64,000 nt of DNA. Source: a virus (lineage: Duplodnaviria; Caudoviricetes). The stretch spans positions 32,001 through 96,000 of the IMG/VR virus record IMGVR_UViG_3300028833_000098; one strand, written 5' to 3'. The translations under genes were made by a program, and so were the position numbers. The notes beneath the pieces are model-generated. The model was given only the letters and a program-made list of their open reading frames with translations, made no database searches and had not been told where the DNA came from. Positions 1 to 64,000 of the stretch are shown here, piece by piece; the stretch's first letter is position 1; the number at the start of each line of letters is the position of its first letter.

Positions 1-1
1 T

Positions 2-1351
2 TTTGAAGAAGGTAACAGACCTCTCAATGCAAAGTCCATTAGACCAACCGGTGAGCTTGTCAAAGAAATGAGAGATAAGTTTATAAAACAAGGTGGTCAT
101 TTTGAGAAGGGATTCAAAGAATTGGAAAAACAATTTGATTGTAATTTCCAAATCTACCTATCACATGCATCTGGCACAGGCACTGCTTTAACAAAGTTCC
201 CTAAAGATGCTCCTGTTAGTAAGATAACCATATCAAAGAAAAAGGGTTTTCAATTGGGTGGATTAAATATAATCATCAATGTTAACCCAACACAAATCCT
301 TCAGATCGTTCCTTCTAACAGAAAACTGTTTGGTCAAACATTAACCGCAATTCTCTTGCATGAGATATATCATAACATCGTACACAGTGTTGATATAAGA
401 AACAGGAATCTTCATAATGATATCAAACGAACATTTTCAGGTGTTGGTAGTAATGAGAATAAGGCTTCAATTGATTCAAAGGTCAATGGATTAATATCCA
501 GATTTAAATCAGCATTCTCCATAAAAGATATGGAGTTTAATGAAGATAGATCAAAGAATCGATTTTATGTTTTATCCAAAATAAAAGATAACCCAAATGC
601 ATTGAAAAAGTTTGAAAATGATATCAAGGAGAATGTTGATAAAACCAACTCTGAAAAAGAGCTTGATGATTATATCAAAACTTTGAGCATGATAAAAACA
701 GTTACGGGTTTGCGTAAAGGCGTTAGAATGGTTGCTACTGCATGTGCCATCTTGCTTGCAGGTTTAGGTTTTGTATTCGGTTCATCATTAATGGCTGCAT
801 CTGGAATAATCTATTTGGCAATAGTAGCTTTATCAATGTTGATCAAAAAGGTTCTTTCTTTGTTCTCTGTTTCTGTTGGTGTACAGGAAGAATACTTCTG
901 TGATTTGTTCGCAGCAATGTATAATCTCCCAATACACATAACATCATTCAAGAGACAGATTCAATTGAACAAGGTTAACAAAGAAAAAGTGTCCAAAGCC
1001 AATAAGTTAAATTCTAAAATATATGACAATGTAAAAGATGTTCATCCATTGACATATGATCGTGAACTTGTTTCATATCAAATGGCCAAACAGATACTGG
1101 ATTCTGGTAAACATCTAAAACCGGAAATCAAACGATATCTGAAATATATCGTAAGTCAAAATGAAGGTATTGATGATATGGATGTTTCGCATACAAAACG
1201 TCAAGAGAAACAACTTGATCCTGAAGCAGCAAAAGATCTTCAGAAAACCATTGATGATTTTGTTCGTAAAACAGGCGTTACTGTAACAGAATCATTCATT
1301 GATGATGTTGAAGATTGCATTCTTGATTATTATCTTGAAGAAGGTGAATAA
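2..1351 (+). CDS. Zn-metallopeptidase-like virion protein (5'-truncated by window edge)
   Basis: Frame is open from nt 2 (FEEGNRPL...). Has HEIYH (HExxH), downstream EEYFCD and DVHP as in M48-like zincins, plus a hydrophobic hairpin. Confidence 0.6.
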   Translation, partial: FEEGNRPLNAKSIRPTGELVKEMRDKFIKQGGHFEKGFKELEKQFDCNFQIYLSHASGTGTALTKFPKDAPVSKITISKKKGFQLGGLNIIINVNPTQILQIVPSNRKLFGQTLTAILLHEIYHNIVHSVDIRNRNLHNDIKRTFSGVGSNENKASIDSKVNGLISRFKSAFSIKDMEFNEDRSKNRFYVLSKIKDNPNALKKFENDIKENVDKTNSEKELDDYIKTLSMIKTVTGLRKGVRMVATACAILLAGLGFVFGSSLMAASGIIYLAIVALSMLIKKVLSLFSVSVGVQEEYFCDLFAAMYNLPIHITSFKRQIQLNKVNKEKVSKANKLNSKIYDNVKDVHPLTYDRELVSYQMAKQILDSGKHLKPEIKRYLKYIVSQNEGIDDMDVSHTKRQEKQLDPEAAKDLQKTIDDFVRKTGVTVTESFIDDVEDCILDYYLEEGE

Positions 1352-1352
1352 T

Positions 1353-1832
1353 ATGGCTTTGGATGAAGTAGGAATTACATTATCGGAAGTAACGAAAAAG
1401 TTCCCAAGGAGATTTCAAACTCTCGGTTATGATGTTGCTTTTGATACAGACTCGATGAACAAACCAAAAATATTATCGTCTTTTGAACTGGGTGTGAATG
1501 TTATACTCACTCTCTTATTCATGAAGCCGGGACAGTTTCCATCAATACCTACATTGGGTATTGATATTGAATCCTATCTTCATGAATATTCTGATGATAA
1601 AAAGATCCCTGCTGAAATCAAAAACAAGTTGTCAGATCAATGTAATCAACTTGATATATCAGGATTAACAATTGATGTATTTTTTGATAAAACCGAAGAA
1701 GGTATTGATGCATTGGTGATTTCAATATCTGGTACAGAGACTGTCAGTTATGGTAATGAAACAGACCATGTCATCATAGGCATTTCTTATGACAAACTAA
1801 ATCGTTTGTACGTAAGAAAAATAAATATGTGA
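1353..1832 (+). CDS. baseplate wedge protein, T4 gp25-like
   Basis: ILTLLFMKPGQFPSIPTLGIDIESYL resembles the gp25/GPW motif. ATG at 1353 follows AAGGTGA. Confidence 0.6.
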   Translation: MALDEVGITLSEVTKKFPRRFQTLGYDVAFDTDSMNKPKILSSFELGVNVILTLLFMKPGQFPSIPTLGIDIESYLHEYSDDKKIPAEIKNKLSDQCNQLDISGLTIDVFFDKTEEGIDALVISISGTETVSYGNETDHVIIGISYDKLNRLYVRKINM

Positions 1833-1846
1833 GGTAGGTGATATAA

Positions 1847-2593
1847 ATGGATGCATCGGTAAAAAGAAAAAAGATTGAGGATATCGTTACACAAACATTG
1901 AAACTCATGGATCCAACGGGTATCAATGCAAAGAAGTATGAATCATTTTTCAAATCAATGAATGATGCTCAATTTGCAAAATGGATCAAAGAATTCCTTG
2001 CTGATGAGAAGAGCAACATACGTCTCGATATTGAAGAATTTGGTGATGGTTCAAGAACACTGAAATTCGAGAATATCGAAAAAGCTGCTGATAACCTCGG
2101 TATCAAATTATTCGAATATGTATATATTCCACATGTATCATCTAATCCGAACCGACCCATAAGGACCAAACAGCCAGTATTGGTTGGATACCTTAACGTC
2201 AAAAGAACTCAGCAGCTTGTTACCAAGAAAACTGGTTTGGCATTGAATGACGATGATCGTGATGATATGACAGGTGCAGTTAAAGGTGATGCTAAGGGAG
2301 GAACTACTACTGGTATTGAGAATGAACTTCTCGCCGGTGTTGGTGCCACGGACATCTTATCCGAGATAACAGGTGCTCGTGCTGATAACGTTGCCGAATA
2401 TGACAACATGCTCAGATCAATTGCAGAGACAGGCTCTGTTAGGTTAGCCGATATAAAGACTAATGCATATGATAAACCCACACTTCTTGCGGCGGATTTA
2501 TATTTTGCTGCAATGGGATTAAAAACAGACCTCATATCAGAATCTTATTATTCTGCTGAGAAGATAAAATCTGCATTTGAAGGTGAAACATAA
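1847..2593 (+). CDS. RNA polymerase beta subunit, C-terminal fragment (probably virion RNAP)
   Basis: VLVGYLNVKRTQQLVTKK and KGGTTTGIENELLAGVGATDILSEITGARADNV align with RpoB C-terminal regions (VGYMYMLKLxHLVxDK; GGQRFGEMExWALxAYGAxxxLxExLTxKSDDV). Lies in the structural operon. Confidence 0.8.
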   Translation: MDASVKRKKIEDIVTQTLKLMDPTGINAKKYESFFKSMNDAQFAKWIKEFLADEKSNIRLDIEEFGDGSRTLKFENIEKAADNLGIKLFEYVYIPHVSSNPNRPIRTKQPVLVGYLNVKRTQQLVTKKTGLALNDDDRDDMTGAVKGDAKGGTTTGIENELLAGVGATDILSEITGARADNVAEYDNMLRSIAETGSVRLADIKTNAYDKPTLLAADLYFAAMGLKTDLISESYYSAEKIKSAFEGET

Positions 2594-2616
2594 TAAAATG
2601 AAAAGGAGAAGATTTT

Positions 2617-3144
2617 ATGAAGGTAAATATCGTTGGTAAGGGCGTAATCCCTTACATAAACAAGGTTGCACCTGCAATGAATATTGAGGTGAGTGAACCA
2701 ATACTCAAGAAACTGGTTAAGGATCGCCGGTTCAGAATCTTTGATTCAAAAGGTTCAGGTCCTGTAACAGCTGCTACATTTGAAGCTCCTGTCGTAACAG
2801 AGCCTGTTGTTGAGGAGAAGCCCGTTGAGGCACCTAAGCCGAAGAAGAATAAGGCTAAAAAGGAAGAGTATCATCCCGATGTAACTGTAACAGAAGTGCC
2901 TGATGAAATCGGCATTGATCTTGCTCAGACTCTTGATAGTGTTATCGAGACTGCTGTTGAGGTTCCTGCAGAAGAGGAATCTTCAGTTGTTGAAGAGAAG
3001 GTTGAAGAGCCTGTTGCTGAAAAAGAAGAGCTCGAGATTCCTGTAGAGGATGTTGATCTCGATGAGTTCCCTGCTGAAGAGGCTACTAAAGAAGAAGCTC
3101 CTAAGCAGCCTTCCAAGAAGAACAAGAAGAAGAATCGCAAGTAA
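2617..3144 (+). CDS. hypothetical protein with Glu-rich low-complexity region and basic tail
   Basis: Strong SD (AAAGGAGA) and highly-expressed codon bias. Confidence 0.7.
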   Translation: MKVNIVGKGVIPYINKVAPAMNIEVSEPILKKLVKDRRFRIFDSKGSGPVTAATFEAPVVTEPVVEEKPVEAPKPKKNKAKKEEYHPDVTVTEVPDEIGIDLAQTLDSVIETAVEVPAEEESSVVEEKVEEPVAEKEELEIPVEDVDLDEFPAEEATKEEAPKQPSKKNKKKNRK

Positions 3145-3165
3145 TACATAAAGGAGGAATATATA

Positions 3166-4365
3166 ATGATCTTCCTTGAACAGGATGATTTCACTGAGGA
3201 GGAAGCCAGAGTCTTCGTTGAAGCTTATGGTACAAAAGATATTCCTCTAAATGAAACGATCGTAAAACCGATCATGCGTATAATTGCTACACCTAAGAAG
3301 CAGAGGGAATATATTGCTTATGGTGAAGAATTCTTACAGGCTAATTCCGAGATGTTGTCTAAAGAGTTTCCAACCAAAGCAGTATCATTTCCTCGTTCTT
3401 ATGTAGATAATATTTTTGCAATGTTTGGTTTCCAAAAGAACTCATTTAAAGAAAATCTCAAAGAAATTCTCAAAGGTGTTTCTGATAAAACTTCTTTCCA
3501 AACCATTATTGCAAATCCAACGAATGTTATACATTCGATAGTACTCATATATTCTGACCATGTAGGCAATCGTAAATTACGTGATTCTGCACGTCAGCAG
3601 ATGGGTCTTTCGATTTATAATAATACATTCAATCATTTTTTCCATCCGCCTCATCCTATCGAATCGACAATGGCTTATACATACATGAATCTTGATAATT
3701 CATGGAATCTTGTTAAATGCGAGAATGTTATAAACTGGATCGATTTGACAATTGAGACGGCGTATCAATTCTGGCGTACCAGACTTGATCTTGATTTGGA
3801 CACGTCGGTGATGGTTCAATTTCTCAATCGTGTCAGAACATCCTTCCAACAGAACCTACGCTTGCTGGCGAATCAGTATTTTGACACTGTCAATGAAAAT
3901 AAGGGTAACTTGGTTGGTAGTGATGTATCTTCTGATGATATGTACTTTGAAACCAATAACACCGTTAAACTACGAGAAGGTCTCATTCGTCGTATAAACG
4001 GAAAAGACCAACTCTATTGTTCTAAGGGAGATTTGTACAGTGGTATTGCAAAACTCAAGAATGTTAAAGTTGATACTTTATATGAGTTTGCTCAGGAGAT
4101 AAAAACTGAGGATATCGGTCTTATTATCGATACGATATTTTATGTATTTATATCCAAAGAGGGTAATTCGATTGATGATATAAATTCTGTAAAATATATA
4201 TCACGTATAACAAATCTTCCTACAGCAATAGATAGGGCTATTGCTGGTAAACCAATCATATTAACGCTGTCAAAGAAATATAAAATAGATGAATCAATCA
4301 TTCGAGCTTATATTTGTTTGATAGCAACATACATAATGTATCGCATTAACGATGTAAAGGTATAA
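3166..4365 (+). CDS. hypothetical (probable virion) protein
   Basis: 399-aa ORF with SD AAGGAGGA in the structural operon. Confidence 0.7.
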   Translation: MIFLEQDDFTEEEARVFVEAYGTKDIPLNETIVKPIMRIIATPKKQREYIAYGEEFLQANSEMLSKEFPTKAVSFPRSYVDNIFAMFGFQKNSFKENLKEILKGVSDKTSFQTIIANPTNVIHSIVLIYSDHVGNRKLRDSARQQMGLSIYNNTFNHFFHPPHPIESTMAYTYMNLDNSWNLVKCENVINWIDLTIETAYQFWRTRLDLDLDTSVMVQFLNRVRTSFQQNLRLLANQYFDTVNENKGNLVGSDVSSDDMYFETNNTVKLREGLIRRINGKDQLYCSKGDLYSGIAKLKNVKVDTLYEFAQEIKTEDIGLIIDTIFYVFISKEGNSIDDINSVKYISRITNLPTAIDRAIAGKPIILTLSKKYKIDESIIRAYICLIATYIMYRINDVKV

Positions 4366-4380
4366 CAGGAGGTGATATTA

Positions 4381-5757
4381 GTGTTTGACATACTTACAGC
4401 CATTGATGCATCCCAGGATGAATCACAGGAAGCTGTTATGGAATCTCTTTTTACTACATACGACAAAGCATTGATGATTCTGGAATATCTTGATTCTGAT
4501 GACATAAGTTGTTTTTCAATATTTCAGGAAGCCGCAACGGATAATGACAAAGAGGTTTCTGGAAAAGATAAAGCAAAACAGGGTATTCTTAAAAGTATTT
4601 TTGGTATAATACCAAAACTCATTCAGCGTCTCAAAGATCTTTCGGCGAAAAAATTCGAAGCAAAGAAAATGAAAATGCTCGAAAAGAAAGCCAAGAAGTT
4701 GGGTGTTGATCTTAGCAAGTTATCAGAATCTGAAAAAGAAATGTTATATGCATCCCTCAATAGCCAATTGACGGAGTCTGACATAAATAAGATAATAACA
4801 AAACGTAAACTCATGAGTTTCGGTCTGAAAGCTGGGCTTGGTGCAATTGTTATTGGTGGATCAGCATATTACCTCAATAACAAAAAAGAGCTGGTCGTTG
4901 AGAAGGTTAATGACTTTAAAGGAAAGATCTATAAGAAACTTGATGAAGATGTTCTCAAGGGTGTTCGTGAAGCAACCGATGCTGCGGTTGAAAAAATATC
5001 GAACGTAGCTGATGCAGCAGCAGAAAAAATTAAATCTGCGGCAGATGCTTGTAAGAAAGCTGTTGAAACAGTTATCAATTTCTTAAAGAAACTATTTGAT
5101 GCATTTAAGAAATTTTTCAACATACATCTACTCAATTATGACAAAACAGAGGTTGAAAAAATTCTTTGTAAAATAGATCCAAACACAGGAACCCTTCATG
5201 TCACATTTGATACTGACACCATCAATGAATGGATCAAAGAAACAAAGACCTTTATATCAAACGCATCACAATTCATTGGACGTAAAGTCGTAAACGGCGA
5301 ACTTGAAAAGAACGTCAATGATGAGGGTAAGATGACACGTGGTGGTGCAATTGCCGCAGTTCAGAAAGAACATGATAGTGCTACTATCATGAAGGGCAAG
5401 AATGGAGCAACACTCGTATCGGATTATCGTAATCATCTTGAGAAAATTGCTTCCAAATTTAATGCAAAGGCCGAATATCATCCGATTGACGGCTTCATTA
5501 GCTATTCGTCAGAAATAATCGATGATCTAAATAAGGTATGTGATCTGGCGAAGAAACTAAGTGAAAAATATACCTCTATGGTAGATAATCCAAATAGAAA
5601 ACAGACGGATTACCTTGAAGCTGAGAAAGAGGTTGCAATGACTCTTCGTGGTATTCTCGATACCCAGATCCTTATAACAGAATCGGTTGATGCAATCAAT
5701 AATTACATCAACACTGTTTCTGAAATGACATCTGCTCTTGAAATCGGTTCTGAATGA
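4381..5757 (+). CDS. inner head protein, paralog family member 1
   Basis: GTG start after CAGGAGGTGA. N-terminal propeptide ...ESLFTTYDKA...FSIFQEA is shared with the next two genes. Confidence 0.65.
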   Translation: MFDILTAIDASQDESQEAVMESLFTTYDKALMILEYLDSDDISCFSIFQEAATDNDKEVSGKDKAKQGILKSIFGIIPKLIQRLKDLSAKKFEAKKMKMLEKKAKKLGVDLSKLSESEKEMLYASLNSQLTESDINKIITKRKLMSFGLKAGLGAIVIGGSAYYLNNKKELVVEKVNDFKGKIYKKLDEDVLKGVREATDAAVEKISNVADAAAEKIKSAADACKKAVETVINFLKKLFDAFKKFFNIHLLNYDKTEVEKILCKIDPNTGTLHVTFDTDTINEWIKETKTFISNASQFIGRKVVNGELEKNVNDEGKMTRGGAIAAVQKEHDSATIMKGKNGATLVSDYRNHLEKIASKFNAKAEYHPIDGFISYSSEIIDDLNKVCDLAKKLSEKYTSMVDNPNRKQTDYLEAEKEVAMTLRGILDTQILITESVDAINNYINTVSEMTSALEIGSE

Positions 5758-5830
5758 TTTTACGATACGAAAAGTTAAAGCTTCAAATTAGAAGTTTATT
5801 AAAAAATTATACGAAAGGAATGAAATATTT

Positions 5831-7234
5831 ATGAACGAAATCAATGTTCGTAATGAAATTCTTGGTTCTATCGATAATGTCAACGATGTTACTATGGAAT
5901 CGACACTTGATGTAATGGGTTCATTGGCTCTTGCTTATGATAAAGCGGCTATGATAACCGAGTATTCAAATACTGAAGATCTTTCGATGTTCTCTATATT
6001 CCAGGAAGCTGAGGTAGCTGAGGCTAAGAAGGAACCTGGTCTGGGAATGAAGATACTGATGTTTATTCCTAATATCCTCAAGAAGATATGGGAATTCCTC
6101 AAGCAGGCATGGAACGGTGAAATTGTTCCTACTGCAAAGAAGGCTGCAAAGGAAGCAGAGAGTCTTTCTGATAAATTCAAAGGTCTTTTCAATAAGATCA
6201 TCGGTAAGGATGAGAGTTGGATAAGAGAGCATGCGAAAGAACTCGGTATAAGTGGTGCTATGCTTGCACTTGTTCTCGGCGTTGCTACATGGTTCAACAA
6301 GGATAACTTGAAGAAGCTCTTCACAGAATTTATTCAGGGTATCAGTGGTTTCTTCAAGAAAACGTCTGATAACTTCAAGCAGTATGGCGTAATATTCGAG
6401 ATGGTCGTATGGAATAAGTTTAAGACAAACATATCTTTCAAGGGCCTGAAGGATGCTATTACATCACTTCCTAAGTTCTTCAAGGATTGTGCAGCGTATC
6501 ATGAAAGATATATAAAGGGTGGTCTTCCTGGTTCAACCAACGGTGAGATTAAACAGATCGACTATAACAGAACTGATATCAGTGCTATGGAAACAGAACT
6601 CAATGCTCTGAATACAACATTCGACCAGATGACGAATGCTGATATCGTAGTCGCTGATACAGTTGAATACACTATTCCACAGGTAATCGACGGCATTACT
6701 GCAGATCTTGATCCTGATTCAGAAGAAGGTAAAGAGCTTATCGCTACAATGGAGAAGACAGCCAATGTAATGAAGCTCACTGATGAACAGATCAATGCTT
6801 TCTCACAGAATTTCCCTGCAAAGAGTAATATACAGAAGATTCTGTCCAAATTTGCTGGTTGGTTCCAGAAGGTTGGTGGCATGATCGCTGGTTGGTTCAG
6901 GTCTCTGAAGAAGATTTGTACCGACTTCGTCCAGAAGATCAAGGATGCTAGAGATATCGACAAGTCTCTCGATTACGGCAAATCTGACAGTGAGGAGCCT
7001 GCTACAAAGGATTCAAATCCTGGTAATGATAAAGCAGCTACTGATGACCTTACTTCGAATCTCGAAGAGGATAGTACTGCAACATACCCTGCCCAGGCTG
7101 ATGGTGCGGAGACACCTGAGGAAACGGGTCTTGAATCCACACAGGAAGAAATTCCTGAGGGTGAAGAAGCTGTTCAGGAGTCTGCAACAGAGGATGAAGC
7201 CGAAGCAGCTATCAATAATCACTGGTATAGATAA
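5831..7234 (+). CDS. inner head protein, paralog family member 2
   Basis: Propeptide ...SLALAYDKA...FSIFQEA and an acidic C-terminus. Confidence 0.65.
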   Translation: MNEINVRNEILGSIDNVNDVTMESTLDVMGSLALAYDKAAMITEYSNTEDLSMFSIFQEAEVAEAKKEPGLGMKILMFIPNILKKIWEFLKQAWNGEIVPTAKKAAKEAESLSDKFKGLFNKIIGKDESWIREHAKELGISGAMLALVLGVATWFNKDNLKKLFTEFIQGISGFFKKTSDNFKQYGVIFEMVVWNKFKTNISFKGLKDAITSLPKFFKDCAAYHERYIKGGLPGSTNGEIKQIDYNRTDISAMETELNALNTTFDQMTNADIVVADTVEYTIPQVIDGITADLDPDSEEGKELIATMEKTANVMKLTDEQINAFSQNFPAKSNIQKILSKFAGWFQKVGGMIAGWFRSLKKICTDFVQKIKDARDIDKSLDYGKSDSEEPATKDSNPGNDKAATDDLTSNLEEDSTATYPAQADGAETPEETGLESTQEEIPEGEEAVQESATEDEAEAAINNHWYR

Positions 7235-7247
7235 TATATCTAATGAG

Positions 7248-7277
7248 GAGATATCCCCATTTCGGGGATATCTCTTT
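7248..7277 (+). terminator. intrinsic terminator
   Basis: GAGATATCCCC-attt c-GGGGATATCTC followed by TTT. Confidence 0.75.
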
Positions 7278-7306
7278 CTATTATACAAACAAAGGAGGTA
7301 TGATTG

Positions 7307-8515
7307 ATGATTTCAAAAGAAATTATTGATTCAATCGATGAAGTTGTCATCGAATCAAATATCGATGTATTTGAATCATTATGTGCATCATATGACAAAG
7401 CATATGATATTCTTGAATACTGTTCTGATGACGATGTTGATTTCGGCATGTTTTCTATCATTCAGGAGTCAACCATTGAAAAGGGTGATACTGAATCAAA
7501 TGCAGACATTAAGAAGAAAGATAAAAAGCAAGGCAATATTCTTTCCAAGATGCTTGACGCTATTATCAGTTTCTTCAAAATGATCGGTTCAGCAATTGCC
7601 TCTTTCTTCAGGAAAGCAAAGGAAGGCATTTCTGATAAACTCAGAAAACTTTCTAAGAAATCTGATAAAGAATGCAGCGATGTTCAGGATAAGATCGATA
7701 ATGGTCCTGCTGGGGACAAGCTCGACAAGGCAGCTTCTTCTTTTGAAGAAAAAGCTGAAACAAAAGAAGCGCTTACTGATAACAGTGACGAAGAAAAGTC
7801 TGATGATGGTGAAAAGAAGCCTGATAACAAGACAAAGATACTTGTAAAGGAAAAGAAGATCAAAACACATATCAAGTTTGATGCTTGGATAAAATTCCTT
7901 GAATATAGTTATGCATATACAGAGCGTGTCGTTAACAAAGCAACAGTTCTGACAAAGAGTGATGTCAGGTCTGCAATTGTCAATAGACCAACTCGAGCAA
8001 TTCAGAAGAATAATAAGCCTCTCAAAGACGAAATCGAAAAAGTCCAAGGTGGAGTTGCTGATCTGGTAGGTGACATCAAAGGTGGTTCGGATGTTCGCAA
8101 GGCCCGTCTAAAGAAGCAAACACTTTTCTCAAAGTATTGTAAGAAATATCCCGTATCTGAAGTGGCAGATAGCATAGATAAGATAGATGATCTTCTCAAC
8201 AAGAATATCGAATCATCCAAGAATGCTTTGGAGAAATTCAAAAAGGTTAAGGTTGTTCTCGATAAGGGAAATAATAATTCCACATTCAATAAGCTCGTGA
8301 AGGATATTACCAAGATCCATACAGAGCTTGCCAATATCGGTTCAGTAACTCTGGCTCTCACGAAGTATATTGGTCTCGAGCTCGGTCTTTATGATTCTAT
8401 GCTTGCAATCATCATTCCTATGTTCGATAAGGAAATGGCTGATAAGAAGAAAGCCGAAGAGGAAGCAAATCCAACATTAAATGTCAATGTGAGAACCAAA
8501 AACAATGAGGAATAA
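7307..8515 (+). CDS. inner head protein, paralog family member 3
   Basis: Propeptide ...ESLCASYDKA...FSIIQES and SD AAAGGAGG. Confidence 0.65.
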   Translation: MISKEIIDSIDEVVIESNIDVFESLCASYDKAYDILEYCSDDDVDFGMFSIIQESTIEKGDTESNADIKKKDKKQGNILSKMLDAIISFFKMIGSAIASFFRKAKEGISDKLRKLSKKSDKECSDVQDKIDNGPAGDKLDKAASSFEEKAETKEALTDNSDEEKSDDGEKKPDNKTKILVKEKKIKTHIKFDAWIKFLEYSYAYTERVVNKATVLTKSDVRSAIVNRPTRAIQKNNKPLKDEIEKVQGGVADLVGDIKGGSDVRKARLKKQTLFSKYCKKYPVSEVADSIDKIDDLLNKNIESSKNALEKFKKVKVVLDKGNNNSTFNKLVKDITKIHTELANIGSVTLALTKYIGLELGLYDSMLAIIIPMFDKEMADKKKAEEEANPTLNVNVRTKNNEE

Positions 8516-8553
8516 ATTTCCTCATATCAAACTATATGAAAGGAAGAACTTGT

Positions 8554-9390
8554 ATGCCTATGAAGAGTAATCAGACTAACAAGTATGAGACTGCCTGTTT
8601 TATACAGGAAGCCCCTGTTATGTCAGAAATGAATGTTAATGGATATACAATCAAGAAATCTGCAGAAGGTCTTCCGTACTGTGAGTTCGAATCTACTCTG
8701 ATGACATTTAACGAATACAATCGTATGAGACGTCGTTATGATGCAAATAACATTGATACTGTTATTGCATCTGATGAAAGAATCAACGATCTATTGAGAC
8801 GTCATCAGTGGAGAGGTGAATGGAACCATCCAAATCCGGACATCAAGGGTCAACAGTATTCTGATATCCGTATGACTATTCCTGAACCAATAAGAACTTC
8901 ACACTTTATTACGAAACCCCGTCTTGAAGGTGACAGATATCGTGGACATATTATCACACATCCTCGTACAGAGTGTGGTAGAGCTGTTGCATCAGAAATC
9001 ATTGATATCGGTTCAATCCCATGCTTTTCTGTTCGTCTTCTTGGAAACATGATACCCAATGCTCCTGTAAACCAGCCTAACATGAGAGTGTCAAAGGTTA
9101 TCACATTTGATATGGTTGACTTTCCGTCACATGCTGGTGCACAGGCTGACATTACTCCAACACCATATCAGGAAGGTGCTGTCATCTTCTTGAAGGAATT
9201 GGCGAAGTACTGTTGTGAGCAGGATGAGAATATGAAGGTTGTATGCGAATCATTCCAGTTCTCTACAGATGAGATCATGGGAATTCACAATGGTAACATT
9301 GTATTCCAGGAAGCAGATACAAACTCAAGAATTCATATTCCTCTCAAGGGCGATATTCGTAAGGAAGCACTGTCAATAATACTCGGATGA
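8554..9390 (+). CDS. prohead core protease (T4 gp21-like)
   Basis: GEWNHP (T4 GELNHP), FSVRLLG (catalytic S-x-R) and TFDMVDFPSH. Lies upstream of the scaffold and capsid genes. Confidence 0.85.
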   Translation: MPMKSNQTNKYETACFIQEAPVMSEMNVNGYTIKKSAEGLPYCEFESTLMTFNEYNRMRRRYDANNIDTVIASDERINDLLRRHQWRGEWNHPNPDIKGQQYSDIRMTIPEPIRTSHFITKPRLEGDRYRGHIITHPRTECGRAVASEIIDIGSIPCFSVRLLGNMIPNAPVNQPNMRVSKVITFDMVDFPSHAGAQADITPTPYQEGAVIFLKELAKYCCEQDENMKVVCESFQFSTDEIMGIHNGNIVFQEADTNSRIHIPLKGDIRKEALSIILG

Positions 9391-9404
9391 TGGAGGATGG
9401 ATAA

Positions 9405-12400
9405 ATGGATGAAAATAAAATTATAATCAAACAATCTTATTTCACCAATATCCAGACCGCTATCAACTGCATCAATGAGTTTTTCTCTTCACAGTTCAAG
9501 AATAAGAATTTCCCTGTTCTCGATGAGGGAATGGATCTTGATCCAACTGTGGAGAGAATTATCTCTCGTCTGAATGTGGTTGATTCATCTTGGGTATTTG
9601 ATGAAAATAAGTTTCAGGATATGATGAATCTCATTAATGGTGAGATTGATAAAATCGATCCTGAGAATGGAGTCTATGGTACAATCATGGATTCTAATAA
9701 TGAAGCACTCATACAGGCTGTTGAATCCTATATCGGTTTCAAGTTCCTGAATATGATAGCTGATAACTTCGAGGCTTTCACTAAATTCATCAATGGTATT
9801 TATACATTCGAATTATTCTACAAGACAGCTGAATATGCTGATGTACTGGAAGTCTTTGATAAGGTTATTCCTTTTGACGAAGTACCCGGTCTTGATCTTG
9901 AAGAAAAGTTCTTCGATGATGCTGCATATGTAGAGGGTCTTATTCAGAACGAGAATGTTTCGTTACCTGATGCTCTCGACTTTGATAGTCAGAAGGAAAG
10001 AATGGAAGCCCGTCAGAATCTTGATGGATATGAAATCCTTGTAGATGATACAGTTCAGGAAGCTGCAGAGGTTAATTATTTTATCAATGATAAACCCCAG
10101 AACATGAAGTATTCTGATTCCCAGAAAAAGTTCATGATCTCAAACGAATTCGAAAGTGCTGTCAATGATCTTGTATCAGGTCTTCGTAAATGTGATACAA
10201 CAGACGATCTCCTCAAGTATTTCCAGGATGCAAATACAATTCCTAAGTTGGTAGATCGTATGAGTAGAACGACTATTCCGTATATACTCGTCAAGGTTCT
10301 TACTAATCCTAAGAAGACACCTGCTGATCTGTCGGCTAAGTTGAAGAAGTATACTGATTCTTATGCATCAATTCTGTCACAGAATAACGGTGCTCGTAGA
10401 TTTGAAAACTATGATCTCTTCTCTACTTTCAAATCTGATAAGGAAGGTACTATCAAATTCATTGAGGACTTCTGCAAACTCAAATTGATAAATGATGCTG
10501 ATGCATCTATTGCGAATAACACATTACTTACAATATTCAATATATTCGATTCCAGAATATATTTGGATCTTGCATATAATGTTGCTCCTGAATCCATCAC
10601 AAAAGAAAAGATGGAGGATGCATTCGTTAAGGAAATCCGTGGCAGGATCAATAAGAACTCTCGTTCTAAGACAGCATATACAGAAGAGGCTCCCAAGGAG
10701 ACTGACGAAACAGGTACTCCAACCGAGACTAAACCTGATACAACAGAAACTGTCAATGAGTATGTATCAACTGAACTGAAAAAGTTCGGTACAATGACTC
10801 ATAATGATATGAGATACTGTGATCAATTCTCAGCTCTTATTGAGAAGGAAATTGATACCATTGATGATCGCATGTTCAATGAGCATGTTTCACCTATACT
10901 TGTTGACGAATATATCGGCGAGTCTTATGATGTAGAATCTCTTGAAGCATTCTATGCAGAGGCTTCTGTTCCGCAGCGTCGTATAAGACTTCAGTCTGCA
11001 ATCAATTCACTGATGCATGATTGCGAGAAAATTGTTTCAATGGATAAACAGCATCGTTGGAATAACAACACATTCTCACGTCAGTACAGAACAACGACTT
11101 CAATGTTCTTGTTCTTCTTGTGTCCCAACATCAATGGTTCTTCCGAAGAGCATACCAATATAAAGCAGCTCCATCATTGGCTGGGTAAGGCTGTTAACGG
11201 TAAAGCAGGTAACTTCACATCTGAACAGATGTCAACTCTATCTCAACTGAGAGATCTCGTTTCAGACATGTGGGGTACTGTTAAGCTGTTCTGGTTAAAT
11301 CCCAGGAACTGGTTTAAGAACATTAATCTTACACAGAATACAGGTATCCAGAAACGTGTAAGAAAGATGGCTGATATTGCCAAACAGATAGTTGCTCTCA
11401 AGGGTGAACTTGGATTTATTAATGACGAAATGTTCGTTGATGAATATGCATTCATGAAACAGTTCTCCGATGAAGTTATCATGGAAGCAACTACTGAAGA
11501 GAACCATAACAGACTCAACAAATCTGTTGGTTTGTTAATGGATGACATGGGTAGAATTGTAAAAATGTCCAAGGAAAATAAATGGACAAACAATTCATGC
11601 CTTTCGATGTTCAGAGCCGGTGAGACACTCAAGAATGTAAAAGAAGCGAAGAAGTATGTTGACCGTGCTATTATCGGTTCAGGTGGTGTCAAAGTAAAAG
11701 ACACTGATACTCTCAAAGAGCTTCTGATCAAGATTAAGGATCTTCTTTCTACCGTAAATGGTATGAAACTCAATCCTTTCATTCATAAGAATATAAAGGA
11801 ATCAGGTCCTGCAAAGAAAGTATCAGTAATAGCAAATGACATCTTTAAAATGAAACCTTCTCTTGGCTTCTTAAAGGATGCTCCTGTAAAGGAAAGATCC
11901 GAAGATAAAAATGACGAGAAGGAAGAAAAAACAGTTGAAGAATCAACTGTTATGGATTTTGAAGAATTCATGGTTGTCATGGAAGCTGCTCCTGAAGATG
12001 GAAGTATTCCAAACTACATGAAGAACAGAATAGCTCTATCAGATAATATGAAGACACAAACAGTTCCTGTTGATCTTCCTGAAGGAGTTCCTCAGAATCC
12101 TATTCCGGATCTTACTCAATCAATTGATACAAAGCTTTCTACCGATAGCAATGATATCAATGATATGCTTGGTTCAGGTTACACACCTGCAAACAAGAAA
12201 GAAGAAGCAAAGACAGTCATCAATATCACAAACAACTATACGAATTCTTTCAATAAGGATTCATATAATACCAGCACAACCACTGATAGTTCTACTGGTA
12301 AGGTGACTAACACAACAACCACGAATACGAATTCTCACAATGATTCTTCTTCAAACAAAGATTCCTCTAACAATAAAAGAACCACATCATCAAATTCAGT

Positions 12401-13115
12401 AAAAACTGATAAATCTGGTTCTAACAATAATAATAATAGCAGCACATCTGCTGAGCTAAAGGAATCGAAGAAGAGTGAAACTTTCTCGAATGGTAAAACC
12501 GTTCAAGAGATGTTCGCATTCTTGGAATCTGCGGCGCCCCAATCAGATAGAAGTGATGCTGGAAAACCTCCTAAGGAGGATTCTTTAACTAAGGCTATGG
12601 ATCGTGACAGGAAAACGTTACCTGCTCAACAGGGAGCGAAGAAAGCTACGACCAAAGCACTTAATACCGGCAAGGCTGTCCTAAAACCCGTTTCTCGAAC
12701 AAAGCAGTGGATCAACAATGTTGTGAACTCTGTAATCAAAAGAGACGAAGATCAAGTCAAGGCCGAGATGTTCGATAATCCTAGCTATCGTTCTGCTGTA
12801 CTCAAAGCAGCTAGACTTGCTACCAAGCTTGGAATGACTGGTGTTTTAACTGCATTAAGTCCGTACCTGGGAGTCGGATATGTGGGAGTTCAGGGCCTTA
12901 AGGCTATGGATAAACATAGACTCAAGGATGAAATGGCTAATGAGCTTATGACTGAACTTGAAATAACAGATCAGAAAATAAGAGATCTTAGCAATTCAAA
13001 TTCCCCTGAAGCATTAAAACAAAAGTATGAACTGATGAGAATTCGTCAGAAGCTTATTGAGAAGATTCCTCAAACAAAGAGATCTTTGATTAAGCATCCA
13101 AGTGATTTGGCATAA
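9405..13115 (+). CDS. large head protein, probably proteolytically processed polyprotein
   Basis: 1236 aa with many xxE|A/S sites, an internal domain duplication and an S/N/T-rich linker. Confidence 0.6.
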   Translation: MDENKIIIKQSYFTNIQTAINCINEFFSSQFKNKNFPVLDEGMDLDPTVERIISRLNVVDSSWVFDENKFQDMMNLINGEIDKIDPENGVYGTIMDSNNEALIQAVESYIGFKFLNMIADNFEAFTKFINGIYTFELFYKTAEYADVLEVFDKVIPFDEVPGLDLEEKFFDDAAYVEGLIQNENVSLPDALDFDSQKERMEARQNLDGYEILVDDTVQEAAEVNYFINDKPQNMKYSDSQKKFMISNEFESAVNDLVSGLRKCDTTDDLLKYFQDANTIPKLVDRMSRTTIPYILVKVLTNPKKTPADLSAKLKKYTDSYASILSQNNGARRFENYDLFSTFKSDKEGTIKFIEDFCKLKLINDADASIANNTLLTIFNIFDSRIYLDLAYNVAPESITKEKMEDAFVKEIRGRINKNSRSKTAYTEEAPKETDETGTPTETKPDTTETVNEYVSTELKKFGTMTHNDMRYCDQFSALIEKEIDTIDDRMFNEHVSPILVDEYIGESYDVESLEAFYAEASVPQRRIRLQSAINSLMHDCEKIVSMDKQHRWNNNTFSRQYRTTTSMFLFFLCPNINGSSEEHTNIKQLHHWLGKAVNGKAGNFTSEQMSTLSQLRDLVSDMWGTVKLFWLNPRNWFKNINLTQNTGIQKRVRKMADIAKQIVALKGELGFINDEMFVDEYAFMKQFSDEVIMEATTEENHNRLNKSVGLLMDDMGRIVKMSKENKWTNNSCLSMFRAGETLKNVKEAKKYVDRAIIGSGGVKVKDTDTLKELLIKIKDLLSTVNGMKLNPFIHKNIKESGPAKKVSVIANDIFKMKPSLGFLKDAPVKERSEDKNDEKEEKTVEESTVMDFEEFMVVMEAAPEDGSIPNYMKNRIALSDNMKTQTVPVDLPEGVPQNPIPDLTQSIDTKLSTDSNDINDMLGSGYTPANKKEEAKTVINITNNYTNSFNKDSYNTSTTTDSSTGKVTNTTTTNTNSHNDSSSNKDSSNNKRTTSSNSVKTDKSGSNNNNNSSTSAELKESKKSETFSNGKTVQEMFAFLESAAPQSDRSDAGKPPKEDSLTKAMDRDRKTLPAQQGAKKATTKALNTGKAVLKPVSRTKQWINNVVNSVIKRDEDQVKAEMFDNPSYRSAVLKAARLATKLGMTGVLTALSPYLGVGYVGVQGLKAMDKHRLKDEMANELMTELEITDQKIRDLSNSNSPEALKQKYELMRIRQKLIEKIPQTKRSLIKHPSDLA

Positions 13116-13136
13116 CACAAAGGGGGGATATAACCA

Positions 13137-13745
13137 GTGCCAAACAAAGATCTGTTCTTCATGGTCATGGAGGCTGATGGAGATGAGATGCAAGCATTCG
13201 ATGAGAATGCTCCTGCACCAGAAGATGCTGGTGCTGATGAGACTACCCCTGCTGCTACTGAAGAACCAAGTGGTGGCGAAGGTGATGTCGAAGCACCACC
13301 AGAAATGAATGAGGACGACTTTGGAATGGGTGGTCTGAATGACATGGATAGTGGTGAATCTTCAGAAGGCGAAGAGACTTCTGGTGAAGGTGGTGGTGAC
13401 GAAGAAGCTGATAAACAGGATACAAAGCTTTCAACTAAAGCGAATGATATTTTGAATCAGTCGTTATACACTAAATTCGTCAATCGTAATAGAGAGATAG
13501 AGGACATCATAACAAGTATCAAAGATACTATACCTCTACTCCCAAATGATATCATTAAATCTAATGATAAGTCAATGAACCAACTGAAGGCTGCCCTTCA
13601 AAAAGGACAAGAATACGTTATCAATGATTTCGTAGATTCTGGTTATGGTGAGAACTTATTGTTCTACCAAAAACTGGACAGCTTATATGTACTTCTACTG
13701 AATCGAATTGATACTAATCTGAGAAAAATTGACGTAGGTCAATAA
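13137..13745 (+). CDS. putative scaffold/prohead core protein
   Basis: GTG start, acidic N-half and helical C-half, immediately upstream of the MCP. Carries an MVME|A site. Confidence 0.5.
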   Translation: MPNKDLFFMVMEADGDEMQAFDENAPAPEDAGADETTPAATEEPSGGEGDVEAPPEMNEDDFGMGGLNDMDSGESSEGEETSGEGGGDEEADKQDTKLSTKANDILNQSLYTKFVNRNREIEDIITSIKDTIPLLPNDIIKSNDKSMNQLKAALQKGQEYVINDFVDSGYGENLLFYQKLDSLYVLLLNRIDTNLRKIDVGQ

Positions 13746-13793
13746 TGAAAGACAATATCTTTCGAAATTTAAATCAAAAGGAGTGTTTTATTC

Positions 13794-16031
13794 ATGGCAT
13801 ACAATGTATCAAATATGAACAATGGCCACGGATCATGGTTCCAGGAACAGATGAACATGATTAACAACTCATCTGCTGCAGAGCTGGATTCACTTAGCGA
13901 CACTTTTGCTAAGAATTTTCAGGAAACAGTTACTGATATCGCCAACACATATAACGGCATCAACGTAATGAGAGATGCCAAGAAGATGATGGATAACCCC
14001 GAGATCATGCAGGAATACAAGGTACAGCTTCTTGATCCTATTCTTGAGGAAATCCGTACAGCTGCTGCTGATCAGACAGACCCTGGTGAGAAGTTCCACC
14101 TTGAGAGCGTTGCAGATCAGCTCGAGTCTTCATGGAATGAAAGCCAGAAGAGCTTCCTGGTACAGGAGTCTTATAACACAGCTACATATCTTCCTCTTTC
14201 AACTCTCGACTTCCCTGCTCTGATCAAGCAGTACATCAGATTCCTTGGTAAGGATATCATCCCCGTACAGACTGCTTCTTCAACAAACATCGAGCAGCGT
14301 ATATTCGTTAAGTATCTCGTAAACAACCAGACTGGTGAAGAGTATGAGGTACCTAAGGTATACTGGCAGAAGGAAGCTGACGGCACACCTACATGGAAGA
14401 AGCTCTGGAATGCTGGTAAGGGCGTAAGGATCAACGATAAGGATCCTATCATGCTTGCTGACATAGCTGCTGCTAAGAACAAGAAGTATGATATGTTCAA
14501 TCACCTTCTCCAGGACAACGGTGAGGCATATCCTGAACAGGGTCAGGCTGGTGCATTCGAGAAGACACTGAGAACTCGTCTCTCTTATGACTTCAACATC
14601 CAGTACGTTGCACTCGATGGCTCAACAGAGGATAGTTATTCAGCTATCACATTCTCTGGTGCAGGTACAACAGAGTCTCCTTATTCTCCTGCATATGAGT
14701 CTGGTAAGTACTACACAAAGAGCGGCGAAGAATATACCGCTGTAACTGGTGATGATGCTCCTGCAGACTGGGGTACAGATACAACTGGTAAGTACTACTC
14801 AAAGACTCCTGGTCAGACTGGCGTTAAGAAGGTTAAGCTCCCTGGTGCTGGTATCGCTATTGATATCCAGACTGGTGGTGTATTCCTTAACGGTGACTTC
14901 GCAGATGCTAAGCTTCCCGTTGTTGATCCTAATACAAATATTCCTACAGGTGAAGTTACAGATGCTATCAGCGATATGCTTTCTGGTCGTGTTGACTTCG
15001 TTAAGGGCACACTGACAGCTTCTTCATGCGGCACAATCGTAGGTCTCTATGTTTCTGGTCACATCTCAAACGAGACAAACCTCAGAACAATCGGCTTCAG
15101 AGAGTATCCTCTCATCCGTAAGTTCCTGATCTCCGATGGTTGCAGATTCCAGCTTCCTTTCACAGTTGAAGACTTTGCTGAGGCAAACGCTGCACTCAAC
15201 TTCAACCTCTACAACAGACTCGTTCAGGAGCTCGTTGTTAACCAGGAAATGTTCGAGGATGAGTCAATCCTTGAGTACCTCGACGAGCAGTTCGAGATGT
15301 ATGATGGTTACGATTCAGACGTATTCGCTCTCGAGAGCTATACACATACTGAGTTCTGTGACCTTGATCCTACTTCCATTTCACCTACATTCGCAGGCGA
15401 TCCTTGGGAGTACAGAACCAATGCTATCCACAACGCAATCAACTCTGTAATCTATGAGCTCTGCGATCGTGGTAAGCTTGAGAACCTTGGCTTCGTTATC
15501 TATGCTAACCCCAAGGCTTGTCGTCTCCTCAATAAGTTCGTAACATGGACTGTTAAGAAGAGCACAGAAATCGGTGGTGTTCAGATGAACCACAGCTTCG
15601 GTATCCTTACTGACAGCGATCTCCCGATCCGTGTTGTTGCTTCTAACCGTGTTGACGCTTACACACTCATCCCTGCATACCAGAAGGATGAGGAGGGCAA
15701 TCCTCTTCCTGAGGGCACAATGTCTAAGGAGTACTTCTTCAAGATCGTTGCTTATCCGATGGATAAGTTCCACATCTCCTACAAGCACCTCCGTTTCGCA
15801 CGTCACCTCACAAATTCTCCTGAGAATGCTGGTTACGCTGATATCAACAATCCTGGTGGTCAGGCAGTTCTTATCACAACCTCTGCTCAGTACAAGACAA
15901 TCTCTGTACAGGGTATTCAGGGTCGTGTTATCTGCAAGAACACTGTTCTCGTTCCTGATATCAAGGCTGGTGTTACAACTCCTTCTAACATCACAGACGG
16001 TGGAGAAGACGGCGGCAACAGCATGCCTTAA
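13794..16031 (+). CDS. major capsid protein precursor
   Basis: Follows protease and scaffold, shows the strongest codon bias in the window, has an N-terminal propeptide ending near FLVQE|S, and is followed by a strong terminator. Confidence 0.75.
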   Translation: MAYNVSNMNNGHGSWFQEQMNMINNSSAAELDSLSDTFAKNFQETVTDIANTYNGINVMRDAKKMMDNPEIMQEYKVQLLDPILEEIRTAAADQTDPGEKFHLESVADQLESSWNESQKSFLVQESYNTATYLPLSTLDFPALIKQYIRFLGKDIIPVQTASSTNIEQRIFVKYLVNNQTGEEYEVPKVYWQKEADGTPTWKKLWNAGKGVRINDKDPIMLADIAAAKNKKYDMFNHLLQDNGEAYPEQGQAGAFEKTLRTRLSYDFNIQYVALDGSTEDSYSAITFSGAGTTESPYSPAYESGKYYTKSGEEYTAVTGDDAPADWGTDTTGKYYSKTPGQTGVKKVKLPGAGIAIDIQTGGVFLNGDFADAKLPVVDPNTNIPTGEVTDAISDMLSGRVDFVKGTLTASSCGTIVGLYVSGHISNETNLRTIGFREYPLIRKFLISDGCRFQLPFTVEDFAEANAALNFNLYNRLVQELVVNQEMFEDESILEYLDEQFEMYDGYDSDVFALESYTHTEFCDLDPTSISPTFAGDPWEYRTNAIHNAINSVIYELCDRGKLENLGFVIYANPKACRLLNKFVTWTVKKSTEIGGVQMNHSFGILTDSDLPIRVVASNRVDAYTLIPAYQKDEEGNPLPEGTMSKEYFFKIVAYPMDKFHISYKHLRFARHLTNSPENAGYADINNPGGQAVLITTSAQYKTISVQGIQGRVICKNTVLVPDIKAGVTTPSNITDGGEDGGNSMP

Positions 16032-16062
16032 TCGTACATAAAGTACATGAATAATTAAAGTG

Positions 16063-16084
16063 GACGGGGGCAACAGCCCCCGTC
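16063..16084. terminator. bidirectional intrinsic terminator
   Basis: GACGGGGGC-aaca-GCCCCCGTC between convergent genes. Confidence 0.8.
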
Positions 16085-16091
16085 TATTATT

Positions 16092-16628
16092 TTACACTGT
16101 TTCTAAAAAATTCTCTATCATTGCTAAACACATTTTAATTACATATTCAGGTTCTATATCAGAATATGTTTCTAAGGTATTATCTATAATACTTCGCGTG
16201 GAATCCCTTCTTGCGATTTTAAGATTCTTTGATAATAAAACCTCCATATTGATATTTTCTAATATGGTTTCTCTCATTGCTTTTGATTCTTCAGGTGAAG
16301 GTAATCTAAACTCTTTTAAAAGATTTTTTGTTTTAATAACATTATCAAGTTTCTTTTCAACGTTGTCGATACCACTGGATAACGATCCTATGTTCTTATT
16401 GATTATGGTAAGAGCCTTCTTATAATCATTATCCATATTGAATAATTTATCATCTGAATTATCTTGGTTTACTTTCAATTGGTATACTGAGAAAGTCAAT
16501 GATGATATTATGTCATTATTTTCTTTTTTCATTCTTAAAATAATGACGAAGAGAACTGATGTCAATATCAGTAAAATGGATATGGCGACCAGCATGATTA
16601 TTAATAAACATAAACAATTTGTAGACAT
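16092..16628 (-). CDS. membrane-anchored coiled-coil protein
   Basis: SD AAGGAGG, an N-terminal TM helix followed by RMKK, then a coiled coil. Confidence 0.65.
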   Translation of the reverse strand: MSTNCLCLLIIMLVAISILLILTSVLFVIILRMKKENNDIISSLTFSVYQLKVNQDNSDDKLFNMDNDYKKALTIINKNIGSLSSGIDNVEKKLDNVIKTKNLLKEFRLPSPEESKAMRETILENINMEVLLSKNLKIARRDSTRSIIDNTLETYSDIEPEYVIKMCLAMIENFLETV

Positions 16629-16672
16629 AATGGATCCTCCTTAAAAATATAAAAGATTGGAAGTGTTATTAA

Positions 16673-18256
16673 ATGAACAGTACTGTTATGAATACTATTA
16701 AAGCTATGATCGAACATAAGAAATATTCTGTTATAACCGAATATGCGAATGTTGTTCATGGAAAGAATAACTTATTTGTTTCTGAATATGGTGGAAACAA
16801 TGTAAGACTATACAAGGACAACGATAACAATGTACGAGTTCTCTGTCCTAAGAACATGGATACTGTACAGGAAGGTTACTTGGCAAAAGCTATTGCCGAT
16901 GGATCTGTGTTTGATGATGCTGATGATATTGATAAGAATGCTTCAGTTATCGAGAGAACTTCAATCCCTTATGATGCAATGATCAATGTTGGTAAAGAAC
17001 CTCCTAAGAACCTTAAACCCATGATCGCTATCGTAGTTGGTAGAATGGGTGATGATGGTTCATTTAGTGTTACTGATGCTGACAGAACCAACGGCGTTAA
17101 TTTCGTTAAGGATGTAACTGCTGCTAATGCAAATGGTGATTCTATAAATGGTGTAGTTGACAATTATCTCGAAAAGGATAAGGAAGGTTTCTATACACCT
17201 GATATCGGTAAAAATATATCAGGACTCAATAATGAGCTTGATGATGTAAATGATACTGATCCCGGCGATGTTGTATCTGATGATGATACAGTTGATTCAT
17301 ACGATGATTATGATATGGATGAATTCGAACGTGATCCTGATGCGCCTGATGAGGAACCCAGCAATCCTGAAGAGGATGGAGTAAACGATGTTCCTCCTGC
17401 CGTTGATCCTGATGCTGATTCAGCATCTGATGCAGAAGATGATGCAGATGAGACAGATAAGACAGAAGAAGTTGAAGAGTGTGGTGACACTAATACTGTT
17501 GAAGAATGCGGTAATAACTGCGTTCCCACAACTACAACTGAATCTGATGAAACTGGTGAGGAAACATTGAGTGCATCAATGGACAATAATGAAGAGACCG
17601 AACCTGCTGCACCTGAGGAAGATCCTATAGCTACAGATGTTGCTAATGGAATAATCGCAAGATATAAACGTGTATCCGAGTGTGGTAATAACTGTGTTCC
17701 CACTGGTAAGGCGGTTGTTCAGGAAGATGATATCGACAATGCTGAAACACCTTCTGATCCTGAAATAGATACACCAACTGATTCTGCAGTTGAACCTACA
17801 ACAGAACCTGCTAGTGATGTTGTATCTGAAGATGGCGCACCAACAGAGGAAACCACCGCTGATGGTTCAGTTAACAAATCACCAATGCCTATGTCGGCTG
17901 AGACAAAAACTATCGCAAACAACCAGATGCATCAGGAAGGTTTCTTAACAAAGAAGCCCAAAAAGCTAAAACCCATCGGAAGAGACGTGGTAGCATACAT
18001 AACTTGCGAGATGAATGATATACATTCAGCAAATGATCAAGCTATGTTAGCCGGTTATACTTGCTCTAAGATAGAACTGGTAGATTGGTACATCACCGTA
18101 CTTGATACTCAGGATCCTAAGTATATCGTACCTCATACACGTCAATATCTCGTAACTATTAAAGCACAGCTCGAAAGCCTGCTTGCACAGATATTGAAGA
18201 TTCGTCCTATCAATAGGACTGATCAGATTTGGCGTGTTAACTACCCAACAGTATAA
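16673..18256 (+). CDS. acidic head protein with ECGNNCVPT repeats
   Basis: 527 aa with a D/E-rich centre and multiple xxE| sites. Confidence 0.6.
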   Translation: MNSTVMNTIKAMIEHKKYSVITEYANVVHGKNNLFVSEYGGNNVRLYKDNDNNVRVLCPKNMDTVQEGYLAKAIADGSVFDDADDIDKNASVIERTSIPYDAMINVGKEPPKNLKPMIAIVVGRMGDDGSFSVTDADRTNGVNFVKDVTAANANGDSINGVVDNYLEKDKEGFYTPDIGKNISGLNNELDDVNDTDPGDVVSDDDTVDSYDDYDMDEFERDPDAPDEEPSNPEEDGVNDVPPAVDPDADSASDAEDDADETDKTEEVEECGDTNTVEECGNNCVPTTTTESDETGEETLSASMDNNEETEPAAPEEDPIATDVANGIIARYKRVSECGNNCVPTGKAVVQEDDIDNAETPSDPEIDTPTDSAVEPTTEPASDVVSEDGAPTEETTADGSVNKSPMPMSAETKTIANNQMHQEGFLTKKPKKLKPIGRDVVAYITCEMNDIHSANDQAMLAGYTCSKIELVDWYITVLDTQDPKYIVPHTRQYLVTIKAQLESLLAQILKIRPINRTDQIWRVNYPTV

Positions 18257-18270
18257 GGAGGGATAAATCA

Positions 18271-18843
18271 ATGGATGTAAAGAATCTTTCTATGACAACA
18301 ACCGTAGAGAACAATAAAAATCTCTTCGAGGATGTTGCTAAAGAATATAATAAAGCTAAAGATGTATTCCGAGTTCAATACAAAATACTGAACTATGATA
18401 AGATAATAGATGAACTCATATCTTATCTGGACGGATACAAGAAATATGCTGATAACGGTTCGGATAAATATAAAGGAAAGGTACTCACAATATCAAGAGC
18501 ATTTTTCGACAAAATGTTTACTGATAAAGAGTATAAAAGAAAGATCAACCTTTCGGAATTCAGAGAGATCAACTTCAATTATCTTAAGAGAACCAAGGAG
18601 CTCCAATCCGTAGTAGAATCTACATTGAAGGATGCTGAATCAAATGGAGAATTGAATTCTCTGATAAGAATGATAGATAACCAGTTTAAGAAACTGGCAA
18701 AGGTTAACCGAGATGATATGAAGATCTATCTTTGGATCGTTAATTCGGATTCAACATTCTTCAAGTTTAAGCTTGACGAAAAGACAAGAAAAGCGTATTA
18801 TGATAAATCCTCTCCGGTAATGCATAAAGTCGTTAAGAAGTAA
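18271..18843 (+). CDS. hypothetical protein
   Basis: SD AAGGAGGG, 190 aa. Confidence 0.7.
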   Translation: MDVKNLSMTTTVENNKNLFEDVAKEYNKAKDVFRVQYKILNYDKIIDELISYLDGYKKYADNGSDKYKGKVLTISRAFFDKMFTDKEYKRKINLSEFREINFNYLKRTKELQSVVESTLKDAESNGELNSLIRMIDNQFKKLAKVNRDDMKIYLWIVNSDSTFFKFKLDEKTRKAYYDKSSPVMHKVVKK

Positions 18844-18855
18844 GGTGGTGATGAT

Positions 18856-19614
18856 ATGAATATATCGGATGTAATAAACGATATTAAATTATCACAAGGA
18901 CTTCAAAACATTGCACTTCCATTTGATGAACCTGTTGAAAATGTTATTGGGGAGATATTACGAATGACAGTTCGTGAATACTCTGAATTCAAACCATATA
19001 AACAGGAATGCTTTGCTGTAAAAAAGAATCTCAGATCTCCTAATGAGATTGCTAAAAAAGAAGGAATATTCTTCTTACCTGAAGAATGTACTCGGGCTCC
19101 TGTTAAAGATGCTAAAGCTGAAATAACTGGATCAACTCCTGATGATGCAATGGTTACTACAAATACATTCACTGTTGGTACACCATTTGTGGGTTTTGGT
19201 TCATATTATCCTCAGGACATTCTGAATGCACAAATGACAGGTGCTGCAATAAACAAATATTCTGGTTTATCATCACAATTGCCTAACTCGGAATATCTTG
19301 GTTATAACAAAATCAAGTTATATAATTTCCCTGAGCAATGTTTCATCAAGTTCACTGTGGAAAGAGTTCATGACTATTCATTGGAGACTCTTCCTGATAC
19401 TTGCTATGAGACATTCGTTGAACTGGCAACGTTGGATGTGCAGCGTACATTATACAACCAGATTAAAAACATGCAAAATGTTGGTTCTGCATTTAAAGAA
19501 ATTCAATTAAAGATTGAAGACTGGTCTGGTGCAGAAAAAGAACAAAAAGCATGGATGGAAAAATACCGTGGTACATTCCATCTTGATAAACCCGATCTAA
19601 TTACGTTCTTCTAA
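18856..19614 (+). CDS. putative neck/head-completion protein
   Basis: 252 aa located between head genes and the tape measure gene. Function is inferred from position and size. Confidence 0.4.
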   Translation: MNISDVINDIKLSQGLQNIALPFDEPVENVIGEILRMTVREYSEFKPYKQECFAVKKNLRSPNEIAKKEGIFFLPEECTRAPVKDAKAEITGSTPDDAMVTTNTFTVGTPFVGFGSYYPQDILNAQMTGAAINKYSGLSSQLPNSEYLGYNKIKLYNFPEQCFIKFTVERVHDYSLETLPDTCYETFVELATLDVQRTLYNQIKNMQNVGSAFKEIQLKIEDWSGAEKEQKAWMEKYRGTFHLDKPDLITFF

Positions 19615-19630
19615 TAACCATATGGTTTAT

Positions 19631-19658
19631 TATGATGGGGACATCAGTCCCCATCATA
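19631..19658 (+). terminator. intrinsic terminator hairpin
   Basis: TATGATGGGGAC-atca-GTCCCCATCATA. Confidence 0.7.
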
Positions 19659-19692
19659 TAAGCCTCATCTATATAATAAGGAGGTGAATGTA

Positions 19693-22600
19693 ATGGCCCG
19701 TAACTTAGTTACACAGACATTAAATATTCTCCAAGGTGGCGTCAAAGAAGCTGGTAAAGATTATTTTTCTAATATGATATCTTTCTACAATGATGCCAAA
19801 AATGTTAAGAATACACTGATAAATTCCGGTACGGATGTATCAGATACGTTTGCTCGTTTAAAGAGAACCAATGTTACTAAAGCTATTTCGGATTGGTTCT
19901 ACCAGGAAGAATCTTCTTCTGAGATGGAGCTCAATGGTAACACAGATGAATTCGATCCCGGATTTAAAGGTTCTGATTCTGATAGTCCAAAATTAGACGG
20001 TGAATCAAGTAAGCCATCTGGTCTTACTGTTGATGCTATGATGAATATCTCCAATAAGCAAACAAATGCTATATTGAAGGTAGGTCGTCGTCAGAACGAA
20101 CAGTCAGTGGCTAACACCGCAGAAATCATTTCTACAATCGATACTCGTTCTGCAGAAATGATTACTTCTTTGAATAATATCAACAAGACACTGTTGGGAA
20201 TCAGTAGCCGTCTTGATAAGATCATCGAATTACAGGCTGTTCCACTCACAGATCAAAAGGAAATTGATAAGGGTGGTCTCTATCAGGATGGTAATCTATC
20301 GCTGATGAGAATCTTTGAAGCTACAAAACAAAATGTTTTGACAACCGGACCAATGTCATTATTGACAACTGGTATCGATATGCTTCGTTCAGGAGCATTG
20401 ACACCAACGGCTCTTGCTGGTATTGGCATCAAAGGCCTTGCTGGTAAGATAAAGGTTAACGGTAAATCATTCGATGATTGGGGTAATGCATTCAATGAGT
20501 TGATTGGAACTGCAACCCAAACGGCAATGAATGAAATGATCAATTCCAATTTCTTCCAAAAATACATTGGTAAGATAACTGGATTTGAAGGTAATAAGGA
20601 TTATGGAACGATAGTCCCAAATCATTATGATAATAAACGTGCCGTGTTTGACGGAATGACAAGACAATCTATTGTCAATGTAATTCCGGAAATGCTTGCT
20701 AAGATCAATGAGTCATTATCAGGTCAATCATATTCACTTGATAGTCGTGGTAAATGGGTAGCTGGTCCTGCGAAGAATGAGTTCAATGAAGTAACGCGTG
20801 CTTCATTTGGTAGCTCTGGTCTCAAGGATAATACTATAAATTCAATTTCCAATGCTGGTGTACAGAGTATTGGAAAGAAGATACCAACGGCTGATATTGA
20901 AAAAGCTGCAAAGGCTCTCACGATGACCATCGTTATGGATCAACACGCTAAGGGTGATCGTGCATTTACAATATCACAACTCAAGGGTGATTTAACAAAC
21001 CAGGTCATTCAGGCATGTGAAGTATTGTCAATGACAGGTGGAGATCCAAAATACTGGGCAAAGGTTTGTAATTCAATCATTATACAACTTTCATCTGGTA
21101 TGATGGATGCTGCAGGTTTTGTTCGTAATGTAAATGACTCTGTTCAAAGGATGATAAATGAAGCTACTCAGTTTGCTCAGTCTGGTAAACAGAATGCTTC
21201 ACAAGCAACAACGTTGTCATTCAATATGGCAGCTAACCAGTTCTTGGAACAATATGCACCTAAGGCAGAAACCGCCAAGATTGCTGAATCACATAACAAG
21301 GGTACTCTTATCGATGGTAAAAACATCAGAGTTGATGAAAGCAATAAGGTTGGTAAATTCTCTGTTAATCAGTACATCGGAGGTATCTTCTATTTACTCA
21401 ATAGAGGTATCAATGTTCGTATTGATAAAGACGGTTCTAAATACGATGGTATTAATCTTGCTGATGTAAAACCTGACTCTGTACCATATGTATCTGATGA
21501 TACGTTTGGCAAGATGGTCAAAGGTATGCTTGCTGGCAATAAAAATGCCGTTAGTGATGCCGTTAAAGAAGAGATGGGTGTTGCTAAGAAGGAAAAAGGA
21601 TTCATCAGTAAGATACTCGATAATCCTGCAATGCTTTTCAATTCATTGACGAATATGTTCACTGGAGGTAGTGTAAATTTCCAGGGATTGAAAGACAAAG
21701 CCAAGAGTATACTTGGTGAAGAAAGATATAATGCCATCGCTGATAAGCTCTCTGGTGTTAAAGATCGCATTACTCATGATGATAGATATATTGCAGCTAA
21801 ACTTGCAGCAGAAGAAACTGTTGAAAAGTTAAAGAACAAGGGCAATGAGTTATATGATAAATTTGGTCATACACGTATTGGAAATAATATGATGTATGCA
21901 AAGGATTCATTAAAACTCAAGGCTGCTGAAGATACCATCAATCATATGAAAATTGATGATGAGATGGATCAAGAAGCTGTGTCAATCGCAAAGTATTATA
22001 CAAGCAGAGGTATGCTTGATGAAGCAGCTTCGGCAGTATCAGGTATAAAGAATGAGAATGTAAAAACTGCATTTTTGAACTTTGTAAGTATTCAGAAGAA
22101 GCGTTTACTTGGCCAACAAGCATTAGCCGAAGGAGAAACTCCTGATATCGGATCAATATTAATTGAAAAAGATATCAAGGAGGGTAAGGATGGCAAGCCA
22201 GGTACAACCAATTCATTGTTATTCAAAATACTTGGTATAGTTGGTAAGATTGGTAAGTTCGTTGGTAATATGGCAACTCGTGGTATTACCAACATCTTCT
22301 ATGGCTTGAAGTCAATGGGTCAAGCTTTGTTCGGTTATGAAGACTTTGATCCTGTTAAAGGTATCAAGTACAAGAACAAAGGTATCTTTAGAAATCTTAC
22401 AACTGAACTTGTCGCAGCTCAATGGAGAACAGCGAAGCATATAGTCAATGGCATCAGTAATCGAGTATTTGGTGAAGGTGATGCCGAATTCGTTGACGGA
22501 AAACTTGTTAATACCAAAAAGAAAACTCTTCATGAAAGATACAATGATAAAATCGACAAACTCGCCAGAACCAAAAATATTGTGGATGAAAACGGTTTTG

Positions 22601-25600
22601 TCATTGACAGTGAAGAGAGTTGGCTGAATAAAACGGCAATAGGTTCCTATAGTCGTGAAGCAAAGTTTGTTGACGGAAAGTTCCAGGGATACGAACTTCG
22701 AAAAGACACTGCCATGACATATGCCGACACGTTGAAACATCCAATTGAGGCTGTTTCCAAGGCTCTTGGAAACTTCAAACAGAATTTGGATTTCGTTGGT
22801 GAGAAAGCTGTTGAAGGAGTAAAGACAGCTATAACCGAAGTATCAGGTTTCCTCAAAAATCTGAAAACAAACATCGGAAAAGCATGGACAGGTTTCAAGA
22901 ATACCAAGGTTGGTAATGCATTAACAAATAACAAAATCACAAGAGGATTCTTCTCTGGATGGAATCAAGCAAAACAGGCTAGACTTGAAAAGCAACAAAA
23001 GAAGAAGAAAGAAGAAGACAGATACGAGCATCCGCTTCAAGCAGAAATCGTTGATAGTATATCTCCTACAGAAGGACAAGCCACAGGCCATAAAAAGAAA
23101 AGCATATTCCATGAGATATATGAAAAGCTCTTCGGAAGTAAAAATGATAGCGTAGTATCTCTGTTGAAGAAACAGGTTGACTTCCAGGAAGAAGAAGCTT
23201 CAGAAAATAAGAATAATACTACCGATGATGAATCTGGTAAGAAAAAGGGAATCATTGAAAGAGGCAAGGATTTCATAGCGTCAGCAAAGGCTAAAGTAAC
23301 AAGCATGTTTTCATCTGAAAAGGACATTTCTCCTGCTGACGGTGCCGTTAGTGGTGGTGGCATGCTCAGCCATATCGGAAACACCTTAGGTAGTATGGCC
23401 AAGATGTTCGGTGGTTTCTTACAGATGTTTGCAGGTGTTGCTGAACTGATTGGTTCGATAGTTATGAGTTTGGAGGGATTCCAAGCATTACGAGATCTTG
23501 TAAAGAGTATTCTCGTTGATGGTTTGAAACCTTTGAACGAAGTATTCTATACAATCATAGATCTGATAAAACCTGTTACAAAGGTATTGACGAAGATAGT
23601 TAAGGTAATCGCTGAAACTATTAGTACAATAGCAAATGCAATTATCGATACAATCTCGCCTATCATAGAAGCATTAGAACCAATATTTGATTCGTTGTTT
23701 AAGATACTATCACCTATTTTGAAAGTAGTTACAGTAATACTTGACGTAGTACTTATGCCTATCAAGATGATACTCGAAGTATGTCAGCCTCTATTTGAAG
23801 GAATTGCATACAGAGTACAAGCTATTTCAGGTATACTTGAAATGGGCGTTGGCTTCTTGATGTCTGGCTTAGGAAAGATAATCACTGGTATCGGATTCGT
23901 TGCAGATCTATTGGGTAAATTCTTACCCGGTGATGACAAGGAAGTTGATGTTACTCTTGGTGAAGTAGGACTAAACATAATGAATGGTGCGGACGAGATG
24001 ATGGATCAAGGTAAGCAAGACTTCCTCGAAGGTATCGAAGGTGCCTGGGGCAAACTTCTTGAATTCTTCACCGGTACACCATACGAAGGCAAGTCCAAAG
24101 AAGTTATTTCAGAAGCATACGGCGTTCCAGCTAAACTCGGCAATGACTTCGGAGCTGGTGATGTTTATACAACAAACAACTATTACGGTTCAGGTAATCC
24201 TATGGATCAACACTCATACGGAAATTTCATGAACATGTCAAATCGTGGTTGTGGACCTGTTGCGCTTGCTGATGCATACGGTCGTCGTTCAGGTAACCAG
24301 GTTAATCCTGCATTACTCACAGGCGTAATGGGTGCAAGTGGAACATATGATCCTAGCAGAGGAACATCGGTTTCTTCGATGATGGCTATGGGTAATGCCA
24401 TGGGAATGGGTATGCGTGCAGGTGGAGTTACTGCAGCTTCATTACAGCAAGCATCTCCTACCAATCCAATCACAATTCTTGGTAGTGGTGCTGGATTCGG
24501 CACACGTAAAGGAAGCAATCACTATGTCAACGTGGTTGGTTCTGATAAGAATGGTGGTACATATGTATCCAATCCATTAACAGGTAGAATCGAAAGACAT
24601 TCAACAGGTAACATCGTTAACAATTCTAAACTCGGTCTATACGGCTCTGGTGACGATAGTGATCTATCAGAGTATGGATTCTCACAGGATGCACAGGATT
24701 CACTCAATCGTCTCAAGGAGATTACCAATAAACTCACTGGTATGTTCCTTGGTGACGATGATAGTACTACTCGTGCTAAGAACAAGAAGGCTGTTGAACA
24801 TATGAAGAACACCCTCAAGAAAGAGGATTACGATGCTGTCGAAACACAGGTTGTTGCTGAACTCAAGAATCGTTATCCAAAATATGAAGACGAAACCGAC
24901 GATGAATATGAGAAACGTATAAGACTGAAACTCGTTACTCCCGAAGGTACTAAGTTACTTGTTAGCTTTGGTTCTGATAAGATGAAGAATACCGTTGAAG
25001 GTAGAATTGCATCACAGAATGAAGGAATCAACTCAATGATGGAGGCTGATAAAGCTTCTCGTGAAGCATTGTCTGCAGCATATGATTCATTTAAATCACA
25101 ACTTGCATCATCGGGTGTTGAATCAGTTACAGGTGCCGAGATGGCAATGTTTGAACCAATCATTCATCTCACTCCAGAGCTTACAAAACAAGAAGCAAAT
25201 GGTAGATACATTTCTTCACCTGTACATGACTTCTTTAATGCAACGAGCGTTGAAGGTAAGGTTGGTGCCAATAGATCCGGTGGTGCAAAGGGTACTGTTT
25301 ATAGTGCTGGCCGTGGTGGTTGGTTCGGTAATTACGGTGGTCCTCAAAACGACGAAGGTGTTGGTTCTACAGGTAAGGTTCATGAAGGTGTACTCCTTCA
25401 TTATCTCAATGACGCTGGTGATGGTAATGCAGTAGCTAGAGCTATAACCGGTGGTACAGTAACATACGTTACAAAGGATAAAGAAGGTGCTGGTAATGGT
25501 CTTGGTAATGCTGTAAAGTGGCGTGACTCTGGTGGTATGTATCACTGGTACATGCATATGGCATCCATCGATAAGGATGTACAGGAAGGTACTAACATCG

Positions 25601-27792
25601 AACCAGGTCAGCTCATAGGTTACTTCGGCAAGTCTGGTCTATCGGATGATTCTGGAAGCAACGTTCTCAGATATGTTGTTACATCTGCAGGTCCTCAGGG
25701 ATCTACCGGTGACCAGGGTTATATAAACCCATTCACATATTGGCAGTTCAGAGCAATGTCAGATGACCTGATTGGTAACTCTGAAAAGGAGAAGATCTAT
25801 AATTATCTCGTTAATCATTTCGGTATGAGTGAAGCTGGTGCAGCAGGTGTTATGGGTGTACTCTCAAATGAAGGTATGCTCGAACCTGAACCATACGCAG
25901 CTCAAATGGAAGGTATTTTCGGTAACAATAAGGCTGAAATGTCCAAGAAATATTCGACACTTGAAGCAATGAATGATTATACCGTCAATACGTTATTCCC
26001 CAACTATGAAAGAAATGGTGTTGGAATAAACAAGGGAGGTTATCTTTCTGACGGTAAATATCTCCCTGGTATCGGCCTTGCACAATGGACAGGTCCTCGT
26101 GCTCGAGCATTATATGACTTTGCTAAATCAAAGGGTATGAACTGGTATGATCTCCAGGCACAGCTTGACTTTATGGAAGCTGAAAAGTCCAGCACATTTA
26201 GTTCATTGATGACAATGCTCGGCAGTAAGACGATAAGTCCTAAACAGGCTGCTGATGCATGGATGACTCAATACGAGGCTGGTGCATCAGGTACTAATCC
26301 ATATGATTCATGGTTAAGTGCAACTCAGATCACTAACCGTGAAAATGCTGCAGAAAATCTTTATCGTGAACTGTATGGTCATGTTGCAAATACTGCCGCT
26401 ACTGCAAAACCAGATGATGACGGTGTCTATAGAGGAAAGTTCATTGCATCTGCAACCAATCCTAATGCATTTTCAGGAGATGGTTATTTCTCTGCAAACG
26501 GCGGAGCAATATTGGCGGATTATGGTAAACCAACAATAACATCAGTAAATATTAACGGAAGCCCATCAGGTAACTCACCACTACATGAGTTCTTTAGTAA
26601 GACCGCCGGTGGTAAGGCAATGAGTGGTGAAGGAAACTGGTACAAACAGCGTAACTCTCCAAATAGTAAAGGTCAGGGTTCTTCTGGTGCTGACCATTAC
26701 GGTATAGATTTCTGGTGGGATTCTAACACAGAAGGTAGAGAACTTCATGCAACAACCGGTGGTGTTGTTGATCAAGTACAAGGTGGCAATGCTTATAACG
26801 GTGGCTGCGGTAATAACATTCGTTGGTTGGATGATTCAGGTTATCTACACTGGTATATGCATATGAAAGATACGCCAAAACTCAGTAGAGGTGCTAAAGT
26901 TTCTCCAGGTCAACTACTTGGATATGTTGGTAATACCGGTGATAGTAGTGGAGCTCATCTGCATTATAGTATCATCGATAATTCCAAATTTAACGGTTAT
27001 TCAAGTTCACCTGGTAATGTGAATCCGTTGTTGTACTTCGGCAATTATGATTCCGCAGGTCCACAGACAAATCCGAATAGTCGTGGTGGTTTGACATTCT
27101 TGTCTGGCGAAACAACACCTACATCTCAGGGATACATTGCGAGCGCAGTAACAAAGATGTTGGAAGCTCGTGATGCTGCAGATCCAGGTTTCGATATATG
27201 GAACGCTGCAAATTATATATCCAATACAGGTGAACCAAGGAATTTGGCATTATCTCAAATAGCATCATACTATAACAACGCAATTAGTACAGCCAATCTG
27301 GCAACAACAACTAGAAACAATCCCGGTTTTATGAGCTTATACGGTCCTAGTCGTTGGGATTTTGATAATGGTAAAACAATGTCAATGACAGATCTCAATG
27401 ATATGCTTGCAGATTATATGTCTGGAAAGAAAAGACCTTTCACAAACTTCTTGTCGGCCCTTAAATCGGCAACAGGTTCAGGTGACATTATGCCTTCTTC
27501 TGACATACCACCAATTGATATTAACAAACTCATGGAAGATTCTTCCAATAATGGTTTCAACGCGATGCAGCAATACGTTAACAAGTACGACATTAAAACT
27601 GATGACTCACACACAACGGACATGTTGGATAAATTGAGTAGTATGACGTTTAATGTCAGAGCTAAACGCGTAGAGGAACTTCTTGAAATATTGATAGCAA
27701 AGGTTGATGGTAACCGCGCTCCAGACGCACCACTTCCTGAGTTATTCGATGAAGGAATTCCCGAAGCTGTTACGAGACTCTCTATGGGTTAA
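19693..27792 (+). CDS. tape measure / tail-associated lysin (C39-like peptidase, two M23 domains, phage tail lysozyme)
   Basis: Helical N-part with amphipathic repeats. GCGPVALA...HYV...SNP is C39-like. AAGVMGVLSNEG...GIGLAQWT is phage lysozyme. HYGID...GAHLHY is M23. Confidence 0.8.
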   Translation: MARNLVTQTLNILQGGVKEAGKDYFSNMISFYNDAKNVKNTLINSGTDVSDTFARLKRTNVTKAISDWFYQEESSSEMELNGNTDEFDPGFKGSDSDSPKLDGESSKPSGLTVDAMMNISNKQTNAILKVGRRQNEQSVANTAEIISTIDTRSAEMITSLNNINKTLLGISSRLDKIIELQAVPLTDQKEIDKGGLYQDGNLSLMRIFEATKQNVLTTGPMSLLTTGIDMLRSGALTPTALAGIGIKGLAGKIKVNGKSFDDWGNAFNELIGTATQTAMNEMINSNFFQKYIGKITGFEGNKDYGTIVPNHYDNKRAVFDGMTRQSIVNVIPEMLAKINESLSGQSYSLDSRGKWVAGPAKNEFNEVTRASFGSSGLKDNTINSISNAGVQSIGKKIPTADIEKAAKALTMTIVMDQHAKGDRAFTISQLKGDLTNQVIQACEVLSMTGGDPKYWAKVCNSIIIQLSSGMMDAAGFVRNVNDSVQRMINEATQFAQSGKQNASQATTLSFNMAANQFLEQYAPKAETAKIAESHNKGTLIDGKNIRVDESNKVGKFSVNQYIGGIFYLLNRGINVRIDKDGSKYDGINLADVKPDSVPYVSDDTFGKMVKGMLAGNKNAVSDAVKEEMGVAKKEKGFISKILDNPAMLFNSLTNMFTGGSVNFQGLKDKAKSILGEERYNAIADKLSGVKDRITHDDRYIAAKLAAEETVEKLKNKGNELYDKFGHTRIGNNMMYAKDSLKLKAAEDTINHMKIDDEMDQEAVSIAKYYTSRGMLDEAASAVSGIKNENVKTAFLNFVSIQKKRLLGQQALAEGETPDIGSILIEKDIKEGKDGKPGTTNSLLFKILGIVGKIGKFVGNMATRGITNIFYGLKSMGQALFGYEDFDPVKGIKYKNKGIFRNLTTELVAAQWRTAKHIVNGISNRVFGEGDAEFVDGKLVNTKKKTLHERYNDKIDKLARTKNIVDENGFVIDSEESWLNKTAIGSYSREAKFVDGKFQGYELRKDTAMTYADTLKHPIEAVSKALGNFKQNLDFVGEKAVEGVKTAITEVSGFLKNLKTNIGKAWTGFKNTKVGNALTNNKITRGFFSGWNQAKQARLEKQQKKKKEEDRYEHPLQAEIVDSISPTEGQATGHKKKSIFHEIYEKLFGSKNDSVVSLLKKQVDFQEEEASENKNNTTDDESGKKKGIIERGKDFIASAKAKVTSMFSSEKDISPADGAVSGGGMLSHIGNTLGSMAKMFGGFLQMFAGVAELIGSIVMSLEGFQALRDLVKSILVDGLKPLNEVFYTIIDLIKPVTKVLTKIVKVIAETISTIANAIIDTISPIIEALEPIFDSLFKILSPILKVVTVILDVVLMPIKMILEVCQPLFEGIAYRVQAISGILEMGVGFLMSGLGKIITGIGFVADLLGKFLPGDDKEVDVTLGEVGLNIMNGADEMMDQGKQDFLEGIEGAWGKLLEFFTGTPYEGKSKEVISEAYGVPAKLGNDFGAGDVYTTNNYYGSGNPMDQHSYGNFMNMSNRGCGPVALADAYGRRSGNQVNPALLTGVMGASGTYDPSRGTSVSSMMAMGNAMGMGMRAGGVTAASLQQASPTNPITILGSGAGFGTRKGSNHYVNVVGSDKNGGTYVSNPLTGRIERHSTGNIVNNSKLGLYGSGDDSDLSEYGFSQDAQDSLNRLKEITNKLTGMFLGDDDSTTRAKNKKAVEHMKNTLKKEDYDAVETQVVAELKNRYPKYEDETDDEYEKRIRLKLVTPEGTKLLVSFGSDKMKNTVEGRIASQNEGINSMMEADKASREALSAAYDSFKSQLASSGVESVTGAEMAMFEPIIHLTPELTKQEANGRYISSPVHDFFNATSVEGKVGANRSGGAKGTVYSAGRGGWFGNYGGPQNDEGVGSTGKVHEGVLLHYLNDAGDGNAVARAITGGTVTYVTKDKEGAGNGLGNAVKWRDSGGMYHWYMHMASIDKDVQEGTNIEPGQLIGYFGKSGLSDDSGSNVLRYVVTSAGPQGSTGDQGYINPFTYWQFRAMSDDLIGNSEKEKIYNYLVNHFGMSEAGAAGVMGVLSNEGMLEPEPYAAQMEGIFGNNKAEMSKKYSTLEAMNDYTVNTLFPNYERNGVGINKGGYLSDGKYLPGIGLAQWTGPRARALYDFAKSKGMNWYDLQAQLDFMEAEKSSTFSSLMTMLGSKTISPKQAADAWMTQYEAGASGTNPYDSWLSATQITNRENAAENLYRELYGHVANTAATAKPDDDGVYRGKFIASATNPNAFSGDGYFSANGGAILADYGKPTITSVNINGSPSGNSPLHEFFSKTAGGKAMSGEGNWYKQRNSPNSKGQGSSGADHYGIDFWWDSNTEGRELHATTGGVVDQVQGGNAYNGGCGNNIRWLDDSGYLHWYMHMKDTPKLSRGAKVSPGQLLGYVGNTGDSSGAHLHYSIIDNSKFNGYSSSPGNVNPLLYFGNYDSAGPQTNPNSRGGLTFLSGETTPTSQGYIASAVTKMLEARDAADPGFDIWNAANYISNTGEPRNLALSQIASYYNNAISTANLATTTRNNPGFMSLYGPSRWDFDNGKTMSMTDLNDMLADYMSGKKRPFTNFLSALKSATGSGDIMPSSDIPPIDINKLMEDSSNNGFNAMQQYVNKYDIKTDDSHTTDMLDKLSSMTFNVRAKRVEELLEILIAKVDGNRAPDAPLPELFDEGIPEAVTRLSMG

Positions 27793-27800
27793 TATAAAAA

Positions 27801-27830
27801 AATATTGCCGGGGATTACCCCGGCAATATT
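27801..27830. terminator. bidirectional terminator
   Basis: AATATTGCCGGGG-atta-CCCCGGCAATATT with A and T tracts on either side, between convergent genes. Confidence 0.8.
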
Positions 27831-27858
27831 TCTATTTTACATTGTCCCGGCATTTAAT

Positions 27859-28059
27859 TTAGTAAAAGTTCCACCCATTGTTTCGGGCCACATTTACTAT
27901 CTCTTGGGCCTCTTCAAGGGTGAAGTATTTTTCCCAACCATACATTTCAGCGATCCAATCGCTTACGACCTGTTCGGGGACCTCGCGGAACTCCTCCCAT
28001 TCGTAAGCGCTCTGGATCATCCTTGCTACCTCGGGGATACTATACAACTTTTCTGACAT
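27859..28059 (-). CDS. small hypothetical protein
   Basis: SD AAGGAGGA, 66 aa. Confidence 0.65.
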   Translation of the reverse strand: MSEKLYSIPEVARMIQSAYEWEEFREVPEQVVSDWIAEMYGWEKYFTLEEAQEIVNVARNNGWNFY

Positions 28060-28068
28060 AATTCCTCC

Positions 28069-28332
28069 TTACCAAGTTCCGTTGACATTTAATCCTATTT
28101 CTGCGGTGTGCTGTGCTGCTATCTCTTCTCGCCAGAACAATGCATCATCTACTAGGTATTTGTACATGTAGGTTTGTGTATAGTGAATCTCATAACATAC
28201 GTCTGGTTCATTCTTAAATATATACCTTATTCTGTCTTTCAATGTGTCAGCCTTCAGCACGTCTTCGGTTCTTCTGATTTTTGATAACTTTTTGTCATAA
28301 AATTCCTGTGGTTTCATATTCACTGTTCTCAT
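28069..28332 (-). CDS. small hypothetical (early) protein
   Basis: ATG at 28332 after GAAAGGAGA. The longer ORF call runs through a terminator. Confidence 0.6.
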   Translation of the reverse strand: MRTVNMKPQEFYDKKLSKIRRTEDVLKADTLKDRIRYIFKNEPDVCYEIHYTQTYMYKYLVDDALFWREEIAAQHTAEIGLNVNGTW

Positions 28333-28390
28333 AATTTTCTCCTTTCTCTCCATTAAGGAGTTTCGTAAATGGTTTATTTTCTTATCATAG

Positions 28391-28403
28391 TAATAATATA
28401 TAT
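28391..28403 (-). promoter_or_regulatory. putative early promoter (TATATTATT)
   Basis: ATATATATTATTA downstream of a terminator and upstream of small genes. The same motif occurs at 29747, 57612 and 59531. Confidence 0.55.
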
Positions 28404-28450
28404 GTAGAACTTTAGAATCCTGAAGGGTAGCATAGAAAAAAAATAACTTA

Positions 28451-28485
28451 TGCATACAGGTGGGGCCAAGCCCCACCCATACACA
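28451..28485 (-). terminator. intrinsic terminator
   Basis: Minus-strand TGTGTATGGGTGGGGC-ttg-GCCCCACCTGTATGCA followed by a T tract. Confidence 0.7.
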
Positions 28486-28542
28486 CAAAATGGAGATAAA
28501 ACTATGGGACCCAACGCACAAAGGTCCTAAGTCGTTAGAGGA

Positions 28543-28968
28543 TTACTTCTTGAAAGCGTCTCTCTTGATCTTGAGCTTGGGCTCTTCATGAGCCTTAGTT
28601 GTCGACTTGTACTCCTTACCCTTATTGGGTCCATCGATTGTAATGATGCCCTTTGAAACCTTCTCAGGTACCTTAACAACCTTGAGAGTTGCAGGAGCTG
28701 TCTTATCGTCAGCTGCAGGAATGTCGAAAGCTCTCTGTTCATCATGCATAAAGCCGGATACGAACTCGGGGATCTGAGTTACGGTGTTTGTGATATCGGG
28801 AGTCATCTCATCAAGAATACCGATCTCATCCTTTGACGGATATCCTGCCTTTGCATAGAACTTCTTTGCATCCTGAACGAATGCATGCTGAAGATTTGCA
28901 GCAGGTGTTGCTGTGCTGTTGCCATAGTTAGCAAAAGCTGCGAATGAAAAGCCTTTAGTAGTTGCCAT
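28543..28968 (-). CDS. HU/IHF-like DNA-binding protein (divergent)
   Basis: C-terminal TLKVVKVPEKVSKG...NKGKEYKSTTKAHEEPKLKIKRDAFK mirrors the HU beta-arm. SD AAGGAGGA and high-expression codons. Confidence 0.5.
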   Translation of the reverse strand: MATTKGFSFAAFANYGNSTATPAANLQHAFVQDAKKFYAKAGYPSKDEIGILDEMTPDITNTVTQIPEFVSGFMHDEQRAFDIPAADDKTAPATLKVVKVPEKVSKGIITIDGPNKGKEYKSTTKAHEEPKLKIKRDAFKK

Positions 28969-29062
28969 TTTAATTTCCTCCTTGGATTTTAATTGTATTT
29001 ATTTCAAGAGATTATATCTCTTGCTACCGATGAAACTATATGTGTTTTTAAAATTAAAAATT

Positions 29063-29254
29063 TTATCCACCAATCAGTCCATCTATTACACCGACAAGTC
29101 CACTGACTTGCTCTTCTGTTAAAGGCTGACGTGTGGTTATATCTATACATGTGAAACCTTTACCAAGAAGATTCAATACCTCTGATGGTGTGGCAGTTGG
29201 TAGTTCACCTACCTTTTTACCACATGCATCAAGTATTACTATAGAATATGTCAT
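29063..29254 (-). CDS. small hypothetical protein
   Basis: ATG after GAAAGGAGA. Confidence 0.6.
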   Translation of the reverse strand: MTYSIVILDACGKKVGELPTATPSEVLNLLGKGFTCIDITTRQPLTEEQVSGLVGVIDGLIGG

Positions 29255-29307
29255 GGTAACAATTTCTCCTTTCGTTGTACTCACATTTCTTTTATTTTGT
29301 TCTCTTT

Positions 29308-29721
29308 TTATTTATATATATCTATGATGGTTTTAATCCATCCATAAGTTATGTCCAAAGGTAACTCAAACGGTATATCACAATCAAGTGACATGATAAT
29401 GTTATTATATGACATTTTGTTCTTGTTACAAACGATGTCATCTATGTATGCTGATAATGTTTCCAAAATGTTATCATCACACGATAGTTTATTATATGTT
29501 ACACAACATGGGTTTGGTTCATATAATATTTTTATCTCATATAGTTCTTCCGTATGAAATATATTTACATATTCATTGTATATTCTATTTGACATATCAA
29601 TGTACAGTTCGTCAATATGTTTTATTATTACATCTTCATCAAAAATGGCTTTTCTGTACATTATATGAAATTGTATGAGTGTGTTTATTATTAGTGGTAA
29701 AGCTTCTTTTATATTTATCAT
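29308..29721 (-). CDS. hypothetical protein
   Basis: ATG after AAAGGAGGTG; very AT-rich. Confidence 0.5.
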   Translation of the reverse strand: MINIKEALPLIINTLIQFHIMYRKAIFDEDVIIKHIDELYIDMSNRIYNEYVNIFHTEELYEIKILYEPNPCCVTYNKLSCDDNILETLSAYIDDIVCNKNKMSYNNIIMSLDCDIPFELPLDITYGWIKTIIDIYK

Positions 29722-29746
29722 ATCAGCATACACCTCCTTTCCGGAG

Positions 29747-29756
29747 AATAATATAT
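29747..29756 (-). promoter_or_regulatory. putative early promoter (TATATTATT)
   Basis: ATATATTATT just downstream of the 29777 terminator. Confidence 0.45.
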
Positions 29757-29776
29757 TTTTGTTAATTATAATTAAA

Positions 29777-29806
29777 TGTATATGCCGGGATATCCCGGCA
29801 TATACA
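29777..29806 (-). terminator. intrinsic terminator hairpin
   Basis: TGTATATGCCGGGA-ta-TCCCGGCATATACA. Confidence 0.75.
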
Positions 29807-29819
29807 AAATAATTATTCA

Positions 29820-30869
29820 TTAGAAATCGAGATCATCACGTTTATTATCGGATGTATCTACTGTTGATGAACTATCAGGAAGATCCTTATCGCCACTATT
29901 TGTAGTGCCGTTATTACCACCTGACTTTGAGGAAGTGTTGGATGTGGATTTTTCATCATCTTCATCATCCTCAGATCCTTTATTTGCGCGTGTATCATAG
30001 TGATCGATCTTGGCTTTAAGATTTTTCATCTTAATATTGTACTTATCGATCATCTTTGTGTATCTATGTTCGATACGTTTCTTGCGCTGGGTTGCGGGAA
30101 TCTTCTTATATTCATCATAAGCTTTCTTTGCAGCTTCATACTCCTTGGAGATCTTCTCATATTGTTCGATCTTCTTATCATATGATCTGGAAAGGCATGC
30201 TGATATAAGTGATATAGGATTCAGCGAAGCAGCTGTTCTGAACACACCATTCAAAATACCGAATACACCTTCGATTACACCGACAACTGTATCTGCTGCT
30301 GCAGTAACAATACCAACTGATGCAGCTTCCTGAGTAATTGCATCGCCTTTTGGAGTAATGGGTTTATTCTTCTTAACAGCAGCTGCTGCCTTCTCATACA
30401 TCTTCAATACTTTCTGATCATAATCTTTTCCGTTTTTAGTTATGAACTCGAAACGAACCTTGTCATCATCAGAAAGATTGGTTGGTTCCTCATATACGAG
30501 ACCATTTTCTGTTGCCTTTGTGTAAGTGAAGATTGTCATCATTACTGATATCATGATGCGTATTCCGTTTGTAAAACATACCGCATATGCAGTATTCTTG
30601 TCATTCGGTTTAGCCATGTATTCACCTATCATTTTCTTCCATATAGGTTTATGCAATGATGCGAACATATCCTTTACACCGGTGATAACTTTTGTTGGTG
30701 CATTTTTAACACCATCACCAAGAGTCTTGACATCTTTTGATATAATATCATAACAAGGATGTTTGGTGATATCACCTTTCATCTTGTATTCATCACCGCT
30801 CTTGTTTTTGTATGTTCTTTTAACATTCTTCAATGTTATCTCAGTATACTTTTTGAACTTTTCATACAT
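29820..30869 (-). CDS. virion protein with coiled coil
   Basis: ITQE|A site, hydrophobic segment and coiled coil. Confidence 0.6.
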   Translation of the reverse strand: MYEKFKKYTEITLKNVKRTYKNKSGDEYKMKGDITKHPCYDIISKDVKTLGDGVKNAPTKVITGVKDMFASLHKPIWKKMIGEYMAKPNDKNTAYAVCFTNGIRIMISVMMTIFTYTKATENGLVYEEPTNLSDDDKVRFEFITKNGKDYDQKVLKMYEKAAAAVKKNKPITPKGDAITQEAASVGIVTAAADTVVGVIEGVFGILNGVFRTAASLNPISLISACLSRSYDKKIEQYEKISKEYEAAKKAYDEYKKIPATQRKKRIEHRYTKMIDKYNIKMKNLKAKIDHYDTRANKGSEDDEDDEKSTSNTSSKSGGNNGTTNSGDKDLPDSSSTVDTSDNKRDDLDF

Positions 30870-30890
30870 GATATTCTTACCCTCCCTTCA

Positions 30891-32606
30891 TCAAGCACCA
30901 AGCATCTTGAATACATCACGAGTCTTGGTACCAACAGTATCAAGTGTTGCAAGCTGTTTGTTTACAGCCGCAAGTGAATGTACATCATAGTCGCTATTCA
31001 TATCAGGAAGGAGAATCTTAATGGATTCACGATCTGTATCAATGATAATGAGTGACATGAGGAACAGTTCACCACAGAACTTCTTTGCTGCAGAAGGTTT
31101 GAGCAGATCAATATCTGTCTGAGCCTTGATGTTATCAACGTCAGTCTGTGTCATTATGATAGAAGCATTAGGGATCATACCATTCTGGAGATCACCTTTA
31201 CCCTGCTTATCCTTAATAAATACTTTGAATAGTGATTTTCCCTGAACAACAGCAGCAGCAGGAGCATCACCCTTCATATGCGCAAGTTCATATAGACGAC
31301 GATACCACTTTCTATTGGGATCACGTGAATCAGCAGCAGTCTGTTTCTTTTCCTTTATACGGAATACGAGATCCTTCAAGAACTTCAGTTCTCCTGCACG
31401 CCATTTAACCTTTCTGGAAATCTTATCCATTTCCTTAAGAGGATACTTGGCAACTTCAGGAAGAATTGAAGACTGTACCATACGAGTATGACACTTAACT
31501 CCGACAACATACTCGATAGGCTGGAGGGAATCATCCTTATTGAGCATATTGAGAGTTACCTTCATCAACAAGGGTTTCATAGTGTTCATCTTTTCACACA
31601 GCTTATCATTTACATATGATATGTTAGTGGTCTTAACACTCTGAAGAGCCTTTGTCTTTTCAAGAGAAAGATTGTCAGCCTTCCACTGGTCAACCTTTGT
31701 CTTTGCTTTAGCCTGTTTGATTCTATCGCCGGTTGTTGCGATGGTTTGGATTGAATTCGCAATATCACCAGGTGCCTTTGCAAGGTTATCGATTCCACTA
31801 GCTATTTGGTTGAATGCCTGTGAACGAGCTACGGGATGAGCCATATCGATTGTTCTTGCATCATGTGCCGATGGTCCTTCCAATCCATGATCAGTTGTAT
31901 AATTCATATATGTCATGAATGCATTTTCAGGACCATTTCCGACATCAACCTGATGACCGTTCAACATATTGAACAGCTGCTGACGTGTACCATATTGGAT
32001 ATCACCATTGGCATCAGTTTGGAATCTCCAAGGTATTTCAGGATCGCCATTGGCATCCAGTACAGGAAGAGGATACTGAGGTACAAGATCATTGACGGGT
32101 GCTTCCTGGAAGTAATGACTGAACTCTGACATTGGTTCATAGTCATATGCTTCATTGATAACCTTGGCATCCTTGTCTTCAATGGACAGAAGATCAAATT
32201 CAACCTTACAGTCCTCATTTATATATTCGGCATGACAAACATCATGCTGGTAAGTTGTATCTGTGTATTCGAGATACTTGTTTGTATTTGTTTTATAATC
32301 AGCAAACTGCATACCGCGTTTTACTGAATCAGCATCAATAACGGGATTAATGCTTATAGCCATCTGGAGATATGTTGCATAAACCTGTTCAAGCAATGAT
32401 ACAGTTGCTGTTGCATAGTCCATTGGAATTGTATTCGATACAAATACAGGAAACTCAAATAGATTTCCCTGTGCAGCTTTGACTATAGAACCTTTACGCT
32501 TGCTCTTTCTGAACTTTGAAGTTGCAGTGTCGACACGGTTTATATAGCCAACAGCTTCATCGTTAGCGGTAGCAAATCTTGATAAAACATCTACATCTTT
32601 TGCCAT
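30891..32606 (-). CDS. conserved-looking virion/head protein
   Basis: 571 aa with a YFQE|A site; SD GAAAGGTAG. Confidence 0.6.
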   Translation of the reverse strand: MAKDVDVLSRFATANDEAVGYINRVDTATSKFRKSKRKGSIVKAAQGNLFEFPVFVSNTIPMDYATATVSLLEQVYATYLQMAISINPVIDADSVKRGMQFADYKTNTNKYLEYTDTTYQHDVCHAEYINEDCKVEFDLLSIEDKDAKVINEAYDYEPMSEFSHYFQEAPVNDLVPQYPLPVLDANGDPEIPWRFQTDANGDIQYGTRQQLFNMLNGHQVDVGNGPENAFMTYMNYTTDHGLEGPSAHDARTIDMAHPVARSQAFNQIASGIDNLAKAPGDIANSIQTIATTGDRIKQAKAKTKVDQWKADNLSLEKTKALQSVKTTNISYVNDKLCEKMNTMKPLLMKVTLNMLNKDDSLQPIEYVVGVKCHTRMVQSSILPEVAKYPLKEMDKISRKVKWRAGELKFLKDLVFRIKEKKQTAADSRDPNRKWYRRLYELAHMKGDAPAAAVVQGKSLFKVFIKDKQGKGDLQNGMIPNASIIMTQTDVDNIKAQTDIDLLKPSAAKKFCGELFLMSLIIIDTDRESIKILLPDMNSDYDVHSLAAVNKQLATLDTVGTKTRDVFKMLGA

Positions 32607-32622
32607 TATATACACTACCTTT

Positions 32623-33198
32623 CTATTTTATTTTATTTAAACGCATAACGTTTCTGATTGAATCAGGCATTTCTTCCATATAAGTTATCGTTATCTCATA
32701 TCTCGGATTACAAGAATAATACTTATTGGATATGGATTCAATTATCAAGCAGTCGTTTTCCATGATTCCAACATGACCACGTTTTTCATTCGGTTGTAAC
32801 ATATCGTAGATCGCTTTGTCGTAGTTATCAACATCACCAGTATTTACCCATGGACGAAGTATTCCCATCTCAGCCAATATGGTTTGTGTTTTGGTAAATG
32901 AAACAGGTGTCTTACAAAAAATATTAGATTCAATCTTACACGGTGTATCAATGAATAAACCGTGTAGCAACGGTCTAACCTTTTTGTCAAAGAAAGATTG
33001 GTTCTTTGCAGCACCTGGTACGTAAACACGATAGCCACACAAACGTGGACGGTGTGATGGTACCGGAATCATAGGAATAGTAAACTTCACTTTTTTCCAT
33101 TTGATGTTTGTATATACCGCCAAGATTGACGATACGTTTTGTTGTACAGAAGTAGAGGCACTCTTTACGAGTGCCTCAACCGTTTCTTTATTATGCAT
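32623..33198 (-). CDS. rusA: RusA-family Holliday junction resolvase
   Basis: PVPSHRPR, GDVDNYDKAIYDML and ENDCLI match the RusA catalytic D-x-DN-x-x-K...D pattern. Confidence 0.8.
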   Translation of the reverse strand: MHNKETVEALVKSASTSVQQNVSSILAVYTNIKWKKVKFTIPMIPVPSHRPRLCGYRVYVPGAAKNQSFFDKKVRPLLHGLFIDTPCKIESNIFCKTPVSFTKTQTILAEMGILRPWVNTGDVDNYDKAIYDMLQPNEKRGHVGIMENDCLIIESISNKYYSCNPRYEITITYMEEMPDSIRNVMRLNKIK

Positions 33199-33209
33199 AA
33201 TTACTCCTA

Positions 33210-34514
33210 TTAGTTAGCATAGATGCGATAGCTGAAGATGATTTTCAGATTAGACTGAAGAGGTATTGATTTGAAAGTGTAATATGTAACCAGCTTTATT
33301 CTTTGTGCTTCATCAACAGTGAGTGATGAAAATGCTTCATCACTAAGCAGGTTGATATAGTTGTCAGTCTCATATACATATGTCTGACTCTGGTTATACA
33401 TTGCTGCAACCTTTATATTCTCTTTAGAGGAAAGCTCCTCCTTTATTGTATCATAATCAATTGAACCAACGGATGATGTTACAACACCATCGATCGTTTC
33501 AATGAACGCATCTATATTTGCCTGTCCCTTGTTCTTAAGTGTTGCTGATAATACTGTAGAGATCTCTCTAGCAAGATCGATAACTTCAGTATCATATGCC
33601 TCGGTTGTTGTCTGAGGAGCACCGAATACCATGTTCAAGAATTTCTTGATATGTGTATCATACAACCTTTCAGCGATTGATCTATCACCAGGAATGACAT
33701 CGAATGCAACAAGACCGAGTTCATTTACAACTGCGGATTGTGTATTTCCTTCATTTTCGAAGTATCCTATACAATCACCATTTTTAGTATCAATTGATAA
33801 TGTAACTTCAGCATATGTTTCAATACGATTTGTCTTTGGTGTTGCCGAAGGTGCAGGACCGAGATCAGACTGTGTGATGGGATCAATGTAATCCCATCTT
33901 TGTCCATCTTTCCACCAGTTATGGAAGACATGTGCACGTTCATCGAATTTCTTGATGTAGTACTTCTTGTCACCATCATATCTGAATACACCGAGATATT
34001 TTCCAGCCAGTGAAGGATCAAGTGAATCAGTTGTCTGTTGGAAAGGTATTGGATTACGAAGTTTGGTAAAACAGTAGTTGGTGTTCTTTGTTGATATTGA
34101 ATCTTCTCCAGAACCACCATTACCAACTAAGAAACCCTGAATGAAATGGTCTGCTGTGATATCACCAACCATTGGTGTATATCCACCGGCGTCTGTTGCA
34201 GCTTCAGGGTCTCTTCCTATACCAAGACCGAGAGGCAGATTTGAATTCAGATCAGGTATAACCACAGATGTGTCCTGACCAATATCTTCATATGAGGATG
34301 ATGGATCATGTTTAGAATCAAGATGAAGACCAAACATTTTCATCAGTATCCACTGCATACCTGATATCGGGATTATATTATCGCCTTCATCCCAAAGAGA
34401 TCTCTTCTTTGTGACAGGATCTTCGATCTCAATCTTTATGTGTCCTCTAAGTCCTATGTGATTTTCTTTATCTTTGAAAGATAATGAGTCATCAATATGA
34501 AACATATTGTCCAT
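33210..34514 (-). CDS. putative baseplate/tail-fibre attachment protein
   Basis: GDNIIPISG, FLVGNGG and VNELGLVA motifs are typical of baseplate/tail N-terminal domains. Confidence 0.5.
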   Translation of the reverse strand: MDNMFHIDDSLSFKDKENHIGLRGHIKIEIEDPVTKKRSLWDEGDNIIPISGMQWILMKMFGLHLDSKHDPSSSYEDIGQDTSVVIPDLNSNLPLGLGIGRDPEAATDAGGYTPMVGDITADHFIQGFLVGNGGSGEDSISTKNTNYCFTKLRNPIPFQQTTDSLDPSLAGKYLGVFRYDGDKKYYIKKFDERAHVFHNWWKDGQRWDYIDPITQSDLGPAPSATPKTNRIETYAEVTLSIDTKNGDCIGYFENEGNTQSAVVNELGLVAFDVIPGDRSIAERLYDTHIKKFLNMVFGAPQTTTEAYDTEVIDLAREISTVLSATLKNKGQANIDAFIETIDGVVTSSVGSIDYDTIKEELSSKENIKVAAMYNQSQTYVYETDNYINLLSDEAFSSLTVDEAQRIKLVTYYTFKSIPLQSNLKIIFSYRIYAN

Positions 34515-34534
34515 TTATTATAACCTCCTTATGT

Positions 34535-35221
34535 TCATAAAGTAGATTGGCCACTATCTGATTGACCAACCACATATTCTGGACGAGTAGAATATATGCA
34601 TGTCGCTTCTATTGATTTCACCCAGAATTCATTTCCTTGAGGGTTTATATCAGAATCATATAATATATTTGTGATCATTAATATTACTTTTGTTTCTTGA
34701 GAATTATTCCCTATACGCTTACCATCTTCTGCAGCGATTTTATATGGAGACTGTGTCCAATCAACCGATCGGAATGTGGGACCTGTTACGAGTTGTATCA
34801 GCTCACCATTGAATGGTTGGAATGAAGTCCAGTTACTACCTTTTGCAGATAGAGGGAAATCGATCTCATTGCATACGTCAGACATTGTTTTGACAGTTGA
34901 TGTATATGCTATTTGAGTTTCACTTCTACTACCAGCTTTGAATAATCCGAATGTAAATATTAGACCAGTGACATCACGGTTGATATCAACAAAATCATCG
35001 ATTCTTGGATGTCCTGGATATGTTCCTGGTCCAGGTTCGGTTGACCAGTTATCAGAAGAAGAACCCGATTTACCAGTAAGATCATCAACATGTAGTCCTT
35101 TCTGACCATCAGTTCCGGTATCAATTATTTGAATATTGTCACCGGCGTATCTTACTGACAATTTGTTATTCTGATCAAATCCTAATCCATCGCCAACATT
35201 CAGTTTTAACTGATATTTCAT
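34535..35221 (-). CDS. tail fibre-associated protein
   Basis: N-terminal GDGLGFDQNNKLSV shaft-type repeat. Confidence 0.5.
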   Translation of the reverse strand: MKYQLKLNVGDGLGFDQNNKLSVRYAGDNIQIIDTGTDGQKGLHVDDLTGKSGSSSDNWSTEPGPGTYPGHPRIDDFVDINRDVTGLIFTFGLFKAGSRSETQIAYTSTVKTMSDVCNEIDFPLSAKGSNWTSFQPFNGELIQLVTGPTFRSVDWTQSPYKIAAEDGKRIGNNSQETKVILMITNILYDSDINPQGNEFWVKSIEATCIYSTRPEYVVGQSDSGQSTL

Positions 35222-35601
35222 TATTGACCACCTCCTGCGTTAATCATATAATATGCAACGCAATCAGAAGCGATTGTATTTCCTGATAACTTTGATATTA
35301 CAACACCATCATTTGCACGAATAAATTCAGATTGTCCTTCATACTTTTTATGACGAGATACAGTTGAATTCATTCCAACAATATCCAATGGAGTAGACAT
35401 ATCGTTGTTATCAGCTGGACCTATGCAGTTTCCAGGAATATTAAATATCCCGGATCCAGATGAGGATCCGGGAGTTGCAATCAGATTACCAGAGGAATCA
35501 AATGATAAACCCTGGTTCTCTGCAGATGATAACTTAAGCTTCATAGCTCCATGTTCATCAAATGTTATAGTATTTGAATCAACAGTTACTTGAAGTATCA
35601 T
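35221..35601 (-). CDS. tail fibre-associated protein
   Basis: QGLSFDSSGNL repeat; translationally coupled to the next gene. Confidence 0.5.
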   Translation of the reverse strand: MILQVTVDSNTITFDEHGAMKLKLSSAENQGLSFDSSGNLIATPGSSSGSGIFNIPGNCIGPADNNDMSTPLDIVGMNSTVSRHKKYEGQSEFIRANDGVVISKLSGNTIASDCVAYYMINAGGGQ

Positions 35602-35612
35602 TTAATCCCTCC

Positions 35613-36080
35613 TTAGTTACATGATGCATCAGCCGGTACAGTAGCAACAACTGATGATGCAAGTGTTACATTAGTACCAGATGTTTTTAAAATAACATAA
35701 TACTTGTATACATTGTTCTCGGTGTCGAGTACACGGAACATATCACCAGGTAATATTATATCACATGGACGAATTGATATATCACTACCATCAGCTTGTG
35801 TACATGTAAAAGTACGATGTACTATGTCCGGTGCAACAACACGTTTTGGATATGATGTTGAACTGGTTGTTGATGTTATTCCAACCTGAATACCATTGTT
35901 TGACCGATAGTTATCAGGGAAACCATCCGTACCAGATCCAGGTTTTTGTTCTGCGTACAAGCCATCCTCTTTAACAACCAATGCTGTTTTGTCACCATCT
36001 TTCAAAGATCGTCTTATACGTAATTCACGATTTGAATTACGTTCAATTGAAAGATTGTAATTTACTTTGAGTTCAGGCAT
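35613..36080 (-). CDS. tail fibre-associated protein
   Basis: ALVVKEDGLYA motif and SD GAGGAGGT. Confidence 0.5.
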   Translation of the reverse strand: MPELKVNYNLSIERNSNRELRIRRSLKDGDKTALVVKEDGLYAEQKPGSGTDGFPDNYRSNNGIQVGITSTTSSTSYPKRVVAPDIVHRTFTCTQADGSDISIRPCDIILPGDMFRVLDTENNVYKYYVILKTSGTNVTLASSVVATVPADASCN

Positions 36081-36100
36081 ATCTTATGTACACCTCCTCA

Positions 36101-39100
36101 TTATGGTTCATCGGTCGGTTCGGGATCAGGTACAAGTATCAAACCAGGGCCAAGAGTAATTGTAACAGGCGATGTTCCATTGTATTCAATGTTGTTTGTT
36201 CCATCAGTGATAGTGAGGAGTTCTCCACCTCCACCTCCGCCGGCGTAATTTGGTGAGATTTTGAGATTACCCTCTTCATCTATACAGAGTTCACCATTAT
36301 CGGTGACATCCTGATATTTCGATAATCTTACACCAAGAACATTGTTGCTATAAATACGCAAACCTTTTGATCCAGAACCTGTTGAATCGAATTGTTGACG
36401 ACCATTCTCTGTTGTTGAATCATATTCACTGTTCTCATTGACTCTGACACCAAGGAATCCATTTGTATTGAATCTGAGTCCTCCATTGTAATATGGACTG
36501 AATGCCTCATCGAAATCTGGATCTGTTGATTTTGTACCATTTGAATAGTCATATATCTTAACAGATACAGATGGTTTGAATTGTCCAGATGTTGAAGAAG
36601 TTATACCCTGGAACTCATTCAGATTTATATCGAGACCAGGCATGAATGAACCATCTTCTGCAGTTGAGAATTGACGTACATAACATGGATCGCCAGCTTC
36701 ATCAGAAGATATGATACCATATTCTTCTTTGATGAATCTTTGCCATGCTTGAAGAGCTGTCTCACCAGGTCTAATGTATCCATCACCGGTACCATTCAGA
36801 GCGTAATATTTTAATACACCTGAAGCGTCAACTGCATTAACATTTCCATCATGAGTAATATCTAGGGTGCCAAGCAGTTGTGATGTTAAATCAAGTATTG
36901 GTGATATCTCGTAGGTAAGTGTCGACGAATTGTAATGTGCTTCATATGTAACATGGTAATATCTTCCATTATACATATCTTCAGGACGTTCAGTCATATC
37001 GGTATATCTCTTACCATCAACATAGTCTATTCGATGTATATAATTCGGGTCACTATAGAAAATTCCGTTATTAAGATATCCTTGAATTGCCGTTTGTTCA
37101 GCAGCATATACTGCAAGAATTTGGGATGCCTGTACAGCGGTTACTGGTGAATGAAGAAGTGGGAAGTCGACAATTTCAGGAACTCTCCATGTATATGCCG
37201 ACACAACTATCTCCATAGTATCTCCGTTTATTGCTTCAACAACATATACCTTGTTTGTTTCACCAGGATTCGGAAGAGATGCATATGACGGATAGTATTG
37301 ATACATTGGTTCATATGTGGATTCCGATGCATTCCATACATAACGTTTCTTTTTGTCTGCGTCAAAGTAGATTACTTCATTTTCACCATTAACAGGGAAT
37401 GATTCTACACTGGGATATTCCTGTGTTACCCAACCCTTGAAATAGATATGTGGTGCTATTGAATTTTCATCAGCATTCTTTATTTCCAATGGATTGGTAT
37501 ATGTTTTTGATTCCCTGTAGAGCTGTATTCCAACGACATTGTCATTCGAAATACCAACTGCGGCACTACCGAGACGTGGAACAATTTCTCTACTATTGAC
37601 ACGAAGACCTATTGATGAAACATAATCTGATGATGATCCAGGTGTGATGTATCTCAATCCACCATATAACGATCTTGCAATGGTATGTGTGTTTACATCA
37701 GGATCAGAGAAATTCACATCGAATATTGATGGTGTCACGAATCCATAGTTTTTATCAACAACGACATATTGATTTATCTCATAACAGTAATTCTTTTGCG
37801 AAATTCTGTCATAATAGAAACCAAAGTTGGTTGGTGTTATTGGATCAGAATATGTTTCACCATCATATGTCTCATAGAATATATTCTCGTGATAGTAACC
37901 CGGTGTCGCATTGGATATTCCTTCGTATACATTTACACCAAACCTGTTGAACTTGGACATTCTCATTCCAAGGCCCTTGTTTATTGTAAGACCTGGAGTT
38001 ATTTTCAATGCTCCATCCACACCTTCTGTGGTTGTTAGACCTCCACCAAGTTGATTATACCATGGCAATTGTCTAAGTGATTCAATCTTGGATATCTTTA
38101 CTCCAAGTTTATTATCACCTGCATCACCAAGTGAGAAATCATCAACTCTCACATTGATCTTACCACCATCATAGTATCCGGATGCAAGTTTTGCTGAAGC
38201 ATCGTCACCAACATTTGTACCTATCTCAAGGAAGTTACCAACGTTTACGGCGAGACCACCTGATGATGACATATCACCTGATCCATCGATAGGTGTACTC
38301 AAATTATCAGATGTATCATTGTCAGATTTACCCAATAGAGAATTGGTGATAGCCTCTGAATCTTTGATTATCCTTAAACCTGACATGTTGTATGCATTCT
38401 TATCAGAAGCAGACATCTTCTTGAGTAAGTTAATACCAAGAAATGATTCTGTTGTTAACGATTGTGATACCGTTGGTACGGAAACAGGCCAGTTTGTTAT
38501 TGGACTATTACGGTCCGTGAATGAATTGTAAGGTATAACATTCAATGAGAAATCGGGTGCAATAAAAGTACCGTTTGATTTTCTTAAAGTATTATGAGTT
38601 TCGCCGATCGGTGTTACTGTATAATGCTCTTTACTGATAGCTATACTAGGATTCTCAAAACTTGCATTGTTAAATGCATTAAGACCTGATATGTTATCAG
38701 TAACATTGTTTGAATCTATCTTACCATGGATAAGATCTATACCTATCATTGATGATTGAACATCCATAGATGATGTATGTGTATCATAATACTTGAGGCC
38801 CATACCAACATAAGGCTTTATGGTAAAGAACTCAACCGTATATTTAGACCCTTCAACTGATGCGTCGTATACCGTTGTGACTCTGCCTATACAAGACTCC
38901 CTACAAACATAATCAGTATCGAGGTTTTGTTTAAGGGTACCGTCTGCGGTTCTGTAATTTTCATCAGAGAAACTCGTGAGTATCAGATCATTAACTTTGA
39001 AAGTTTGAGCTGTTTTAGCAGTACCAATCTCGTTACCATTGATCTTTATAAGAATATCCTTTGTATCCGATGACTGTTCATCATCTACATATAAAAGACC

Positions 39101-39829
39101 ATCTGCACCCTCACCTGTTGCGCCATATACACCATCGAAGAAGAATACTTCAGGAGCAATTTTTGATTTATCTATGTACAAACCATTCATTGCTTTTGAC
39201 GCACTCTCTTCATACAGTTTTAGAGCGTCTTCACCATTTCTGATGTTTACACCAAGACCTCCACCACGTAAATCTTTTCCGTTAACACTTTCGTCGTATA
39301 TCAACGATGCATCAGTGTAACCAACTACGTTTATAGGTAACATGCTTAAAGCAATAATGTTTTCAGCAGTATCCCAATATGTATAGCCTATATATGATTT
39401 ACGATCACTATTTGAATATGATTTGATATAGAATGGAATGTTTGCATGACCTTTGTCATGTGACCATGATTCCATTTCAAGACTGAGATCAGCAATTGTA
39501 TCAAATAGCATTAATCTCTTGATACCGAACTCCGCAGCAAGTTCATCAATAACCCAATCTTTTATTGTTGAGAACGAGACATTGGTAACATTACCAAGGC
39601 CGACATCAGCTGCTGTTATTACAACAACACCGTCTCTACCATTTACAGAATTAACAATACGAGAAAGTGTGTTGTTAATAGCCTGCCACATCTTTTCGAT
39701 TGTTATGCTAAGAGGTACTCCAGCACTTTCGTCATCAACGGATTTTGTGTTAGTGATAGGGTTTATATCAGATAGAGCAACACCATCACCAACGATTTCT
39801 TCACGTTTTAACTGAATACGATCCTGCAT
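36101..39829 (-). CDS. tail fibre protein containing a split dockerin
   Basis: NSVNGRDGVVVITAADVGLGNV fibre motif and GL-type shaft repeats. Contains dockerin repeat DITHDGNVNAVDASGVLKYYA. Start follows AAAGGAGTG. Confidence 0.7.
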   Translation of the reverse strand: MQDRIQLKREEIVGDGVALSDINPITNTKSVDDESAGVPLSITIEKMWQAINNTLSRIVNSVNGRDGVVVITAADVGLGNVTNVSFSTIKDWVIDELAAEFGIKRLMLFDTIADLSLEMESWSHDKGHANIPFYIKSYSNSDRKSYIGYTYWDTAENIIALSMLPINVVGYTDASLIYDESVNGKDLRGGGLGVNIRNGEDALKLYEESASKAMNGLYIDKSKIAPEVFFFDGVYGATGEGADGLLYVDDEQSSDTKDILIKINGNEIGTAKTAQTFKVNDLILTSFSDENYRTADGTLKQNLDTDYVCRESCIGRVTTVYDASVEGSKYTVEFFTIKPYVGMGLKYYDTHTSSMDVQSSMIGIDLIHGKIDSNNVTDNISGLNAFNNASFENPSIAISKEHYTVTPIGETHNTLRKSNGTFIAPDFSLNVIPYNSFTDRNSPITNWPVSVPTVSQSLTTESFLGINLLKKMSASDKNAYNMSGLRIIKDSEAITNSLLGKSDNDTSDNLSTPIDGSGDMSSSGGLAVNVGNFLEIGTNVGDDASAKLASGYYDGGKINVRVDDFSLGDAGDNKLGVKISKIESLRQLPWYNQLGGGLTTTEGVDGALKITPGLTINKGLGMRMSKFNRFGVNVYEGISNATPGYYHENIFYETYDGETYSDPITPTNFGFYYDRISQKNYCYEINQYVVVDKNYGFVTPSIFDVNFSDPDVNTHTIARSLYGGLRYITPGSSSDYVSSIGLRVNSREIVPRLGSAAVGISNDNVVGIQLYRESKTYTNPLEIKNADENSIAPHIYFKGWVTQEYPSVESFPVNGENEVIYFDADKKKRYVWNASESTYEPMYQYYPSYASLPNPGETNKVYVVEAINGDTMEIVVSAYTWRVPEIVDFPLLHSPVTAVQASQILAVYAAEQTAIQGYLNNGIFYSDPNYIHRIDYVDGKRYTDMTERPEDMYNGRYYHVTYEAHYNSSTLTYEISPILDLTSQLLGTLDITHDGNVNAVDASGVLKYYALNGTGDGYIRPGETALQAWQRFIKEEYGIISSDEAGDPCYVRQFSTAEDGSFMPGLDINLNEFQGITSSTSGQFKPSVSVKIYDYSNGTKSTDPDFDEAFSPYYNGGLRFNTNGFLGVRVNENSEYDSTTENGRQQFDSTGSGSKGLRIYSNNVLGVRLSKYQDVTDNGELCIDEEGNLKISPNYAGGGGGGELLTITDGTNNIEYNGTSPVTITLGPGLILVPDPEPTDEP

Positions 39830-39977
39830 TATTTTCACTCCTTTATGAAATAAATAATTATGGTTGATATAATTCTCGACCAAACCATAATGTATGTTTT
39901 AACCATTTACAGGTAAACTTACCTCGAGGTTTCTTATACATATATAATACAAATGATTTTTGATAGGAGGCATTTTT

Positions 39978-42900
39978 ATGGCTGACGAAAATATCATGCT
40001 TAATAACTATTCTGATGATAGTCAAATTAAGTCATTCATGATGAATGTATTGGCTCCAAGAGTATTCCATGATATACCAATAAATGTATTAAACTCGGGA
40101 ATGTTCTCTTTGACGTCTGAATACATTTCTCAAATTACAGAACAGCTTTCGTTTACTTCGTCATTCTATTTCAATGAAGGATTCATAACAAAGGCTGTAT
40201 TGCCCGATTCAATATATGCAGAAGCTGCTATATTTAACATCGGTTATTCATTCGCAACACCTGCATCAACAAACATTCTTCTTGAGTTGCGTATCAGTGA
40301 TATCTACAATAATGCAGTATTCAACGCAACAAATGGACTATATGAATTTATCCTCGATAAGAACACAAAGTTCAATCTTCCAGAAGGATATACATATTCT
40401 CTGGATTATGATATTCTTATTCAATATAAGGATAAAGAATCATCAAGTACAGCTTCTTCAATTCCTGCATGGAATGTACAATACACAAATATGGATGAAC
40501 CTAATGTATGTGCAACAAACAAGAGAACCTATATCACATACAGGGTTACTGATGTTTGGTTATGTCTGATGGTACAAGTAAATGAATATGAGCGTTCAAC
40601 ATATTCAGTTGTAAATACAATGACAAATGGTGTACCAAACGAGGATAAGGTCATATCTTGTCAAAACCATATTGCGGGTTTTGATGTTACCTATATCGAT
40701 GGAAACGGAAATAGAACCCCTCTACCAAGGAATCATATACTTGCTATACATGATACTGTACCTGATGGAGATCCATATGTTCATTACATAATGGACAACC
40801 AGCAGACAATCAGATTCTTATGGCAGTTTAATGGTTCAAGATACTTCATTCCTGAACCAAATTCGTCATTTGAGATTGTTGTTTATACGTGTCATGGTAA
40901 ATCAGCGAATGCACCAAACTACAAGAATGAAAAACAGCCTTCCGTAATTGCAGCTTCGAATAGATTTACCAATAATGCAAATGTAACAAAAGCTGCATTT
41001 GTCATAGGAGGATGTGTTGGTGGAACTGATATAGGTTCTGTCGAGTCAGTACGCAGAGATACAATTGAGGCTTATAATACAGCAAATGTTCTTTCAACCG
41101 ACCACGACCTTGATGAATGGTTTAAGACATTCTACTTTAAGAATGTTCTGTATCCATATTTCTTCAAGAGAAGAGACGATCCTTGGTGTAGAACATGGAG
41201 CGGTTATATTGCATTAAACGAAAATGACAATTATATCTACAAGACAAATACCCTGCATGCTCATCTCACATATAGAGAATTATATAATAATGCTGATAAC
41301 ACCGTATCTAAAAATGAAATAATCATTCCTCCAGGATGGGTTTGGGTATATACTGATGACACCTATAGTGAACGCGATAAATACGTGGTTGTTCCATATA
41401 CAAAGGCTGACGGAAAAACTATCGAGAATGCAAGAACACTTGCGACAATAAATGATGAGTTTGTTTTCGCAAATCCTTTCGGTATTCGTATACAGAAAGA
41501 TCCCTTTGCAATAGGATATTTTAATCCATGGGTAAATCAGTTCGTGACAGGTACAAGAATTACTAAGAATGAAGTAATCAATGTGAATGAAATAGATGAT
41601 AATGATGTTGCATTCAGCTATCATGCATCACACATTATTTCAAATATAGTAAGAACATACAAGGATGACTGCTATACTCTGACAACTCATATACTACCAA
41701 CAGTTCCAAGTGATTCATCAACAGGAAGTACAGAAGAACTGGTTAAGCATGTACGTGTAAATGTGATACCTCCACAGTTTACAGCGAAAATGTTTGAGTA
41801 TTTCCAAAATGTTCAAGACATATATGCTGAAACAATCCCAATGCTTGTAAGAACGAATGAAACTGATAGAATACCTTTCAATCCGGAAAGGACATATCTG
41901 TGTGCAACAAAGAATCAGGGTGTTCCGGAGAACGGTGATGATCCAAGAATCAATGCAAGTGATTGGATCCTTGGAAGAATATGGCTTGAGGACAATACGA
42001 ATTCTGATGGTAAAGTATATCAGCTTCCTATTACTGCATCTGGAATACAAACATTTGGTTCGGATGATATTTGGGGAGAAAATGGTATTGCTGAAGGTCA
42101 GGAAACAAGTGAGGATGTAACAATCACAATCGCACCTGGTTTGGAAGATGATTCACTGATATCATTTGAAAGAGTTGCCTCACAGAATTATTATGAGATG
42201 AGACTGAAAGAATCTTCATCACGTGGTTCTATAACAAAAATAACCGTTGGTGAAGTATCAGAAACAGACTTACAAAAGTTTGGTGAAAATAAACTCGTTC
42301 GTTTGGGAAAGAGTTATCAGCCAACGATATATATCAACGTATATTACAATATCACAAACAGTAGTGGTGATCCGGTAACAGAACATGTGTCTTATGCTAT
42401 ATCGAATGCTGCAAATATTTATTCCCCCGGCTACATAAGCACTTCACCAGATCCTTCAAATCCAACATATACTTGGGTAAGGAATGAAGAGGAAGGCGTT
42501 TATGAATGTGACTTTAATAATGTTGGCCCGACAGGAATAATTCTGTATGCTGATATGAAACCGGCACCTCAATCAGGATCATATTCATATTATCGTGTAA
42601 AGTTTTCTGATATTCCTGCAAACACACCTTTGTTCTATGTACACTCCGATGAATTCCCAATGGATGAAAACTACATGCGTGTCGTTGCACATGCTCTTGT
42701 GAACGGTTCTGAAACAGGATATGTTGAGATGCAACCTGTTAAACGTGAATCAGATGGTTCATATGAATATCAGGTTACAATGTATCCACTCAACGAACTC
42801 ATTGACATTGATAACAGAATCAACATTTCATCCGTATATAATGGCGGTGGTAGTTGGATACCTACAAACGTAGCAACAAGTGTATCATTAGATGCATCTG

Positions 42901-44123
42901 ATCCACAGATAAAGATATCAGTATTGATGAAAACCAAGAATCCTGATAGACCTTCGGAGGTATCTTCTGATAGTAACTTCGCAGGGTATAAGATCGTGGA
43001 CGAATATATGCTGGATGATCTTTCACTGGTTCAGGAGCTTAAAGAAATGCGCAGTGTTGTTAAGTTTGAAGATACAACAGAACCCACAGAAGATCAATAT
43101 CAATTGTACAAAGATTACATGGCATTGGTTGATGAGAATCCTTCGTCACCAACGAATCTCTTCTTCATGATTAAATATGCTTACAACAGAGCATATGATA
43201 AGATAATTGATCCCGAACCAGTTGTATCATTTGAGATATTTAAACAGGCTGCAAATGAGAATCTCATAAAGTTCTCGATGTTGTGTAAGAGATATGATGA
43301 GGTAATGTCTGACTTTGATCGTCCTAAATGGTTCTCCACATACATGGAACTTCTGCATACAATAACAGAAATGACATCATATACAGACGTCGAGGACTGG
43401 ATGGTCATGTACAATACATTGAACTCATATGTCATGAATGTAAATGCAACATTCGGCGATACAACTGTAAATGTCAACGGCGGTATAGAGATTCAGCTCG
43501 TACCATTCGTTGAATCATCTTTGATGACATCTGTTGATAATGATGGACGTTACAGATTTGCTGATTTTGTATCCGCATTTACTCAGGTACATAAAGCAAT
43601 CGAACCTGTTATATTCAAGAGACTTGATGGAAATCATTATCTTGATTGCAAGCTCATCGGCACATATGGTAAATCTCGTACATATGTATCTGATACAAGT
43701 CCCGACGAGTTCTGGCCAAGTTTAAATCTTCAGCTTGAATTCGATGTAAGGTTATTCAATAAGAGTCTGTCTACGAACACTATCAATGAACTCAGATTGA
43801 TCGTTAAATCATACTTCAATAGAATTACAACAGTTCATTCTCCAAATAGAGATACCAATATGGATAACAACATCTACATTTCACATCTCATTCAACAGAT
43901 GGAAGCACATGATAATGTAGCATGGATGAAGTTCAAAGGTTGGTATACTAACAAGAAGGATGATACATCATACTACAAAGATGCTAATACGCAGGCCATA
44001 GAACTTAAATGGAATCAGCTTGAAGAAATGGGTAGATATGAAAATGGTGAATCTCGTTTAGAGAACTTTACACCAGAGATGTTTATCCTTGAAGATGATA
44101 ACATTGTGATCAATATTGTATAA
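39978..44123 (+). CDS. baseplate wedge protein (T4 gp6-like)
   Basis: N-terminal NEGFITKAVLPDSIY, VYTCHGKSAN and GGTDIGSVESVRR match the gp6/baseplate-J pattern. Confidence 0.65.
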   Translation: MADENIMLNNYSDDSQIKSFMMNVLAPRVFHDIPINVLNSGMFSLTSEYISQITEQLSFTSSFYFNEGFITKAVLPDSIYAEAAIFNIGYSFATPASTNILLELRISDIYNNAVFNATNGLYEFILDKNTKFNLPEGYTYSLDYDILIQYKDKESSSTASSIPAWNVQYTNMDEPNVCATNKRTYITYRVTDVWLCLMVQVNEYERSTYSVVNTMTNGVPNEDKVISCQNHIAGFDVTYIDGNGNRTPLPRNHILAIHDTVPDGDPYVHYIMDNQQTIRFLWQFNGSRYFIPEPNSSFEIVVYTCHGKSANAPNYKNEKQPSVIAASNRFTNNANVTKAAFVIGGCVGGTDIGSVESVRRDTIEAYNTANVLSTDHDLDEWFKTFYFKNVLYPYFFKRRDDPWCRTWSGYIALNENDNYIYKTNTLHAHLTYRELYNNADNTVSKNEIIIPPGWVWVYTDDTYSERDKYVVVPYTKADGKTIENARTLATINDEFVFANPFGIRIQKDPFAIGYFNPWVNQFVTGTRITKNEVINVNEIDDNDVAFSYHASHIISNIVRTYKDDCYTLTTHILPTVPSDSSTGSTEELVKHVRVNVIPPQFTAKMFEYFQNVQDIYAETIPMLVRTNETDRIPFNPERTYLCATKNQGVPENGDDPRINASDWILGRIWLEDNTNSDGKVYQLPITASGIQTFGSDDIWGENGIAEGQETSEDVTITIAPGLEDDSLISFERVASQNYYEMRLKESSSRGSITKITVGEVSETDLQKFGENKLVRLGKSYQPTIYINVYYNITNSSGDPVTEHVSYAISNAANIYSPGYISTSPDPSNPTYTWVRNEEEGVYECDFNNVGPTGIILYADMKPAPQSGSYSYYRVKFSDIPANTPLFYVHSDEFPMDENYMRVVAHALVNGSETGYVEMQPVKRESDGSYEYQVTMYPLNELIDIDNRINISSVYNGGGSWIPTNVATSVSLDASDPQIKISVLMKTKNPDRPSEVSSDSNFAGYKIVDEYMLDDLSLVQELKEMRSVVKFEDTTEPTEDQYQLYKDYMALVDENPSSPTNLFFMIKYAYNRAYDKIIDPEPVVSFEIFKQAANENLIKFSMLCKRYDEVMSDFDRPKWFSTYMELLHTITEMTSYTDVEDWMVMYNTLNSYVMNVNATFGDTTVNVNGGIEIQLVPFVESSLMTSVDNDGRYRFADFVSAFTQVHKAIEPVIFKRLDGNHYLDCKLIGTYGKSRTYVSDTSPDEFWPSLNLQLEFDVRLFNKSLSTNTINELRLIVKSYFNRITTVHSPNRDTNMDNNIYISHLIQQMEAHDNVAWMKFKGWYTNKKDDTSYYKDANTQAIELKWNQLEEMGRYENGESRLENFTPEMFILEDDNIVINIV

Positions 44124-44125
44124 AA

Positions 44126-44152
44126 TATATGGGGGCTTTACGCCCCCATATA
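44126..44152. terminator. bidirectional terminator
   Basis: TATATGGGGGC-tttac-GCCCCCATATA between convergent genes. Confidence 0.8.
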
Positions 44153-44160
44153 ATTCTTTG

Positions 44161-47100
44161 TTATTCTTCAGGTGGATACCATTTTTCAGCATCATTAATA
44201 TATTTAAGAGTAATATTGTTGATGCCATAGATTCGTTTTGGATTGTTATATGCTTGGATTGTTGTAGTTGTTCCGGCCATTTTGTGTTGTATGAGTGAGT
44301 TTGGATCAACGAACCTATGCATATTGGCTGTATCAACCACAAAGTCGTTATTACTATTATAATGATACGTATTGGTGTAATCAGAGATAACGACTTTTCC
44401 CTTGTACGTACATAATGTTCTATATGACGTGCTGGTAAGATAATAGCTACCTGACGTTACGTATGGCACAGTTGCTGGAATTGCGGCGGACGATATATTG
44501 ACACTTGTAGGACCACGTCTTGTATCACGGATTAAGTTCAAATCCATGAATAGACAATTGTTATACGCATTAAAATAATTGGTGTTTATACAAAGAAGTC
44601 TTTGCTTATTATCGTTAAATGATAATACCGTCGCAGATACTGTATTACCAGAATAATTACTATTGTGCGGAAGTCCACCAATTGTTCCGGTAATATTGAT
44701 GATGGATGATATGTTTGAATCGTCTATGTAATATATACTACAACTATAGCTAGTTCGATGTGAAAATATTATACATGATTGATCACCATAGATGTGGGGA
44801 TTAATTAACCTATTCCATCTATACGTCGTATCACTATTTACGTCGGATCCAGGTGCGATGAATTTACACATATCAGAACTCCATCCAGGACTAAATGCTC
44901 TATTGTCAGCAGGTCTCGTTGGATCATATATCATACATTGCCATTCACCATCCCATGACGACGTTGTAGGTCCTGTTATGAATAAATATCCCTTCCAACC
45001 AACTATGTAGTCTATATAACCCGAATTTGCATTCCATATGTTTTTTGGTAAAGTGAATCTGTCAACTACTGAACCATCATCAAGACTGAATATCGTAAAC
45101 ACGTAATCTGTTTCAGTTGATAATTTATAATCAATCATAACAGCATTGTTTGTATATTTTATTGCATATACGTTAGAAGTGTTCGGTTCACTTGTCCATG
45201 GATAGTTTATTGCTTCAGCGTAAGGTTCATAATCAGGAGCTCTACCGTTTAGATTTATGACACATGCTTTAGATGGGCTTGAGAATATAACATAACCTGT
45301 TTCTGTAGAAGTTATTCGGAAATTTGTTCCGCTGTCATATTGAATATTGTCTGGGAACGTAGAGCTGACATCAACAATGTATTCTGTCGGAGTCAATGTT
45401 GGATCTTGTTCCAATTCACTTGCAGATGGTATATCAAATACTGATACCTTTGATAGTTGCGGTGTAAAATAGCTACCGTTATTACTGGATCTGAATACTT
45501 GTAGTATTCTATGTCCTGTTGGTTCGGTGAATCTTAACGTTGGTACTGGTTCTTTACAGTTTCCTATACCACCTGATGTCACTATATCAAATGACATACC
45601 CAGATCGGGATAGTATATCTTATTTGACATATATATGTATCCCATTTCATCATTTGATAAGTGGACTCGCTTTCCACACGTACCATAAAAAGTCATCATT
45701 ATTGCGTTGCCCCATGTAAAAGAGCCAGCATCACCATTGCTATATGGATCTATATTCGATAATGTCACAGGTTGTTCGATTTGTATCGTTGGTATCGTAT
45801 AACCAGAACGCGTAACCAACATTGGTGCTTTATATTCTAGATTAGCTGATGGACCAGCTGTTGGTGATATACCGGATGAACCATCATATCGTATATAATA
45901 TTTCTTCGTTCCTTGAGATACTGACACGTTTTTATTATCAGGAATATATTCCCATGATGTTGTATCCCAATATGTGTCAGTACAGAAAATAGCAGCTGTT
46001 GTATCAAAAGATGTAATAGGGTATGCCGTGTATAGATTTGCATATATTCTGTCGAATTGTCTACCCCATTCGATACCGTCGGCAGTCTTGTATTTTCCGT
46101 ACATATATATTCCACACCAAGGATACAGCTGGAACATTGTTAGGTTGGTTGTGTTGTTTCCATTCGTTAATGTTTCTTCAATATCCCAATCATGTGTTAA
46201 ACCATTATATGATTTTACATATGAGACATTCATATTTGCAACAGGAAGAGTTCCTCGTGCATCAAATTTTGAGTTTTGAACATATCCAAAATTAACAGAA
46301 ACATCACCGGAAGCGATACTCCTGCAATACACACAATCATGTTCTATTGATTCAGGAGAAGGTAGTTCGATTGGTTTGAATATTGCACCCTGAGAACAAT
46401 AACTCATACTAGCAGATGTCGTATAGTATGAATTCAGAAATACTGCAACGAACATATCATAGTATTTATCTTTTGATTCAATAAGCGAGTTCACATCAGT
46501 GAATGCAATGCTTCGTGTTGAGATTTGATTGGTGTCATCCCATGTACCATCTAAACAAGATGCGACCTTCTTACATATGAGACTCGCTCTACTTGATGTA
46601 TCATCGTCATAATAATTTATCCTATTTCCAGTACCTCCATAATTTATGTATCTCGGTGATGATATCATTCCTGAACATACTGCATTTACTTGACCTGATG
46701 CATAATGCCAATCGCCACCGTTTGATTCACCAAATCCTATACATGCCCAAGGATTCCACATAAATGCATATCCTTTGTTCCACATTCTCGTTTCAAGTTC
46801 AGGCTTATGGAAAATGCGTACATATGCAGTGACTATGAGCTTTTCACCAGTATGTTTTGTAAATGTCGTTCGGTGACCTTCATTATCATATAACAACGCA
46901 TGTGTATAAAGGTATCGGTAATCACGATATACATTACCGAGACCGATTTCGGTGATATCGAGATCGCCAGATATACCCGATAAAACATAATCAAAATAAC
47001 CTTCGTATACTTTACAATTGGCCCATAGAACCCCATTATCAGGATCCCAATTAACCGTAGAGCCATCAATACGAGTCATATCAGAAAGTGTAAATGTTGC

Positions 47101-47421
47101 CATACCGGTGTATGTTTGTGCCCTCATGCCAGTATCTGTTGTTGATACATCTTCTGAATCGGCGTATACACCATTTCCAATGATGCACATATTTATGTGC
47201 TGATAGTTAGGTATTGAAGATCCTGTTGAAAATCTTGCACGAAAATACTCTTTTAGAGTAACATTCAATGCAAAAGCTTCGCCAGTTACATTACCATCTT
47301 TATCAACAGTCTTCAAGAAATAGACATTGTGATTGTCTATTCGTTTAGTATCACCATGAACACTTTTCCACTTTCTGTAGAATTCATTTAACTCATCCGG
47401 ACACATGTAATTCATTGTCAC
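44161..47421 (-). CDS. tail/receptor-binding protein (paralog A)
   Basis: Beta-rich and Y/W/N/S-rich. N- and C-termini are homologous to 47978..50719. Confidence 0.6.
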   Translation of the reverse strand: MTMNYMCPDELNEFYRKWKSVHGDTKRIDNHNVYFLKTVDKDGNVTGEAFALNVTLKEYFRARFSTGSSIPNYQHINMCIIGNGVYADSEDVSTTDTGMRAQTYTGMATFTLSDMTRIDGSTVNWDPDNGVLWANCKVYEGYFDYVLSGISGDLDITEIGLGNVYRDYRYLYTHALLYDNEGHRTTFTKHTGEKLIVTAYVRIFHKPELETRMWNKGYAFMWNPWACIGFGESNGGDWHYASGQVNAVCSGMISSPRYINYGGTGNRINYYDDDTSSRASLICKKVASCLDGTWDDTNQISTRSIAFTDVNSLIESKDKYYDMFVAVFLNSYYTTSASMSYCSQGAIFKPIELPSPESIEHDCVYCRSIASGDVSVNFGYVQNSKFDARGTLPVANMNVSYVKSYNGLTHDWDIEETLTNGNNTTNLTMFQLYPWCGIYMYGKYKTADGIEWGRQFDRIYANLYTAYPITSFDTTAAIFCTDTYWDTTSWEYIPDNKNVSVSQGTKKYYIRYDGSSGISPTAGPSANLEYKAPMLVTRSGYTIPTIQIEQPVTLSNIDPYSNGDAGSFTWGNAIMMTFYGTCGKRVHLSNDEMGYIYMSNKIYYPDLGMSFDIVTSGGIGNCKEPVPTLRFTEPTGHRILQVFRSSNNGSYFTPQLSKVSVFDIPSASELEQDPTLTPTEYIVDVSSTFPDNIQYDSGTNFRITSTETGYVIFSSPSKACVINLNGRAPDYEPYAEAINYPWTSEPNTSNVYAIKYTNNAVMIDYKLSTETDYVFTIFSLDDGSVVDRFTLPKNIWNANSGYIDYIVGWKGYLFITGPTTSSWDGEWQCMIYDPTRPADNRAFSPGWSSDMCKFIAPGSDVNSDTTYRWNRLINPHIYGDQSCIIFSHRTSYSCSIYYIDDSNISSIINITGTIGGLPHNSNYSGNTVSATVLSFNDNKQRLLCINTNYFNAYNNCLFMDLNLIRDTRRGPTSVNISSAAIPATVPYVTSGSYYLTSTSYRTLCTYKGKVVISDYTNTYHYNSNNDFVVDTANMHRFVDPNSLIQHKMAGTTTTIQAYNNPKRIYGINNITLKYINDAEKWYPPEE

Positions 47422-47430
47422 ATACCTCCT

Positions 47431-47973
47431 TTATATATTCATAATTGTTGCTGCCCCAGCAGATAATTCCACTATACGCAATGTTGATTCAGGTTGACTT
47501 CCACCAACAATTGCCGATTTATATGATATCTCAAAATCTGAATCTATGGTAAAATCATACAAGTGCTGACCAGCTTTATCGACTTGGGGAGTAAGTTGTT
47601 CTGTGGTATAAGATTCTATATTGAACGTTGGATCCATATAAATGTCGTATAGATGATGTGTGGTATGATCAGTCTGTGGTGTCATATTAGCAGTAGTATA
47701 ATTATCAATCCTGAATGTAGAATCAACGGATACATCATATAGATGATGGGTTGTCTTAATATCCGTTGTAGTAACATATCTTTCAACCCAGTCTTCAACC
47801 GTTGATTTGTTGGTGGTGATGCTTAAAAGATTGAGAGATGGGTCTGTGTATATCGGCGGTTTGTATTCGCCTGTTACATAAACTCCTCTAACAGGTACCA
47901 AAGATGAATTACCTGAAGTATCACGTGGCAGTTTATGATATATTTCCTTTGCATTCGATATTGTTCCTGACAT
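47431..47973 (-). CDS. tail-associated protein with three HLYD repeats
   Basis: TTHHLYDVSVDSTFRI / TTHHLYDIYMDPTFNI / AGQHLYDFTIDSDFEI. Confidence 0.6.
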   Translation of the reverse strand: MSGTISNAKEIYHKLPRDTSGNSSLVPVRGVYVTGEYKPPIYTDPSLNLLSITTNKSTVEDWVERYVTTTDIKTTHHLYDVSVDSTFRIDNYTTANMTPQTDHTTHHLYDIYMDPTFNIESYTTEQLTPQVDKAGQHLYDFTIDSDFEISYKSAIVGGSQPESTLRIVELSAGAATIMNI

Positions 47974-47977
47974 ATCA

Positions 47978-50719
47978 TCAACTCCAACCTATGATTTGTC
48001 CATTTGCGTTTAATATGGGTGCTGGATGTCCGGGTGGTTTTCCATTGTTTATATCATATCCCCATAACGGATTATTTGTAAAACTTACATTGAATGCTTT
48101 ATTGGATATGCTCTTTGTATGATTGAATGTTGTGATTGTTTTTGTTTTACCTTTGACAGTTATAGGTATACTATTAACTGCCGGGAAAAGATATTGCCCA
48201 TTACTATAAAACAAATATTCACCGTACAAATACATTCCAAGACCTGCTGTGATAGATGCATTAATAAACCTTTTGTAGACTGTATTGGTTCTAATGTATC
48301 TACCGAGATCACATATATACATTGCACCATATTGCCTATAATAAAGACCAGCCATATTTATTACAGCAACCAGTGTGTGACCATTGAGATACTTTATTTC
48401 ACAATTGAATATTCCCAAATCTATAATACTTGGATTTGAATCGAACGGTGACATGTTTCGAATATTTGTAGGGTTGTCATGTGTGATATAAAATACATGT
48501 GACATGGTTTTATCATTCGATCTTGAGTCATAAACCATGATAACATCGTTCACATATGATGCTTTTATCCTGTATGAATCTGCTAGGCTTGTAATATACA
48601 TCGAATTACATGAATCCAATGTATATGATGAATTTGATATATCAACATGATATGCAGCAGTATTACCATCATAAAACCATAGATGATCAGCATTGCCGAA
48701 CATTGCGGCAACCGTGTATCCCGATGGAAGAGTGATAGTTCCTATATCAGCTGCATATGTTGTGTCATATAAGTGAATAGTGGATCTATCCGTTGCAGTA
48801 ATATAAGCTATCTTTGTTGTACCATGTAAACAACATGCACGTACCCATGGATGTGTCTCAACCGATATTGTTGAGTCAGTTACTTTCATTATTACCGTTT
48901 CCTTAACGGACGTATTCAATGATTGGAATGTAAACAAACCATTTCCATTGGTTGATCTATATATTTGATTATATGAATTTACATTACCGGAGAAACCGAG
49001 AGACTTTTTAACCGATAAAACTGATATATCAGGAGTATTATCATTAAGACCACTGACATCTATAGTATATATAGTGCCATCGTTTGAAGTGTCGAACAAG
49101 AATAACCATTTTCCATATGACATCAAATCGATATCGTAGAAAGATGTATCAGAAGGTATGTTATATGATCTTTGTCTATTAAGAGCACATATCTGTCGTC
49201 CTACCGTTATACAGTTATAACCCGTATTAGTAGCGCTTTGATATATGCTACCTTTGTTGAGGTTGAATACCGATGCAGGGAATGTTTGATATCCATTCGT
49301 ACCACCAGGAGAATCGAGTAATACAAATGGTGTAGTTGAACGAGTTGGGATGATACTTAATGCATTTGATGAAGAAATCCAATAACGACAATTTCTTGCT
49401 TCAACCGGGATGTTATTGAAATTGGTTATTGTTATCCACGTATCCTGGTCCCAATACTTATCACAAGCAATCAACATTTCATGACCTTGATTAACACTCA
49501 ATATTGGATTTGTTGTATCAATGTTTTGATACAAATATGCAGTCTGTATTTGTCCATTTGACCAGTAGTACATCGTTTTGTAATAACCCGTCTCCAATCC
49601 GACATTCGTATATGACATATTGTCATCGTTTGAAAATGGACAAGGATTATCCCATTCGCCTGTATGATAATTGAAGGTGTAAACCTCCAGATCAGTCATC
49701 GATGAGAATGGCGGATATTGATTTGCATTATATGTGCTTGCATCAGTTATGTTTTTACCGATCTTATCAGAGAATCCAGATGATTTTGTCATATCATCTG
49801 ATGTGAAAGCCGTTAATACAAAAGACTCTGGTTGAGACAATGTTTCGGGAGATATAATTGAAATACTAAGTGAATCATAAATGAAACCATCAATGTATCC
49901 ATGTTCAGAACCTTCTTGATTCCATAATGTGAATGAACCACTCGTTGTTGTATTAACGATATTAGTACCTGATGTATCATCCCATGTATGTTGAACACCG
50001 GTATTACGAACAACACGAACATTTCCTCGTTTATATGTCATGAGATTTGTTTCGAACATTCGATTGAACATTATTGCCGGTGTGGTTATTATTGGAAAAA
50101 CGTTATTACTCCAAGAATTCATTATGACATGTTCATATAATGATAAGCACATATAAATGTATATCGTGAGTTTCTCATTTTTCTTTTTGGTTATTTGAGA
50201 CATTTCTCCACGATCGTTATATATGTGAGAATGTGTCCATAAACTGTTATGGTTGGTACCTATACCATATTCGGTTATTAGTGTATCGGTGTCATAGTTT
50301 GAAATATTGGTAGGATATGACACCTTACCAAAACTTGATACAAGTGTGATGATTCCCGTATCAGCTTGTAGACCTTTTGAATATATAATCGGAAATTGAT
50401 AATCCTTGGTTGTTGTTTCGTTGGTGGCCGCAAGGCCACCAAACAATGGTGTTTCAATATACGATGTCGTTTTATCAAATTGAGAAACACCGCTTCCAAC
50501 GTAAAGATGAACTGTATCGGATAATTCAAAAGAACTTCCGGATTTATATATTGCATTAAAACCTGTATTTGTCATCAGATTCATTCCATATTTAACATCA
50601 GTAACATTACCATGTTCATCTGTTGATTCGAAAATGTAGATATTTGAAATACCATGATTTTTTGATTTCATTGTATTTGCAAATTTCTGAATCATTTCGA
50701 ATTGTTTGTTTTTATCCAT
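47978..50719 (-). CDS. tail/receptor-binding protein (paralog B)
   Basis: Homologous to 44161..47421, with a beta-propeller-like C-half. Confidence 0.6.
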   Translation of the reverse strand: MDKNKQFEMIQKFANTMKSKNHGISNIYIFESTDEHGNVTDVKYGMNLMTNTGFNAIYKSGSSFELSDTVHLYVGSGVSQFDKTTSYIETPLFGGLAATNETTTKDYQFPIIYSKGLQADTGIITLVSSFGKVSYPTNISNYDTDTLITEYGIGTNHNSLWTHSHIYNDRGEMSQITKKKNEKLTIYIYMCLSLYEHVIMNSWSNNVFPIITTPAIMFNRMFETNLMTYKRGNVRVVRNTGVQHTWDDTSGTNIVNTTTSGSFTLWNQEGSEHGYIDGFIYDSLSISIISPETLSQPESFVLTAFTSDDMTKSSGFSDKIGKNITDASTYNANQYPPFSSMTDLEVYTFNYHTGEWDNPCPFSNDDNMSYTNVGLETGYYKTMYYWSNGQIQTAYLYQNIDTTNPILSVNQGHEMLIACDKYWDQDTWITITNFNNIPVEARNCRYWISSSNALSIIPTRSTTPFVLLDSPGGTNGYQTFPASVFNLNKGSIYQSATNTGYNCITVGRQICALNRQRSYNIPSDTSFYDIDLMSYGKWLFLFDTSNDGTIYTIDVSGLNDNTPDISVLSVKKSLGFSGNVNSYNQIYRSTNGNGLFTFQSLNTSVKETVIMKVTDSTISVETHPWVRACCLHGTTKIAYITATDRSTIHLYDTTYAADIGTITLPSGYTVAAMFGNADHLWFYDGNTAAYHVDISNSSYTLDSCNSMYITSLADSYRIKASYVNDVIMVYDSRSNDKTMSHVFYITHDNPTNIRNMSPFDSNPSIIDLGIFNCEIKYLNGHTLVAVINMAGLYYRQYGAMYICDLGRYIRTNTVYKRFINASITAGLGMYLYGEYLFYSNGQYLFPAVNSIPITVKGKTKTITTFNHTKSISNKAFNVSFTNNPLWGYDINNGKPPGHPAPILNANGQIIGWS

Positions 50720-53700
50720 TATTATCATCTTCCTCCTCTCCAGTTGTTGTGATTTCATATGATATAATCTGTTTATATTCAGAATTCTTTATGAAATCTT
50801 CCGATTGATATATATGATTTGATTCATCAATGTTCATCAATTGTTTTTCAATATATCCAGTATTAAAATGAATACCTATATTGTCAATTGTTATAAATCG
50901 ATCATCATACACATATGATCCAGGATGGGTGTCATTAGTTTGTATCATTAACACGTTACTTTTTTGACCAACTTTATACTTTGTATAGTTATTAAAGTTA
51001 GCGACATATAGCTTGAGATTTCCTATAAAGAAGAAACCTTTAAAGCTTGCAGGACGATACCATGATCTATTATCCATTGCGCCAGTGTTGAATGGCAACG
51101 CGGTTGATATCCATTGTTTCACTTTCATATTGTATATGTATAGTGTGGATACATTCCCGGATATTGTTACATAGATCAGACCGTTCGACACTGATATTGT
51201 CTTTGGCTGATATGATGTATAAGGTGTCAGTATGTGTTCATCGGGAGTTCTTACATCATGATCGGGATTATCGGAAATTATATACAGATGACCAGTCTGT
51301 GTTAGATAAAACTTTCCATCATCATAACATATACATTTTGTACCAGGTTCATATGCATCCCATGGTGATCCAGGAAATGATATACGTGTAAGAGATGTTT
51401 TATCATATACTCGTGGACCAACACATTCATCCGATTCCCAAAATGTCAAAACAGTATATTTACCAACACACATCTCATTTCGTCGTCCACCGTTTGTATC
51501 AGTATCAGGCACAAATGTAAATGATGTTGTGAGTGTATTAAATCTTACAAAACCATACTGAGTCAACAATAGTATCATTGTCGGTGAAACCCATTCCATT
51601 TTTCCATACGCATTAACATTGTAATTTGTATCAGAAGCTGGAGTATTGTATGCAGTATATGGCTTTGAAGGATCTATGGGTACACGAAGAATTCTGATGA
51701 GATACTCTCTATTTAGCATACATGAATTGGTTAAATAGATATACTCATCATCAACGAGAATGCTACCACCTGTGCATGCAGTATTTGATTGATCAAGAAC
51801 TGTAACAGGTATATTATCTCTGACGATATATGATTTATTTTCAATTATATTGAATCTTGTGATTCTAATGACAGAGTTGTTTAACAATGATGCAGTATAG
51901 ATGTTACGTTTGTATTCACATGATGAAGAATTCATTACCGATGTTATTGCGGTTACTCCATCCGGCATAAAACTTCCTATATGGGTCTTATATCTATTTG
52001 GAACAATATCTCCTGTTCCAACACGTAACAAATCCAATTTGTCTATCGTCTTTTCAGGTTTTGTTGGATAATAGTATGATGTTGGTTTGGCCCTTGTTTT
52101 GAATTGTACTATGTAAACCGTTGTATCGGAAGATGGAACATCTGACATATCAAATGATAAATCCATGTTCAATCTTCTATTTTCGGCAATACCTGTGATT
52201 GTATATTCGAGGTTTATATCAACATTATCATCACAATCAGCATCATATAGATCATCCAATATTTCCAAGGTAGAATACTCGGTAAACTGAACATGTTGTT
52301 TTGTTGGTATAACCACACCTCTTATTTTATCAACATCAGTATTGAATCTATCATACACGTAGAATCTGTGTACATCCATCAATCCTTCATCGGATACAAT
52401 TGATCCACTACTAACGCCATATTCATTAAATACTTCCGGCGTTAATTCGGAAATCGCGATTGATTCCCAAGTATTTGTATCTGTGTTATATGATTTATAC
52501 GAATATTCATCCTGTGCTATGACATATACAGCCGAAACACTCTCAGCGGTTATTTCAATACATGTCATATTACGAACTGGATTACCGCCAGTAATTAACT
52601 GAGTATCTGTCAACCAATATTGAGAATCGGGAATATAACCTGTCGGTTTAAATGATGATTCTGTTAATACATATCCAGATCCACCAGATCCACCTTTATC
52701 ATCATCACCAGAACCATCAACTTCGGTACCATTACCGCCGAACCAACCATTGCCGCCAGAACCTCCATAACCGCCATTGTAGTAAGTGCCAACACCATTA
52801 AATCCGAAGCCTCCACCTGCAGTCGATTGAGCAGGAGTTCCTGTTTGGGTTCCGGGACCATTATTCGTACCATAACCGCCGTTTCTAAATGATGTTCCTG
52901 CGAGACCGCCACCATTTCCTCCCAACAGATCATTCGCACCTTGGCCACCGCCTCCACCGGCAACTATAATTCTTGATAATGCTGATTCTTGTTCGTCTTC
53001 ATACTCTGTTTTCTCAACAACATCACCACAAACAAATGGATCACCTGCTGGTGATGTATATGCTATACCATTAATGATGTCATATAATCCGGACACCTGT
53101 TCTTCAGCATCTGGTTTTGATTTAAATGGGACATAATATCTTTTAAGCACATTATTCTCATATATCTTGAATGAATATATTTTTGCATATGCTCGTGCAT
53201 CTGGTCCAACATCTCTATCATTATAAGCGAATAAATATGTATTCAGTGGCGAAGTAAATGAATTATCTCCTACATTTATAGATCCAACTTGTGTACCATT
53301 CATATCATACCATGTGAATGTATTTTTAGCTGTTGCTACAATACGAATCTTTGTATCAAACGGCATGGCACTTCCATAATTATATGAACTGCCTGCACCA
53401 ACAACCGTTTGATTAGTGCCATTATCTCTGTACAGGACCATGAACATGTCTGTTGATGAAGAATTTCTTTGACCAAATAGAACCATGTATCTCGGTGTTG
53501 ATGGTACTGATTCAGGATTCTTCAATGAAGTAATAATTTCATACTTCGATGTGTTAGAATTAAAAATATGATTCAAATTGATATATTGTGTACGGTTTGA
53601 TTCAATATATTCAATCTGATCATATTCATCAGGAATCTTACGTTTTTGAACAGTTAGACGAATATCTGTAGCACCACCACCAGCGGTTGCACCATATAGA

Positions 53701-55859
53701 TGATTGGCATAACTACCCATTTTAACATTGAACCACATTCTGTTGTTGAATATAGAATCATGTGTAGCGGAACCAGATCCCAAGCCAACAAGATATGATG
53801 ATGAACCAACACGGCAATCCAAATCTGTTACATTCTTCAGATTCATGACTCCTTCAGCATAGCCACCTTTACCTGTATGGGATGCATGCCAACGTACACC
53901 ACCATCACCACCATAACATTTGATGCGGTATGTTCCTGGAAGTAATGAGATTTTTTGTTTTTCACCAGTGTATGGTACATGCAATATGTTACCAGTGAAT
54001 ATATTGTCAACTTTTTCATACACTGTGATTGACGGACCGTTGAATGCTTGGCATGGTAACATCATGAAATCTCGGAAGTATAATGAAGGTATCAGATCCT
54101 CAACGCCATACATATAATCGTCCGGTTTATAGGATGATTCTGTCAATACATATGAAGTTCCACCTGAACCGTTTGAAGCAGTGTAGCTGTTGGAGGATTG
54201 TTGTAAACCTCTTAAAGCATATCCGCCATACCAGCCTCCGCCACCACCGGATTGACCTTCCATTCCAAATGCTGTATTCCAAATATATGTCCTATCTTGT
54301 GCATTAGCACCTATACCGAATGAAGCACCTGATGTTTGATTTGCACGAGTGTATGCCCAGTTGGTTGATGTTGCACTACTACCAGCAACGACCCATCCAC
54401 TCTCAGGTCCGCCACCGAATGACAAGAAGTCTTGATATGAATTATTGTTGGTTTGACATCCTGTTCCTCCTCCGCCGCCAGCAACAAATATTCGCGAATA
54501 CAAACCGGAATCAATTCTCCTTATCACTGAAGGACCAATCGTGAAGTTATTACCGGCATCTTTGGTATATACCTTTCCTTCAACGGCATCATATAAGCCA
54601 GATGGATCAGCAGTCAGGTATTTATTGAGTGAGAAACTAGTAACTGCCGCTGGAGTAAAGTTTGTATCATTGGAATAGCGCAAAACAATTCTAACGAACT
54701 TTGTATTCGCATTTAACGTTGATATCGTTCCACCAGGTTGCCAGGGACCATCAACAATACATGTCTTATTTTCATCATATTCCATTATTGATACCTGGAG
54801 ATCATTTGATAATCCAGACATGCATGGATAAGAAGTGTCCACATCGATGTATCCTACTGAACGGACTCTTGACGAACTATAATTATCTCCAGTTGTATAT
54901 ATAGTACCCTGTTCAAAAACAATGTCGGATGTATCCATTGCAACGCCACCTGCGTTCTTAAAAGGAACTAGGTCTCGTACCAGGACATCATCATTATTCA
55001 TTATTTTGAATGAATATATTTTCGCAATTGTTTTACTATTATCGGGGTTGCCGTTATGATTAAGATCAAATAGTAATAACGGATATGCACCATCAACCTG
55101 TGTTGCGGGGTTTGTATATGTTAATATTTCAACATCATTCATATCATACATGGTGACATTGTTTTTATTAACTACAATTTTTACCTTTTGATCATATGTC
55201 ATAGCAGGACCGCGTGATTGTGAGTCATTCAATGATGCAACTGCGAAATTTATCCTATCGCCTTCAAATCTTGTGAATAATACAAGCTGAGGAAAACGTG
55301 ATCCGAATAATGCTTGATAACTGCGTCCGCCATTATTTGATACACTACAAACACATTCTATTTTTGTATCTGATTTATGAATGAAATTTGTATTGATATA
55401 CTGAGTACCATCAGATTGAATGTATTCAACCTCTTCAATTCCTTCGGGTAGCGTATGAGTCTTTTTGTCGTCAATTACAATGATACCATCATTTCGAATA
55501 CGTATATCGGATGCACCACCGCCGCCAGCTCCATTCTGATAGTCTCTGGTTGCAGCTAAACCACCATTTCCACCACCGTTGAATCCTCCTTTTGGACGTT
55601 CATTGGTGTTTGATGTATTTTCACCATTTCCTCCCACGGCAGCATAGAAAGTTTGCTCATGATCCAGGTCAAGTATTCCATATGTCGTACCACCCCATGA
55701 TTTAAATGCATTTGATGTACTATCTCCACCTTTTGCACCATTTGCAACGAACAGATATGTTCCTGGTGCAAGAGAGAATTCTTCTACTTCACCTGTGTAT
55801 TCAAATGATTTACGAGGTTTCCATATAATATCTTTATATAAGATAAAATCTGTATCCAT
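50712..55859 (-). CDS. glycine-rich tail protein with two Gly-rich domains and two ConA/LamG-like inserts
   Basis: Duplicated GGGxxDIR...RIxVAGGGGG...GGGWYGG and duplicated EYIxSxxTQYIN...AKIYSFKI...VPFK...SGLYD. Confidence 0.7.
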   Translation of the reverse strand: MDTDFILYKDIIWKPRKSFEYTGEVEEFSLAPGTYLFVANGAKGGDSTSNAFKSWGGTTYGILDLDHEQTFYAAVGGNGENTSNTNERPKGGFNGGGNGGLAATRDYQNGAGGGGASDIRIRNDGIIVIDDKKTHTLPEGIEEVEYIQSDGTQYINTNFIHKSDTKIECVCSVSNNGGRSYQALFGSRFPQLVLFTRFEGDRINFAVASLNDSQSRGPAMTYDQKVKIVVNKNNVTMYDMNDVEILTYTNPATQVDGAYPLLLFDLNHNGNPDNSKTIAKIYSFKIMNNDDVLVRDLVPFKNAGGVAMDTSDIVFEQGTIYTTGDNYSSSRVRSVGYIDVDTSYPCMSGLSNDLQVSIMEYDENKTCIVDGPWQPGGTISTLNANTKFVRIVLRYSNDTNFTPAAVTSFSLNKYLTADPSGLYDAVEGKVYTKDAGNNFTIGPSVIRRIDSGLYSRIFVAGGGGGTGCQTNNNSYQDFLSFGGGPESGWVVAGSSATSTNWAYTRANQTSGASFGIGANAQDRTYIWNTAFGMEGQSGGGGGWYGGYALRGLQQSSNSYTASNGSGGTSYVLTESSYKPDDYMYGVEDLIPSLYFRDFMMLPCQAFNGPSITVYEKVDNIFTGNILHVPYTGEKQKISLLPGTYRIKCYGGDGGVRWHASHTGKGGYAEGVMNLKNVTDLDCRVGSSSYLVGLGSGSATHDSIFNNRMWFNVKMGSYANHLYGATAGGGATDIRLTVQKRKIPDEYDQIEYIESNRTQYINLNHIFNSNTSKYEIITSLKNPESVPSTPRYMVLFGQRNSSSTDMFMVLYRDNGTNQTVVGAGSSYNYGSAMPFDTKIRIVATAKNTFTWYDMNGTQVGSINVGDNSFTSPLNTYLFAYNDRDVGPDARAYAKIYSFKIYENNVLKRYYVPFKSKPDAEEQVSGLYDIINGIAYTSPAGDPFVCGDVVEKTEYEDEQESALSRIIVAGGGGGQGANDLLGGNGGGLAGTSFRNGGYGTNNGPGTQTGTPAQSTAGGGFGFNGVGTYYNGGYGGSGGNGWFGGNGTEVDGSGDDDKGGSGGSGYVLTESSFKPTGYIPDSQYWLTDTQLITGGNPVRNMTCIEITAESVSAVYVIAQDEYSYKSYNTDTNTWESIAISELTPEVFNEYGVSSGSIVSDEGLMDVHRFYVYDRFNTDVDKIRGVVIPTKQHVQFTEYSTLEILDDLYDADCDDNVDINLEYTITGIAENRRLNMDLSFDMSDVPSSDTTVYIVQFKTRAKPTSYYYPTKPEKTIDKLDLLRVGTGDIVPNRYKTHIGSFMPDGVTAITSVMNSSSCEYKRNIYTASLLNNSVIRITRFNIIENKSYIVRDNIPVTVLDQSNTACTGGSILVDDEYIYLTNSCMLNREYLIRILRVPIDPSKPYTAYNTPASDTNYNVNAYGKMEWVSPTMILLLTQYGFVRFNTLTTSFTFVPDTDTNGGRRNEMCVGKYTVLTFWESDECVGPRVYDKTSLTRISFPGSPWDAYEPGTKCICYDDGKFYLTQTGHLYIISDNPDHDVRTPDEHILTPYTSYQPKTISVSNGLIYVTISGNVSTLYIYNMKVKQWISTALPFNTGAMDNRSWYRPASFKGFFFIGNLKLYVANFNNYTKYKVGQKSNVLMIQTNDTHPGSYVYDDRFITIDNIGIHFNTGYIEKQLMNIDESNHIYQSEDFIKNSEYKQIISYEITTTGEEEDDNNG

Positions 55860-55898
55860 ATTATTTCACCACCCTTATTCATTTAATTATAAAAAAAA

Positions 55899-56348
55899 TT
55901 AATCCTCATTGTCATTCGTTAGAATGTTCGAATATGGTGTATCGGAAGGATTATATTCAACAACAGTAACATTCTCGGGTAATGCATTGACTTCTGTTGG
56001 TGTCGGTGAATGATCGAATGTAACGATCTGAGAATCGTAACCAAGAAGCTTGAGATTACCATCAGCGCAATCCTGTTGAACAGTGACTGATGTGTATGAT
56101 GTTCCACCATTATAAGGAACGACGAGATATGCTATGTCTGTATTTGGATCTATAAGCGCTTGATAACGTTTATATTCTTTTCCAGATTCATATACTTCAA
56201 AACCATTTCCGGTTCCACCGCCACCACTACCATGTTTGAGTTCCATAAGATCTTCTGTAAGACGATGAATGATCTGCCTTTGTTGATCCACAAGATCTAT
56301 TAAGCGACGGAAACACTCCTCGATATTATTTGTATTATTATCTGCCAT
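55899..56348 (-). CDS. hypothetical virion-associated protein
   Basis: Coiled coil, GSGGGG linker and small C-domain; SD GGAGGTG. Confidence 0.6.
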   Translation of the reverse strand: MADNNTNNIEECFRRLIDLVDQQRQIIHRLTEDLMELKHGSGGGGTGNGFEVYESGKEYKRYQALIDPNTDIAYLVVPYNGGTSYTSVTVQQDCADGNLKLLGYDSQIVTFDHSPTPTEVNALPENVTVVEYNPSDTPYSNILTNDNED

Positions 56349-56362
56349 TTTGAACACCTCCA

Positions 56363-56563
56363 TTATTGATTTTGCTCTTCAACCCATTCGTGTATCTTTT
56401 CAGCACAACGATTGAGATCTTTATTGATTTCTTCGAGATCACTATTTATCGGGTTAAGGATATCATTAAATTTACTCACTACATATTGCCAAGGAATCAG
56501 TGCAACTGAATCCCCATTCTCAAGATCAAACAACACAGGTTGTTTTGGATCACGTGCTGCCAT
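56363..56563 (-). CDS. small hypothetical protein
   Basis: SD GAAAGGAG. Confidence 0.6.
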   Translation of the reverse strand: MAARDPKQPVLFDLENGDSVALIPWQYVVSKFNDILNPINSDLEEINKDLNRCAEKIHEWVEEQNQ

Positions 56564-56632
56564 ATTAACAGCTCCTTTCTTTATTAGGTTATGAAAGCGT
56601 TCGACACTATAAAAAACAAAAAAGAATATTCG

Positions 56633-56654
56633 TTGAGGGCTTGTACGCCCTCAA
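56633..56654 (-). terminator. intrinsic terminator
   Basis: TTGAGGGC-loop-GCCCTCAA with a downstream minus-strand T tract. Confidence 0.65.
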
Positions 56655-56765
56655 TTATATTCTCTAAACATTTTTCATCCACCTTGCCTACGGTGGCTTT
56701 ATCAATGACTCATAACTTGTCCGTTACACAATCAAAGACTTATTAGCGTTTATATTCAATTTTAA

Positions 56766-57551
56766 TTAATAAACCCGTGTATTATAATCTTCACATGAGT
56801 GCACTTCATGCAAGATATAACGGGATTTCAACAGGTTACAGTTGTAAACTTTTGCCGAAGGGTATAATTCGTTTACTTCTGTAACGGTAAGTTTTCCAGG
56901 TATCGGCCTGGGCTTCTTAAGACAAATATGATCTCCATATCCGTCGGTATAACAGTGCTTACAAGTGAAACACTGTTTCTTTATTACTCTTCTGATCAAA
57001 GGTACAGAACCGAGCTGATCAGAAGATATCTCGGATTCTATTTTATCATTGTTGAGGACATCTTCTGCTTTTCTTATTCTGCGGAATTCCTCAACGGTCT
57101 TTGTTAAGATTTCTGTAAACAGTGCCTGAACTCCTCTGATGCCACCGAAACATCTTATGAAGTTTTTGACGCTGTTTTTATCGAGTTCGGTTATTGGTAT
57201 GACCGGAACTCGATTGTATTTCATTGTGTCGATGAGTATGCCCTGTGCATACTTTATTACGTCTTCCGGGGTGTAACCAACAACCCAGAAATTATTTTTT
57301 ACCTCATCAAGATATGGCAATTCCCTTATCGATCTTACGAGGGCTTTTATAAGCCTCCTACCTGGTAACCCCAGTGAGTTAATAAATGCCATGATCTTTT
57401 TGAGATCTGTTTCACCAATCGTAAAAGTAATTGGTGTTCGAATTAAGAAACCCGAATCATGCATCGGGTTTATTGTCAGAAAATTCCTGGGAATGTTATC
57501 TGTTTTTATTCCCAATTTTTCGAAATATCTAATCTCCTTTGTTCTTTCCAT
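56766..57551 (-). CDS. hypothetical protein with C-terminal Cys/His cluster
   Basis: CFTCKHC...C...C...C and SD AGAGGAG. Confidence 0.65.
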   Translation of the reverse strand: MERTKEIRYFEKLGIKTDNIPRNFLTINPMHDSGFLIRTPITFTIGETDLKKIMAFINSLGLPGRRLIKALVRSIRELPYLDEVKNNFWVVGYTPEDVIKYAQGILIDTMKYNRVPVIPITELDKNSVKNFIRCFGGIRGVQALFTEILTKTVEEFRRIRKAEDVLNNDKIESEISSDQLGSVPLIRRVIKKQCFTCKHCYTDGYGDHICLKKPRPIPGKLTVTEVNELYPSAKVYNCNLLKSRYILHEVHSCEDYNTRVY

Positions 57552-57570
57552 TTTCTTTAACTCCTCTTTT

Positions 57571-57621
57571 TATATTATTAATATGGATGATGTTCTTTAT
57601 TTCATCCATATTAATAATATA
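57571..57621. repeat. perfect 20-bp inverted repeat overlapping the promoter motif
   Basis: TATATTATTAATATGGATGA-11nt-TCATCCATATTAATAATATA. Confidence 0.85.
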
Positions 57622-57645
57622 TATACGAAGTTAAAGTATATTAGA

Positions 57646-57843
57646 TTAGAAATCGAAGTCAGAACACTCTGCTTCGTCGTCACCTTCGTCGTTTGACATG
57701 ATTTCATACATGTCATCATCGAATTCTCCAAAGTCATCGTCGTCTTCTTCATCAAGAATATCATTCTTTGATGTGTAAGCAAGATAAGCCACTAAAGCGG
57801 ATACGATGGTTACTATGAATGCTATAATTGCAAACTTTTTCAT
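57646..57843 (-). CDS. small membrane protein with polyacidic tail
   Basis: MKK plus TM helix and a D/E-rich tail; SD CAGGAGGT. Confidence 0.65.
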   Translation of the reverse strand: MKKFAIIAFIVTIVSALVAYLAYTSKNDILDEEDDDDFGEFDDDMYEIMSNDEGDDEAECSDFDF

Positions 57844-58112
57844 ACTAAATACCTCCTGACATATTTACCGAGAGCTTCAGTAAATGTGTTGTTAAATTTA
57901 TCCATATGCTCACTCGTACGATTCTGCAACCAGTAAACCTCGTCGATTGTCATCAGTATTGAGAAAGCAATATGTACTTCGTCATGTTTTTCGAGAGATG
58001 AGAATTCAAATGTCAAATAGAATCTTGTAAGGAAATAATCCTTAATCTCTCGAATGATTCTATAGTCACCGTCATGGTGATGAGACATTTTTATCATTTT
58101 CCGGATAATCAT
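57840..58112 (-). CDS. hypothetical protein
   Basis: ATG after GGAGG, overlapping the end of the ATPase gene. Confidence 0.5.
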   Translation of the reverse strand: MIIRKMIKMSHHHDGDYRIIREIKDYFLTRFYLTFEFSSLEKHDEVHIAFSILMTIDEVYWLQNRTSEHMDKFNNTFTEALGKYVRRYLV

Positions 58113-59313
58113 CGTCAACCTCCAATTTCTCGATGAGCTGTTCGATAGTGTATCCTCTCATGACATCCGTTTGTAATTCAGCAAACGTTATATGTCTGCG
58201 TATATTAACAGTTCTATCAGGATATCTTTTATAATGGAACATACAGAACTCTCTAAATGTTTCATCACATACACCTTTGACCTCTAATTGAATATCACAT
58301 CTGCCGGGACGAATCAATGCCGGATCAAGATATTCCTTATGATTTGTCGTGAGAACATATATGATATTATCAGATGCATAAATGCCATCCATGCAATTTA
58401 ATATCGATGATAGGTTGGCTTTTCGTTTACGCATCTCAGTATCAGTATCGGGTAAGTCGCCATTGTGGTTGTAGTAACCTCCAGAGAAGAAACAGTCAAC
58501 GTCCTCTATTGCTAATACCGAATATGATTCATTGTCAGGTCTAACTTGTAATTCTGATAATGAATCTTCAAGCCATCCAATGTCTGCACCATTGAGTACA
58601 TTGTATTTGGCTTTTAAATGTTCTGCTATAGCTTGTGTAATGACACTTTTTCCTGTACCTGGTTCTCCATATAACAATATTCCAAAATGATATGGAATAT
58701 TGTTATCGATATACCATTGCCGTTTATTTACAAAATCATCCAATGAGTTTATTAACAATTCCTTATCTTTCTTTGGAATAAAGATGTCATCGAAAGTTCT
58801 TCTCTTTCTGATGTTTATGTCTCTAAATCCACCTCTACCACATACATTTGCTCGATTGATTCTTCCCCATCTTTCTTTGTCCTTTTTATTATTATATGCG
58901 ATCATCCTATCTATGAAAAGATTCATATTGTCTATAAACTTTTTATGTCTGAATGTACGAAGGAAGTAGTTTCCTGTTGTTGCAGTATGATGGTTATCCG
59001 ATACTGTATCAGGAATCATGTCAAGCCATATTGGTAAACCATGATACATTCTGAGCACACTTCTATGTCTCGTCATAGGAGTTCCATTGGATGGATTAGA
59101 TTTCCTCTTATGAGGTACACCATCAAAGTTCGCATAACTCAATTGATATCCTACAGATGGGAATATCTCTTCTAATGTTGTATAACCCCACATCATTTGA
59201 GTTATATTTATCGAGAAATATAAATTGTCTGTTTGGTTGTTCAATATGTTTGTACACATATCGACACCTTTTTTGATTAATAGATTCTTTATGAATTTTT
59301 TCGGTTCATACAT
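58072..59313 (-). CDS. BCS1-like AAA+ ATPase
   Basis: WYxxxxIPY, Walker A GEPGTGKS, Walker B IEDVD, LSSILNCMDG and SRH TTNHKEYLDPALIRPGRCD. Confidence 0.85.
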   Translation of the reverse strand: MYEPKKFIKNLLIKKGVDMCTNILNNQTDNLYFSINITQMMWGYTTLEEIFPSVGYQLSYANFDGVPHKRKSNPSNGTPMTRHRSVLRMYHGLPIWLDMIPDTVSDNHHTATTGNYFLRTFRHKKFIDNMNLFIDRMIAYNNKKDKERWGRINRANVCGRGGFRDINIRKRRTFDDIFIPKKDKELLINSLDDFVNKRQWYIDNNIPYHFGILLYGEPGTGKSVITQAIAEHLKAKYNVLNGADIGWLEDSLSELQVRPDNESYSVLAIEDVDCFFSGGYYNHNGDLPDTDTEMRKRKANLSSILNCMDGIYASDNIIYVLTTNHKEYLDPALIRPGRCDIQLEVKGVCDETFREFCMFHYKRYPDRTVNIRRHITFAELQTDVMRGYTIEQLIEKLEVDDDYPENDKNVSSP

Positions 59314-59361
59314 TTCCTTTACCTCCATTATTTTTCATATTATTATTTAACGAGATTAATA

Positions 59362-59529
59362 ATATGACGATCGGTATCTAAATGGGTTCTTTTGTTCATC
59401 AAATTCCATATGGTGTGCATTTATATTTTTATATCAGATTGGTGTTTAACCGCAGAATACTTCAGATGACGAAGTATCCGGGATGTATATTTCTCCCATG
59501 GAATCACTTCCTTTCGCCGATCGTCATAT
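59362..59529 (-). ncRNA. putative structured 5' leader / ncRNA
   Basis: 13-bp terminal inverted repeat, nested 7-bp stem and inner 9-bp hairpin, directly downstream of the promoter motif. Confidence 0.45.
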
Positions 59530-59530
59530 A

Positions 59531-59541
59531 AATAATATATA
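59531..59541 (-). promoter_or_regulatory. putative early promoter (TATATTATT)
   Basis: TATATATTATT just after the 59563 terminator. Confidence 0.55.
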
Positions 59542-59562
59542 TTAAAAAATAAAGAATAATAG

Positions 59563-59580
59563 ATGGGGCATATGCCCCAT
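59563..59580 (-). terminator. intrinsic terminator
   Basis: ATGGGGCA-ta-TGCCCCAT followed by a T-rich tract on the minus strand. Confidence 0.7.
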
Positions 59581-59587
59581 CATATAT

Positions 59588-59958
59588 TCACATTAATATT
59601 TTTATCTTTGCCTTATACCTTTCAAACAAGTCATTCAATGTTCTACATCCTGAAGGGTATAACCAGAATAACTTTACAGAAGCATCAATTTCATATGGAG
59701 CCAATACAACAACAGTATCAGCTCGGATCGGGATTACATCATCTAATTTGGAAACCTCACCATGTTTGATAAGATCAACAAATCTATCTTCGGTTATAAT
59801 TCTATCAATGAATTTTAATGATTCCTTATAGATGAATGTTTGCTTTCCTGAGAAATCGATGTACCGTTCTGTTTTCTTAACACATATAGCGGGTCATATC
59901 CTGCTTCACTCATGTGTTTGTAATATGCTTTTAATTCCTCGTCTGTCCATTCTTTCAT
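59588..59958 (-). pseudogene. ~123-aa hypothetical gene interrupted by an apparent 1-nt frameshift
   Basis: MKEWTDEELKAYY...YDPL continues in the -1 frame as KKTERYIDFSGKQ...KIKILM*. Span is 371 nt (3n-1). Confidence 0.55.
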
Positions 59959-59959
59959 A

Positions 59960-61006
59960 TCACAACAACTCCATCAGATTCAGATCTCCAACTTTCAACT
60001 TCATAAAAGCATCAAGATCATATAGATCTATTAGTGACGCTTTAAGTTTCTCAACAACAGATGTTGGGATCATTCGTGTATGACTATCGATATCAATAAG
60101 CTGATATGCTTTACGCAAATAATCATGATACTTGGGATCGATGATTGGTAATACTGAATCAATAGTTTTTGGATCTTTTGGTATATCACCACGTTCATAT
60201 GCTCTTAACAGATCATTTGCAAATGACGAGATACCGAGTTGTGTTATACCAATTAATCCTCTACCAAAGTCTCCTATTACAGCATTGAGCAAAGCATAAA
60301 ATACTTTGTTCTGGATGAATGTAAACATGATGTCGTTATCAATGTTTGACACTGATTGAACTATCATTGTTGGATCTGACAGCTGATGATTGAACTTTGT
60401 CAATATGACTTTTGTGTTTGGTTCAAGCATGTATGTTGTCATTATGGGAGAGCCAGATATGATTAATCTGGCTCTTCCGTTTGTCTTATAGTCATCAATT
60501 ACATTAGGTACGATGTAGTTATCCAAACTATTACAACGAATAAGATATGAGTTAGGTACATACTTGAGAACAACTTCAACCTTTTTCATTGATTCAGTCC
60601 AATAATAATTCAACTGTGCATATCTTTCTGAATCATACTTATTTGCATATGGTGCCAGATATGATTTTATGACTTCACGTTCAGGCAGTTTTCCAAACTC
60701 GAAGTCATTTACCATTAAGAACAATCTAACCTCTTGGAACTTGTTTGAAGCCCAGTCTTTCCAATGTTTAAGAGTTGTAAGAGTGTTTTCAATTATATCA
60801 CTCTCAATCTCATCTTCATTTGCGAATGGTAAAGACTGTAAGAATTTAGATGATGATCCCAATACAGGAATAATTGTATTGAGATCTATGAAGATATCAA
60901 GCTTGGAGAAAGAGTTAACAAACTCTTCTCCAACGAATGATGATATCACGGCATATCTCGTTTTGAGATATTTGCCGAATATAGGTCCTACAGAGAATTT
61001 ATACAT
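59960..61006 (-). CDS. 5'-3' exonuclease/FEN (PIN + H3TH)-like protein
   Basis: N-terminal IFIDLN and an H3TH-like AVIGDFGRGLIGITQLGISS. Confidence 0.5.
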   Translation of the reverse strand: MYKFSVGPIFGKYLKTRYAVISSFVGEEFVNSFSKLDIFIDLNTIIPVLGSSSKFLQSLPFANEDEIESDIIENTLTTLKHWKDWASNKFQEVRLFLMVNDFEFGKLPEREVIKSYLAPYANKYDSERYAQLNYYWTESMKKVEVVLKYVPNSYLIRCNSLDNYIVPNVIDDYKTNGRARLIISGSPIMTTYMLEPNTKVILTKFNHQLSDPTMIVQSVSNIDNDIMFTFIQNKVFYALLNAVIGDFGRGLIGITQLGISSFANDLLRAYERGDIPKDPKTIDSVLPIIDPKYHDYLRKAYQLIDIDSHTRMIPTSVVEKLKASLIDLYDLDAFMKLKVGDLNLMELL

Positions 61007-61018
61007 ATCAACCCTCCA

Positions 61019-63021
61019 TTATAGATTTTCTCCTCCGAATATAAAGTCCTCAAAACTACGAGGACCAACACGGTTGATTTTGTTACGCTCATCAAATATT
61101 GCATGTAACAAATGATGACGAGTCTGCTCAAATGCAAGAGCAACAGTAACTGATTCGTGATTAGCCAATGCTGTCTTGAGACGCATTATCTGATATTCAG
61201 GATCAGGTTTTGTCCAATTGGGACGTAGGAGTTTATTCTCAATTGAACGTACGAGATGACCAATGATGATTCTGCATGAACAGAATATATTGGTATAATA
61301 CCATGTATAAGATGTGCGAGTTCAGTTACAGCATCTTCGATTGTGTTGAACTTTGTTATGTCATTCTCCAGCATCTTCATGATGTTCATATAACGTGCAG
61401 TCATCATGATGTTTACTGGGATTATCGAACATAGAACTCCTTCTCCAAGTTCAAGTACCTTGTGTGATGATATTTTGTAGTATGTTTCGTCGTTCACAAG
61501 AACTTCTTTAAATGCATCAGTTATAACATCAGGAATATGAATGGATGCATATTTTGATACAACGATAGGGAACATATCTTTTCCGATATAGATAGTGAGA
61601 TTTTCTGATATATTATCGAGATAATCTTCCTTAAAGTATATATCAAACTTTTTATCATCAGTGGGAATGAGTGTTGAATTCTCCATGATGAAGTATTTTT
61701 CATATCCATCAGAGAACTCTATCTTTTCTGAATTGGTTTTCAGAAGATGTTTAGCAGAGAGAATTTTCTGACCAACATCCTTTGTCAACAATTCTGTTGT
61801 ATAGATAAAGCCACCCTCAAGGTCTCCAACCTTCAATGCCTTGGTACCATAACATACATGACAGCAGTCCTCATTCAGATTACATGTACAAGGACTTCTG
61901 AACCAGAGCTTCTTTCCGAGTAATGATGTATCTTTCTTATTAAAGATTTTATATGGACCAACATTTTTCTTTTCCTGATAATATCGTCCATCCATCATTT
62001 CAAGCATGCACTCATCAATCTCTATCGGGATAGGATTTACTGAACCACAATCCCATACAGTTCTTGATAGAGTTCCATATGTCAGAATCCATAAGTTACG
62101 AGCAAAGTAACCTGCTGATCCCATGTATTCTTCATTCATGATGTCAGGAACACGTGCTGCAATGGCACCAGCATACATTACCGGGAGATCATGGTAACCT
62201 GCACGGAATCCATTACCGTTCATGATTACTGGTACAATGTTTTTACCATCAGGAATCTGAGAGAAGTTTATGTACAACTCTTCCATCTGTTTAGGTTTGA
62301 GGATTGGTGTGTATTTATCAGCTAAGAAGAATGGGTTTCCTCTTTTAATCATTTCAGCTTCAAGCAATTTATACTTTTCCTTGTTGGCTTCAACGATTTC
62401 ACTTGTCTGCATAGTTGGTGGATATTCTGTATTATTAATATCTCTGATGATTTTCGAATCACGATAATGATCGAGAAACAGATTCTCTGCAGTGAATACC
62501 TGCATATCAGCCATGGAGAATATCAATAATAACTCTTTAAGATCCAACGACATTCTTGACATTATTACCTGGATCTCACGTATGGTTTTTCCATATGAAG
62601 ATAACGTCTCTGCTATTTTGTCTTGGATCTTAACTCTTGCCTTTTTAGACATGTAGTCTTTGAGTAAGAAGTCATTGATATCTATGTATTCCAGATAGTT
62701 GATCACTGTTCTCAAGAATACGAGACTGATCATGAATCTATTCAAAGGAAGTTCATATGTGATATCATCTTCAAGAGACTTCTTGAATTTAATGAATGTG
62801 AATTGGAGTTTGTTACCCTTGTCGTCTTTGTTGCTCCAGCAAAGTGAAGCAACATCAACGACTCTGTTGTACAAATAGTCGAAGTTATTCTTGAATCTAT
62901 CGAGAAGAATAACATCGCCTAATGCTTTATAGATTTGATCAACTGAAGTGATTGAATCAAGAACCTTGAGATCTTCAAATTCCGACTCATTGACATCTGT
63001 ATTGATATTATAATTTATCAT
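61019..63021 (-). CDS. RNA polymerase beta' subunit, C-terminal part (probably non-virion RNAP); apparent frameshift near 61270
   Basis: Bridge helix SAGYFARNL, DCGS, Zn site RSPCTC...CHVCYG and trigger loop GQKILSAKH. The -1 frame restores HAEIIIGHLVR (RpoC KHIEVIVRQM) and runs to TAA at 61019. Confidence 0.85.
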
Positions 63022-63044
63022 TATATTTTCCTCCAGTCATTTCA

Positions 63045-64000
63045 TTAGTTATCGATCATGTCTTTAGTAACCTTGAAGTTCATCAACATTTCCTTACGTG
63101 CTGATATGTTCTCCTTTCCACTACCTACAAGATTACCCATAATTGTATTTACATTTGGATTATCCATGCTAACACGGAGCAGTCTTCTTGTTTTAGGATC
63201 CATGATAACTTCACGAGATGCATATGCTGGTGAAGAACCAAGTCCCTTGTATCTATCCTTTATTGTCGGATAGAATCTTTCGACATCCTCGAAGAACTTT
63301 GATAAAGTTACAGATTTCTTCCTACCAGTATTCTTTTCGGGATATTCAACAATGAGACCATACTTCCTTATTGCATTGATATTGTATTGAAGTTGTTCTA
63401 TTAAATCATCATCAATAATAACAAGATGATCATGTAAATCTATAACAGCTTTGAGTTGATGTATCTTATGATCATACGTTATTTCAGGATATATTTTAAT
63501 GATGTTTCCTAACCATTCATCTATGTTATCTTCGAATCCCTCAACAGTATTTCCATACTTCATAAATCCTTCTGCAATAAACTCAAGAAGCTGAGGCGAT
63601 GTTGAACGAGTAATACTTGTATCAGTCAAGTTTGCAAGGTAATCGAATATATCTGACACGAGATCGCCAGCAGATACCTTCTGTCTAACATCAGGAAGAT
63701 AGAGTTCTATATTACCGATGGAATTTACACATGCATCAATATATTCTGATTGTGATGCAACGAAGTATACATCCTTTCCTGCCACGAGTCTGTAGAGTGG
63801 TGGTTCAGCAATATACAACTTACCAGCTCTAACAATGTCAGGAAGGAACTTGATGAAGAATGATGAGAATCCAACACGGATATGATATCCATCAATATCA
63901 GCATCAGTTGCTATGATGATCTTATCAAATGCAAGTTTTCTTATATCAAATGAAGGACCGATACCACATTCAAGAACTTTAACAAGATTCAACCAGGGTT
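63045..64000 (-). CDS. gyrB: DNA gyrase/topoisomerase II subunit B, C-terminal part (5'-truncated by window)
   Basis: TOPRIM KIIIATDADIDGYHI, YIAEPPLY and RYKGLG, with a gyrase-type insertion. Confidence 0.9.
   Translation of the reverse strand, partial: PWLNLVKVLECGIGPSFDIRKLAFDKIIIATDADIDGYHIRVGFSSFFIKFLPDIVRAGKLYIAEPPLYRLVAGKDVYFVASQSEYIDACVNSIGNIELYLPDVRQKVSAGDLVSDIFDYLANLTDTSITRSTSPQLLEFIAEGFMKYGNTVEGFEDNIDEWLGNIIKIYPEITYDHKIHQLKAVIDLHDHLVIIDDDLIEQLQYNINAIRKYGLIVEYPEKNTGRKKSVTLSKFFEDVERFYPTIKDRYKGLGSSPAYASREVIMDPKTRRLLRVSMDNPNVNTIMGNLVGSGKENISARKEMLMNFKVTKDMIDN

Follow-up and report, generated by a model that had tools for sequence, protein, structure and literature searches.

A tail-fibre protein predicted from a jumbo phage contains a genuine dockerin-derived module, in which the first calcium loop has been lost and a long insert separates the two repeats. 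The module carries a conserved dockerin motif, models as a dockerin fold and has Ruminococcus flavefaciens-type affinity; the phage is linked by CRISPR spacers to Ruminococcus genomes that encode cohesins, and its hosts are best explained as R. flavefaciens-group Ruminococcus of the rumen that produce cellulosomes. It is considered somewhat probable that the fibre dockerin plugs into cohesins on the host surface for attachment.

Fibre gene and layout of the module

The window analysed is the 64,000-nucleotide stretch at positions 32,001 to 96,000 of the viral record IMGVR_UViG_3300028833_000098; the record of 110 kb makes up 41% of the genome of its source, a jumbo phage of ~270 kb. DNA of the fibre gene is present in sheep, bovine and goat gut metagenomes from eight studies. 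The stop-free translation covers the open reading frame 36101..39883 (-), while the true start is the ATG at 39829, which is preceded by an AAAGGAG ribosome-binding site and is the same in all homologs; residue numbers given here follow P0001, which counts the 18 extra N-terminal residues. The body of the protein is built from repeated GGLxVNVG, GYLGVRVN and NVLGVQL motifs, and residues 63-104 have weak matches to the PHROG 'minor tail protein' (E 2e-4). Structural genes surround the fibre gene, namely those for the tape-measure protein (19684-27792) and a virion protein (30891-32615), and the neighbourhood is the same in relatives; many of the nearby genes have no known family. The best explanation of the gene product, as predicted from sequence, is a long tail fibre of the jumbo phage. 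A tblastn comparison of the fibre with 50,697 GenBank phage records returned zero matches, and a phmmer comparison of the whole protein with the PDB gave nothing useful.

Table 1. Positions of the fibre gene, the parts of its dockerin module and the host-linked protospacer in the window
Feature	Position	Strand	Description
Tail-fibre-like gene	36101..39829	(-)	1242 aa; conserved N-terminus, repeat-motif body
Split dockerin module	36704..37171	(-)	P0001 residues 905-1060; helix 1, beta-rich insert, calcium loop, helix 2, helix 3
Repeat-1 remnant	37091..37147	(-)	Helix 1 PVTAVQASQILAVYAAEQT, residues 913-931; helix kept, own calcium loop deleted
Inter-repeat insert	36884..37090	(-)	~69 aa; Tyr-rich, beta-stranded in the model
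Intact repeat 2	36785..36865	(-)	LDITHDGNVNAVDASGVLKYYALNGTG, residues 1007-1033; calcium loop, then helix AVDASGVLKYYA
Helix 3	36719..36757	(-)	ALQAWQRFIKEEY; matches the C-terminal helix of group-4-type dockerins
Protospacer	30017..30051	(-)	Host link outside the fibre; 32/35 match to spacer 9 of genome G014

An earlier note on this DNA had claimed an intact calcium loop and helix in the fibre with a degenerate partner upstream; the positions of both are given in Table 1. The intact loop and helix are confirmed by sequence, Pfam and conservation, and the partner helix is likewise in place, its loop deleted and ~69 residues lying between the halves. The note had also put the module near the C-terminus, which does not hold: ~200 residues of fibre repeats lie downstream. 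The repeat-2 calcium loop runs from D1008 to D1019 (window 36827-36862), and the ligands predicted from its sequence at positions 1, 3, 5, 9 and 12 are D1008, T1010, D1012, N1016 and D1019; position 3 is atypical, being Thr in this fibre and Ala in its relative P0003, and Gly6 and the ligands at 1 and 12 do not change in nine homologs. The residues invariant in the first five homologs are D1008, G1013, A1017, D1019, A1020, S1021, L1024 and Y1027; those invariant in all nine are D1008, G1013, D1019, S1021, L1024 and Y1027. The repeat-1 remnant aligns with loops that are intact in relatives, DFDNDGKVDGTE and DVNNDGQIDSTD among them, and its equivalent in L177 is DLDHDGNVDATE. Compared with P0006, P0012, P0023 and P0026, the loss of the loop is a 16-residue deletion; calcium loop 1 is deleted in P0003 as well. 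L177 has two tandem F-hands, each a 12-residue calcium loop plus helix, whereas the phage fibre does not. Helix 3 corresponds to the model helix H154-166, which falls within the range aligned to 8ajy, and its residue W1047 is invariant.

Dockerin identity and fold

The Pfam Dockerin_1 profile (PF00404) matches the fibre over profile positions 29-55 of 57 only, and the score depends on the piece submitted: the whole protein reaches 12.5 bits (E 0.17), below the gathering cut-off of 22.9 bits, a 167-aa piece reaches 16.6 bits, and the excised 50-aa repeat reaches 29.1 bits (E 1e-6). P0023, with 27.8 bits, is the one relative above the cut-off. When the 186-aa module was compared with 1.84 billion representative proteins by phmmer, 64 matches were found; 56 of the 59 that are not fibres carry Dockerin_1. 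The closest cellular dockerins come almost entirely from R. flavefaciens or rumen Ruminococcus and are symmetric dockerins of R. flavefaciens type, the best PDB sequence match is the ScaH dockerin (8AJY), and the DNA of repeat 2 is 86% identical over 43 nt to that of R. flavefaciens 007c. Assignment to group 1 was rejected, as the hallmarks VxIMQxxxNP and ALxIQKxxL (PMC2930009) are missing.

AlphaFold models of the phage module and of a two-loop relative both have the ScaH dockerin 8AJY of R. flavefaciens as top structural match, and only dockerins are found among the 9-12 matches that follow. The models predict a compact three-helix dockerin fold in which the retained helix 1 packs as in real dockerins; agreement with 9gvb_C amounts to 36% identity over 45 residues. 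A Foldseek comparison of the model with the PDB gave nothing at E <= 0.001 and placed 8ajy_B only at rank 40; this is attributed to the insert, which interrupts a contiguous alignment and makes VIA-align necessary. The claim of a Ruminococcus-type dockerin is therefore borne out, with R. flavefaciens type indicated by PDB sequence, structure and the nearest cellular dockerins.

Hosts and variation of the module

In the Ruminococcus genome G014, spacer 9 of one CRISPR array (66 repeats) matches the protospacer at 32/35 positions (blastn-short E 3.5e-8), and the next best of the 65 spacers has only 15 nt matching. A second spacer, from another array in a second genome, matches at 31/34 positions with 29 contiguous (E 9e-12). 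Two candidates were scored per genome in this genus-wide DNA search, so the matching spacers number at least two; since each has three mismatches, the spacers record a relative of the phage and not this exact genome. Both genomes belong to the genus of R. flavefaciens YL228 and encode orthologues of ScaE, the cell-wall-anchored cohesin, with the whole sca cluster in G014. The cohesins of the linked hosts, G014 and G050, also include those of ScaA, ScaB and ScaC and one of a ScaG-like lipoprotein. A host lacking cohesins, like a missing dockerin profile match or helices that do not pack as a dockerin, would have told against the note's proposal; on all three points the outcome was in its favour. 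Strong Shine-Dalgarno sites precede 42 of the 104 ORFs, compared with a background of 2.4%; together with the CRISPR links this rejects a Bacteroidota host such as other rumen megaphages have. Short DNA matches to L087, L088, L111, L113, L115, L116, L118, L141, L142 and L144 lie outside CRISPR arrays and were treated as chance or gene similarity. The 110-kb record has no tRNAs, hence no host clue from them, and an Rfam search of a 132-nt stretch common to the phage and genome G111 found no family.

The F-hand, one calcium loop with its helix, is identical at 16 of 17 consecutive residues (DGNVNAVDAS.VLKYYA) to the dockerin of a Coh-Coh-Doc protein of G014, a scaffoldin-like protein with two cohesins plus a dockerin. 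No other part of the fibre diverges as much as the module: its identity in P0003 is 55%, with 41% for the F-hand, against 66-93% elsewhere, and in P0004 it is 33% against 38-74% in other fibre parts. The recognition positions 10/11, 15, 18 and 21-24 vary while the calcium-ligand and core positions are constant, a sequence pattern that resembles that of a specificity determinant and is counted as support for one. The note had described the dockerin as captured; recent capture from the host is rejected, as fibre relatives at 28-31% identity already have the module with the same insert, and distant relatives retain both calcium loops, making it an old conserved feature of the fibre family.

The residues that specify ScaE binding in strain FD-1 are Gly-Arg at positions 10/11 of the loop (PMC12270676). 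The phage has Ala-Val there, so ScaE is only one candidate socket; with this pair and an asymmetric first half, the module lacks the symmetric repeats and Gly-Arg of group 4a (PMC12270676, PMC2930009). The CttA-like XDoc (X-module plus dockerin) of G014 has Ala-Val at these positions, and as this protein and the Coh-Coh-Doc dockerin have Ala-Val or Ala-Ala, the FD-1 rule may be strain-specific.

Proposed role in attachment

Among known dockerins, the symmetric group-4 (type III) ScaH dockerin 8AJY shares with the phage module the AVDAS..L..YA helix and a third helix; the phage module differs in having one calcium loop, the ~69-aa insert in place of a short linker and Ala-Val for Gly-Arg, and in its setting, a phage fibre and not a protein that bacteria secrete. 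Group-4 dockerins bind ScaE, and internal dockerins are active in R. flavefaciens (PMC5301203). The naturally truncated group-2 dockerins (9GVB), whose relationship is to the C-terminal half of the group-4 type, also have a single calcium repeat and can still function, the natural single-loop forms of R. flavefaciens binding ScaE (PMC12270676); however, they are ~40 aa long, are without a partner helix and bind as two copies to one cohesin, whereas in the phage module helix 1 is retained and an insert is present. Insertions are found in the ScaB and CttA dockerins, and the CttA XDoc of FD-1 binds ScaE (PMC5301203). These CttA/ScaB XDocs (4IU2) anchor the cellulosome to ScaE; the phage module has no X module, its insert differs in place and fold, and its context is that of a phage.

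Tail proteins offer a second comparison, as lactococcal and lactobacillal siphophages have 'evolved' Dit proteins and fibres with carbohydrate-binding modules. The phage dockerin is likewise a portable binding module inserted into a structural tail protein, but the known grafts bind cell-wall sugars, while the target of the dockerin would be a protein socket, recognised by way of the host assembly code. Dockerins are also found in the tails of other phages: unrelated siphovirus-like viral contigs encode a distal tail protein, Dit, with a full C-terminal Dockerin_1 (34-48 bits), the gene lying between those for the tape-measure protein and the following tail protein. Full-length Dit-dockerins occur in ~20 of 161 Ruminococcus genomes, where they presumably belong to prophages.

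As such fibres are usually trimeric, each would be expected to have three copies of the module. The module, ~200 residues before the C-terminus, would project sideways from the fibre and be exposed on the virion, with helix 1 kept as packing partner for the intact, host-like second calcium loop and helix. With calcium bound, each copy would plug into a cohesin of the host surface scaffoldin system, the candidate sockets being the ScaE cohesin, which is anchored by sortase, or some other scaffoldin cohesin that is exposed; docking would be the first, possibly reversible, step of adsorption. Several observations count against a receptor role: the non-canonical loop position 3, the Ala-Val pair, the internal place of the module and its whole-protein Pfam score below the cut-off. 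The closest sequence neighbours of the module often are dockerins borne on LRR proteins, a type of which most members failed to bind any cohesin tested (PMC5301203), and ScaE sockets on live cells may be occupied by ScaB or CttA.

The module could instead be a remnant that binds no cohesin and serves the fibre structurally, as a knob or folding unit stabilised by calcium; receptor recognition would then fall to the ~69-aa insert, to the C-terminal 200 residues or to another fibre. Loss of function is possible, since calcium loop 1 is deleted and the ScaE cohesin was not bound by an engineered half of the ScaH dockerin (PMC12270676); the atypical loop position 3, the internal place, the low whole-protein scores and the weak Dockerin_1 matches in 8 of 14 control genomes, some of them without cellulosomes, point the same way. 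Against this, a structural element should not evolve fastest in the fibre while copying a host dockerin at 16 of 17 residues, Dit at the tail tip bears a complete dockerin in independent phage lineages, and the retained helix 1 packs as in real dockerins in the model; such a remnant is considered unlikely.

Ig-like capsid domains have been proposed to hold phages in mucus, and by analogy the dockerin might bind cohesins not as an infection receptor but as a tether to cellulosomes and scaffoldins, either free or attached to plant fibre, so that the phage waits where its hosts feed. This is held to be rather improbable. The module is lateral and not at the tip, many scaffoldin cohesins are far from the cell wall (PMC5301203), and the nearest host dockerin sits in the scaffoldin-like Coh-Coh-Doc protein, which is not a proven ScaE binder; however, Dit-borne dockerins are at the tail tip, the site of first cell contact, and the ScaH dockerin, the best structural match, is from the group that binds cell-anchored ScaE (PMC5301203). 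Binding to a phage-encoded accessory protein or other fibre during virion assembly is very improbable: although such a partner could be encoded in the rest of the genome or among the neighbouring genes without a known family, the 110-kb record has no cohesin (PF00963) match at E <= 10, a fixed contact within the virion should be conserved whereas no fibre part varies more than the module, and the module resembles host dockerins.

Attachment through host cohesins, the reading preferred here, may extend beyond this fibre. It is a tentative possibility that host-mimicking dockerins are true receptor-binding modules, in jumbo-phage fibres as in the Dit of temperate siphophages, and that the host range of these phages is set by the cohesin-dockerin code, with a match in each strain to ScaE or to a different surface cohesin. 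A literature search for dockerins with phage, tail, virome, Dit or rumen, in which subscription journals were mostly outside the search, found no description of the mechanism. If binding is true, the phage would attach by copying a plug of host protein assembly rather than by recognising a sugar or porin, and phage predation would be tied directly to the cellulosome, a driver of ruminant fibre digestion; dockerin and cohesin sequences could then predict host range, and natural dockerins with inserts and single loops would be available for protein engineering. If these dockerins do act in receptor binding, phage pressure would be among the forces behind the unusual diversification of cohesin-dockerin pairs in R. 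flavefaciens.

A split dockerin in a putative tail fibre

The C-terminal part of P0001, the putative tail-fibre protein of the window, contains a dockerin calcium loop with its helix (LDITHDGNVNAVDASGVLKYYALNGTG) and, upstream, a partner first helix (PVTAVQASQILAVYAAEQT), both where the earlier note had placed them (residues follow P0001, including 18 extra N-terminal residues). In the proposed check with a dockerin profile, a 50-residue piece cut out around the repeat reaches 29.1 bits against Pfam Dockerin_1 (E 1e-6), above the cut-off, and the whole protein stays under it; the match is confined to profile positions 29-55 of 57, the second half of the domain. An exhaustive phmmer search of 1.84 billion representative proteins with the 186-aa module gave 64 matches, five of them fibre relatives; outside the fibre family, 56 of 59 carry a bona fide Dockerin_1, and the single phage repeat is usually matched by both of their repeats (consensus LGDVNNDGxINAVDASxVLxYYAxxST ... 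ADVNxDGxINAVDASxILSYYAYxST). Among PDB sequences the ScaH dockerin of R. flavefaciens (8AJY) ranks first, ahead of other dockerins. An AlphaFold2 model of aa 890-1075 from nine sequences (pLDDT 77.6, pTM 0.69) predicts that helix 1 leads into a beta-stranded insert, and that a short helix and the loop then precede helices 2 and 3; Foldseek found no match to this model because the insert interrupts the alignment.

The fibre gene starts with an ATG at 39829, preceded by an AAAGGAG site, and the product is 1242 aa. All homologs share the first residues MQDRIQLK; the N-terminus is strongly conserved with weak PHROG 'minor tail protein' matches, and fibre-like repeat motifs continue as far as the C-terminus. 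The record holding the window is linear, 109.7 kb and 41% complete by CheckV, implying a jumbo phage of roughly 270 kb. Other window products include a capsid-like protein, RusA, an RNA-polymerase beta-like subunit and topoisomerase II; the M23 and lysin parts of the tape-measure-like protein fit a phage that crosses a thick Gram-positive wall.

Features and their locations
Feature	Location	Strand	Remarks
Calcium loop and helix, repeat 2	window 36785-36865		aa 1007-1033
First helix	window 37091-37147		aa 913-931
Tail-fibre-like ORF	window 36101..39883	-	dockerin module within
Tape-measure-like protein	window 19684-27792	+	2702 aa; M23 metallopeptidase and endolysin-like domains near C-terminus
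Promoter-like element copies	whole record (G000:C1) ~8333-8372, ~29796-29835, ~97679-97720		last copy past the end of the window
CttA-like XDoc	L130:2464-3618, minus strand (Ruminococcus genome G014)		adjoins ScaE; Ala-Ala and Ala-Val at positions 10/11, where FD-1 has Gly-Arg
Dit-dockerin proteins	L166:5563-6261, L173:5281-6381, L165, L171, L172		IMG/VR contigs
Dit-dockerin proteins	L199-L202		Ruminococcus genomes

Origin and variation of the module

Eight fibre homologs are found in protein collections, with more copies in IMG/VR (L177, L181, L182). In distant homologs (28-31% identity in the C-terminal part) the first calcium loop is intact (e.g. DFDNDGKVDGTE, DVNNDGQIDSTD), as it is in L177 (DLDHDGNVDATE), and the same long insert and second loop are retained; the ancestor was therefore a complete two-loop dockerin with an insert of roughly 70-80 aa. 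The degenerated first loop that the earlier note had recognized is thus explained by comparison with these homologs as a loop deleted later, in the lineage of the window and in homolog P0003; loop 1 is degenerate in P0004 and P0005. The module is an old feature of the fibre and not a recent capture. It is the fastest-evolving fibre segment, with 55% identity to P0003 (41% in repeat 2 alone) against 66-93% for the rest of the fibre, and 33% to P0004 against 38-74%. Repeat 2 keeps D1, G6, D12, S14, L17 and Y20 in every homolog; the classical recognition positions 10/11, 15, 18 and 21-24 vary freely. Such a fixed core with variable recognition positions in a fast module would be expected of a specificity determinant.

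Patterns back-translated from the nearest dockerins and run on 185,579 species genomes recovered 305 confirmed dockerin stretches; the best 80 represent 78 distinct loci, all but two (one Oscillospiraceae MAG, one Bacillota MAG) from R. flavefaciens strains or rumen Ruminococcus MAGs. The Ruminococcus type assigned in the earlier note is thereby upheld, as affinity and not exclusivity, since the stretches were ranked by resemblance to a query that is itself R. flavefaciens-like. The nearest dockerins are internally symmetric with the ScaH dockerin as their best match (E 8e-13), and both traits agree with group 4 as defined by Rincon et al. (PMC2930009); assignment to group 1 was rejected, as its hallmark motifs are absent (PMC2930009). 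At the DNA level, window 36821-36863 resembles dockerin genes of R. flavefaciens 007c (86% identity across 43 nt; G003:C19:30869-30911), with comparable matches in MA2007 and G129.

A probable Ruminococcus host with cohesins

Gut metagenomes of sheep, cattle and goats, drawn from eight studies, contain DNA of the fibre gene, and strong AGGAGG-type sites upstream of phage genes fit Bacillota, not Bacteroidota. When the DNA of the whole 110-kb record was compared with 121-161 genomes from the GTDB genus to which R. flavefaciens YL228 belongs, two matches fell within CRISPR arrays, in genomes G014 and G050. Spacer 9 of the G014 array (66 repeats of 32 nt) matches window 30017-30051 at 32/35 (E 3.5e-8), every other one of its 65 spacers matching at most 15 nt; spacer 4 of the G050 array, of a different repeat type, matches record bases 6045-6078 at 31/34, 29 contiguous (E 9e-12). 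The three mismatches per spacer indicate acquisition from relatives of the phage; even so, with a match in each of two independent arrays of one genus, the host is very likely a Ruminococcus, which answers the call for a CRISPR-based host prediction. Both genomes encode ScaE orthologues, so the objection of a cohesin-less host falls away; the G014 sca cluster is complete: it comprises ScaC/A/B cohesins and a CttA-like XDoc, and its ScaE bears the anchor NSPKTG.

G000:C1:20848-21370 (L135:4848-5370) is 71% identical over 523 nt to L145 of genome G147 (E 7e-59), a gene common to phage and host genus. At least 17 Ruminococcus genomes (e.g. G001:C10:193264-193302) contain a match of ~39 nt, at roughly 90% identity, to the repeated promoter-like element, which appears to be a host-like regulatory sequence. 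A separate 132-nt stretch outside the window (G000:C1:720-851, L134:720-851) is 89% identical to genome G111 (L137:1501-1632); it matches no tRNA or Rfam family, and its minus strand holds a 44-aa acidic ORF (MTKIICQYADDEND...).

Proposed cohesin binding, and dockerins on other tails

The reading somewhat favoured here is that the module, displayed sideways on the distal quarter of a presumably trimeric fibre, would plug with calcium into a cohesin belonging to the scaffoldin system on the host surface, as the first attachment step. What the analysis shows is the motif, the fold as a prediction, the family, the host and its cohesins; trimeric display, calcium and cohesin binding, the identity of the target and a part in infection are inferred. 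ScaE is the leading candidate target because it is bound by the best structural relative and covalently fixed to the wall; in strain FD-1 the sortase-anchored ScaE cohesin is the target of group-4a dockerins (PMC5301203). That ScaE itself is the cohesin bound is nevertheless doubtful, given different recognition residues and a scaffoldin as the carrier of the closest host dockerin: the phage repeat has Ala-Val at positions 10/11, whereas ScaE binders of FD-1 have Gly-Arg (PMC12270676), and within G014 it is best matched by the dockerin at the C-terminus of a scaffoldin-like Coh-Coh-Doc protein (LGDVNNDGNVNAVDASQVLKYYAKLSTGG against phage LGTLDITHDGNVNAVDASGVLKYYALNGTG, 16 of 17 consecutive residues identical). 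The residues of the G014 XDoc mean that the Gly-Arg rule may be specific to FD-1, and suggest strain-specific ScaE recognition codes.

Natural single-loop group-2 dockerins bind ScaE (PMC12270676), internal dockerins equal terminal ones in activity in FD-1 and insertions are present in ScaB and CttA dockerins (PMC5301203). As caveats, an engineered half of the ScaH dockerin does not bind (PMC12270676) and most LRR-borne dockerins bound no cohesin tried (PMC5301203). A structural relic devoid of binding is unlikely. Tethering of virions to free or fibre-bound cellulosomes, in place of receptor use, is slightly less probable still, and a phage-encoded partner is improbable.

Dockerin patterns run over 2.9 million IMG/VR contigs yielded 24 loci, three of them fibre relatives and six encoding proteins of 232-366 aa; four of five such proteins scanned have a Dit domain at the N-terminus (phrog_33, E down to 1e-11) and a complete Dockerin_1 at the C-terminus (38-48 bits). 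On the two contigs with neighbours scanned, L166 and L173 (siphovirus-like, ~35-40 kb), the gene lies between those of the tape measure and the next tail protein. Roughly 20 of the 161 Ruminococcus genomes contain homologs over the full length (44-80% identity), presumably in prophages. A viral contig (L185:868-6270, IMGVR_UViG_3300028911_000139) encodes an 1800-aa protein in which a lysin-like glycoside-hydrolase domain is joined to PG_binding_1, InlB-type repeats and, at the C-terminus, Dockerin_1; this could be a lysin targeted through its dockerin, or else the product of a host gene beside the virus.

In the literature, incompletely covered, no paper was found on dockerins in phage tail proteins or on cohesin-mediated adsorption. 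Grafts of binding modules onto phage tail proteins are of a known kind; the type of module here and the receptor it implies are undescribed. Together, the fibre module and the Dit-dockerin proteins indicate that the adsorption apparatus of Ruminococcus phages received dockerins on at least two occasions.
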